A DNA stretch of 64,000 bases from Callorhinchus milii (taxonomy: Eukaryota). The DNA lies in contig NW_024704742.1 in NCBI RefSeq assembly GCF_018977255.1, positions 34,412,001-34,476,000 of the forward strand. Direction: 5' to 3'. The first letter of the stretch is position 1, and the number at the start of each line of letters is the position of its first letter. This document shows positions 1 to 64,000 of this stretch, piece by piece. The notes below the pieces were generated by a model. It saw only the letters and a list, made by a program, of their open reading frames with translations, was not told where the DNA came from and did not search any database. Made by a program: the position numbers and the translations under genes.

Positions 1-1319
1 TTGAATAACATTTTAAAATGTTTTCATGCCGCAGTCCTGGTCGGTTGCTGTACACCTGCCGATGGGTTAAAATTCTGATCATCGCCTCACTGGAATACAA
101 TAAGATCCCAATAATGCAACGTTTGTATGTCCCGCTTGACCAAACGTTGTTTACAAGTGCACTTGCACACAGCAGGACTGGTTATTTACATTGCAATAAA
201 TTGGCCATTTGCATATTGTGAGGTTCCAACTGAATTTATATTTATGGAACCGTAACCTGGATTGAAAATCATCAGTCGTTACCAGCGTCTGCTGAAGACT
301 TGCTTGAATTCTGTTTTAATTTAAAGGGTGGGCAATGGTAAGTTGCTGTCCTCTTGATGATAGGACATCCTAAATTGTTCAGAGCGTTTCTTTGAACAAA
401 TAGGCTATTCGACATACAAGCGAGACATTTGGAAGCAATAATGATTTATTACCGCAGATCCATTCATTATTATTTGTGTGCAGTTGTGTTAGCGGTTCCA
501 TGAGCAGACATTCTGTAGCGTTATTCATTAGTATTCTGAGCATTGCTTTAAAGAAAAGGAAGAAATTGAAACCGAATAATGAGAGAGACATGTTTTTTCT
601 CCTCCAAGTGATTTTTTTTTGCAGTAGCATTTAAAAATATTTAAGGCTGATCAGCGCAAAATGTAAATACGCTCTTGTTTTTAATACAAAATGTCTTCAA
701 TTTTATAGCTTAAAAATGTCGATTATCGTAACAGCAAAAACATTTTAAACGATATTAATTTACAACACTGTTACTTGACCATTGTACACTTACATACATG
801 CACATGCATCTCTGTATATGCACTTATCAGAGCCGCGACGTAACATGATATGAAATAACAGATGGAATTATGTTAATCCAGGCTTCAGGTGTTTGCAATA
901 TGTACAGTATATGTGTGCGTGTGTGTGTATCTGTGTATATACCATGAACATCAAGTGATATACTAAAGCAGAAATGCGTCCACGTTTGCAGGAAATATTT
1001 TCGAAGTGCTGTATTCGGAATTTTATATATTTTTGAAGATCTGATTTTATTGCGGGCAGACGATTCCCACTGCTTGTGTGGAGGGGGTGGGGGTGGGGGG
1101 GGGAACTAGCGTTGTTGCAGGACACATACTCGTTGAGTTCCACATTAGGTTGGAAAAGCAGCAAAAAAACGATTACCATGATGATGACATGCAAACTCTC
1201 CGAAATTATCATAAGCAAACATTTGAAGCCTGGGCTAATAAAATCCCATCTGTGTTACTTCATATCGAGTTAGTCCACAGCTCTGATAATGAATTTTGTA
1301 ATATCCCACCGACAGACAT

Positions 1320-1670
1320 CTCAATCAGGCACTAATCCTGCGATTTTACTGCTGAATCGCTAAATATCCAGCAGGCAAACTGCAGCGCTTTGGCCGTGCT
1401 TTCGCCTCTGGTTCAGAAAACAAGAAACAGATTAAATCGTGTGAAATCGCTGGTGTTTGGGATGAGGTTGGCCACGGGACACCGGCTGCCATGGCGCAGA
1501 GTTTCTCGTTGAAACGACTGCAACGTCGCTTTTGTCTGTCTGGTACATTTGTGTGTGGGGCCAATGCTGTAGGTGAGGTGTGAATCCACAAACAAATAAC
1601 ACGAGCAGAGTGATAGCGATTAGGGTAAAGGCACACGTACAACCAGGACACATGCAAATTGATGCATTTT
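1320..1670 (+). promoter_or_regulatory. Candidate Pitx2a/b promoter and upstream exon (donor AG|gtgagg at 1572/1573)
   Basis: CpG-enriched relative to flanks. TAATCC 1333-1338, AATCCACA 1583-1590, octamer ATGCAAAT ~1652. Good splice donor 536 nt upstream of the 2109 acceptor. Confidence 0.45.
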
Positions 1671-2128
1671 ATTCCAACGAAATCAGAATCACACCATGTA
1701 AGCCAGTGCGAGGGTTTGTCTGTACGGTTACAACTCGATAAGATTGCGTTTTGTAAATGTAGAGATTTCCAGTTCTACTGAGGGTGGGGGGGGGGGGTGG
1801 GGGGAGAGGATATTTCAACTCCAGGGCACAAAAAAATCGCCCACTTGGGCGGTTTCCTATCAGGAAATATTACACACAAGGTCACTTTGTTGTTTTGACT
1901 GTTTTTTCACCCCAATGCTACAGTCTCCCCCCCCCCCCCCTCCCTCCCCCCTCCCACCCCCCCACCACCACCAGTACGTTGTGGAATTACTGCAATTATA
2001 AAATATGACGACTTGTGCTGTGTCTTCTTTTTGGTGCCAACGGTGTCACCTGGGATTATGTGTCTGACAGTAAATACAGTCTATTTCTCTCTCCCTCTTT
2101 CTCTGCAGATAAAGCTGTGACTGGAGGT

Positions 2129-2174
2129 ATGGATTCCAACTGTCGCAAGCTTGTATCGGCTTGCGTCGATTTAT
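2129..2174 (+). CDS. PITX2: PITX2 isoform a/b first coding exon (exon 2109-2174), MDSNCRKLVSACVDL + 1 nt
   Basis: Polypyrimidine tract with ctgcag acceptor ending 2108, ATG at 2129, donor gtgagt at 2175. Peptide matches the vertebrate Pitx2a/b N-terminus METNCRKLVSACVQL. Confidence 0.93.
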
Positions 2175-3563
2175 GTGAGTAAATCAGTATTTCCCCCCCC
2201 CACCCACCCACCCCACACCTTTTATATCGTTGGAGAAATGAACTCCTCTGCGGGTGCTTGTTAATCCTTGTGCAGAATTTAGCCCAATTCTTGACACTTA
2301 ACTGCGACTGTCTTATGCATCATTGATTGTTGTACAGTTGAGAGCCTTTTTTCTCTGAACTCCACTATTTCCCGTATATCCAGCCACCAGCGTCCCCTGG
2401 ATAGCATAACCACACACAATTGTCATTTCGAAGCCAACCTCAGGCTTAGCCGAATTGATATATCAATACATATTTTTTTTTAAATTCATTTTAGGTGGTG
2501 CAATTTTTTTAAAAAAAAATAGAAAATAGTTCCCAGGTATAAAATGACTTTGAATGTGTTGGTAAATAAAGCATCGGACAAAATTAAACGGAAGATATAC
2601 ATTTTTTTATACAGGTGCGAAAACCAATGGTGGTAATTATTCGGCAAAAAATGAAATACAATCTATATATTTATTGCATTGGATGGCCATGTGTTTTAAA
2701 TGTATAAGAGTTATGTGTGTGTGCCTTTATTGTAAGCCTGAAATTGCAGATACCGATTGAGATATTAATCTGTGCAGAGTGACGCGCGTTGGTGATGTAA
2801 GTGGCGACATTAATTAAACAGACGCCAAGAGAGAGAAATCTTTGCTCTGAGTGCCATCAGCATCGTTCTACCCCCAGTCAATGTGCATAAACATTATTTT
2901 GCTGCTTCTCGCCCTAATGCGAGATCTAACGTCTTTAGTCCGGGATAGGGACATCAGTCAATGCCTCACAAAAAAACAAAATCAAAAGAAAACATATTGG
3001 GTTTCAGTGTTGCAACGAAAAAGTGCATAACATTATTAATGCCGCACAGCAGTAATGTGCATAAAGGGCTTGTTTTGATTTTAAATAATGTAAACAGTTA
3101 CATTTTACTATTCCACAAGCCAATGCCGCAAAACTATCGAAATTAAGATCTATTCAAATGCAAACACAGAAGAAATTATCTTTTAAAATGATTGTGCTTT
3201 CCATCAAATGCAGTACAGATGTTCTGTGCAATTATTGCTACCCACACAGAAGTTTATATCTATTTCTCATATAGTCTTACTGTTGCTTACTGCAGACATT
3301 CTTATATTATTTATTTGTAATCGCTTGGTAAGATTCATTCTGACGATTTCTGGCTCGATTGCTTTTAAACGTGAGATGTGTACGTCTGGAAAAAAAATGG
3401 ATCCCTGGTGTGCAGAATCGGTAGGAATGGTCGGATCTAAAAATTGGTGGGGATTGTTTAGAAATGTTGAAGGCCTAACAGCCACTGGCCAACGCGTTGC
3501 AGTGAAAATGTTTATAATCACATTACGTGATCTTTGTTGTTTCTGTGCCCATCTCTCTTGCAG

Positions 3564-3698
3564 CATCGCAGCCCTCTGCTATGGAGTGTTTATTTACGAA
3601 GGGCACCGAATTACGGAAACCTGAATTAACTTCTGCAACCGAAGCCGGAAACAGCAGAAAAGAGAGCAAATTCCAAAGGCAGAACCTCGACTCCAATG
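3564..3698 (+). CDS. PITX2: PITX2 isoform b cassette exon (135 nt, phase 1-1)
   Basis: ctctcttgcag acceptor, G|gtaagc donor. Encodes (S)SQPSAMECLFTKGTELRKPELTSATEAGNSRKESKFQRQNLDSN(E), similar to mammalian Pitx2b VQPAAVECLFSKDSEIKKVEFT...SKFFPRQHPGANE. Confidence 0.9.
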
Positions 3699-6600
3699 GT
3701 AAGCAAAATGGGAAAAAAAAAATGTCTCCAGTGCAAGTATATTCTCTTAATTCGAGCTCAGTCGGATCTGAAAGGTAACACTTTTGATAACTGTCCATTC
3801 TTTTGAAACTTACGTGAAAATTCAACCCTATGTTCTAAAGTAAACTTACATTTTTTTTCAGGTACAATAGTTACTTTATATTTTGTATTAGAGCGACCCC
3901 TGCAGTAACTTGGGTAAAGTGCAAGCTGTGCAAAATGCATCAGGGTTTATTTTGTATGCAAACCTTCCTTGTGCTTCCAAGTGTCTCGATCAAATGCAAT
4001 AACCAGGTGTTTACTATACAAAAAACACTCTATTTTCTTTCCTCGTGCCTAAATTCGAGCATATTGTGTTTTGCGAAACTTTGATTTCATATCTGCAGCA
4101 AAATACTGATTATTACCTCTCGGCTTGGCTTCATGTTATCCCTAAATAGCACTAAATGTTGGTGTTAAAATGTGGTAAATGAATGTTGCGAAAGTGGCAA
4201 TTTATTATGATCCAAACATGTCCACTCTCAGGGAGTGCAATTATTTTGAAAACTTTATTACCAACAGGTTAGTGTTCAATAGTAATGGGATTCTCAGGGA
4301 TTAAAAAAAACTCACATCAGATGTCTTTGTTGCAGAGTAAAGCGGTTATTCTCCACTTCTCATTTTAGTAATAATAATACCATGTTAATGGGCATATATG
4401 GCGTCTACATGTTATGTGCCAATCGATAATTTGATTTGACATTATGCTGCAAAATTAAGGATTAAATTGTTGATGTTTCAGTTTCAATATAAAAATGCCG
4501 GTAACTCAGACTCTGTTGTCTTTAGGTATCTTCTATATTTACTTTAAAATGATGATTCCCATTCACATTGGCTTTGCGTGACAAGGATTGCACTAAATCT
4601 GTCTGACATAATCCAAAAGTAAAAGTCGTTTTTGTCTGCTATCTCTACCGTTTAGATCAGTGATCTTACCTACACTCGAATTTCAGATGCATTTAATTAA
4701 CTGTTTTACCCAATATTTCATGATATGTACCGCAATATGACATGAAAATAAATTGAAATAGGGCAAACAGTCAATCCGTAAACTGTTATGGAATTAAAAG
4801 CCAATTTTCTGTAATTTGGCACTGTATCATTTCCGATGTCGCCAATAGTTTCAAATTTTGGATGCAGGACCTTTTGTTTGTATATTTCTTCTTATTGCTT
4901 CTTGTAATTTCTCTCCGGCCTTACACGAAATGTAAATTTCATTATATAAACGACATTTTTAGTTACAGCGATGTCAACATATATTCATGCGTGTGAAGTA
5001 GTTTTTTAAACGTCGCAGAGTCTGTAGTCTGTATTCCCATTTTTTTCCAGTTTGTTGACCTTAAGTGATACAGTAGTGTGTAGCAATAATAAACTTTTAT
5101 CCCTTTGGGTATATTATTATTATAACACAGTTGGAATGAAGTGTGATGTAAGTATCATCCATTTAATAGTCTGGAAGCCCCATATGATGTATGCAGTTGT
5201 GCGGGTGAAACATAGACACTATAAATATAAAATATATTCCCTGATTGGTTTGACTATACATTTTTAACAACTTATTGCTTTGCTGGTGCACATTGCTTTG
5301 TTTTTGGAACGACGAAACACTACAGCAATTTATCTTTGAGTTCCTTATTTTATAATGCTTCTCTATTTACTTTGGTAATCCTTTAATCTATAGTAGCATT
5401 TTGTATGGTGAGCTGTGTAAAACGGGACAGCAAATGGCGTTGATTGCAAGGGACTGATTTAAATGGAATTTTTCCCATATACGACGGGTGACACAATGCG
5501 GTGGACGTTTCATTTGTATGTATAATGAGCATGTGCATTTAAGGGACAACGGGAAATCTGTCAAATATCTACAAAAGAAAGTCCCCCCCCCCTTATAAGG
5601 TCGCTTTACTCTCGATCTGTTTTGTACAGTGTGCGTAATATATGCAGCAGTTGTTAGATTGACTCGAGGGAAAACTAAATGTATAATGAAAGCTTATTCG
5701 TGAGTAGGAATATACTAATGGAACAATTTGATGTCTTCTTAATCCTTTGTAAAAAGCTTTGACGTCTTCCTAATATTGACTGAATGGGTAATTAATGACT
5801 CTTCATCTTGGAGAATACTCAGTAATCCAAGATAGGCAAAAGACAACAAACCCAATGTATAAGACAACAAGACAGACTCAAATCAACCCAAACAGCGTCA
5901 ATTCATCCGTTTAACGCATTATAAGTTCTGGGAGCAATCCCTCGATAAATATGTGTAAATATAACCAAAAACAGAGACAAGGCCACGAAGCTGCTAATGC
6001 CATAATTCGAACCTTTACACGCCTAAAAATCACCATCATCTGATCTGAACAAGCAATCCAGCAATTGGATTTTTAATGTTTTACAACTGCAGATCGAGTA
6101 CAATTTTGTGATCATTCTGCTCCCCATTTGCTCAAATGGGAACTGCGGGTTAGATTTTGTTCAGTCATTACATTTGTGTTTGTTGAGTGCTCCTCCCTTG
6201 AGTTCGCTATTGTAAAAATGTTGAAATTGTTCAATGACCCCAAAGGAACAATAATCTGTGGTGTTTGAGTGCCAGTCCGTTTATAATGCTGAATAAAGTA
6301 GATTAAAATTGCAATGAGTGCCACATATGCTTTACTGCGAATGCCAAGTTAAATTTGGAAAGACAGGCAGACAGACACATAGACAGACAAACAGAAACAG
6401 ATAGACACACAGACACACGGAGACAGACGGAAACGCACTGAAAAAAAAATGTGCAAACTGGCTTTCTTGTCAGTTTTTCAGATAGATTTTAGGAACATGA
6501 ATGAATAAACGCACTATAGAGAGAGAGAGAGAGAATTAGACGGGCCGTGGGGGTGGGGGGGGGGGAACTGTGTCACTAGTTATTCACTATTTCAGGTGTA

Positions 6601-7069
6601 ACTTACACAAATAAGCCATTTTTCTTCAATATTATGGTAAGAAGTCTGGAAAGACACACGCGCCAGGACAACTTATGTTTCATACGGTCACCTTGATATC
6701 CGAGACCATTCAGCTCAGCGCAAAAGTATATATTTTTAATGCTCGACATAATTATGTTTAAAAGACTGCATTTATAATGTACTACACGATGTTCAGCTGG
6801 TATCTATTAATTATTAAAAGCTCAAGAATAAAGAGAATTTCTCATACATTATACGTTAAAAGCATAAAATAACGAAAACGACGTTATTATTATTATTATT
6901 GCTACTATTATTATTGCTATTATTATATCAATTCCAGACATTACAAACGCACAATTTTATACACATTTTGGCCGCTTGTTTGAAGACATGGATTCTTAAA
7001 AAAAACAAAATAAAAGCTCTACGAGAATTACCCCTCATCCGAAAGAGAGGGAAAAAAAACTAATAAGAT

Positions 7070-7240
7070 TGTTTTGTCAGCTGACAACCTTTTTAAATAT
7101 TATTTCACCAGGGAAATCAAAGCTTCGACTTAGATTATAGGTCTTTTTGGTGGGATTTATGTGATTTACGGTAACCATAGCAACTAATGCTGAATGTTAG
7201 CGGCCCAATTTTTCAGCACAAAACTAGTAGACCTTTAATC
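7070..7240. promoter_or_regulatory. Candidate intronic enhancer / conserved non-coding element
   Basis: Dense motif cluster: palindrome TTGTCAGCTGACAA, ATCAAAG, TGATTTAC, RFX-like GTAACCATAGCAAC. Confidence 0.5.
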
Positions 7241-8654
7241 AAACGGAATGGATGGGTGGGTGCCTGCACCTTCCCACCTTCGGTGAAACATGCACGATGC
7301 ACATCTTGGTGCTTTGGGGAGAAATGGGCGTTGTTTCGTTGCATTGTGAAAGAACAGATGAAAGCCACCAGGTAATAAACAGCGACTCACTGCATAAAGA
7401 TTATTGTAGTAACATTCCCCATGACAACAGTAATACTCGGTTCGATTACTGTCCCTCAACTGGGACAAGCAACCCAACCCTGATCTGAACCCAGCACAGA
7501 CTATTTTTTTATTTTGTAAAAAAATGTTTTAAAACACACAAGTCCTGACAAGATAAAGCGGTGCTCTGTAATCTGGACTGAAAGTGGTTGATATCCTTCA
7601 GAGGAAGGGGCCTGACCTGGAAATTGCAAAGTAAGTGCTGAGGGATTGGATGGTGTGAATTTGCAATCGTTCATTGTGCTCACAGGTAGGAGCCGTGTTC
7701 CCAAATTACCGCCGCCCTTGAATCAACCCAAAGCAGGATATATGCATGCAATAGGCTAAACATACGAATGGGGAAAAAACACAAATAACTACTACGTAAA
7801 TGTCACAGATGAATGTGTATTTAAAAGGTGGCACGACGATTGATTACTGGATGAATTTTTTTAAAAAAAGGGTTGGATTAACCATGTGAAATCTTTTAAA
7901 AGGATGTCGAAACTTTATACTTCCAACGAATAAATGCCCGAGGGTCGGTGAATCCTTGCTTATCTATTGACGCACAGATGCAGAAAGGGTCAAATAGTTC
8001 GTATTTCCGTGCAAGATGTATGTCATTTCCAGCTTCAGGTTGATGAACTCAGGGAGGTGATAGCAAGTTCTGTCAAATTTCTAAATGCGGCGTCTCTACG
8101 ATATATCCAGCTCTCCTTAAAATGTCAACATCAACACGATGCCTTGTTTTCCCCCCAAAGAATTTCTTCCCCCATTAAAGTTGTCTTGCAAGATTGAGCT
8201 TCCAAAAAAANGCAACAACGATATATAAAAAANCACAGCGATGAGGTCGCGGTTACTGATTTTTTTTAAATCAGTTAAATAGACGTTTCTAAGCAAGATT
8301 GATATTCGCAAGTAAGGTTCAACCAGCATAAATCCTAGCCCAAAATGTAAAGGTAATAAACTAGCCAAACCACTTCATGGAAGCTAATGCAATAATGACC
8401 ATTAAAATTTACGATGGCCTGCAGTTTAATTGATTGACTGATGCCAGGCAGCGACGACAATAACACTTTTTTTTCAAAAAAATACGATTTTTAAATTGCG
8501 AGGATAGCGGATCATGAAATGCGCAAAATCGTCTCAGAGCGTTTAAAAAATAAAAGGCCAAAGCGCAATTATGGAAATTATGGAAACAGTGTCACCGTTT
8601 CCCACCACAGCGCCCGTTCCAACACTTACTTGACAAAGTTCACAAAATAAAATA

Positions 8655-8689
<35 letters not shown>

Positions 8690-11050
8690 GGGGGGTTCGT
8701 TCTTGAGGGAAATGAGAAATAAAACCCCGAAAAAAAATCGCGGCTATCTCCCCCCCAAAAATTGCGCCTTTCGTCTTGGAGTAAAAATGAACTAAAATGT
8801 GTTGTTCTGATCCCCATCTGAGCTGCGGAGCTCTTTAAAGCCACTTGATTTTTTTGTGTGTGTAAATCGTAGTCAATTGCATTCAAAGGTGCTGTGAAAA
8901 ATCCGAGGATAAAATGGCAAAGCAATCCCCAGCGAGGCTCAGGGGTTTATAGAAAAGGTTCCCGGGTTCACACTGATTTCCTCCCCAGGTCACATCCAAC
9001 ACCCGGGAAAGGAAATATTTACTTTGCGTCAGTACTTTATGATCATTGGGGAATTAGAAGAAATTCAATAAGAAAACTGCCAGAACCCCGTTTAAACCCT
9101 GTTTAAAAGACTTAAGCAAATTAGAGTCTTATCAGATTAAAAACCACTACAAATTTAAGTCCCGTCCTCTCCATCATAACGCCGTGGTTCTGTGAAATCT
9201 CAGGTGTAGATGCCATTAACGAGCAGAATACCGATTAGAGAGTCGGGATCTTGGACAGGAGAGGATGCAGCCGCGTATTTTATCACTGCTTTCTGTAGTT
9301 TGCGCATCTTGGGTGAAACGGTAAACACTGATGTCGGAATACCGAGAGAAGTAAATGTCAGACCCCGTGTCACTGCAAATCCTTCCTTATTAGCCTCGTC
9401 ACCAGTGTTCACCAGTCAGGTTAATCAGACCCGAGAAAAAAAAAAGCTTTCTGACTTTACATTTTGCAGCTGGCGTTGATCTGCTTTGCTTATTGAATCA
9501 AAACGTGTTTAAAGAACTACCACCGGATCGAATCGATCAGAATGTGTCGCCTTGGCTTGTTTTATTCACATCTCCTGTCCCGTCAAATGTAGAGTGAGAA
9601 AAAAACGGCGCTGTTGCTGGGAATCCAACAATATTGGATTTCTGTTCGCGAAACCAACTGAGAACGCGTTCATTTTTTTCTGGTAAATTTTAAACACCGC
9701 ACCGCAGGACATAACCCGCATTTTAAACTCGCACCATATTTGCAGGAAGAATACGAAAGGATTGGAAATGGAAATGCAATGTTAGCGATTATTGCTTCGT
9801 CATTTTGCAAGTTCAATTTTAGCTTTCAGCTTTCTAATGGTATTTACCGAAAAACAACATTATATATTTAGCATTATGTGGTGGACATTGAAAATGTCAT
9901 TCAAACTATGAACCATATCCAACGTTTAAACTTACTAGATACACGTAGGAAGGCTTTGCTTCGTAAAATAGTGTTTAAAAATTCTTGTCCTTGGTCTTTG
10001 TATTGATTTAACACCGCGTTACTAAAAACCATCCATCCCTCTGAAATGTCAACGTAACCTCCTGCAATATATTTATCCATGTAACATCATCCCTGCTCGT
10101 TTCTTCTATTTTTTTTTGCAACAATTAGACTTGACCATCAAATAGCATTAACATGCATTTGAAAATAGCTCTTTGGAGATTTTTCAACGGAAACTTACAT
10201 GATTTAGCGAACATCTTTCGAATCATGGTTCAAAATTGACGTGAAGAAAACGCCTTAGTGCATTTTCCACCCAAACCACCCCCCACTGTTATACAAGTTT
10301 TAATTTCTTAACATTTCTCCGAATTGCTGCTGAATGTTCATGTTTCTTTCATCAACGTTGAGACAGACTGTCGCTCTGCTTGACTTTGCATATCTGTATG
10401 AGTTTCGAAACTTCCGAAAACAAGATCAATTAACACGTAACTTGCGCAAACATCAGTGGACTGACCGAAAGTGTTTTGTGTTGCTTCACAACATTTTACG
10501 AATCGCGTTTTCAAGACAGGTTGCGCATTCGTAAACCCTTTCTGTCCTGTTGGGAAAACACGAACTTGCTTTTTAATAGTACCTCATCAGGTACTAAATA
10601 TCTCAAAGGCTTCGCCAATAATTTCTGTCAAGCGATATGACTGTTTTGTAAGTAACGTTAAAGACGTTTGCTGCGTTGAGCAGACTTTTGCCAAATGTTT
10701 TTTTTGTGTTGTTGGTTGTGATGATGATGAGATGATGATGATGATGATGAGCAAAAAAAAGAAAGAAAATGTAACTTAAGAGTTGATGGAAACCGTCAAA
10801 AAACAAAGAGCGTTTTTTCTTAATAACCCATCGTGGGTTTTGGTGACGGTCTCAAAAAAATAAATAAAAGAAGAGAAAGCACGAGACGAAGTGCAGTAAA
10901 GTAAAGTAAAGTAAAGTAAAGACGAAGTAAAGTCAGTGCAACTTTACGTGGTGACAGTCAGTCAGTCCTGGGTCTCTACCCATTTCTCACGACCACCAGT
11001 AACACGCGCAGTGACACTCAAAAAAAAATAGGTGGGCAATTAATAATATA

Positions 11051-11186
11051 TTGCTGTGCGCAATTGGCTGCCGCGTTCGCCCACAAATATACAGTCAATT
11101 CACTTTACAGTGTGTTCCGTGAAGCGCTTTGGGACGTCCTCCCGACGTGAAAAGCGCTATATCAAATGCAAGGATTATTATTATTA
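11051..11186 (+). mobile_element. 5'-truncated young SINE (3' body and tail)
   Basis: About 2 mismatches to 41789-41926, with (ATT)n tail. Confidence 0.92.
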
Positions 11187-11399
11187 TAAATGCATCGAGT
11201 GAATGACCTGCACTTGATGTGACAAGTACAGGCTTTTTTATATAGGCTGTTTATTATTTATTTGTATTATATATTATTTTTTTTTGGGGGGGAGGGGGGG
11301 GTTGTTAAAAAGTGGCTCTCAGCAAATAACCCATCACTCACTTTGCCCCCAAGTCATTTGTTGTCCACTCAAGAAAGTCAGAGACATCTTTCCAGGTGC

Positions 11400-12308
11400 A
11401 TTATGGGTCCGCTCTCCTCCTCCTCCTCCGCCCACTCTGTCCGCTGCGCGCGCACGCGGGTGACGACACACTAGCCCCTCCCCCCCCACCCACCCCAAGC
11501 CCCGCCCCGCCGGGCTCTGATTGGCGCGGTGACGTGCTGAGCGCGGGCTCGCGGACCGCCCCCTTTTCTGCCACCGCGGGGGCCGGGGGGGCGGCGGTGT
11601 CAGTCGGCGTGAGTGACAGCGGAGGGGCGGAGCCGGCGGGGAGGCGGCGGCGGCGGGGGGCGGTGGGGGGGGTTATCAGGGGGGAAGCTCCGCTCTTAAA
11701 GCCACTGGCAAACAAGGCGACTCGTTTGCAGCAGCCGCAAGGCTTGAGCATCCTTTTTCTCGTTACCTGTCTCCCCCCCACACCCACCCACCACCCACCC
11801 ACCACTCCCCGTCACAGTCCTGTCAGCCCCGGATAATTCATTCATCTGTACCCTCTGCCGGTTCCTCCTCCTCCTCCTCCTCCCTCTCCTGCTGTGCAGC
11901 AGCAGCAGCAGCAGCGGCGGGCGGGCGGGCGGGTGGGTGCCGGGGGCTGCCATGAAGGCGGCAGCAGCTCCGACAGCGACTCGTTAAAAAGGAGAGCCGT
12001 TACCATTTTTACGAGAGGAGAGCGCGCAACTGCAGCTCCTGCCTGGAATCACCACCCCCCCACCCCCACCCCACCCACCCACCCACCCACCCTTTCCCAC
12101 CAGCACCGACTCTCTCTGCCCACTCCCAGATCGCAATCTCAATCGGGGACTTGTGTTTGGTTTTTTTTTTGTGCACACCCGCATATACACCCGCACTCTC
12201 ACCCGCACTCTCACACACTCACACACACACACACACACACACGCGGGTTCCGAGGAAACTTTAATCCTCATCGAAAGCGACGCCCGGGCAGGTTGCAATC
12301 GGTTTTAG
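11400..12308 (+). promoter_or_regulatory. CpG-island promoter and 5' UTR of Pitx2c
   Basis: Very GC/CpG-rich, multiple GGGCGG/CCGCCC boxes, inverted CCAAT (ATTGG ~11520), TGACGT ~11530. Directly upstream of the c-specific ATG. Confidence 0.8.
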
Positions 12309-12516
12309 ATGAATTGTGCGAAAGATCCTTTGAATTTGGACCAGTTTAGCAGCAGCAGCAGCAGCAGCAGCGGCGGCGGCGGTAATAAATTGGTCCGGGA
12401 TCAATCGGCTTCTTCTTCTGTCATGGCTTCTGGTTTGCAACCGCTGCGAACGAGTGAGCCCAAGCACCGGCTCGAGGTTCACACTTTATCGGACACCTCC
12501 AGCCCTGACACCGGAG
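12309..12516 (+). CDS. PITX2: PITX2 isoform c first coding exon
   Basis: MNCAKDPLNLD...MASGLQPLRTSEPKHRLEVHTLSDTSSPDTG matches Pitx2c MNCMK...KHRLEVHTISDTSSPE. Donor G|gtaagg at 12517, phase 1. Confidence 0.96.
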
Positions 12517-13305
12517 GTAAGGCCGTTCTCCCCCCCCCCCCACCACCTCCTCCTTTCTGCATTTATCAGCCTTTTTCGATGTTTATTGCACTCACGTCTC
12601 GGGCGTTGCGCCAATTCCCTATTTTATCGCATTGCTCCGTCGTCCCGTCCCCCAGAAATAAACGGGAAGTGCCTTTTTGCCATCGGCAATCGTGCAACGA
12701 CTTATCCCGAGTTGCCTCGAGGCGATGCCTCGGGATTCCGCACATCGAAGACTTTTGCATTGCTTCCGATTTCGAAATGTATTTAAGCGTTTTTAAATGT
12801 CAATCGACGAGTTACAACCATTGATATCAATGTCACCTGCGAAATGAATGCCTTGGGTGAATCCGGCCGCAATTTTCGGTTGCACGTCTCGGAAAGAATG
12901 TTTCGCGCAGTTCAATAAAAGCGACGAACTTTTTTAACATTAAAAATAACATGTGCAATGTGTGCGAACAAGTTGGGAAGTTCAGCAAAATGGTACAAAC
13001 GAGGTTCGCGTTTCCCTTTCGCTCGTCCTTGCGCAGCGCTGCACACACACACACGCACACGCACACATGCACAGGATCAGCAACAACAGACTGCTAACGA
13101 ATTAAAACGGTTTAGAAGTAAACAGATTTATTTGGAATTCATTTATTTATTTATTTATTTATTTAATCTTGGGTCGGTTACAATACCTATTTGTAAGACC
13201 CACAGAACTCCGGGGGGAAAAAAAACATATCTTCGTGCAATGGAATTTTGCAATCTTGCAGTTGTTTCTCGTTACTGGAGTTTTCCCTTTCAGGTGTGTG
13301 TTTAA

Positions 13306-13668
<363 letters not shown>

Positions 13669-13949
13669 TAAGACGGCACAATAATATATGTTACCAGGTT
13701 GTGTTTCCGCATTTACAATGAAAACTACCGTTGAGTGTTGTCCTTTGTATGGTCAGGTCCAAAATATTTGAAATCATCAGGATAAAAGGCAAACATATTT
13801 TTCAGGGACTTGTAAGGAATATGCAAACTCGTGCTTTTTCTTGCAACAGCATGCTGTTCTCACTGAGTGGAAGTGCAATCCCGATTTCACACTAAAGGTT
13901 ACAGTACTACTTGCTAAGTACAGTTTAACATTTGCTTGCCAATGCAGAA

Positions 13950-14290
13950 CGCCAGTTGTGTAAACAGCGCCTTGTCTCGGGCTATTGTGGTCTGTGTCTC
14001 AACTCACATCCCAATACACAAATGTCGTGGATTGGAGAAGCGGGAGATGTCTCTCAGCGCTGAATGTGGATTCGCCAAAGCTGTGAGAAGAGGAGATTTT
14101 TGCGTGTGGCTGACATGCTTCATTAGGATTCGCTTAGCGCCTCGTAAACCAACAACAGCTTTCCTCTTTTTTTTAAAAAAAAGTCGACTCACTTTGAAGT
14201 TAAAACGCAAACTGCATCTCGATCACTTGCGATTTACACTTCAATTCACAAAAATCGCAAATCGGCTACGGATCTTAACGAACAAGTGAA
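13950..14290. promoter_or_regulatory. Pitx2 asymmetric enhancer (ASE) candidate in the last intron
   Basis: FoxH1 motifs AATACACA 14013-14020, TGTGGATT 14065-14072 and near-match CGTGGATT 14026-14033. Several GTCT Smad cores. Nkx2-type CACTTG 14224-14229 and CAAGTG 14283-14288. Same intron as the known vertebrate ASE. Confidence 0.75.
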
Positions 14291-15478
14291 ATTACATTTG
14301 TGTGTGTGTGTGTGTATATGCGAGTCAAGCAAGTAGAGTAATGCGTGTTATCTGTAACTAATTAACTAGAAGTTGTTTGCATATAACGCACTGAAATGCA
14401 CATTTAGTTCTCGGTACACATTCTGGTAGTGTTGTTGCTTCACACAAGCTTGTGAGGTATATTTCAAGCAGCGCAATATACCTTTTCCATTGACCTTAAG
14501 TTTCTGAACGCATTAGTACATCATTCAACTGAAGGAGAATCGCATTTCACTCAGTGTAGGGTGTTATTAGTTTTCCGGTTTTCTCCTGCGGTATCTAAAT
14601 TATTAATCGGACATTGGGTCAAACCTTACTAACATTGATGCCAGATAACTCGTACAATGTGGGGGCTCGGAGCTTTGGTAGATATCAATCACAACGATCA
14701 CAAACACTCCTACTGGCATTCTCAAACTTTTAGCCCTGTTCTCTGATTTATTGAACCACCTGAAGGCATTTTTATTTAATTAAATGGTAGTATTCCTTCC
14801 ATTCGCTGCGTGGGTATTATCCGGAACGTATTATTTGACTTGCCTTTCACACGGCTATAAACAAAACCCAAAACAAATAGAACAAAATTGAATATGTCCT
14901 AACCAAATAATTGAATGCGACTGTGGACGCGCTTCGAATTTCCCTTTTGCTTCGGAATCGCAGTGTTTTTGAGAGCTGTCAGTACACTTCCAACATTACA
15001 TGACTGCTTCCTAACTATGAATCTTAAAAGAAATGTCAAGCGCTTCTCCGCATATCATGTGGAGGAGCGGCGTGTTAAAGGCATTGGTTTCTTGTGTTTA
15101 TTCTGAGCTGCACTCGTTGTTTTGAGCTGAAATATGCTATTGAAAATTAAACGTATGCCTTGTTTGGATGCATTCCTCTGTTTTCTTCTTAACCTCATCA
15201 TAGTTTTTTTTTCTCTTGTATTCATCCGTGGTAAGATATTTATATTTTATGTGGATATATATAATTTATATGTTGCGGTTCCCGTTTATGAAAAAAAACT
15301 ATACGGTCTCACCTTTGTTTGTTACCAAAACGATAGTTGTGTCTTTTCATGTGATATTAATATCACTGACATTCTGTGATTTAAATACGCAAGATGGTTT
15401 AGACTTGCGATGCCCACTGTTCATTCTGTTAAAAAAATAAAGGTTTTTCAAAACAAAATATTTCTATTCCCCCTGTAG

Positions 15479-16042
<564 letters not shown>

Positions 16043-16700
16043 GACATAAGATAAAACTCATCAGACTGATGGGCTCCAAGAAATAACTTAAAATATAATG
16101 GGCTCTACAGACAAAACCACTGAATCTGTATAGCTAAACACGACAGAATCGTCTTTCTAATTTAAGGAAAAAAAGTGCAAGTGTTATTTCCTCCCTTGAC
16201 ACCCTATTTACAAGAACTTTTCATCAGATAAAGGGACGTATGGCCGCAAAATGAAATATACTGATTATTTGACTGGATATTACCTTTAGTAACACTATAA
16301 GCTTGTTATTTTTTAAGTTCAGCGCTGTGACAATAAAGGAAATGTTTGACGGAAAGGATGTGTATATATCGAAATGTCAAAATTAATTTTATAAAAGCAA
16401 TTGTTAGTAATATCACGCCAGTGTTTTTGAAGTTACATTTAAAAAAATAAAAGCATGTCACGCGGAAGCTTGAAGGAATATTTCCGCTTAAAAGCGAGGG
16501 AATGTATATACTAACTGCAACACTTGTATGTTTCTAACAGTGTCTATTATTATTAATTATTATTATTATTAAAAGTCTGTGTGGATATCAGTTTTAAGAC
16601 TAGTACCTCGGTAGTAAGATGCAATGATGTTCCAAAAAATGTACAATTTATCCTGTGTATAAAATTTGGTACGGCATTACGAGTTTCTTTTTTTTCGTCA
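16043..16700 (+). other. PITX2: PITX2 3' UTR (3' end uncertain) with AATAAA at 16332-16337 and 16446-16451
   Basis: Follows the stop codon. AU-rich, with ATTTA motifs, TGTATATA elements and polyadenylation hexamers. Confidence 0.7.
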
Positions 16701-18237
16701 GAAGAAAAAAACGAAACAGTGTGTTTTCCTGGGTGTAGGCACTAGATCGCAAACCCATTTTGTCGAATAGCGCTGTTTCTTTTCTGCATTCAAGTCTTTA
16801 GTTGGTCTAACAAATAACTTCTTCATTGGTAGCATCCACAGAACCCCATTCTATCAGTGAAAGGCTCTCACAGAGTGTCACTAATTACTTATAGCGCGGA
16901 GTATTAACACTTCAAAACTGATAATATAGCAGTGACTTCCAAGAGGGAACACACACATATGCGTTCAACGGTAAACCAGAAACATGGCCACAATCTGTTC
17001 CAGAACACTCTTCAGATTTGTTTTACATATATTGCTGTACTATAAAATAAATCAATTCATTCCAACACGCCGTTGTATATAAACGAAAAGCAAACATAGA
17101 TTACAAGCTAATTATTGCAGTTTAGTTAAACACTGTATGGGTCATGATTGAGTAATGGTGAAAAGGCGAACACAAACAGGGTAGGATAAAACACCATCAT
17201 TCTCATAAGTATTGATCTGCGTTCAAGATGTTGAACATAAATTATATTAGATCAAGATTCGATGACATAATTTCTCTCTATTTCGAATAATTTTGCATTA
17301 GAATAGCACAGGTTCAAAGGTCGCTTTGCATCTTTCGATGACTTTATTAGGTTTATGTTACCTTATTAAAGGTCAGACAGTTTGTGTTTGGTTATTAATA
17401 ATGTTGATCTAGCATTCTCCCGTGTGAGGCCTGTTTGCACATTAATCATACAGGATTATGTCGTGTAGAAGTCCATAATGAGAGTGCAAATGAAGATAAA
17501 TTATACAGTAGTATAAAGTCACATGGCCTGACTGGAGGCTGGAACACGAAGCAAAACGGGACAATAAGCAAGATTTTATTTGTTAAATAAAGCACAACTG
17601 TTCACAACAGCAATGACACATTTCTTTTAAGTAGACTTTACTAACGTTACGCGAGAAACTGTTACGAAAAAGATAATGGCAAATGAAAGTTCCTTTTTTT
17701 TTCGCGAAAAAAAAATAAAGCTTTGTTTTAAAGTTTGCATTCAGACAGTAAACCTTTGTCCGGCCTTCGATAGGTAATTTTTTTTATATATGGTGCCACT
17801 TAAAACCAAGATCAAAGATGATTTCAGCGTTTTATGGAAGATTTTGCATTAACCTCCAAGAGCTCAGTGACATTAACTGGAGTAAAACAAAGGCACGATA
17901 GAGAGAGAGAAAGAGGGGGAAAAAAAGTAGCTTTCAGTTTTCCTCTGGCACTGTGGCAGACAGTTTTGTGGATTGGGAGTTGTTTGCTATGGAAAGCCCG
18001 AGGGGAGATTATGCAACACTTTTCAGTTCAAAAAAAAAGGAGTCAGCGGGTGTTTTATGAAGTGGCATCAAACAGACAGACAAGGCAGTTCGTTCCACAC
18101 TGCCTGGAGATCGAGTCGCCGAGCAAACGGCCGGATTGAACGTTTTGCATCTGTCTGAGAGAGCACCAGCCGCTTATTAATCATAAACAAAACTTAGGAG
18201 CCAGCAGAGCAAAATGGCAGTCAGTCAGCGGCCAGAG

Positions 18238-18710
18238 GAGAGTGAGGGAGGGAGGGAGGGAGTGAGTGAGTGAGGGAGTGAGTGAGGAAGGAAGGGAGTG
18301 AGTGAGTGAGTGAGTGAGGGAGGGAGTGAGTGAGTGAGGGAGTGAGGGAGTGAGTGAGGGAGTGAGTGAGTGAGTGAGTGAGTGAGGGAGGGAGGGAGTG
18401 AGTGAGTGAGGGAGGGAGTGAGTGAGTGAGGAAGTGAGTGAGTGAGTGAGGGAGGGAGGGAGGGAGGGAGTGAGTGAGGGAGGGAGTGAGTGAGTGAGGG
18501 AGGGAGTGAGTGAGTGAGGGAGTGAGTGAGTGAGGGAGTGAGTGAGTGAGGGAGTGAGTGAGTGAGGAAGGGAGTGAGGGAGGGAGTGAGGGAGTGAGTG
18601 AGTGAGTGAGTGAGGGTGGGAGTGAGTGAGTGAGTGAGTGAGTGAGTGAGGGAGTGAGTGAGTGAGGAAGGGAGTGAGTGAGTGAGTGAGTGAGTGAGTG
18701 AGGGAGGGGG
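18238..18710 (+). repeat. Compound (TGAG)n/(GGGA)n microsatellite
   Basis: About 470 bp of 4-nt units, essentially no C on the + strand. Confidence 0.97.
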
Positions 18711-19775
18711 CAGTGGGAGCCGCACTCTCGCCACCCAGTTCCCCGCACACTCAAGAGTGCTCCAGTGCTGCGAGGAACCAAAGGCGCGTTGAGTGCCAAA
18801 TGAGCAGTGTTTGGGGGCAAAGTGTCCGGTCTGACTGCTCCGCTGCGGCATCGGAGGGGTCTGTCTGAACTCAGCCCAAACCCACACGAATCCGATAGAG
18901 CCGCGAGAAGAAAAAAAAAAGCGCAGAAGAAGAGCCACTCGGTGTGGGGGGGGGAAAAAAAAAAAATCTATTTCTATCTTTTTTTCCCCCTTCGGCGCCA
19001 ATTCGCTTTGTGGGTCCCCATCCATCGCGCAAACGAATGCACGAGTCCGAGTGGGATTGAAGGTCGGTGTTGGGTAACTTTTTTTTTTTGCCCCCCTCTT
19101 AATTGTAATGTTGTGGATTTTAAACGGGTGGTTTGCGTTTCTCGACCCCGAGCGGTTCGAACTGTTCTCTTCTTTATTCTCCACCTTTATGTTAAATAAA
19201 AAGCGTCGCTTAATAACCGCTGCTCTTCTGCGAAGAAGATTTACGGACCGTGGCTAAAATATTTCAGGGAAGATATCACTGGATTCTTTTGTCTGCCCGC
19301 GACGAGGAATTCCAGTCCCCCCCTTCCTCCCCCCCAAAAAAAAAATTGCGCCCAATCGCTCCTTTTGAGAAGTGATCGCACAAAGTCTGCAATTCCGTAC
19401 ACAGCAACTTACCAAATTCCCACATTAAGCCCCAAAAAAAAAAATAAGTCAGCACAGCCGGATTCACCGCTGTTTCCAAGTCCCGCACCTCTTTCCGAAA
19501 CTGCGCGAACCATTACAGGTAAACATTACGAATGAACAACGGCTCCGAAAAGTCGAGATTTGTCCCGGGTTTAAAGCCCCTGTGCCGCCGCGGGGCACAG
19601 AGCTCTGATCCGGATGGGTTTTGAACGGAATGAATCCAGACATCGCCGCATCATCACTGTGTGGCAAGAACTGTGTGCGCTGTGTGCGCTGCGATCTCTG
19701 CGGCGACCCACGTATTTGACCGACTATTATGCAGCGGGTTATTTCCGCCATTCTGTTGAGCTGGAAGGGCCCCCT

Positions 19776-19992
19776 GAGGGAGGGAGGGAGGGAGAGAGGG
19801 AGGGAGGGAGGGAGGGAGGGAGAGAGTGAGTGAGTGAGTGAGGGAGGGAGGGAGGGAGGGAGGGAGGGAGGGAGTGCGTGCGTGCGTGAGTGAGTGAGTG
19901 AATGAGTGAGTGAGTGAGTGAGGGAGGGAGGAGTGAGGGAGTGAGTGAGTGAGTGAGTGAGGGAGGGAGTGAGCGAGGGAGTGAGTGAGTAG
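19776..19992 (+). repeat. Second compound (GGGA)n/(TGAG)n microsatellite
   Basis: Same units and strand as 18238-18710. Confidence 0.95.
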
Positions 19993-20140
19993 CGAGTGTC
20001 GCAAAAGGCAGTGTTTTTTTAAAAAAAGAGAGTTCCCCCCCCCTTTTCGGTGGTGAGTAAATTATCGAGGCTCGAAGGATGCTCTTCGCAAAAGGAGGCG
20101 ATCTCGGTGAGAACAAACAATGGGTGTCTGGGATCTGCTT

Positions 20141-20179
20141 CCCAATCCACATCCCCAATCCACATCCCCAATCCACATC
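20141..20179 (+). repeat. Perfect tandem repeat 3 x CCCAATCCACATC, each unit containing a FoxH1 site
   Basis: AATCCACA at 20144, 20157 and 20170 (13-bp period). Confidence 0.9.
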
Positions 20180-22675
20180 GAAGCGTTCAGTGCAATCTGC
20201 TGTGAAACACATGATCTGCTGACCAGTCCAGGCAGCGACTCGGAGAAGCTGGACCAAGAGGCTGAAACGCGGAGATCAATTGGCAGTAAGTCACCTTCGA
20301 GACAGTCTCTTTCTAGTCACTAAGAATCCAGTTCGATCCCACTGTGTTTTTTTTCGAGATGGGGAGAAACGTGAGTAAGCTCTTTTCACGGTTGTGTTGG
20401 AGAGTACAATTTTAAGTGCCGGTTGCTTTTAAGGATGTAAAAGAAACGTTTCATCTGTAGTCCCAGAAATTCAGTTAGGTTCTCCCTCCCTCCCTCCACA
20501 CACATACACACACCACACACATACACACACCAGACATTGAGCAGCTTGCTGGTTTCAGATCCATTTGTTTTCTGATCAGTGCATAGCAACAGCTTCTTTC
20601 TATAAATAAAAAAACAGAAAACGGTCGCAGGGTGCAGCAGCCCCGCTTCTCTCACAAGGCTGCATTTTCCTGGAAAAGAGAAACAGGAATGATGTGGGGG
20701 GTCGCTTATATTTGAGCACATATTTTGTAACCTTCCAGCGGCTGGGTCTCAGTTCCAACAATTATTCCTGACAACCCTTAAATGTGAATATGGGAACAAA
20801 GTGACTTCTTCAAATACAACAATCCCAGAGTCAGCTCTGCAGAGTCCCACAGTAACCAACTCCATTATACTTTCTAAACGATGCAAAGAGAAACAAGAGA
20901 AACACCAATATATTCGTGTCGAGGGGAATGATTGAATATTTTTACCAGAACCCGTGATTTTTTTTTAGTTCATTGCACGTGTACTTTCGATCAAATTGCG
21001 AGAAGAAATGATTAACGAGGAGAAGAAGTCCAGATTGCAGTCGGTAAAACAGGTCAATTTTGCAATTGGCTTCGGTTTACAGACAGTAAACCTCACGAAC
21101 CCCCCAAAAAAGGATTAGGGGCATTTGTGAACGTTATCAAATTAGGAGAATGGGATTCATGGGTTTATTTTAGACGTGGTTCGTGTAATGGCAAGAAGCG
21201 GGTTATGGGATAGTCACTCGTTCCAGTGTGAGATCTTAACCCGACCACCAGAAAATAAACATAAAAACAAAAAAAAACTCGCACTTTATTACCAACTCCC
21301 CCCCCCTCCCCCTCCCCCCCCCACACACACACACACGATGCACACAAGTATTGTAAGCGAAATGATTCACAAGCGATCACAAACAATTTGAAATGTGGGG
21401 GGAAATCCTGGATGAGTTCGATGATGATGCAAGGATTACTGTTATTGGCGGCGAAAGTTCATTCATTTCTCGGCTTGAATCTGATAAGCTGCACAATAAA
21501 CCCAATATTGTCCAATTGTTAGTACAGTTCAGAAATCCTGGCATATTTCTCTACGAACGCGGAAGCCTTCAGCACACAGATGCTCCTCGAGCAGTCGCTC
21601 ACCAGTCTGTTTGAGAAAGCATATTTTGCTTAACTTCTTGTGAACCATAGTGAGAAAAAAAGAAGGCTTTGTGTGAATCATTTCGCTTACGACGGATGTT
21701 GCAGTGCAGTTTTAACAACAACCAAAAAAAAAAAGCACTCGAGGCGCCGGTTTATTCAACTGCACGCACAGAAAAAAATGTGTTTTTTTTTGTTTCTGGA
21801 AGAGAATCTAAATGAAAGCATTTGAAGAGTGGGAACCAAAAAAAAACCATCCGGGGATTGGTACGATTGGTTTGAAAGAGCAATTGCACAGGGCCGAGGG
21901 ACGATTGCTTTTATATGGAGGAGTTGCAGCTACAGCACGTGTGGCGATGCCTGAGGACTGGGGTACGTGAAATTTCATTTCAGTAGCTTTCATATTCAAT
22001 TTCGTGAAAAAAAACGGCGGCATTGGTGGTTGGATGTCAGCACATACACACACACACACTCTCTCTCTCTCTCTCTCTCCTCCTGCCACGGTGACCTTTA
22101 AATCTCTTGCTTATTGACTCGTTTCCTCACAATTTAAAGCGAAGGGTTAAAGGCTGCAGTTTGCTAATTAACATTGACCTGGATCACAACAGACCCCTTG
22201 GGTTTCCCCGACGAGACCAAACTAGATAGGAACACAGCGCTATTATCGAATGCATCGAATGCATTTATTTTTTATATATATCTCTCTCTATATATATATA
22301 CATAGACATGGTGCAAGCATATGCTTCCACGTTGTTTAGAAGAAGAATGAAGAAAAAGAAACGAATGCTCTGCCTTTTGTTGTCTCTCTTTTGTTAAGAC
22401 ATCTGTGTGTTTGCATTGCAGGGTCGCGTCAGTCAAAAGGCGGACCGCTATATAAAACCTATGGATGCAGTCTATATATCTCCGGGTGCTTTAAAGAGAA
22501 ATATAAGATCACGAGCAACCCTTGTAAGGTTTACGCGAATGACACAGTAACATAAATATTTACATAGTCGATGCCTGTGGCGATATTTTTTTAAGCAACT
22601 TTTTTTTTTGGTGGTGGTGGTGGAGGGGGGGGGTTGCAAAATTCTCTGGAGTATGGATTTCACTCGCGTGCTGAA

Positions 22676-22708
<33 letters not shown>

Positions 22709-23044
22709 CTTCTCTCCCTCTTTTCTCTCTTTGAAATGCAACCCGCCCGGCACTGCTCGAGTTTTGCAAATGACTTGTAAAGATGGGACTGTAATTCAGC
22801 CTGCACGGATTAATAATAATGTTTGTTTTTTTAAAAATAAAAGACTTCGCGACTAGTTTTGCTTGGGATCGAAGGATATTATTCCTGCGCCCGGTTGGAG
22901 TACAGCATCAAAACAGTATGTCCTCACCACCCCTGGTTTGATGAGCTTTGGCTGCTCTGTTTAACAGCGGATCGGATTTGCGATCGAAACAATTGATATC
23001 TTTAACTTTTGAAGTGAAACATCAATACAGGTCGCATCCAATGC

Positions 23045-23386
23045 GTGTGTGTGTGTGTGTCAGTGTGTGTGTGTGTGTCAGTGTGTGTGTGTGTCAATGT
23101 GTGTGTGTGTGTGTCAGTGTGTGTATGTGTGTGTGTGTCTGTGTGTCAGTGTGTGTGTGTGTCAGTGTGTGTGTGTGTGTCAGTGTGTGTCTGTGTGTGT
23201 GTGTCAGTGTGTGTCTGTGTGTGTGTGTCAGTGTGTGTGTCAGTGTGTGTGTGTGTGTGTGTGTGTGTCAGTGTGTGTGTGTGTGTCTGTGTGTGTCAGT
23301 GTGTGTGTGTGTGTGTCAGTGTGTGTGTGTGTGTCTGTGTCTGTGTGTGTCAGTGTCTGTGTGTGTCAGTGTGTGTGTGTGTGTGA
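23045..23386 (+). repeat. Interrupted (GT)n microsatellite with CA/CT interruptions
   Basis: About 340 bp of (GT)n with 15 TGTCA interruptions counted by eye. Confidence 0.97.
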
Positions 23387-25399
23387 CAGAGTGAGAGAAA
23401 AATACACGTTACAAGTTACATTACAGAAGTTGTTATAAAACAGTGCCACGTAAACGAGGAATGATTTTTTTGGGGGTGGGGATGGGGTATGTGTTTTAAA
23501 TGTTTGCCCGATTTATCGTAACGCTGTCACTGAATGTAGCAGTCTATTTTGTGTATGACCCCCCCCCCACCACCACCACCCTTGGTCAGGATTGCTACCA
23601 GATTTAACCACACAATCATTTGGGCAGACATTGACATTTTTTTTCCCTCTCTCTTTCCACCATCCCCTCCTCCCCCCCAAAAGTAATAATAATGCAACTT
23701 ACTGTTTATTAGTGTTAACGTGGCGGGGCGGGGGGGGGGAGGGGGGGTAGGGGGGGGAGAAGGCAGAGTTATAGTGCAAAACTGACAAGTGCTGCCCCTG
23801 CCTTTGAATATCAATCACAGCGTTTTTTTTTAAAAAAAGGGAAAGAAATAGGGAGTCAGGTTTCAGCGACTGTGCTGCAGGTCACCAAACCCTGAGAGCT
23901 CGCGTGTCCCCCGCAACCAGTTGTTGCTGATCATTCCGCGTTCCTGTTTTACTGGTGATTTTTTTTCCATTTGCACCGGATTTATTTTTGTTGCTCAATT
24001 GGCACGTGAAACAAACTACCCCCACCCCACCCCACCCCACCCCCCCCACCATCCTCACCCCCCACCACCCCCACCCCATCTCGTCACAACACAGCAGTTG
24101 CAGCCACTGCATTATTTATAATTCACGCTGGTTGCAATTCGTGACCCCGGTCGAAAACACGCGGACAACGCACACGCACACGCACAGGCGAACACAACTC
24201 ACTGGAGTCATCGAAACGAATCGACCGACGTAAGTTGCAACACGAGGAGGAGGAGGAGGAGGGAATAGTTGGGGAGTTGCTGCGATTGCTCTTTTGGGTT
24301 CCACGACTCCGCTTCACGCCCTCTCGGAGACCCCCGTCAAAAGGCGCTCAGTGTCCCGCTCTGATCCGGGGGTTGGGATGGGTGGAGACGCAGTAGATGC
24401 GGGCGATCCCTTCCTGCGTTTCCACAGCTGATGACAGGTAACGGAGCTGAGTCGGGAGAGAGCGCCGAGCAGCGAGTATGTGAAATAAATCACACCAACT
24501 GCACCGCCGGGTGTTGCATTGCATTGCAAGTTGCAATGCCCCGAGTGGGTCGATCGACAGCTATTTTCTCTCTTTTTAAAAAAAAAGCCCCAAATAACTC
24601 ATGATTTTTAACAGTAATACCCCCCACCCCACCCCCCCCCCCCCATCACCCCACCTTATCCCCACAGCAGTGCACTGCATACAATTCAGGCGTCTTTGTG
24701 TAATTGACTCATTCATGAATCACTGGCGCCACTCCACCAAACCAGTCAGTTGTTTATGCAATATTTTAAAAGCGTGTTCATACTCAAGCAACCCCTTATA
24801 TATAACCTAAAACAACGTTATACAAGAAGACCCAATCCTTCTGCTCTGAGGAGGGAGGTGGGGGGGGGAGGCACAATAAAAAGAACTGCTGATGCAAGTC
24901 ACCGTGTGCAGTGTCTCACGCAAAATAGCTCGTACAGTTAGCGGAATCCAATATAATTGAAACTCTTTCAGTTCAACTGGAAGTTAGCCCAAGCTGCTGA
25001 GCTGATCATTTCTGTATCTGCAGCCTTCCTTATTCTTCTCGTACTGTCGTTTTCGCAGTACATAACTTATATTCGCCTGCAAACAGACTAGTCACTACAT
25101 TTTACAGCAAATCGTTTGACGCACGTTGACGTGTTTTAGATGACTTGATCAAGGGCTGTAGCAAATGGGAGAATTGTTATGATGTATCTGAAGTTGTTTG
25201 CCCCCCCCCCCCCCCCCCCCCCCCTCTGGCATACAAGAGCAAATGTTATATTCTCTGATGAGATTTTTGTGAGCGATAGCACCAATAACTTGTAGAAACA
25301 TCATTTTGTGCTTTGAGTCGCCTTCCCGATGTGAAAGGAGCTATATAAATAAATGCAAGTTGTATTGTATTTTATTTTATCTGGTGGACATTAACTTTG

Positions 25400-25912
25400 T
25401 ATCTCCTCCCTGGTTTCCCCAGCTCCACTTGTCAAAAAATCCAGCTCATTGGGAACTCTGCTGCCTACATACTGACCCGGACTAAACTCTATACCCCTAT
25501 CTCACCAATTCCGGCCAGGATCCACGGGCTTCCCATCACCGAACGGATCGCCTTCAAGATCCTCACACTTGTGTCCAAATCCCTTCAGTCCCTGGCACCT
25601 CCCTACTTCTCCTCACTCCCAATCCACTACCTGGAGCCTCTGCTGGACTGGCACCTGCCTCCTGCTTGTCCTTCATGCCCTCCGCTCCACCATTAGAGGT
25701 TGCGCATTGAGCCACTACACCCCAAAACTCTGGAACACTCTCCCTCAATCCCCCCGCCTTGCCCCCACCCCCTCTCTCCCCGTTTTCAAGTCCTGCCTGA
25801 AAACCTTCCTTTTCGACCTTGCTTACAGTCACCTCCCCCCCCACCCCACCTGGCTCAGAGTCAGGCTCCGCCACTGTTAGACGCCACTATGCGTAGAGGG
25901 TGCTATATGTTC
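25400..25912 (+). mobile_element. L2-clade LINE 3' fragment, degenerate
   Basis: IQLIGNSAAYILTRTK...HGLPITERIAFKILTL...LAPPY, then PKLWNTLP...FKSCLKTFLF. Confidence 0.88.
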
Positions 25913-26639
25913 CTTGGAATGAATAAACACATAATCCACCTCTATCAAAAACCACTAACTACTGTTGAAATATCAACACAGCAGACAAAGTACAATAGTT
26001 AATCAATATGAGATAACATTGTTTAAATATTAATACCAATTGTCAAATTAGCATTTGATGAATACGATAACTGGAAAGTAAGAGTAAAACAGGGATAGTA
26101 ATGCTTCTCAGAACTGTGAGCAGTAACTCCCTAATATACATGGAAATATTGTTTATCTTGTATGTGCCTTTCTACTATTACTTCCGATAGACATGTTACA
26201 TTTCTGAATGTAGCAGATATCTTAGTGATATGGAGGGTTATAGATAGACAGTGCTCTAATGATCCTTCCCTAATAACAGATACGGGGTTGTATCAAAATG
26301 TTCTTCTAAGTATTCAGTGGTGAGTGGGGGATGGGGAGGTAGAATGTGTGAGCGTGTGTGTAGTGTAGCACATGCTGGTTCTTGTAGTTTGTGTGCGGTG
26401 GGCCCACTGCTGTAGACGGGCAGCAGACTGGTTTCAGGGAGCGCCAGGAGAATGACCAGTCAGACAGCTTGGTGCTCTCTCCCTCCCTCGTCATCACCCC
26501 CCACACACTGGCTGGTTTGAGAAGGGGGAAGTGATGCGGATTACAAAAAGTCCCACTGTGGCCACCAGTAAATGTCAGTGGACATTTGAGGCCACCAAAA
26601 ATTTTTATTTGAGAATCGCTTGTCCAGGTTGACACTTGG

Positions 26640-26890
26640 AAACCCTGGAAGCACCCATGCGACTATTCCAAAAGAGAAAGTAGTTTTCTCCAGATGTCCT
26701 GTTAACATTCCTCTATTTAATTTGGTTATTCACCTCTTGGCTGTTGTGGGATATTGTGGTGCCCAAATTGTCTGCTGTAGTCGCAAACAAATACAGTCAA
26801 TGCACTTTACTGAAAACTCTGTGAAGTGCTTTGAGACATTTCCATATGATAAGGTGTTACATCAAATGAAAGATTATGTTTATTACTATT
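26640..26890 (+). mobile_element. Deu-domain (SacSINE1-like) SINE, 3' part
   Basis: Aligns by eye with the 3' half of 46640-47060, with (ATT)n tail. Confidence 0.7.
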
Positions 26891-28569
26891 AAAAGTAAAC
26901 TTTATTTCTCCCCCTAGTTGGGCATTAAATCCGGTGTGAAAAAAAACACAATGAATCCCTAGCCCAGAGGTATTTGTGCTCTCTGCTTATCTTGGTCGTT
27001 ATCTTTATTGAAAATTGAATCAATAAACAATAACGACTGTCATGATCATTGGTCTCCTATAAGGCTAAATGATATTATAAACAGCTATCATAAATTCCAG
27101 GTGCTGTTTATCTTTATTGTCTTCACATGTTCGAGTACAACAAATGGCCAGTCTGTTTCCAACATTTGCAATTATATTTTGTGTATAGCAAATATTTTAG
27201 CGAAATAGAGCAAAGTTCGAACAACGTTCGGCAGTATAATTTTTAATGTACAAGTAAGAGGAATAAGCAATGGAGTTGCAGCGTGTTTTATGTTATGAAG
27301 AGTAGAGAGTAAATAAATAACCTTCCAGTGCTATAGATCATTCTCTTGTGGGTGGTAGCGAGGGTTGTGAACATATGTATTGATGCTGAAATATACAGCT
27401 ATTTTAAGGTACACTTACAAGCAATGATTTTTATAGCATTACATTCATACAGAAAATAGATTTACTACCTTGGGAAAACGCCATCCAGATATGTTTTGGC
27501 ATCTCTACAGCAAATCAGTAGATCGGCTCAATTTGTATCAGTTGTGGGCCACTTGTGTGGCCAAGGAATGATTTGTTCCAGTTATTTACAAGGATGTGAG
27601 AGATCCATTATGGCAATTATAATAATAAGGCCCTGAAACCATCTGAAAAGTTCCCATCAGACAAGAAAGATCAATAATGCCATTCTGATGCCTTTACTAG
27701 ATTCAAGTTTACACTTTAGGTCTTCCAAAGCCAGCCAGCCCTGCATCAGCTTCTCAGTGTACTGCACCTCCTTTGTTACTTAAAGCTACTTACCAGGTTG
27801 CATTGCTGTAGCCCACAGGATTGTACCTAAACAGTGGAGTACTTTGTTGCTTGGAGGAATACAAGCAGATCACAACTCTTTTGAGCCACACCAGGCATTT
27901 GTTCCCTCTGGTGCAAAACTGTCATCGTAACTGCAAGACACTCATAGCAGTGGTGAAATTGTGTGATTTATATTGGGTTTGCTTTTACACTCACAAGATC
28001 ACTAAGAGAGGTAGGAATGAAGAAGGGCTGTTCAGCCCATTTAATCTCAAACGTCTATAATCCTGCCCAGAGACCATTGCAAAGACGTTTTGTGGCTCAC
28101 GGACCAGTACAGCTTGTTTGAATTACAACATCTACATTTGGTGCACTGGGACAGATTGGAATCACCCTTAGATTCTGGACACCATCTATCAATTTTCTTT
28201 TGAAGCTTATTAAGATATTTTACATATTGCTTTGGAAAATTAATGATATATATATGTCAATGAATCCCCCGAAACAATGTTTAAAACAAATTAATGGTTG
28301 TTTCAGTTTATTTTATACAGTTTAGGACTGGTGCAACAACCACATTATTAGGAAAAAGTCAACGCAGATTCAAAAGGAAAACAACAACAACTTGCATTTA
28401 TTTGGGGCTTCATGCCAGTAGTGTCTTAATTTCTGGCTCCAGGCTTTATGTAATGCAAAGAACATTTCATCAACAGTTAGTTGTTCACATGAAATCACTT
28501 CCATCATTTTATTTGCACATTGAAAATATATTTCGGAGAATGTGATCAATTTTGTGGTGTTTTACTCAC

Positions 28570-28915
28570 AGTCTAGGCTGACAGTCCAGTGTAATGTTGG
28601 GGGTTTGCTGCATTATCAGAGATGCTTTTGTTTAGATGAGATGTTGAACGGAGTTCACCTGTGAAGGTTGCCATTAAACCCACAATACAATTCAAAAAGG
28701 TGATTGTATCATCTGCCCTAGCAAACAATACTTCAGATAAAATGATTATTCACTGCCTGGCTTCCCTAATGTGGAAAATTGCTGTGCACCATCAGTCCCT
28801 GCATTTTCCTACAAAATACATAGTCCCTTCAATTAATAGTAATCACTATAGAGTGCTTTGAGATATTTAAACATTGTAGGCACTATATAAAAATACAAGA
28901 ATTATTATTATTTGT
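28570..28915 (+). mobile_element. Deu-domain SINE, degenerate
   Basis: ctgacagtccagtg...gatgagatgttgaac core and shared 3' tail. Confidence 0.7.
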
Positions 28916-29539
28916 TAATGAATTTCTTGACCATAAAATTGAAATGGGGACCCCATTCCAGTAACTGGAAGTATGTCACACAAATCGTTCACTCTAGCGA
29001 ACCCCGCTCCAAAATAGATTGAGCTGGAGTAGCATTCCTGATAGTTGGCATCATGGATTTCCTGATAGGTTAATAAATCATTTAAGAAATACCTGAAAAT
29101 CATTTCTGATGCTGTGAATGGCTGCAACAGTTATCTTACTTCAAATTATGCACTTATTTTTATTACAGGTGGTATAGATATATATATATAGATTAAATGA
29201 ATAATACTGTATATTATCTACTCATTAATCAATTAGTGCTTGAAAATGTACAAACATCAATGATTATCAAGCCTCTGAAAAAATGCTCTTTTATTTTCTC
29301 AACCTTTGAATATGTTACTCTTCGCTCTGCCTCTTCACTGCTGAAATTAAAACTTATTACATCTTTTAGCTTAGTGGATTTTTACCAGGATATAAAGCTG
29401 GAATTCCGTAGTTCAAGTTTCAATTATGCATAAAATCTACAGGCTTTTAAAGCCCAAGTTTTGGACCACTTAACCATTGCTTGTCTTCTTTGATTGCAAC
29501 CACGGTAATATCTAACACTGTAAATCTTGTTTTAGCCCC

Positions 29540-30215
29540 AAGTCCGAAAGTTACAGGTTCAAAGCCCCAGATTGGTACTTTGAGCCCATAAAATCTTGGT
29601 TGACACTCCATTGCAGTGGTAGAGGTTCTGTCCTTTGGACGAGACCTCAAACCTCTTTCCCACCTGCCTGTTCAGGTTAACATGAGTTAAAGAACTCATG
29701 ACACTATTCGAAAAGAGAAGGGTGTCCTGCCCAACAATCACCCAAATAAAATTGATCATTCACTTTATGGCTGTATGTGTGCATTGTTGTGTGCAAATTG
29801 GCAGCTATGCAGCAACAGACTAGCTCCCCAAAAGAGCTTGGGATTATCACGTAAAATATGAGCACTGTTGGTGGGGTCACTGATTCATGGGGGCACCAAT
29901 TTTGGGGATGCCGATTTGTGGGGGCACCAATAAGTGCGGGGATGTTTTATGCTTCTAAGTGCCTGAGCACCCATGTGAACGGCCCCCGATGCTTACAGCC
30001 TAAACACAGGGTGATGAGCATTAGGAGCTAATCACAAGGGCGATAGGGAACCATTCACTGGGGGAGCTCGGGAAATCTCCTGGTTTGAAATGTCCCTGCT
30101 GCTATGTTTGCCTAGATACTACACAATCATTACACTTTACAGCAAAAATCCTATGATGCGCTTTGAGATGTCTTCCTGATGTAAAAGGCACTATATCAAA
30201 TGTAAGGATTGTTGC
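29540..30215 (+). mobile_element. Deu-domain SINE interrupted by a ~290-bp insert (~29810-30097)
   Basis: SINE body stops at ggcagctatg and resumes at gctatgtttgcct, running on to the tail. Confidence 0.65.
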
Positions 30216-30749
30216 TACTGGTCTTAAAGCATTGTCTTGGCTGTTCCCATCAGTATCTTTTGTTCTGCCTTCAACTTTCTCCTTCCTCTTTTCTCAGTCT
30301 GTGTCTCCTCAAATCATTTCTTCCACATTCTAATATTCTTTGGTTTCCCACACTCTGTGCTCTAAAATATAACATTTCACAAAGCGGATGTTCATCTTAA
30401 TTGTAATTTTCAGATTGTGAATATCCTTGCATCTGACTTTGCCAGTTTGGGATTTGCCATTTGTAAAAACTCAACACAAATTTCATAATCTGATATTCCC
30501 AAACTGGAAACAATAATAATAATCTTCCACCAACTTTTAGTTGCAATTTAGACCCACTGACTTCTCTCTCCTACTTTACTGCCAGTTTCCATTAGCACAT
30601 CATCACAAGACACCGTCAGCATAAATAGTGCATCGTGTCATTCATCCTAATCCAACAGTTCTTTATAGATCCGTGGAGTGAGTAAGAAATGAAAAAAGAA
30701 ACATAGTTATGTACAAGCCTGGAAATAAACAAACATTGCAGTCTTATAA

Positions 30750-30985
30750 ACTAGGAGTTTCCTGGTTCAAGTCCCTTTCCGTGCTGAGTTTGCTGGTCTC
30801 AGCCCAGGCTGCAAATGGAGGCTAAATTGTCCTCAGCTTTCATAGAGTTTGGGAGAGGTTCCTGTTCCTTACCCTCTACTGGTTGTGTGCATGTGTGGCA
30901 ACCAGATTTGGAGAGGTCGGGCTCATCTGTACCGCCATCTACAGTCAAGTGACCTGACAACACTCACTGCCAAGACTCACTCATA
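30750..30985 (+). mobile_element. Ancient SINE, AmnSINE2-like
   Basis: ggttcaagtccc...gtgctgagtttgctggtctcagc...gggctcatctgt...acactcactgccaagactcac resembles the recalled AmnSINE2 consensus. Related piece at 62905-63010. Confidence 0.5.
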
Positions 30986-31469
30986 TTAATATGAATAATA
31001 ATCCTTACATTTTATATAATAGGATGGCTCAAAGTGCTTCACAGGATTTTTACTGTAAAAAGTAGTGACTGGGTATTTTATAGGCAAACACGGCAGCCAA
31101 TTTTCCACACCCTAATGTCGCACAAAAAGCTAATTCCTATTGGAAGGTTTATGGTGAGCAGCAGCAATGAACCATTTTAAGTTTCACCTCTATGTTTTTC
31201 TGGCACCACAGAGGATTCCCACATCCAGTGTGTTCTGAATAAGCTTTAGCCTTCGTTATATTATATGCCTACAAATACAGTCACCATACTTCACAGTAAA
31301 TTCTGCAAAACACTTTGAGATATTTCAATGACATAAGGCAAAGATTTTGATTATTGAATTGTTATTATTTATTACTATTGCACTTAATGTTAACTGAAAC
31401 ATGTACCAGTTTGTTTGTTGGTTACAATAATCATCACTAACTTTGAATTGATAATCCAAGTTACAATCC

Positions 31470-31872
31470 CTGGATTACTCAAATGCACTCTTCGCCGGTG
31501 TCCCCAGCTCCACTATTCAAAAGATCCAGCTAATTCAGAATTCTGCCGTCTGCATACTGACCCAGACCAAACTCCGTACCCACATCTCACTAGTTCTGGC
31601 CAGGCTCCACTAGAGCCCTATCACCGAACGGATCGACTTCAAGATTCTCACGCTCGTGTTGAAATCCCTTTACTTTCTGGCACCTTTCTACCACTCCAAC
31701 CCCCTCGCTCCCCAATCCACCACCCAGCAACTCTGCTCGACTGGCACCGGTCTCCTGCTTGTCCCTCATACCCTCCTCCCCACCATCGAAGGTCGCGCAC
31801 CGCCACTGTCAAGTGCTCTGAGATGCTACCCTGCGTGGAGGGCGCTATATAAGTCCAGGCTGTTGTTGTTGT
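31470..31872 (+). mobile_element. L2-clade LINE 3' fragment with (TTG)n tail
   Basis: Similar to 25400-25912 (aattcagaattctgcc...gaacggatcgacttcaagattctcac). Confidence 0.85.
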
Positions 31873-31937
31873 TCAATGGATGTGGGATGTTTCTCATTTA
31901 AGGAGAGACACTTGTTACTCCATAGGGCTGATCATAA

Positions 31938-32302
31938 AATAATAATAACAATCCTTGCATTTGATATAGCACTCTTCATGTCTTCTAGACATCTCGAAAC
32001 ACTTCACAGAATATACTGTAAAGTGAATTGACTGTATATTTGTGGGTAAAATGCGACAGCCAATTGTGCAAAGCAATGTTCCACAAACAGTTGTGGATTG
32101 AGTGACCACATTTTTTTTAAGGATTATTATTCCTGGAAAAGCAATCCGCCAATCAACCAACAACAGGATTCCTACTTACTGCTAGGTAAACAGAGGCATG
32201 TGGAGTAAGGAAACTTGCCCAACATTTCGCCCTGCTGGGAATAGAACTCAGATTTCTCGCTTGCGAGGCGAGTGCTCTAGCCACTGAGCTACAGGACTCC
32301 AC
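31938..32302 (-). mobile_element. Full-length tRNA-derived SINE
   Basis: Minus strand starts GTGGAGTCCTGTAGCTCAGTGG (A box), has a B-box-like segment, ends with the shared tail. Confidence 0.92.
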
Positions 32303-32426
32303 GTCACACAATTGATTTGTTCCTCAAATGATCCCTAATCTGAATAAAAATAATTTCACCTCAGCTCCTACTATTCACGAGTGATGGAGAAGTCCCATTC
32401 ATATGTAGCTCAAGGGACATCCTCAT

Positions 32427-32773
32427 GTGTAGCTCAGTGATTCGAGCACTTGCCTCTCAAACAAGAGACCTAGGTTCGATTCCCGGGCAGGCTGAAATGC
32501 TGGGCACGTTTCCTTACGCCACATGCTTCTGTTTACGAAGCCGTAAGTAGGAACCTTTTCCGGGGGTAATAATTCCTTCAAAAAAAATAATAATAATAAA
32601 TTTGTCTCTCAATCCACGACTGTTTGTGACACACTGCTGTGCACAATTGGCTGCTGCGTTTTGCCTACAAAATATACAGTTAATTCACTTTACAGTATAT
32701 TCTGTGAAGCGCTTTGAGACGTCTTGAAGACGTGATAAGGCGCTATGTCAAACGCAAGCATCATTACTATTAT
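32427..32773 (+). mobile_element. tRNA-derived SINE, near full length, head-to-head with 31938-32302
   Basis: TGTAGCTCAGTG...GGTTCGATTCCC, tail stem-loop and ATT repeats. Confidence 0.9.
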
Positions 32774-33397
32774 ATCCTATCACTGGGCTTAATTCCACCT
32801 CATTTTTCTAGAACAGAAAGGTTATGTTTCAGAATCTGTTCTCTCCCTGGTCGAAACGGATTGATGCATCTACAATTGAATCAAATTGGCTGTAAAGTCA
32901 ATAGAATGACATTCTTGTTCTCATCTCTTTAATCCATAAACTGCAGGAGGATGTCCCTTGTGCAAACATTTTGAATTTCAAAATGGTAAAATTACCATTT
33001 CAAAGAATGTCTTCTATGTAATGCAAACAATGATATGTATTACTTGGGTCACAGATACCAGGGAGATGTTAGTACCCGGCAATGGAAGCATTTCTGCTAT
33101 ATACACACATATACACATCAGCTGGGAATTGTGGTATAGCACTGTAAACCAATAAGAAGGAGACCTGTTTTGGAATGAGTGGATACATTATACCTTCAAT
33201 GTGTTCTATATGTAAAAGCAGTCTGCTAAGGTTACAGTTTTTAATCAAACAATAACATTTACTCATATAGCACTTTTCACAATGAATTTCACACTGTACT
33301 TTACAGAGACACCAAGGAGGGAGGTGATCAAGGAAAATTTAAGGGTAATGACCAAATGCCCAGTCAAAGAGATGTGCTTTTTAAGAGGGTTTGAAGA

Positions 33398-34740
33398 CAA
33401 CAGCAGCAAAATTACATTTGTATAGTGCCTTTCAAGTCGGGAGGACGTGCCAGATGCTGGACATTCAATGTTTCGGACCCAAGCTGGGGGTCGGGGCTGG
33501 AGAGAGTGGGGGCGGGGTGAGAAGGAAGGTGATCAAAGGCATGGTCCAAGAGTAGGGTCTTGAGATAGGTCTTGAAGGAGGCAAGGGAGGGGGCGAGGTG
33601 GAGGGACTGCGGGATGGAGTTCCAGAGGGTGGGGGCAGAGTGGCTCAAGGCCGTCTGTCAATGGTGGGGCCAGAGAGGTGAAGCAGGCCAGAGTCTGCTG
33701 AGTGGAGGGACTGGGCAGGTTGGACTGGGGTTAGGAGATTGCAGAGGTAGGAGGGAGCAAGGCCATAGATGGCTTTGAAGGTAAGGGCCAGGATCTTGAT
33801 CTGTATCCTCTGTGTGATGGGAAGCCAGTGAAATCGGGTGAGGATGGGGGTGATAGGGTCACGGAGGCTGGTGTGGGAGAGGACACGGGCTGCAGAGTTC
33901 TGGATGATCTGCAGCCTATGGAGGGAGGAGTTGGAGAGGCCGACAAGCAGAGTTTGCATAGTCAAGCCTGGATGTTATGAATGCGTGTATGAAGGTTTTG
34001 GTGGCCTGAGGGGTGAGACAGCAGCGGAGCCAAGCGATGTTGTGGAGATTGGGGAAGGCAGAGCGGGTCATGGCATGGATGTGTGTTAGAAAGGATAGTT
34101 GAAGGTCAAACAAAATGCCAAAGTTACAGAGTGACTCAGTGAAGTGGAGTGTGCATCCATGTGATGCTGTCGGTGCCTGAGGTGAGGAGGCGCTGACAGG
34201 AGCCAATCAGGAGAGCCTCGGTCTTGTTGACATTCAACTGAAGAAAAGTAGCTCTCATCCAGGACTTGTTGTCCGACAGACATTCTGTCAGGACAGCAGT
34301 GGTCCTGGAGTTGAGGGTGGAGGCAGAGAGATACAGTTGGGTGTCATCTACATACATGTGGAAATTGATCCCATGTCTGCGGATGATGTCACCAAGACGG
34401 AGCATCTAGATATTGAAAAGGAGGGGACCAAGGACAGAGCCCTGAGGAATGCCACACGAGATGGTGCAGGGGCTAGAGGAGAAGCCGTTTGTGAAGATGA
34501 AGTGGAGATGATGTGAGAGGTACGATCTGAACCATTCAAGAACAGAACCGTGATGGTTGAGGTGTGAGGAGAGACAGTAGAGTAGTCAAACGGTATTGAA
34601 GACAGGGAGAGGAGGATGGCATAGGGACCCTCTGAGGGTTCCAGAGAGTATGGATAGTGACTGTAGCCTCGGCCTCGACAGAGGGAGTGAGGAACAAGAA
34701 GTAGACTAGAATTGGAATGACGGAAGACATGGACAGGAGC
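33398..34740 (-). mobile_element. L2-clade LINE fragment (~1.3 kb) with RT catalytic region, frameshifted
   Basis: ORF pieces HGINFHMYVDDTQLYLS (YADD-like), FLQLNVNKTE, HAFITSRLDY, IQNSAARVL, HWLPI, APTLWNSIP...LKTLL. Confidence 0.93.
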
Positions 34741-35349
34741 ATAGGGCTGGAAGATATTGCATAGATTGAATTTGCTGAAATTACATACAAATTTTTGACA
34801 ATGTAAATTGTAAAGTAAAACAAGTTTTAAGCATCTGTACTGCAACAACAGTAATAGTGCTTAAACAATAGTGGCTTAAATACTTTTTACAGTGGTGTAA
34901 TTGTAAGAAAATTGTTTTATGTTGGGGCATTTTAAAAAACAAAATAAAACTCTTTTGTATGTGTTTTATTTTTCTTCTCTATTTAAATACTTTTTCTCCA
35001 CTTTAGGAGTCTTCTGTACACTTTGCAGATTGTTTTAACATTGGCATTCATACTCTTAACAGTCCAATAGAAAGAATGCAAGACTGGGGTAAGTTGATTT
35101 CCCACAAAGAATATAGCAAGGTAAAATAACAAAAGCCTGTCAAACAGAAGCCAGTCAAAACTGTACCTTTCACAACCCACACAAAGACTCTTGTGGAATT
35201 TGCCTACCCACGTTTTGTTCCTGAGAGTATGTCTTGCACAGACAAGTCTTGAACTCCAAAAGCAATCCAGCAAAAAACAGGTAATACTCTTAAACTGACC
35301 TAATTCCTCTCAAGGACAGGATTTTCTTTTCCCTCTCAGATTTATCGGC

Positions 35350-35810
35350 ACAGAAATGATCACGTTCTGCAGAGTGTTTGCTCATATCAGTCTTCATATC
35401 CTTTCTATCCTTCAATGTTGTTCTCAAACATTAATTTCTTTTAAGAAAGAATTAATCAATGCAGTATCAGTTGCTTTGTTGGAAAGTTAATTTTACTTGG
35501 AGAAAAAATATTTTCATTTCTATTTCTATTTGAGTATTTTAGTTTTAAACCCACGACCTCTGGTCATGCTCATATGGTATAAAATGAACTGCTTACATCT
35601 AAATAATTTATGCCTCACCATTTTAAAGACCTGGATCACATTGCCTCATTAACCTTTTTTAAAATGAAAAGACATTGTATGTCTGTCCTTGCAACTTGGA
35701 TCACTAAGTCATCGAACCATTCTTGTTGCTCTCTGATACTTGTCTGGAGTCCTTTGAAGGTATAGTCCCAAAGCTGCATTGAATGCAGTCTAAAATGCAG
35801 TCGAAATGCA
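35350..35810 (-). mobile_element. CR1-clade LINE 3' fragment, degenerate
   Basis: Minus strand reads TRGRG...(R)KYFFS-like C-terminal CR1 motifs. Confidence 0.65.
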
Positions 35811-36167
35811 ATACGCAGAAAATAAATTTGTTTTGTTAATTGGGACTTCCAGTTTGCAAATATCAGACTAGGGAAATTCAACCAGAAAATTTTGGCCGAT
35901 AAATCACAAATCTCAAACCAGTGAAGTTCGAAAAATAGATCTGTGAACAAAATACAACAAATCCAGTTTCTGCATTTTGCATTGTAGAGCCCAGAATTCC
36001 TAATATACCATCACCAGTGGTCTGCTTGGCCTCCATTAATTTCAGTCATTTCTTATTCAAGGAAAGTGACATAATGTTATGAGATCAGGTACCACGTAGA
36101 TTGGAGTTCTTTCTATTTTTGAAAAATTACAGCAACTTTCAATTTCACCAGACAAAACCCAACTCTT

Positions 36168-36360
36168 ACATAAGAAATGCTGGGTGAGAAAAAGACCAAG
36201 AACCATCTAGTTCACCTTCCACCTTCTTGGCGGTCATATGCACATATGTCCCGAACTATCTATATACTATATCCCTTAATGTTATTTCCTAAAAGAAAAC
36301 TGTCTAATCTGTGTTTGAAAGAATCAACATTTCCTGCTTCAACCGTCTCCCTAGAAATAA
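36168..36360 (-). mobile_element. CR1-like 3' end fragment
   Basis: cataagaaat...ccatctagttcacc...tctaatctgtgtttgaaagaatcaac is typical of a reversed CR1 terminus. Confidence 0.5.
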
Positions 36361-36847
36361 TTCAGTGAGCGAATAGTAAACTCTTATTGTGTTGTATATT
36401 TAGATATGTATTTATATTCTGATGAATAATATTTGGGATGTTAACGTAAAGACTTGAGAAATTGTTGTTTACATGTTTTTATTTTTGTGTGTCTGTGTGT
36501 GTCGGGAGGAAGGGGAGTAGTCTAATGTGGGTTGGGCTAATAGCCCATGGGATAATCAGGTATCAGTGTACACAAGTGTTTTTAGTTATGTAATTCACCA
36601 CCAATGTAAAGGATGATAATTATCCCAAACCACATTTCGAACCCATTTTCTACAAAGTTACTTTTTTTTTTAACATGATTTTAACATTGTTTTCGTCATC
36701 TGGCTGTCTAATATGTGAAAACCCATCGTGTGCTTAGGATCCATACTTGATATCCAAACCAAACACTGAGGGTTCCACATATGTATGGACACGCTATGGA
36801 GTACACATTTCTTCCTGGAGAGACACACTCTGCTTCCCTAATTTTAT

Positions 36848-37195
36848 AAAATAATAATTCTTTAATTTAATATAGCAGCTTATCACGTTGTTGAGATGTC
36901 TCAAAGCACTTCTTAGAACATACCATAAAGTGAATTGACTTTATAGTCAATCCACAGACAATTCCACACAGAACTGTCCTACAAACAGTCGTGGATTGAT
37001 GAACCCAATTTTTTTTAGGGAATATTACCCCCGGAAAGCGATCCATCTATCGACTAACAACCGGGTTCGTACTGAACTGCTAGGTAAACAGGCGTGTAGA
37101 ATAAGGAAACGTGCCTAAGGTTTTGCCTGCGCTGGAATTGAACCCAGGTCTTCTTGCTTGTGAGTCGAGTACACTAACCACTACGCTACGGGTCT
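36848..37195 (-). mobile_element. tRNA-derived SINE, full length, diverged
   Basis: Same architecture as 31938-32302. Confidence 0.88.
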
Positions 37196-37824
37196 AATCT
37201 TGAAACATTTAGGTTCAGGTTAGCAAAAGGCAAGGTTGGTGACCCCAGATGGTGTATTGGGATACTGCATTGGGATAAACTCCTTGAACATAACACCTGA
37301 AAATTGTTATTTCATTTTTCCAGTATGTATTACAAGTAGAAAAGCTGTTTGTTCACTTGAGTTAATATTCATTGAGTTAATATTCTCAATGTAAGCTTTA
37401 TAATATGAAGCTCAAAATGCTGCAAAATTGTTACCTTTCCTATGAATGTTTTATTTTATTTACCATTTCTATCAATACTGATAAGAGAACATAAACAGTC
37501 TCATAGAGAAATATCACTGTGACACATAACGTATGTGCACGCATAACGTATATATATTGTGCAATAAGCAAATGAATGTTGTACTGGATGACTGCAAAAT
37601 CAAATCAACATTAAGTAAATAAGAAAAGTTTAAGTTTATACTGCAATTCAAACATTCAGTGCCAGAAAGTCAGCAGAGACAATCCCATCTCTATCTTTGC
37701 CACTGTATCTAATCTGACACATTTGCTGCAATTTTTTACCATTTATTTTCATCAAACGTATCCAGACATTAACCTCACACATACATCCTAAATTAAGACA
37801 GTAATGTCAAAATTCCAGGTAGCA

Positions 37825-38065
37825 ATAATAATAGTAGTAATCCTTGAATTTGATATAGTGCTTCACAGGATCTACTGTAAAGTATATGACTGTGTATTTT
37901 ACAGACAAATGCAGCAACCAATTTGTGCACAGTAGTGACCCACAAATGGCTATGAAGTGAATGACCAATTTTATTTAGGAGATTGTTTGACAGGTTACTA
38001 GGAGAAAGAAACATCTCTTTTCAAATCATACCAGAGATTCTTCAATGTTCATCTGAACAGGCAAA
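37825..38065 (-). mobile_element. Deu-domain SINE 3' part
   Basis: taatccttgaatttgatatag...gcagcaaccaatttgtgcacag...tgaatgaccaattttat. Confidence 0.7.
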
Positions 38066-38718
38066 TCTCTCAATTTCTTAAATACCTCATGTAAATTCTT
38101 AACGAACTACAGAAAACTAACTTCAAAGTTAAGACTAAATTCAACAATTTGTTCAATTCTGGATCCTCTAAAATGCTACATAAATAGAATATATCTATAC
38201 TCAGCTAGAATTTCTTTATATTTATACCATGTGCTTGTGCCATGTCAGATTAATAATGTAATGTATGGCAAACTTTCTTATTTGATACAGTTTACACAGA
38301 TTAATACTGTATATGATTATAAAGTTTATTTTTGATTTCAGTGTGAGGTTAAAGTATAAAGGCTTCAGGATATTTTGAACTGATCCTTTGGCAGTATTTA
38401 ATATGTCTCATAGAGCATTGGAAAGCAAGTTTGAAGGTTTCTTTCCAGGGGGGATTGTTTAATGTTCTTAATCTGATTCCTGGCTAGTTTGGTGTTTCTG
38501 TTTTCAGTCACTGGGTAGGGCTACTACATATTTCACATGTAGGTACATGACAGAGAAGATAAACTGAGGACAAACTTTAAATCCTGTACAAAGAACACTT
38601 CTATGTTCAACCTATAAATGGGATATACACCAAACATCTGCACATGAAACTTGCAAAACTATTTTTTGGTTAGTTGGGTGTCTGACATATTGAAACCCAT
38701 CACCATGCTTAAGAGTAT

Positions 38719-39070
38719 CAATAACAACAACAAATTGCATTTATATAGCACTTTTCACTTTGGGTGGATGTCCCACAGTCTTTAAAAGTGAAGCCGAGGA
38801 TCCTAAACTGAATCCTCTGGGGAACGAGGAGCCAGTAAAGCCAAGCGAGGAAGGAGATAATCGGTTCAGGGAGCTTAGTGCAGGAGAAGACACGAACTGC
38901 AGAGTTCTGAATAATCTGCTGCTTATGGAGGGAAGAGTTGGGAAGTCCGGTGAGCAGGGAATTAGCACAGTAAGTCTGGATGTAAAGAAATGGATGAGGG
39001 TCTCGGCAGCCTGAAGGGAGAAGAGGTGGTGGAAGTGATAAATGTTGCGGAAGTAGGGGAAGGCACAACA
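38719..39070 (-). mobile_element. L2-clade LINE fragment with internal deletion
   Basis: YCANSLLTGLPNSSLHKQQIIQNSAVRVFS...WLLVPQRIQFRIL joined directly to the tail. Confidence 0.88.
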
Positions 39071-41477
39071 AGTATCCAAATCAAATTGAGGGTTTCTTGC
39101 AACTCATCTATACATGAAAATTCCTGAGATATTTATTGCAGTGGAATGTGTACTCTCATCCTGGGAGCACCCATCCTGCTTACCTAATTCCAGAGAATAT
39201 TAGACACAGGTTAGCAAGACCCGAGGCTTGGGGACTACAGAGGAGTGCTCCTGGAGTCGAACCAGCTAAAATTGCATAGCTTGCCACTGAAAGCACTGTT
39301 CCACAAGATTTCCCACTGCTTGTCCAGCTAGAACTTTGGCTTGAAGGATTAACAGAAGCTGAGTGGGAGGATTCCCTGCCCCCAGTGTCTGGTCTCCCGT
39401 CCCGAGTCCTGCCGATGGGCACAGCTGACTTGTGCTCTCATAAGCAGTGCTTTAGAATACTATGAACCTACCTGTCTCAGTAACTGGATTATCAAGAGTG
39501 CCACAGCGGGTTGGCTTGATTCTGACATTCAGTTGCGAAGGAAACACTGCGTTAAGCACATCTCTTGTTACCTAGTTATCGTTATGAAATTGTGTATACT
39601 TTCACTTCACCCTTCCGGTTGTTGTTGACTTGTCTCCTTGCTTTGGGTAATTGTAATCCCCCGTTATTTTCGTGTGGTAATTCCCTACATTTTTTACTTG
39701 TCCAAAGAACTCATAATAGTAATGTATCTCCATGTTCACTTGTAGCCAAATGCAATCAACAATCTTTACTTTGTTGCATTTATAATGAATAAATTCCAGC
39801 TCAGATTACTTCAGTCAACTCCCCTTTTCATATTGTTGTTTCCAGTCATACCTATATCCAATAAGAACATGAAGTAGAATAGGAATGAACATTGAATGAA
39901 CATATACATAACATATATCCATCTGGAGAAAGGACTTCATTAATGATATATTCAGTGCACTTTGTAATAGTCTAGTCTCAGGGAATTTTAGAGTTTGGTT
40001 GGCAAAAGTGTTTTTTGGGGGCCAGAAATAGCAAATCACCAGAATTAATGTGCTTGGTGCATACCACAGTATGCTATGATCTGCTGGGTGATGTTTCACT
40101 GGCACAGAATCAAATATTGGCATGAGTGTCCATCTTCAGATCAAATACAGACAACATTGGTCTATTTTTACCAGTTTAATTTGGTACTTTATACCATGAT
40201 CTGTTTGGAAAGTATTTGACATACAGCTCATTAATTGTTTATTAACTTGGATGACCTTGAGCTTAGAACAGAAGGAATTCTGAGGAAAGCAATTCAGGGA
40301 TCGACAATTTCTTTTCACTAAAAATGTCTGGTAAAGGAAGGCATGCTAAAGATCACATGATATTCCGAAATGTTAGCTTTAGAAAGGAGCAAACTGAAGA
40401 GCCTGTCACCTTAACATCAACATTAACATTATATTATAAATTGACTGTCATTTTAATATGTGTTGCATTTTTTAATTCTTAAATTGAGTTTAATATAAAG
40501 AGTCAATTGCACAAATCCAAAGCAAGAAAAAGATGGCAACTGACAGCAAAAACTAAATAGCGATATCATATAGCAGTTCCGTCATTGTTAATACGTCTAT
40601 TCGAAGTAACTAGTGCCCAGTTGCAGATCTCAGTGCAACAACTGGGCAATGAAACCTTTTGCCAGCTGTCTCCCTGCTTGCAGTTACTGGTCTGTTGCTG
40701 ATGGTTGCTGAGGTGTATGTGATGGAATACAAACAGTGAAAGGGTATTTTCCTCATGGCACAGAGGGTGAATGAATGTGTTTATGACAACAATAAATAGA
40801 TCAAGGTCATTGCGATTAATATGTGGTACAGTATATGATGTGATAATTATCACCAATAGTAGTTGATTACCTATGATAATGTAATTGCCACCAGTGATAC
40901 CTACCACACTGTGGGACAGTGCACATCAGTGTATGACAGCACAGACCCCAACTCCGTTCAAATATTCAGTTAAGACGACAGAATTCACTGCACTGGCAGA
41001 GAAATGTTGGGATCCACATGGCTGGTTCAAAACCACCATCACCAACTAAATGATTGTAGCAACCGGCTTTGGACAAACCTTATGAACAAATTTTGGGAGT
41101 TTGAGTGTTCAGCAATTACTGGCTAAGATATCTCCAAGTAGAGTAATGGCCCATGAGATGATAATTATCACCAGAGACAATCTTAGCCTCATAAAAACAT
41201 TTTTCACCCAGTATATAATTCTGTGTGCAGAAATGATATGAATTATCAAAGTTCTTGAATCAAAAAGATCCAAATGCTAATTGAATATAACTTACAATAT
41301 CTGATATCTACCATATATTATGTTATATATTGGTATATTACAGGCACTGATAAAATAAAGTTTATTGAAAAAAAATCTTTTCTAAGAATATTATTTGTGG
41401 ATGATCTTTTAGCCATTTGAGACATCTAGAAGACGTGAAAAGCGCTATATCAAATGCAAGAATTATTATTATTATTT

Positions 41478-42028
41478 GCCATGCTCTCTGGAACTCCATC
41501 TCAGAGTCTCTCCAACTTAACCCTCCCTCCCCACTGTCAAAGGTTGCCTTAAAACTGTGCCTTTGTTCATCTTTTCCAGCTCCCAACACCTTCTTCACCG
41601 TGTGGAGTCCTGTAGCTCAGTGGTTAGAGCACTCGCTTTGCAAGTGAGAGACCCGAGTTCAATTCCAGGCAGAGGGCGAAACCTTGGGCAAGTTTCCTTA
41701 CTCCACACAGAGCCTAATAATAATCCCTCCAAAACCAAAAAAAAATAATAAATTGGTCATTTTTCAATCTACGACTGTTTGTGGGACATTGCTGTGCGCA
41801 ATTGGCTGCCACGTTCGCCCACAAATATACAGTCAATTCACTTTACAGTGTGTTCTGTGAAGCGCTTTGGGACGTCCTCCCGACGTGAAAAGCGCTATAT
41901 CAAATGCAAGGATTATTATTATTATTCAACTACGCCATCCCCAGCTCAGGTACCCACCTAGCTGTGCAAAGGCGCTTTTAGACATCCTGCCAATATGAAA
42001 GGCACCATATAAATGTAAATTATAATGC
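41478..42028 (+). mobile_element. Old L2 3' end, split by the SINE at 41602-41926
   Basis: LWNSISESLQL...LKLCL before the SINE. L2 3' UTR and tail resume at 41927. Confidence 0.65.
41602..41926 (+). mobile_element. Young full-length tRNA-derived SINE (short-middle subfamily)
   Basis: A box TAGCTCAGTGG, B box GAGTTCAATTCC, tail (ATT)n. About 5 differences from 43057-43369. Confidence 0.95.
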
Positions 42029-42189
42029 ACTGAATTGTAAATCCTATTAGTTGCTGTTTAAGCTTTTGATTATATGCCTTCCCAATATTTGGTTTAAGAG
42101 GAACAGAATTATTAGATGTGTTTGATCAGGTAGGAACAGTCTGGATACTGTTTTCCTAAGGAGTATATGGGGCAGGTTGTGGCTTTCTG

Positions 42190-42610
42190 TGAGATTATAG
42201 AAAATCACAAAGTGCAAGGAAAAAACACTTATGTTTTGTTCATCAACTCCATACGTCTTTCAACCTAGTGCCTTATGAAGTCCTCATAAGGAAGCTGGAA
42301 GTTAAGGGAATACATGACCAAATCTTGGAGTTTATTCAGGATGTGTATTCCAGCTCCACAATCCATGTAAAGGTTGCTGGGAGACTCATCAAGTCTATTC
42401 GCTCAAAAGGTTGTTAAGGCAATATTGTCACTGTCACATACATTATTTGATGTATTCATCAATGAAGCATTGGATAACATTGAAAGGGACAGACTTGTTC
42501 CAGGCATTTCTGATAGATTGTGTCACTTCTGTTTGCAGATGATATTGTGCTGTAAGCAGCCTCGCCTGGGAAAGTCATGCTGTACTCAATACCTTGAACA
42601 CTGGGCCACT
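42190..42610 (+). mobile_element. Degenerate non-LTR reverse transcriptase fragment, unlike the L2 copies
   Basis: LVPYEVLIRKLEVKGIHDQILEFIQDVYS..., LFDVFINEAL..., and SLLFADDIVL at ~42523-42552. Confidence 0.7.
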
Positions 42611-42618
42611 CAGTGGAC

Positions 42619-42950
42619 ATAATAATAATCATTGCATTTGATATAGGGCCATATCACATTATTGAGCTATCTCAAAGCGCTTCACAGAATATACTGTAAA
42701 GTGAATTGACTGTTTATTTTGTGGGCAAAACGCGGCAGCCAAGTGCACTCAGCAGTGTCTCACAAACAGTCGTGGATTGAATGACCACATTTTTTTAAAA
42801 AGGATTATTACTCCCAGAAAGCGATCTGCCAATCAACTAGCAACCAGGTTCCTACTTACTGCTAAATAAACAGAGACTTGTGGAGGAAAAAAACCCGGGT
42901 CCTCTCGCTTGTGAGGCGAATCCTCTAACCAATACTCATCAGGACTCCAC
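42619..42950 (-). mobile_element. tRNA-derived SINE
   Basis: Minus strand starts GTGGAGTCC, with shared body and tail. Confidence 0.88.
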
Positions 42951-43056
42951 GCCCTTACATGAGGACTTGAATTAAGTAGTCAGTATTGAGTAAGCCTGAT
43001 ATGTGACATTGAACTTGGATCTCTAGAACATCAAAGTGGCTGGTACGTCACAAGCT

Positions 43057-43369
43057 ATAATCCTTGCATTTGATATAGCGCTTTTCACGTCGGGAGGACG
43101 TCCCAAAGCGCTTCACAGAACACACTGTAAAGTGAATTGACTGTATATTTGTGGGCGAACGCGGCAGCCAATTGCGCACAGCAATGTCCCACAAACAGTC
43201 GTAGATTGAAAATGACCAATTTATTATTGTTTTTGGTTTTGGAGGGATTATTATTAGGCTCTGTGTGGAGTAAGGAAACTTGCCCAAGGTTTCGCCCTCT
43301 GCCTGGAATTGAACTCAGGTCTCTCACTTGCAAAGCGAGTGCTCTAACCACTGAGCTACAGGACTCCAC
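43057..43369 (-). mobile_element. Young full-length tRNA-derived SINE, inverted twin of 41602-41926
   Basis: Reverse complement is nearly identical to 41602-41915. Confidence 0.95.
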
Positions 43370-43479
43370 TGGAGCTGTCCTCTAACGATCCTTTCACCAT
43401 CCTGTCAAATAGCTGGTCAGAAAACTCTGAGGCTTGAAATCACAGCTGCTAGAAGGCATTATCTGGAGTCTGAGTTCAT

Positions 43480-44570
43480 GTGTTTTATCTTGGCTCATTG
43501 AGTAGCACTCTCGCCTCTCAGTCAAAAGGTTTTGGGTTCAAGCCACATGTTGGGACTTGGAATTAAATAGTCGAAGTTGATACTCCAATGCAGTGCTGGA
43601 GGTGTGTTGCATTGTCGGAGGTGCCGTCATTCAGGTGAGATGTTAAACCAAGGTCCCTTCTGCCTGTTCAGGTGGATAAAGATCCTAAAGGAACTATTCA
43701 AAAAGAAAAGGGAGTTTTTTCCTGGTTGCTGGCCAATCATACCCCAAGTAAAAATGTGGTCATATCCGCGCCACAACTGGCACTGCCTTCCACCACCTCC
43801 GGAATGTCGCCAGACTACGGCACTACCTCACCCCTCACGCTGCTGAAACTCTGGTCCACGCCTTTATCACCTCAAGGCTGGACTATGGGAACTCTCTCCT
43901 CGCCGGCCTTCCCGGCACCTCCCTCCACAAGCTGCAGGTCATTCAGAACTCTGCAGCTCGTGTACTGTCCCGCACCAGGCTTCGGGAACACATCACTCCC
44001 ACCCTCGCTCGCCTCCACTGGCTCCCCATCCCCCAGAGGATCGAATTCAAGATCCTCATCCTCACCTACAAGGCCATTCACGGCCTTGCTCCCCCCTACC
44101 TCTCCGACCTACTATCCCCCTACCTACCTGCCCGTACCCTCCGTTCCTCTGGCTCCGGTCTGCTCCACATCCCCCGCCCCAACCGCCCTACCATTGGTGG
44201 CCGGGCCTTCAGCCTCTCAGCCCCTAGGCTCTGGAACTCTATCCCCCAGTGCATTCGCATCCTCCTCCCTTTCCTCCTTCAAGGCCGGTCTCAAGACCTT
44301 TCTCTTTGACTGTGCCTTCAGCTCCCCTCTCGACTCTCTACCCCCTCCTCGCTCCCTCCCTTCCCTCCCCTCACCCTGACCATTTCCCCCTTGCTCGGGT
44401 CCTGACCCAACTGTACAGCGCCTTGGGACGTCCTCCCGACGTGAAAGGCGCTCAATAAATGGAATCTTGTTGTTGTTGTTGTTGTTGTTGTGGTCATTCA
44501 CTCCATGGTGGTTTGTGGGTCATTGCTGTGCACAACATGTGTAAATCATGTGAAGCTCTTTGAGATGTCT
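43480..44570 (+). mobile_element. Deu-domain SINE (43480-43763 and 44489-44570) split by an L2 insertion
   Basis: gtcggaggtgccgtc...gagatgttaaaccaagg...caggtgga core. Body resumes at tggtcattcactccatgg after the LINE tail. Confidence 0.85.
43764..44490 (+). mobile_element. Young 5'-truncated L2-clade LINE with (TTG)n tail
   Basis: Stop-free frame from 43761: HIRATTGTAFHHLRNVARLR...HAFITSRLDYGNSLLAGLP...HWLPIPQRIEFKIL...GGRAFSLSAPRLWNSIP. CpGs retained. Confidence 0.95.
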
Positions 44571-44584
44571 CTTTCTCTCTTTCA

Positions 44585-45427
44585 AATTTTCACATCAGGA
44601 GTATGTCCCAAGGCCCTGGACAGTCAGGATTGGGGGTTGGGATTGGGAAGGCTAGAGGGACAGCAGGGGGGAAGCCGGGTGATTAAAAGCATGGTCGAAG
44701 AGGAGGGTCTTGAGATGGTCTTGAAGGAGGCAAGGGAGGGGTCGAGGTGGAGGGACCTGCGGGATGGAGTTCCAGAAGGTGGGGACAGAGTGACAGAAGG
44801 CCCGCCCGCCAATGGTGGGGCGAGCGAGGCAGGGGACATGAAGCAGGCCGGAGCCCGCTGAGTGGAGGGAGTGGGCAGGATGATAGGGAGTTAGGAGGTT
44901 ACAGAGGTAGGGGGAAGCAAGGCCATGGAGAGCTTTGAAGGTGAGGACCAGGATCTTGAACTGTATCCTCTGTGTGATGGGAGGCCAATAGAGTCAGGTG
45001 AGGATAGGGTGACAGGGTCATGGAGTTTGGTGCGGGAGAGGACACGGACTGCTAGATGATCTGGATGATCTGCAGCCTATGAAGGGAGGAGTTGGGGAGG
45101 ACGACAAGCAAGGCGTTTACATAGTCAAGCCTCGATGTTATGAATGCGTGTAGGAGGGTTTCAGTTGCCTGCAGTGTGAGACAGTGACGGAGTGGGGCAG
45201 TGTTGCGGAGGTGGAGGAAGGCAGAGCGGGTAATGACATGGATGTGGGGTAGAAAGGATAGTTGAGGGTCAAACAAGATGCCAAGGTTCTGGACCGGCTT
45301 AGTAAGGTGGAGTGTGCGACCATGGATGGTGATGCTGTCAGTGCCTGAGGTGTGGAGGTGCTGACGGGAGCCAATCAGGAGGGCCTCGGTCTCTTTAACG
45401 TTCAACTGAAGAAAGTTAGCTCTCATC
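44585..45427 (-). mobile_element. L2-clade LINE fragment, same subfamily as 33398-34740
   Basis: MRANFLQLNVKETEALLIG...NLGILFDPQLSFLPHI...HAFITSRLDY. Confidence 0.93.
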
Positions 45428-46099
45428 CTCCTGACATGAAAGGTTCTATATCAAATGTAAGGATTATTTCCATCCTACATCATACATTCTTCAGTTATTT
45501 CCTTCTCTGACATAATACTTTCATCAAGTCAGGAAGTGTTACATTCCACAATCAGCATAGTGCTCAGGAAGGACAAGTTGGAAAGGTCAAGAGAGATGAA
45601 GAAAAATAAGTCAATGGCCTGTTTTCTCCCCAATAAATGCTGTCGTTTGCTGCTGGGTAATGTTTTCATTGCTCTGTGTAACAATGTATAGTTACATGTA
45701 AATCACAGTTATTACTGTAATAGGGTGGACAGGTTATACGAGAAATTGGGAAATTTCTCGAGTGCGCCTTGTGAAGCATTCCCAAGCACCACGATAAGTG
45801 GTTCCCACTGCTTACCATCCCATACCACGTAGTTCAGTATTTCCATTTAAGCCCAACAAAGGTTTTACGTTCGTGGACGTTTTATGCTTTTTGGTGTTCC
45901 CCCCCCCCATCACAATTCGGCACCCCTCCCCCACACACACAAATAGGCACTCCCAAGAATGAGTGCCATGGCAATCCCAAGCCATTTGGTTAGCCAGTCC
46001 TCCACTGTAATTAACTTACAGATATGTGTTACTCTCTATGTCACTCCCTTATCAGATATGCATTACTTTTTTTTGTAACTCACCCAGAAATATCCATTA

Positions 46100-46620
46100 C
46101 AACTACAACAGATTTACATTGATGCCTTTTATGTCGGGAGGACATCACATGCTGCTGGAGAGTGCAGGGTTCACACCTAGCTGGGGGTGAGGGGGGAGCC
46201 GAGGGGGTGGAGATGCAGTCAAAGAAGAAGGTCTTGAGTAGGACCTTGAAGGAGGTGAGGAAAGGAGCGAGGTAAAGGGACTCTGAGATGGAGTTCCTAG
46301 AGAATGGGGGTAGATACACTGAAAGTCCAATCACTAATGGTGGGGCGGGTAGGACATGGGAGTGAAGCAGGCCAGTCCCCACCAAGCAGAGTGAGCAGTT
46401 GGGTTTGTAAGGTTTGAGAAGGTCGCAGACGTAGGGTGGGGTAGGGTCATGGAGGGACTTAAAGGTGAAGATGAGGATCTTGATCTTGATCTGCTGTGGG
46501 AGGCAGTGGAGCCTGACGAGGAAGAGGCTGATAGGTTCGCAGAGCCTAGTGCAGGAAAAGACATGAGCTGCAGAGTTCTGGGTAGTCTGCAGCTTGTGGA
46601 GGGAAGAGTTGGGAAGTACG
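46100..46620 (-). mobile_element. L2-clade LINE 3' fragment
   Basis: Similar to other minus-strand L2 ends (FKVLLKTFFFD, tail tttatgtcgggaggacatc). Confidence 0.85.
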
Positions 46621-46639
46621 GTGGTGTAATACTCTAACT

Positions 46640-47060
46640 TACTTGTTCATTTGGCAGCACGCTCACCTCTGAGTCTGAAAGTTGTGGGCTGAAACCCCAC
46701 ATCAAGACTTGGAACTGATTTAGTATAAGATGACAGTCCAATGCAGTGCTGGGGTGTGCTGCATTTTTGGAGGTGCCATTCTTCAGATGAGACTTTAAAC
46801 CAAGTCTGCCTGTTCACGTGGATGTTAAAAATCCCATAACACTATTCCAAAGCAGAAGGGAGTTTTTCCCAGTATCCTGGGCAACAGTCCTCCATGTAAA
46901 ATTGGTCACTCATTCCATGGCTGTTTGTGGGACATTGCTTTGTGCCGTGTTCACCCACAAAACACATCGTCACTCCACTTTACAATATATGATGTGAAGC
47001 ACTTTGGGACATCCTTCTGACATGAAAGGCACAATACCAAGGAGTTAGTAGTATTATTAA
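46640..47060 (+). mobile_element. Full-length Deu-domain SINE
   Basis: Head with ggcagcacgctcacctctgagtc, Deu-type core, shared tail. Confidence 0.85.
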
Positions 47061-47284
47061 ACATCCATTACTCTCTTTGTGACTTGTTTAACATATCCCT
47101 TACTTTTCATGTCATGTATTTACAAATATCCTTTACTTACTTATGGATGTCCATTATCCATGGACCTTAGTGATATTTATTACTTTATATGGACTTCACA
47201 CACATGAATTACTCTCTAAATAACTCACATATACAATGTATTCACTTTCAACTACACAACTGATATACAAATTATCTATACACA

Positions 47285-47712
47285 GGTGTCAGTCTGGGTC
47301 ATTTGGAAGTAATCTTGCCTCTGAATCAGAACATTGTAGGTTTGAGCCCTACTTTGAATTTACATTGTAGGCAGACACCCAATGGAGTCTTGGGGGTGTG
47401 CTGCATTAGATGGAGATGCCATCCTTTGGATGAGAGACTAAACCAAGGGCCTATCTGCCTGATCTTGTGATGTTAAAGGTCCCATGGTATTATTTGGAAA
47501 AAGAACAAAGCTTCTCCCAGTTTCCTGGCTGACAATCTCCCAGATAAAATTGGTCATTCACTTCACGGCTGTTTGTAGGACACTACTGTGTGCAAATTGG
47601 CTTCCAAGTTTGCTTACAAATACAGTCACTACACTTCACAGTAAAATCCTGTGAAATGTTGAGAGCCATCTTGATGACTTGATAATGTGCTGTATCAAAT
47701 GTAAGGATTAAT
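47285..47712 (+). mobile_element. Full-length Deu-domain SINE
   Basis: Collinear with 46640-47060. Confidence 0.85.
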
Positions 47713-49139
47713 TTTACTGTCTCTATCATTCCTTATCCAGTTTAATTACACATATCTACTATCTTTTGACTAATTCAACAACTCAATTGATGATTTCTCA
47801 TCCTCCTGGAAAAAAAATGGTTGTGACATAAATGAAATACCAATCACATGATGCTTGTGTTAGTTTCCAAGGGTTGGATGTCTGTTCTGCAGTTCCATGG
47901 TTCCAGCACTATGTGGCAGCAAAGGATAAAGCCATTCAATCACTCAACTGTGTCCTAATCATCCCACATAGAATTCAGCCATCAGTTTGGATTAAAGTCT
48001 TTGATGCAGTCCATGATGGATTATATAACAACAAGCATCACACAAATTGAAGGCTGCTTAAATATGCAAAACACATTTAGCATATTAGCTTTCTATTGAG
48101 TTCATGGCTCTGCTACAGCCCAATGTCCATCAGTAACTCACTCTGTATGTCTTACTTAGATTCAATACTGCAGCAGTTGCTGGCCAAATAATGATAGAAA
48201 CCAGATGAATATTTTCTAGTGTGAGCAGGCCAGCAGTATGATAAAATCAGGTCATCAAACAATCTGGAAATGTTTTACATAGTCCAATATTATATAGGCC
48301 AAAGTTCCCTGACATTGAGCATCACAAATAATTTGAGAGCAGTGCACCATTTCCTTTTAGTGAGTTGTCCATCCTTCTGCTCAGTCCAGTACAAAACTTG
48401 GATTCTTGCTATAAATCCAAACACTTTGGAGCAAGTTGAAGATAATAGAATACCCAGTACATGCAAAACATACTATCAACAAAAAAAGAACCGCATCAGA
48501 TGAAAAACACAAACATTACAATAGAAAATGCTTTCAGAATTAGACTGGCTTTAATCTTTCTTCTTGAGGTCATGAACATTCCTTTTCCCCCTTTCACTTA
48601 CTTCAAGTACTCACACTGTGCCCTTTTTAATAGTGGCAGGGAAATACTGATCTCTTCTAATGTTCATCCATCAGTGTGTGGCTATGGCTCAGACTGAGCC
48701 CTAACTTTCAGCAGCAATAATGAAAGATGAAGAAGTGCTTGACTTTTCCAAAAAAATCAATCCACATTCAGGCTGATCAGATGAAAGTACAGCCCTTTTT
48801 TTTAGTTTACTTTTTTTCAAAAAAAAAGGTTTAATTTTAAACGTTTAAGAATCGCCATCCAGTTTGGTGCTCCCTCCCGCTGAGTGACACAGCTATGCCA
48901 GCAGGCACCCCATGAACAGAGCTGCTTGTTTTGTAGGATTACACAGAGCAAATCAGCGATCCTGGGCACCCTGTGCAGTTACATGTTACGCTGTCATGTG
49001 AATGAAAGAATTCATACATCACATCACATTTATCCCGGAAACCTTCGCAAAATTATAGGGAACCATATGGAAGACATGGAGAAGTTGTGGGGAGAGGGGG
49101 GATAAAAAGCAACAAAGAACCCTTTCAGCTCTTATTCTG

Positions 49140-49562
49140 TGTGACAGCCTGGCCCAGTTGGTACAACTCTCACTGCTGAGTCAGAAGGTTGTGGGTTAGA
49201 ATCATGTAATATAGCCTGACACTCCAAAGTACTGCTGGAGGGTGTGCTCCAGTGTCGGAGTTGCCATCCTTTGGATGAGACATTAAACTGAGGTCCCATC
49301 TGCCTCTTCAGGTGGACTTAAAGCTCCCATGGCACTGGCCAATAAGAGAAGGGAGTTTCTCTGGTGTCCTACCCAACAATTCTCTCTAATAAAATTGGTC
49401 ATTCATTTCATGGCTGTTTGTAGAACATTGTTGTGTACAAATTGGCTGCTGCATTTGCCTATAAAATGCATAGTCACTACACTTTGCAGCATATCCCGTG
49501 ACACACTTGTGATGCCCTCCAGATATGAAGGGCACTGGATCAAATGTATGGAATATTATTTA
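49140..49562 (+). mobile_element. Full-length Deu-domain SINE
   Basis: Collinear with 47285-47712. Confidence 0.85.
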
Positions 49563-49959
49563 TTTGTACTAAGACTTTGAAGAGCAGAAACACTTTCTAT
49601 CATCTAATTCCTCATTTATTGTCTGTTGTACATAGTTCTGTATTTAACCTTATAAGCACTGTTATAACATTTTGCTAGCCATACTGCTTGTCACATGATT
49701 TCAGATCCTTCAAGGCAAAGGTTATGTTACACTTCCTGCTTTAGACCCACACAGTGTAAGGTGTCTTATGGTTGGAACATATTTTGAAATCTAAGATTCC
49801 ATGCATTTGATACAATAACTTAACACGTCAAAAATATCTTAAAATGCTTCATAGAATTTTTTTAAAAATGTCATGATTGTGTATGACATGGCTATCTTTT
49901 GGATATACAGTGGAACTTCACTGTATTGAGGTGGAAGGGAATCAGTGGTTTCACACTGC

Positions 49960-50372
49960 AATAGTAATAATTCTTGCATTTGATTTAATGCCTTATTATG
50001 TCATCAGGAAGTCTCAAAGTGCTTTGCAGGATTTTACTGTGAAGTATAGCGATTATATTTGTAGGCGAATATGGAAGCCAATTTGCGCGAGGACATGTCT
50101 CACAAATGGCCATGAAGTGAATGACCTATTTTATTTGCGGGAGGGAACATTAGCAGAAATCTTTTCAAGTGGTGATCTTTTCCAGCACCTGAAAGACAGG
50201 CGGGCCCTTGGATTAATGTTTCATCTGAGGACGACACCTCCAATACAACACCGCCCAGCACCGCTTTGAAGTGTCAGCCTAGACTGTGTAAATTTGAAGT
50301 CCCAACGTGGGACTTGAACTCATCATTTTCTGACACAGAGGCTGACTCTACCAACAGAGCTAGGCCGACACT
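49960..50372 (-). mobile_element. Full-length Deu-domain SINE, convergent with 49140-49562
   Basis: Reverse complement is collinear with the + copies. Confidence 0.85.
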
Positions 50373-50672
50373 CTAATAACCATAAAGTCAGTGATTATTT
50401 TAGTGTAGGGTGTCAACTTAGGTACAGGTGAGTCATCGTATTTTGAGAATAGGGCCTTACTTTGAGAAGAGGGAAAGAAGAAATATATATTTTTTAAAGA
50501 ATTCTAAGAAAAGTTTTATAGTGTATTGCATAAAACTAAGTAATATGTGGGAAGAAATAGTAAAATGTAATGTATACTCTAGTTTTAGGGCAAGTTAATT
50601 AAGTGTGCTTTAACCAGTATTAGAAATGTACATGATAGTTTGCTTTGAAGTAGAAAATGGGGCTTCTGTCCT

Positions 50673-51028
50673 GTGGAATCCGGTAGCTCAGTGGTTAGAG
50701 CACTCACCTCGCAAGCGAGAGACCTGGGTTCTATTCCCGGCAGGGCGTAATGTTGCATAAGTTTCCTTACTCCACACGCCTCTGTTTACGTAGCAGTAAG
50801 TAGGAACCTGGTTGTTTGTCGATTGGTGGATCGCTTTCCCGGGGATAATAAATCCTCAAAAAAAATATTGCGGTCACTGTTTGCGGGACACTGCTGTGTT
50901 CAATTGGCTGCTGGGTTTCGCCCACAAATATGCAGTCAATTCACCTTACAGTATATTCTGTGAAGCGCTTTGAGACGTCTAGAAGACGTGAAAAGTGCTA
51001 TATCAAATACAGGGATTATTATTATTAT
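50673..51028 (+). mobile_element. Full-length tRNA-derived SINE (long-middle subfamily)
   Basis: GTGGAATCCGGTAGCTCAGTGG...GGGTTCTATTCCC...(ATT)n. Confidence 0.93.
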
Positions 51029-51117
51029 AGATTGTCTAGGTTACAGATGTACATATAACACCAATTATCCACATGTTTGTTTACTCACTTCGGTCTCCGA
51101 TATGATTGTGGGACTGT

Positions 51118-51185
51118 AATAATAATAATCCTTGCATTTGATATAGCATTTTTCATGTCTTCTAGACGTCTCAAAGCGCTTCACA
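51118..51185 (-). mobile_element. SINE tail fragment
   Basis: Reverse complement of the tail at 50960-51028. Confidence 0.85.
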
Positions 51186-53069
51186 TTGAACTGGATACTG
51201 GCAAAAAATGTCATGCTGCACTTCACACACAGGATTTATTTGTTAATCGCTGAAGACAGGTTTTTATACATCTGTACAATGAGGGGTCGTAGCTAGAGAA
51301 AGAGCTTTAGAAGGTTAGAGAGGCTAAAGTTTAGAGAGAAAGACAAAGATAGAAAATAAAGAGAATGTTGCAGAGAGAGAAGGGCTGGCACAGTATGGTA
51401 CAATCAGGAGAACGTTTAATCCTGATTGAATCATTTTTAGTCAGCACTGTCAGTAAGATGTCCTGTGGATCATTTGTTCAATAACCCACAAGTTTCCCTC
51501 TAATTTCCATCACTGTTTCCAGCCATATACTTATTCTGTTCCATTTTGAAGGAGTTAATCAACTCAACAGCAATTGTTTTTGTTGGGAATCTGCTCTTTT
51601 TTGGGTGGAGGGGTGTCTGCTCCATATTTCCCAAGCTCAGTGGGACAAAAATAAAAGTCTTCTGATCGCCGGTAAAGAGGCAAACACTCATCAGTGGACA
51701 ATCATGGATTGAAGGCTTCTTCCCAATGAAACCACCACAGAAAATGGACACGTATGTTCGTGCCACATGCTTGCCTGTGGCGATCATAGGTTTGTACTAA
51801 TTAGGTACCTGAGGATAGCCTAAACCAGGAATATTGACCTGTACAACCTAAAGTAGAAAATACCATTTAGTCTACAAAATCCAAATTGGCACTGTTATTC
51901 AGATTTCATGTCCAATAATTTTTATGTTCATCAATGTGATGGATACCGGTGCTGGTGAATGACATGTTTCCACTTTTGGCACCCACTGTTAGTTATAAGT
52001 GCTCCCAGAGTCCCAGGCCAAGTGTAGATTGTAGATATATATATTTTGTGGATGAAACGTGACAGCCAATTACATACAGCAGTATCCCACAAATCTGGTA
52101 GAGTGATCAGATGCAGAATAAACCTCTTGCGAGCCCATGAACTCCAACTTCAGTTATAATAATAATCCTTGCATTATTCTAGTGCCTTATCTCATCCTTG
52201 AGGCATCTTAAAGCTTCATGTGATATACTGTAAAGTGCAATGTCACTGTATTTTGTGGGCTGTTGCTTGAAAGAAAATGGTGGCCTCTTCCAAAAGCTGG
52301 AAAAAGACTCTCAGCAGTCCCAAAATAAACCTATAACTTTTTTTTCATGACATGTTGGATTGAAAACTTGTTGTTCTTTCCAGTATGCATGCCAACCACC
52401 AGATGTCACTATCAATAGGGAACACAAATACAAGAGCTGGATTACTGTACTTTGTTGTCTGTTTACATTGTAGTGAAAATAGCAGAGCAGGCTCTTCAGT
52501 GCATTAACAAATCATTCACAAGTGTCTTTGAGCAGCAGATCTCATCAGGATTACAATGAGGTGAGAAGGTAACATAATCCACATTTTAAAATGTCACCAC
52601 TGTGTATACATCATAAGGTGTTACTTGTAAAGGATTTCTTGCATGCACATTATATTATGCTTTATATTGGCAGAGATGCTCACACAAGAGAACATGAAAT
52701 ATGAGCAGCCCGTTGAAGCCTAACTTAGAGCACTCTTTCCATAAAATAGGGAAAAAACATTGCAAAAAGTGTTTTTCTGCAAAAAGGGTGACTTCAGTGC
52801 TCCAAGACACTATCCTGCAAGAGGGGTCTATACAAATGCAAGTTGTTGTTGTTGATTAACCGCTACAACGGGTTAGCAGAAAAGGTAAGTGAGACCAGGA
52901 CATTGAACTGATTTAAGAAATAACTCTAACAGTTCGCACATAACTGTCTGGTACACCTGATTTGTAAAAATTGCTTAGACCTGATCAGAGTAGGCTTTAC
53001 TGCATGATATTTGCCTCAATAATCCTCGTATGGTTAAATATTATAGTATTTGATTTTTTTTCTACAAAA

Positions 53070-53520
53070 CAATACAATTTACATTTATACAGCAGCTTTC
53101 ATGTGGGTGGGGGAAGGGGACGTCTCAAACACTTGACACTGCAGGATAGCAGCTGAGCTGGAGGTGGGCCTAAGGGGGTGGGGGTGGGACTTGAGGGAAG
53201 GTGGGGGTGGGTTGGAAAGGGACAAATGACCGAAAGAATGTCAGAGGTAGGTCTAAGATGTAAGTCTTGAAACTGGCCTTGAACAAGGCGAGGGAGGAAG
53301 AGAGTTGGAGGAATTCAGGGATGGAATTCCAGAGAGTGAGAGCAGAATGGTAAAAAGCCCACCTGCCAAAGGTGGGGCAGATAGGGTGGAGGACATGAAG
53401 TAAAGTAGTGTTTGCTGAGTGAAGGGTGTGGTCAGGTCAGCAGAATTGAAGCAGATTACATTGGTAGTGTGGGGTGAGACCATGGAGGAATTTGAAGGTG
53501 GGAATGAGGATTCTGGTCTT
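53070..53520 (-). mobile_element. Old L2 3' fragment
   Basis: ggatggaattccagag...aagcccacctgccaaaggtggggc pattern shared with other minus-strand L2 ends. Confidence 0.75.
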
Positions 53521-54109
53521 TCTGACCAGGTGGATGTGAGATTATTTTTCTTTTATATTGGGACCAGCCAAATAATGGGGTGGTGTTTTCTGATCCCATA
53601 TGTCAAGAAAACATAAAATGATTGGATTGAAAACATATCTTCATTAGGGTCATTCGCAGTATTCCAGCTCAAACCACAACAATAGTGTGTTACCAGTTGC
53701 TCACTATTACTGCACCGCATTGACATTGCTGAAAATTGAGACCGAGTTCATTTTGTTAGTAAGAATAGATACCTTTAGTAAAAATGCAACAAAATCAAAA
53801 TACACCCAAGTTGTAAGATTTTTGATAGAGGTAGCGGAGAAAAGGTGGATGACTGTGGTTCAAGTTGGACAAGCAGCAGGAAGCTAACCGGTAAGATATA
53901 ACTGGTTAAACTCCAACAGTACTACTAGAATCCCTTTGTCTTGACTCTTGCCAGCCTTGCATCTGAATTCTCTAGGATTAGATAAGCAGCATGCATCCCT
54001 CTGGGGACAGAGACAGTGGCCATGTCATACCAGACAAATGACAAATATGTGAAATTCTCAGTGGTTTGGTTTGGAGACTTATGCGTGCGGATTTTTTTCC
54101 ACGTATATC

Positions 54110-54400
54110 ACAAAAAGGGATCTTAATGTGCAGTTACACAGGTCATTAAAGATGATAGTGAGGATTAAAAACAAGATCACTAGCATAGCAAAAAGAATCT
54201 TCGGTTTTATATCTAGAAATACAGGATACAACAGCAATTTGCATTTCTATAGTGCCCTTTACTTTGAGCAACATCTCGGAGCACTTTAAGGATGTATACC
54301 AGACACAAAAGGGCTGGAGGAAAAGAGGAAGGTTGATAATCAATCAGAATATCAGAAGAAACGTTCTTAGACAATATGAGTTCCAAAACCTGAAAAGGGG
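54110..54400 (+). mobile_element. Degenerate CR1-like RT fragment
   Basis: RDLNVQLHRSLK...AKRIFGFISRN...YSAL resembles CR1 ORF2. Confidence 0.55.
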
Positions 54401-54838
54401 CAAGAGTGCTACCAACTACATCAGCCGGACACACGAGTACAACTTGTCGTGATATAGCACTTTGTATTTAGAAGAATATCTCAAAGCAGTTTACACGAAT
54501 GGGAGTGGGCAAGGAGAGAGCAAGGTGCAAAGGAGAGAGAGGTAGAGAAAGATGATTGAAATTTCAGTCAAGAAGTAGGTTTTTATAAGGATTTTGAAGA
54601 CAGGAAAGAAGGTTCAAGGAAGAGAAATTTTGGGAGGGAGTTTTAGAGATTGCAATAATAGCAGCTGAAAGCTCAGGCAGTGATGGTGGGGTAGAAACGA
54701 TGAGAATTGTGCAGCAATTGTAATTCTAATTATAGTGGTGCAACTGCTGTTGCAGCTGAGATGAGCTAAAACCATACATTTGCCTACAGTACATCCTGTG
54801 AAGCACTTTGAGCCATTCTCCTGATGCAAAATTCAATA

Positions 54839-55203
54839 TAATAATCCTTGCATTTGATATAGCGCCTTACCACGCCTCTGAGACTTCTCAAAGCGCTTCA
54901 TGGAATATACTGTACAGTGAATTAACTATATTTTTGTGAGTGAAACGTGGCAGCCAATTGTGCACAACAGTGTCCCACACACAGTCGTGGGTTGAAGTGA
55001 CCAATTTTATTGTTTTTTTTAAATAATTATTATCCCCAGAAAAGCAATCCGCCAATCAACTAACAACTGGGTTTGCTACTTATTGCTAGGTAAACAGAGG
55101 GGTGTGGAGTAAGGAAACTTGGCCAACGTTTCGCCCTGCTGTAATCAAACCCAGGTTTCTCACTTGCAAGGCAAATGCTCTAACCACTTAGCTACAGGAT
55201 TCC
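54839..55203 (-). mobile_element. Full-length tRNA-derived SINE inserted into the tail of a + strand SINE
   Basis: Host tail ...caatata resumes as tatatcaaatgcaaggattatt at 55204. Confidence 0.88.
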
Positions 55204-56147
55204 TATATCAAATGCAAGGATTATTATTATTTATTACAGTCAAACTTGCTACCTTCTGGCCTGTAGTGATAACAACAATAATAATCCTTGCATTTGATAT
55301 AGCACCTTATCACGTCAACAAATTATTGCAAAGCTCTTGGTTTAACAAGTCATCCTAAGGACGGCACCGCTGACAATGCAGTGATCCCCCAACACACTAA
55401 TGAAGTGTCAGCTTAGACTACTGTGGGGAGGAGACAACGAAGAGTGAATCAATGTTGGTCTCTCCAGTGGGGAGCTTAATGCTGTCTTTACTCACCAGGT
55501 GACTGGGGAGGCCAAGAAACATTTGTGCACATACGTTTGATGGTTGGGAGAAAGTGGAAGATCACAGAGAATAAAATGTATGGACTTCTCATGTGACCAT
55601 AAGAAAATGTTTTGATGAAACATAAACCACTTCACTGAGTTGTAATACTTCTATGCCTATTACATCCATATTTACAGCACTTCCAGACTGATTACTGTCA
55701 TATTCAAACACCTAATTCATAACAAGTTCTACTTTTCAAGATGAAAGCAAATGTATTTATAGCAGATGTGATCATGTGGCAGAGGTTTATTTATAGCAGA
55801 GGTTTTGAAATTGTACAAATTGTTAAGGTTACACCTCCAGCTGTGCTGTTCACTGTAAGCAACAGTTCATTAGAAATGCCATCACCACAGCACATGATGA
55901 TTGTGTTAAGAAAAGCAAACGGGGGTGAAGGAGTAAAGCAGGATTGCAAGGTGTTTAGACACCAGCAGGTGGTGCCACTGCAGTAGAGCCACACATTGGA
56001 TTGGTTTTTGAGTTCAGTTCCACTGCTGGGGAGAAAACTAGAGAGAGAGTGTCATTGTCACCTGCACAACTGTATCTCATGCCAAGTGCTCAGAAAGGCT
56101 TTGGCCGTGGTCTGGCACCAGCTCCCAACCTTTGGTTCCAGTTTGGC

Positions 56148-56365
56148 AATAACAAATTGTATATTTGTATAGCGCCCTTCATGTTCGGAGGACATCCCAA
56201 GGTGCTGGATAGTAGGGAATTGCACCCAAGCTGTGGGTTGGGATCAGGAGGGGTGGAGGGCAGGGAAGGTAGGGGTAGGAGAGTGAAGGCACAAGAAGAG
56301 GGTCTTGAGACAGGCCTTGAAAAGAGGGGGCAAGGCAAAGGAACTGTGAGATGGAATCCCAAAGG
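56148..56365 (-). mobile_element. L2 3' end fragment
   Basis: atagcgcccttcatgttcggaggacatcccaagg tail and gggtcttgagacaggccttgaa. Confidence 0.8.
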
Positions 56366-57774
56366 TTAGGGGTAGAAAGATTTTTTTTAAAGTTGAATTT
56401 CATCCTCCAATCTTCTCATCTCTGATATTCTCCTCTCATCCATGAATATGCAGATTTTTAATGCAGTAGAATAGCACTGGTTCTGGCCTCCTGTCAGTAT
56501 CTCACTCTCGTGGTTGTTTTCACACGTGAGCCACGACAGGGAACATTCTGTGGCCAGCTCATTGCGTCAGGTCAGCTGTCCTGTAAAGTTTCTCTCAACA
56601 TGCTAAAGGCAACTGTCTGCTGAACAACTAATAAGGAAACTCGGAGGTTTGGGTTGACAGCTGCTGGAAGACATTTGTTTTGGTGAACACACGTTCGTAT
56701 ATCGAGAACTTGGAATCCACCTTAATTGGTATGTAGAGAAAGCAGCTGCTGCTCAAGCTCTACAACCCTGATTATTGGAACCATCGTTCAATGGGAACGG
56801 ATGTATGTCTGAATTGTGGGCAAGAAGATGGTGGCAATGGTTTCACACATTTTATGCTGAGCTGTGCTGCTCACCAGGAAGCTCGCAGAGATGCACCTTG
56901 TGAGGGCTCAAGTCTACACTTACCAGATTTAAATACAACTCGTGACTATCCTCCATGGTGTGGGGGAAGATAAACGGGGTTTCCGGGGGGGTGGGGGGGT
57001 GAGGTAAGCGAGGTCTCCTTGGAGCTAATGACAGTCTGGCTCATCGGCTGAACTTGGAGGGGCAGATCAGTCACTGAGGCAGGGATTCTTCCCACTCAGC
57101 TCCTGTTAACCTTGTAAACCAAAGTGGGAAGCTTGCCAGACAATGCTTTCAATGGAAAGCCATGCTGTTTTAGCTGGTTGAACTCCAACAGTACCCCTAC
57201 GCACACTCTGGGATTCCAAAGCTTTGGCTCTTGTCAACCTGCACCTAATACTCTCTGCAATTAAGTAAGCAGAGTGTGTCCCTCGCGGAGACACTATATT
57301 CTATTCCAGACCAAACTGTCTGGTTTGGGGACATGGTGATGGGCTTCCATATACATGCACTTTCCAGGAGAGGTCAGAAGGTGGAACTTGGCTGATTTGT
57401 CCCTTTTCTAACCTGAAGGTGTGGAAGTCGATAGCGTACAATCAGAGAGGCCCACAAGTCTACCTGACCTCGGCCTGTTCGACTATTTTTTCTGTTAATT
57501 TGACATTGCTGCAGAAACATAGAAAATTATGAAATGTAGTTTTTATTTGGATTTTAAAATGTTTCAGTCCGAAAGATTGCCCGAGTTTAATGTTTAAGAA
57601 AAACAGCCCTAGAGGTAAGTTTAGGTGGACATATGGGCCTCGCCTCCTGAATCTTTTCAAGGATTAAAAGCAAGCAAAATGTTTTTTTTTAAATTACAGC
57701 GAGGTCTAACTTGTGGTTTAAATTTGTGAAAATGGGCCGTGCATTTAACTTCCAGTTTGCGGATTGCAGCTTTT

Positions 57775-57978
57775 ATAATAATAATAATCCTTGCATTTGA
57801 TATAGCGCTTTTCACGTCTTCTAGACATCTCAAAGCGCTTCACAGAATAGACTGTAAAGTGAATTGACTGTATATTTGTGGGTGAAATGCGGCAGCCAAT
57901 TGCGCACAGCAGTGTCCCACAAACAGTCGTGGATTGAGTGAACAAATTATTATTTTTTTTTCTTTGATGGATTATTAT
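57775..57978 (-). mobile_element. tRNA-derived SINE, 3' half
   Basis: Near match to the reverse complement of 50870-51028. Confidence 0.9.
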
Positions 57979-59029
57979 CAGGCGTATATTTTTGACTGTA
58001 GTTTATAAGGTTCATGGCTTATTACTGAAGAAAAATCTCAGGATAAACTGGTATATTGCTAACTGGCAATAGGAAGCATCAATCTGCAAGGCAGGAGATA
58101 AATGTATGACCAGGCTTAACAGACAACAACAAACTACAACAACATTCGTTGATATGGTACCTGACAGGCGTCAACCATTCCTCTTGAGCAAATGTGGGAC
58201 ATTCATATGCAATAATTAAGGAATTTAAAATGTAAACTGCTAGTTCAAGATGCTGTGTCAGGATCTGGCATTTGGAGTCTGATAGAAACCCCCAAAAAAG
58301 CGAGGTACGCCATCAACAGTGGGCCTTTAGGTTACTGGAGGACGCCCCTATGCTCAGCTATTCACCAGATTACAGCGATGTTCAGAGCTGTGCAGAGCAT
58401 CTAGATAAATACCTAAAAAGGAGTAAACTACAAGGGTATGGGCAAAGGGCAGGTAAATAGGACCAAAAGGATTGCTCTTAAAAGAGCCAGCGCAGACACT
58501 ATCATTCAAGAAACGGACTTGAGATCTGAGAGAAACATTCCGAGAGAGCTATGGCGTCCGGCACCCGTAAAAGTTAAAGCATGTGGCAGACACCACTAAA
58601 AGGTCAAGATGGTATAGTTACAAATTGAATCATTGTGAGAACTATATTATCCAGATAGATATAATCCCATTCGAGGGAATTATATCGCTGGCAATGGCTA
58701 TAATACACTCCTTGGCAGCCACACAGGGGTTTCAACTTGGTTCTTTTGCCACTGATCTAGATGAGTTTATACTGTTCCCAATTAAAACATAAATATACTT
58801 CTCTAGACTTTCATAGGATCCTTATGAAGTGGTAAGAGTCGAGTGCTTTTCAATGCTAGGGTATGAACATAGGGAGACAGCGTGCTACAAGGTTTGGATG
58901 CTGTTTGGATACTTAATGCAACTTTCAGAAAGTGTGGAACATTGTATGAAAAATAGATAAAAAATGAAATTCGGAGATCCTTCCATCTGGAGGTTTGGCA
59001 TTAAAGTTAACCCAGAACAATACTCAGAT

Positions 59030-59660
59030 GCTCCGAAACAGTAGAACAAGAGGACATAATAATAATAATAATCCTTGCATTTGATATAGCGCCTTATCAT
59101 GTCTTCGAGATGTCTCAAAGTACATCACAGAATATACTGTACAATGAATTGACTGTATATTTTGTGGGCGAAACACAGCAGCTCAGTGCGCATAGCAGTG
59201 TCCCACAAACAGTCGTGGTTTGAAGTGACCAATTCATTATTATTAATTTTTTTGAAGGAAATATTTCCCAGAATCCGCCAATTGGCTAACTACTGGGTTC
59301 CTATTTACTGCTAGGTAAACAGGCGTGTGGAGTAAGGAAACTTGCCCAACATTTTGCCCTGCCGGGAATTGAACCAAGATCTCTTGCTTACGAGGCGAGT
59401 GGTCTAACCACTGAGCTACCGGATTTCACAGGACATATGTTTAGAATTGCAAAGGGCAATGTCAGGATGGACGGCAGGAAGCTTTCTTTACTCAACAGGT
59501 AATTAACAATTGGAACAGGTTGCCAGGGAAGGTGGTTGAGACCAGACACTGGACTCATTTAAAAAGCAGGTGATGCATGTGATGGGAGGACAGTAGGATG
59601 AGTGTTCTGGAGGATGAGATCAGATGGGCTAAGTCATCCAAACCAATCTTATGATCTCTA
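59030..59660 (+). mobile_element. CR1-clade LINE 3' end split by a SINE
   Basis: SRTRGH|MFRIAKGNVRMDGRK..TQQVINNWNRLPGKVVET..DSFKKQ, the classic CR1 C-terminus. Confidence 0.85.
59058..59429 (-). mobile_element. Full-length tRNA-derived SINE with target-site duplication AGGACATA
   Basis: AGGACATA at 59051-59058 and 59430-59437. Confidence 0.93.
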
Positions 59661-60229
59661 ACTGAAATTACACCTCGTGTCAGCCTGTAATACAACATTT
59701 AATATTGTGCAGAGTCGTGGAGAAGCCTTAGGTTGATCTTAATTTGGAAGCCGTTTTTTCACAGTTCTTAAAAAGATCTGGGTTGAAAATTAAGGTCGAA
59801 TTTAAGAATTATCCACAAATATGAGTGCTATAGAGGACCTGCAGGCTAAGACTGGGTAAAATTCCGTGCCTCTTACATTTAACTTTCTCTACAATTCTTT
59901 CAGGGGAGAAAATACAGTAGAGTAACATTTAATTGTTTGTTTATGAGTTAACTACAACAATCCCCACAATTATTTTAATGAGGTGAAAATTTTGACGTTT
60001 TATGTTTTAATTGTCACATGGCAATTAGTTATTCTGGATGGGAGGATTATCACCCCTGCACTCCTCCCCCCCAACACTGCAGCACAATGGTTGGGCAGGA
60101 AGCCAACCTGTGGAATCATGAGTATCATCTTAACTCAAACAAATAGCAGAGTTAACCTGGCACTGCAACCCCAGTGACTGTAATGCCATATTTGAGCTAA
60201 GAGGTATAACAATCCCAATACATTTGTTT

Positions 60230-60635
60230 AGGAAGCCATCCATTAGATTGCAAAGTTCACCTCCAAATACAGTCATTAGGTTTACAGAAGAAATTGTGAA
60301 GTGTTTGAGATGTCCTCCCAGTGTGAAAGGTACTATATCAAATGCAAGAATAAAAATAAATAATAATCCTTGCATTTGGTACAGTACCTTACTACGTCGC
60401 TGAGATGTCTCAAAGTGATTCACAAGTGGATTGACTTTATATTTTGTAGGCTAAACGTGGCATCCAGCTTGCTCACAGCAATATATCACAAACAGCCATG
60501 GAGTGAGTGGTCAATTTTATTTGGAGGAATATTTGCCAGGATAACGGAAGAAACTCCCTTCTCTTCCTGAACAGTGCCAAGGGATCTTTAACATCCACTT
60601 CAACAGGCAGACAGGACCTCGGTTTAACATCTTAT
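60230..60635. mobile_element. Two SINE 3' fragments tail-to-tail (+ 60230-60350, - 60355-60635)
   Basis: tatcaaatgcaag-(A/T tract)-ccttgcatttggta junction. Confidence 0.75.
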
Positions 60636-60889
60636 ACAAAGTTGAATTATTGTTTATTATTATCGCTTAAAACTCACCAGTCTGATAAACATTAACATCA
60701 CTTACTTGCTGAGCGTGGGCTGAATCTGCCCCACAATATAAATGGAGTGGGTTCTACAGCACTGGGAGCTCAATGTGCTTGCAGTAAGCTGTAATGTATA
60801 ACGAGCATTAAACTGAAGATGTTGTTAAACCCAAATATTTAAAACAACTTCAAATACAAGATCATTTGATATTAAACACTTGTATTATT

Positions 60890-61255
60890 GTGGAGTCCTG
60901 TAGCTCAGTGCTAGAGCGCTCGCCTCATAAGCAAGAGACCTGGGTTCGATTCCTGGCAGGGGGAAATGTTGGTCAAGTTTCCTTACTCTACACGCCTGTG
61001 TTTACCAAGCAGAAAGTGGGAACCCGGTTGTTAGGCAATTGGTGGATCGCTTTTCCGGGGGTAATAATTCCTTAAAAAAAATGTTGGTCACTTCAATCCA
61101 CGACTGTTTGTGGGATACTGCTGTGTGCAATTGGCTGCCGCATTTCACCCACAAAATATATAGTCAATTCACTGTACAGTATATTCTGTGAAGCACTTTG
61201 AGACGTCTCAAAGATGTGATAAGGCACTATATCAAATGCAAAGATTATTATTATT
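60890..61255 (+). mobile_element. Full-length tRNA-derived SINE
   Basis: GTGGAGTCCTGTAGCTCAGTG...GGGTTCGATTCC...(ATT)n. Confidence 0.93.
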
Positions 61256-62147
61256 GCTGAAATCCTGTAGATGGCACTCAATAAGTGATTCAACATTCAA
61301 TGAATGCAGTGTTATTGGATAATAAGCTACCTCAGGTATGTTTTAAGATAAATATTAATTTATGTTGATGAACTGTGTCTATTGTAACAATATTGTCATT
61401 GTTGCACGCGTCCCACTTAACCACTTAGTCAAGCGCGTTGGGATGCTACCCTGAGTGAAGGGTGCTATATAAATGCAAATCTTATTATAACATCACTAAA
61501 GACAGTTCTTACTTTACCATATAGTATATAATCAAAGTAATTTCTCTTGGTGTTTGACCAGTAATAATGATTCGATGGATTCATAATACAATGGATCAGC
61601 AACATTGGTCATGATAACATTCTCAACTGTCCTAACCCGCTGGAAAAGATTAGCTTGTTGTGTAAATGGATCACAGTGGAGAGATACTGAGATATGCAGT
61701 TGGAGAAATTCTCAGATTCAATCTGCAGTTTGTCTTGTCATTAGATTTATATTTACCTTGCGTTCCTATTAAATGATAATTAAATAAAACAATTAATTTC
61801 CAAGGATTTACAAAGATTTAAAAACAGTGTTCCGTGGAAACTGGCCGATGAAAACAGGTCACTCGGCCCAACCAGTCTGTGCCCATTTTTATACTCCACC
61901 TGAGTCTTTACCCATTCCTTACTCCGTTCCACACCCTTCTTTTCCCCTCTTCCTTATGTGAAGGTCCAGTTTCCACTAAGTAATGCTGCTTTTGATGTGC
62001 CATGGTCAGCATTGATGCCAGGTTAAAATGAAACTCATGAGGAAACACATCTGGATTTTATATCACAGGTGAGGTATAACCACAGTAAGTGAAGTTAGTC
62101 CACACCATTCACTAAATCGAGCTCATTCATTCAATTGCAGAGAGCTG

Positions 62148-62292
62148 TTCTGATTCTTTCTCCAGTATGAGTAAATTTGTCATTGTGTGCTTATAATAAC
62201 TCTCGTAAAATGTTCTGTTTATAATATAACTAATATTTTACTGCAGTTATTCATGAGCTCAGAATGACAAATTTACCCAAACAAAAGAGCCA
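62148..62292. repeat. Imperfect inverted repeat / long hairpin
   Basis: GTAAATTTGTCATT (62171-62184) and AATGACAAATTTAC (62263-62276) are exact reverse complements, with further imperfect pairing inside and outside. Confidence 0.8.
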
Positions 62293-63702
62293 GTACACAG
62301 ACAAGTTAACTGCACGTAGAAAAAGATAGCAGGATGACTCCAATATTTACTTACCTTGTTTATTTGTAAAATTATTCTAAATAAAATAAAAATTCAAATA
62401 GTAATTATGCAGATGTACAGGAGATTGACCTTGATATTGCTCTTAATATGGATGCCCATGAACCAGTGTTGGTTCACGGTTTTGACATTCGGCTGCTAGT
62501 TAGAATGATTACCCCCTCTTGTCTCCCAACCCCAGCTCGGGTGTCAAGCCAGGACTGTCAAGAGCCTTGGGACATTCTCCTGACATGAAAGGCATTATAT
62601 AGATGTACATTTGGATTGTGTTCTATTATTAAAATTAACAAAAAAAGATTAATTTTTATAAACCTTTGATTCCAGAAATCAATTGAGCAACTGGTTTCTT
62701 GGACATTGACACTGAGATCAGTGTCTGAGACTCACAGGTAATTCCTATTTGATAACTGTAGAAATGTCTATGTGTAAACTACATGGTGTAACTAATAGAC
62801 CCCATAGTGATACATTGCGAAGATCAGAACATTTCTTGACAAACAAAATCATATGTGTGCAGGACAAAGATTTGTGAATCAAGAAGAGAATCCCCCAAGC
62901 CTCACAGAGGCCTGGCTGTGATGCCCCCATGGGTGAATTGCCTACCGAGGGCTGATACCCACTGTCCGGCTCACACATAAAGAATGAACATTTGAGCGAG
63001 GGAGGGGAGTTCCACCAGCAGTATGGCGTTCATGGACAGAGCGTGTAGGTCAGTACTTTCAGGAGAAGAGAGGTGTAACAGTTCAAAGACAAAATAACAG
63101 AATCATCATCAAATTCAGAGACAGCAAAATTCATAGTAAAATGCTGTTCAAAATGTAATTTTGTAATATTTGGTACATTCACCACATGTTTCGGTTCAGG
63201 CTGAAAATATATTCTCATCTGAAAATTGCAACAGAGAAAGGTAGTATTACAGTTATAATATTATTGAACTAATTTTATTCTGCAGGAGAAACATTATACC
63301 CTTGTGAATGGGAACAGACACTTGGTCTCCTTCACTTACAGCTAACAAATTCCAGATGTATGATGGGTTCCATATGTCAACTGGTAAACTGAACCTAAAT
63401 AAATGTGTCTAAGCTGAAAGGGCAGTTAATATTATCATCAGATATCAATTTTGTTAGAGATGCATAAACCTGCTGGTGCAAGAAGCTATGCAACCTATCC
63501 AGGATGTTTAACTTTATAGCACCCCTTGTCCTTTTGTGTTAATGGTGTAACTATCTCCTGTTGCAGGTTTTCACTAGCATAGATGGCGAAATCTGCTGGA
63601 ACAAGTCCTAGTGTATTTTTACTGCACTTAAAAAAAAGTAATGCACAAAATAATTCAGAAACGTGAACATTCTACTTTATTGGATTCATCATCTCATAAA
63701 TG

Positions 63703-64000
63703 TGTCAGCCTGGCTCGGTTGGTAACACTCTCACCTCTGATTCAGATGATGATGCTGACACTCCATTGCAACGCTGGGAGTGTGCTGCAAGGTTGGAGTT
63801 ACCGTCCTTCGCATGAGACAAGAAAAACGAGGTTCCGTCTGCCTGTCCAGGTGGACGTTAAAGCTCTCATAGCACTTTTTGAAAAGAGAAGGAAGTTTAT
63901 CCTGGTGTCCTGCCAACAATCCCCAATTAAAATTGCTCACCTTCGCCATGACTGCTTGTGGGATATTGCTGCACGCAAACCAGCTGCCACATTCGTCCAC
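63703..64000 (+). mobile_element. Deu-domain SINE running off the window end
   Basis: gtgtcagcctggctcggttggtaacactctcacctctga head and caggtggacgttaaag core. Confidence 0.85.

Follow-up and report, generated by a model that had tools for sequence, protein, structure and literature searches.

An exact 13-bp tandem repeat downstream of Pitx2, each of whose three units carries a perfect FoxH1 site, is part of an exon that belongs to a spliced RNA in the cartilaginous fish Callorhinchus milii. All fish coordinates refer to the window, that is, the whole stretch of 64,000 nucleotides that was analysed (contig NW_024704742.1, positions 34,412,001 to 34,476,000 of the forward strand). The explanation that we tentatively favour, with a probability of roughly 0.45, is that a FoxH1 site was triplicated by slippage in the 5' part of an RNA that occupies the position of PANCR and is probably Nodal-responsive. 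An initial annotation of this DNA had taken the stretch as intergenic and proposed a newly created left-right enhancer there; on the former point it has to be corrected, as the repeat is exonic.

The repeat occupies 20141-20179 on the plus strand, with units at 20141-20153, 20154-20166 and 20167-20179, and a motif scan of the window places AATCCACA once in each unit, at 20144, 20157 and 20170, exactly where the initial annotation had located the sites. Read on the minus strand, the FoxH1 consensus of each unit is TGTGGATT, followed by G. According to PMC9701222, the contacts of FoxH1 extend over positions 2-13 about the core, and G or C is favoured at position 13; the preferred G next to the core is present at all three sites of the triple, which bears out their description as optimal. 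The 13-bp period would set adjacent 12-bp FoxH1 footprints side by side without overlap, and since the preferred G is also present at every site, FoxH1 binding to the triple is plausible. Two further perfect sites stand alone in the flank, both on the minus strand: one at 17967 (17959-17974), with a Smad core 9 bp off, and one at 19112-19119, in a CpG-rich kilobase between two GAGT/GAGG arrays. The observed/expected CpG ratio is 1.15 over 19001-19500, and the region around 19112 is a candidate promoter region. Across 1-24.5 kb the ratio is mostly 0.5-1.3, compared with 0.15-0.51 past 26 kb, and the 3' flank belongs to a CpG-rich Pitx2 domain. An Nkx2-type 7-mer, which would correspond to the Nkx2-5 maintenance site of the Pitx2 asymmetric enhancer (ASE), occurs twice, at 17797 and, some 235 bp beyond the array, at 20413, a 7-mer being too short to be set apart from chance.

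Judged by its sequence, the gene upstream of the repeat is Pitx2, in agreement with the initial annotation: the identity of its last exon (15479-16042) to PITX2 entries reaches 97%, versus 65-79% for entries named PITX1 or PITX3. The Pitx2c coding span extends over 12309-16042 on the plus strand and includes the homeobox exon (13375-13578); polyA-like signals follow the stop at 16332, 16446 and 17046, and the first exon of Pitx2c has only two protein matches, both from sharks. The intronic ASE (14013-14072) contains AATACACA (14013) and TGTGGATT (14065), 44 bp apart, with a degenerate third FoxH1 site between these two full consensus sites. The order and orientation of its sites match those of mouse (PMC2627943, Table S4), and four Smad cores lie no more than 50 bp from the first site, a density found at 0.9% of positions. 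A spacing of 30-200 bp between paired FoxH1 sites has served as a heuristic rule in searches for ASEs (PMC2627943). Three pairs in the window fall within that range, including the 14013/14065 pair of the ASE, whereas the triple, with three perfect sites where at least two matches to the FoxH1 consensus (AATMMACA) are sought, has inter-site gaps of 5, 5 and 18 bp, below the published 30-bp minimum. In a Pitx2-like locus with 93% protein identity (L001), a facing FoxH1 pair 36 bp apart is located in the same intron, and the ASE regions of the window and L001 align poorly outside the first site; another locus (L003) lacks AATMCACA in its 1.6 kb of upstream sequence. The intronic ASE is intact and conserved, not weak, and a review describes the ASE as both essential and sufficient (PMC5715725). 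The triple had been presented as offering better sites than the ASE, a ranking that is not supported: the ASE combines two full sites in mouse order and orientation with its 44-bp spacing and four Smad cores, and at the triple a single Smad core lies inside the same 50-bp range and the gaps are under 30 bp. Because the spacing and Smad content of an ASE were tested for and not found there, we do not class the triple as an ASE; it may nevertheless act like a FoxH1 response element.

The spliced RNA was recognised in contigs of public runs, which were compared with 20000-22660 for four of the 24 listed runs, all under one organism label. These comprised two of the four large P1 runs, those with the lowest word share (a choice biased towards variants), and two RNA-type runs; the run search recovers near-identical sequence only, and the absence of other species from it is no evidence. 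The repeat-bearing exon (20108-20285, plus strand) is present in X7 and X8, and its GTAAGT donor is used. A joint from 20285 to 21803, across a GT..AG intron of 1517 nt (20286-21802), occurs in both RNA-type runs, X7 (P3) and X8 (P4), which come from two studies, and in neither of the DNA-like runs, X3 and X4, which continue unspliced through to 20472. The second observed exon (21803-21962, plus strand), whose boundaries were checked, is joined in X8 only to a third one (22422-22503, plus strand) across a GT..AG intron of 459 nt (21963-22421). The splice sites are canonical, and the GT..AG sense of the joints assigns the RNA to the strand of Pitx2. Throughout 20108-20285, repeat included, the X8 contig shows zero differences. 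The start of the third exon is certain; position 22503 is the stop of the X8 and X3 contigs and 20108 is a contig stop only, and both were discarded as transcript ends, since contigs of DNA runs also break off at 20102 and 22503. An X4 joint between 20031 and 21713 was rejected as a repeat match (20-letter sides, GT..TT). X7 also carries an intronic contig (21081-21280), so this run includes unspliced RNA or DNA.

The same runs bear on copy number, for which a run was required to bridge the array with at least 31 letters on either side. Two of the four runs qualify, X3 (DNA) and X8 (RNA-type), and both contain three unchanged units; the X4 contig starts inside the array (20160) and that of X7 at 20209, and neither gives a copy number. 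X3 represents another haplotype, as three listed substitutions and a 10-nt insertion farther along separate it from the window, and X8 may derive from the assembled animal or from a different one. Given three unchanged units in both bridging runs, the triple is no assembly artefact.

The background against which the triple has to be judged is rich in repeats and in FoxH1 sites. Exact complex tandem repeats with a period of 8-40 number seven in 64 kb, and the FoxH1 array is the only one with at least three copies. When random 13-mers of the window are tandemised, AATCCACA appears at a frequency of 0.0012 and the looser AATMMACA at 0.0055, so that the coincidence of motif and tandem is uncommon, yet the finding was picked post hoc. 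All null expectations were computed within the 64-kb window, in which 11 perfect FoxH1 sites compare with 3.9 ± 2.1 in shuffles, or nine if the triple counts as one. The initial annotation had stressed five perfect sites in 2.2 kb; their positions are correct, but they amount to three independent events once the triple is collapsed, and three of nine independent sites fall inside 2185 bp in 21% of random placements (scan P=0.21). If the flank is fixed at 5 kb, clustering gives P=0.028, and P=0.15 if it is taken as 10 kb. The Smad cores said to flank the triple are likewise present, at 20126, 20300 and 20305, but at background density, not more than expected by chance: 47% of sampled window positions have a Smad core no farther than 50 bp away (the triple has one), and at least three cores occur in 13% of 190-bp windows. 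Perfect FoxH1 sites also arise out of a common dispersed repeat, of which one pattern recovers nine copies, five reading CGTGGATT and one turned into TGTGGATT. Within the array, self-similarity amounts to 21/33 matches at lag 6 and 19/32 at lag 7, and the FoxH1 motif straddles the junction of two diverged 6/7-base subunits. Both features fit an origin by slippage in a repeat-prone locus (122 TRF rows), and the identity of the copies implies that the event is young or that the units have been homogenised.

Published data on the 3' flank of Pitx2 come from mouse. A second graded pSmad2 site has been reported in the 3' region of Pitx2 in ES cells (PMC3121749). In P19 cells treated with Activin for 1 h, two of the five Pitx2 peaks were called, with summits at 129,217,439 and 129,222,651, hence 5212 bp apart, and the second peak (chr3:129,222,436-129,222,934, mm10; Table S1) climbs from 9 normalised reads in the presence of inhibitor through 63 after 1 h to 213 after 8 h (PMC5305219). 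The strongest mouse peak would be the ASE, and the second appears to lie 5.2 kb 3' of it. This 3' direction rests on the motif order of Table S4 together with the position at which the mouse Pitx2 gene presumably ends, which was used to orient the second peak. In the fish, the flank FoxH1 sites at 17967, 19112 and the triple are found 3.9, 5.1 and 6.1 kb 3' of the ASE. The proposal of a second, 3' Nodal-responsive site gains from a mouse SMAD2 site at a similar distance, but its newness is doubtful, and the remark that no equivalent was known does not hold in view of the published mouse site. Creation of the element by repeat expansion is made doubtful by the same-position mouse element and by two neighbouring sites that are not expanded, which together suggest that an older element was amplified or that chance is at work. 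Six loci were searched for an orthologous 3' flank and yielded none (L001 ends about 400 bp past its match, and L003 is cut inside an exon), and blastn of the flank against them gave zero flank homology. Three of the six were rejected as Pitx relatives, being not Pitx-like (27-29% identity), and L002 was set aside as an apparent paralogue (78%).

The main alternative is a neutral history: the exon would be non-coding and under weak constraint, a slippage repeat in it would spell the FoxH1 motif by chance, the ASE and CpG-rich chromatin of the Pitx2 domain would drive the RNA, and the triple would be without regulatory effect. The very repeat-prone locus, the position of the motif across a junction of diverged subunits, Smad cores at background, a cluster that is weak after collapsing and the post hoc choice of the finding among many windows all make this a serious possibility, although one that we hold at clearly less than even odds. 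It has to accommodate the occurrence of the motif in just 0.1-0.5% of tandemised 13-mers, the status of the array as the sole complex exact triple in 64 kb, its coincidence in position with the mouse SMAD2 peak and a constant copy number in both bridging runs. Active CpG-rich domains tend to yield such transcripts, which counts against the favoured reading. That the triple is instead a lineage-specific shadow enhancer, created by expansion and backing up the ASE of Pitx2, appears improbable: the intact and conserved ASE leaves no weakness to cover, a mouse Nodal-responsive site at the same position renders newness doubtful, and spacing and Smad content are worse than at the ASE. These points outweigh the optimal FoxH1 sites, the reported sufficiency of FoxH1 sites to initiate asymmetric expression (PMC5715725), the known capacity of local duplication to breed adjacent sites (PMC3188502) and the compatibility of enhancer activity with an exonic location.

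Two other explanations concern the transcript itself. The exons might belong to Pitx2 itself, as a 3' extension of its transcripts reached by alternative splicing, instead of forming a gene of their own, in which case the repeat would work, if at all, at the RNA level. The shared strand, the gap of 3-4 kb and a first exon whose 5' end is not fixed by the contigs agree with such read-through, but three polyA-like signals stand behind the Pitx2 stop (the first observed exon lies 3.1-3.7 kb past those at 17046 and 16446), the folding of the exon with the repeat is no stronger than that of shuffled sequence (z=+1.43), and the human counterpart PANCR has start sites of its own according to CAGE (PMC13025873), so that we consider this very unlikely. 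A still smaller chance is given to a micropeptide of 62 or 94 residues, for which the three units (39 nt) would have been retained to keep the frame. ORF1, 62 codons in the spliced form (20120-21825, plus strand), has a strong start context and passes through the repeat, whose 39 nt are whole codons; ORF2 has at most 94 codons from 21812, within the 420 nt of the three observed exons. With one or two units instead of three, however, the frame shifts to stops within about 15 codons, so the ORF1 frame depends on the expansion, and its stop, 137 nt ahead of the next junction, conforms to the pattern of nonsense-mediated decay, which is governed by the position of the stop relative to the junction. 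Homologues are absent as well: in searches that used single-exon parts of the ORFs, Pfam gave zero matches for ORF1 and ORF2, no homologue candidate for ORF1 was found among proteins of 30-97 residues, and the only two hits of the exon-2 part of ORF2 (P0121 and P0122) were dismissed, both being long tandem-repeat proteins. Rfam returned 11 matches over 16000-26000, all far under gathering scores and in low-complexity sequence, which we put down to chance. The RNA is apparently best read as a long non-coding RNA.

Under the favoured explanation, a tripled FoxH1 site in the 5' region of this RNA, FoxH1 binding, Nodal response, left-sided expression and the promoter position are predictions from motifs and from parallels with other species. 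In embryonic cells receiving Nodal, the 3' flank would be open and CpG-rich and would be bound by FoxH1/Smad2 at the triple and at the single sites 17967 and 19112, which would help to activate both Pitx2c and the downstream RNA. The flank might add a secondary input to Pitx2c, with the intronic ASE remaining the main left-side switch. Tripling would raise the occupancy of an existing site and would found no new enhancer; regulatory elements can be tuned by repeat number. Weak clustering, background Smad cores and a spacing outside the 30-200 bp rule count against this reading.

A broader interpretation, which we regard as unlikely though worth stating, is that an ancient jawed-vertebrate module exists 3' of Pitx2, namely a left-sided lncRNA with a second Nodal/FoxH1-Smad2 element at its 5' end, the latter tuned by triplication in the fish. 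If this were true, the module would survive as human PANCR, the mouse SMAD2-bound element and the fish spliced RNA, PANCR would be about 450 million years old and not human-specific, and the repeat would constitute a natural dose series for Nodal sensitivity. If the triple is neutral, it is an ordinary repeat within an ordinary lncRNA exon. Laterality defects and the strongest atrial fibrillation locus both go back to PITX2 dosage. The fish RNA opens two questions to testing: whether the 3' element dates from a common ancestor, and whether it acts on the lncRNA, on Pitx2c or on both. The triple also lends itself to a comparison of 0, 1, 2 and 3 copies with regard to FoxH1 spacing.

The available portions of PMC5342781, PMC6468844, PMC13043103, PMC9634164 and the preprints bioRxiv 2022.09.20.508562 and 2025.09.21.677640 contribute no direct evidence, and a literature search, with subscription papers outside its scope, returned no report of a Pitx2-adjacent RNA in cartilaginous fish or of this repeat; the RNA may already be part of an automated genome annotation. 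Human PANCR (PITX2 adjacent non-coding RNA, RP11-380D23.2) is described as lying on the PITX2 strand at the distal end of the gene, as co-expressed with PITX2 in the left atrium and as confined in adults to the left atrium and eye; PITX2c expression reportedly needs it (PMC6616656). Its first exon is situated at most 4.5 kb downstream of PITX2 (PMC7553719). The same review lists PANCR as human-specific, without a mouse homologue (PMC6616656), which argues against continuous descent. The position of PANCR and the mouse 3' SMAD2 peak are both taken from the papers, and common descent of the fish sequences with either would be suggested by analogy of position.

Set beside known systems, the fish locus combines two familiar kinds of arrangement, a lncRNA that neighbours a developmental gene and is matched by position, and binding sites multiplied by local duplication. 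Like PANCR, the fish RNA is on the same strand as Pitx2, has its 5' part a few kilobases past the Pitx2 3' end, is spliced from more than one exon, exceeds 200 nt and lacks a convincing protein; unlike PANCR as reviewed, it comes from a cartilaginous fish, and the match is one of position and structure only. Playrr is also a lncRNA of the Pitx2 locus but distinct from the fish RNA, being right-sided and about 968 kb upstream in mouse (bioRxiv 10.1101/2022.09.20.508562). The predicted fish sites, 3.9-6.1 kb from the ASE, resemble the mouse 3' SMAD2 site (5.2 kb) in position only, whereas the mouse site is bound and Activin/Nodal-induced by experiment; the sources consulted on it mention neither a tandem repeat nor left-sided activity in vivo. 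With the ASEs of Pitx2, Nodal and Lefty the triple shares several close FoxH1 consensus sites near a Nodal target gene, but in the published pairs, which vertebrates have conserved, the two sites differ in sequence origin and are separated by 30-200 bp, and those of the triple lie 5 or 18 bp apart in identical units. Local duplication is an established source of neighbouring binding sites (PMC3188502), and the sites of the triple, like those born in this way, share one origin within 50 bp; they differ in that their copies are still identical and their function is a predicted one.

The CpG observed/expected ratio falls sharply past approximately 25 kb (window 1-25000 versus 26000-64000), and this drop is the border of a large CpG-rich domain that spans Pitx2 together with the downstream RNA, an apparently non-coding transcript spliced on the Pitx2 strand. 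Upstream of the first seen exon of this RNA lie two long GAGT/GAGG tetranucleotide arrays (18240-18706 and 19775-19998), and the CpG-rich kilobase enclosed between them is a promoter candidate for the transcript. Additional donor-like sequences are found at 20053 (GTGAGT) and 22524 (GTAAGG), with no use of either seen; the former could serve an alternative upstream exon and the latter could mark the end of the third exon. Intron 1 (20286-21802) contains a perfect inverted repeat with 19-bp arms (21353-21371 and 21672-21690) separated by 300 nt. Over 20000-22660, each of the two DNA-like sequencing runs, X3 and X4, differs from the window by a 10-nt insertion at 20734, and other differences occur at positions 20787, 20830, 21116, 21837, and 22006.

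Within the Pitx2 3' flank, the best composite of FoxH1 and Smad motifs is located at 17959-17974, where a single predicted FoxH1 site has the preferred G and a Smad core 9 bp away. A 7-mer at 17797 in the same flank is presumably of Nkx2 type. Elsewhere in the window, CGTGGATT is carried by a common dispersed repeat (32087-32099), which we take to be SINE-like, with further copies at 32611, 36985, 41766, 42766, 43195, 54981, 57923, and 61095. Conversion of CGTGGATT into a perfect FoxH1 motif requires only a single C-to-T change at a CpG, as exemplified at 32092, and repeat-born FoxH1 motifs may be very numerous in the Callorhinchus milii genome.

In Pitx2 itself, an AGC/GGC triplet repeat (12348-12383) encodes a run of serine and glycine in the Pitx2c N-terminus. 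A facing pair of predicted FoxH1 sites is also present in the last intron of a Pitx2-like gene on a metagenome contig (L001, 402-453), and the distance from this pair to the last exon is far shorter there than that from the intronic pair in the window (14013-14072).
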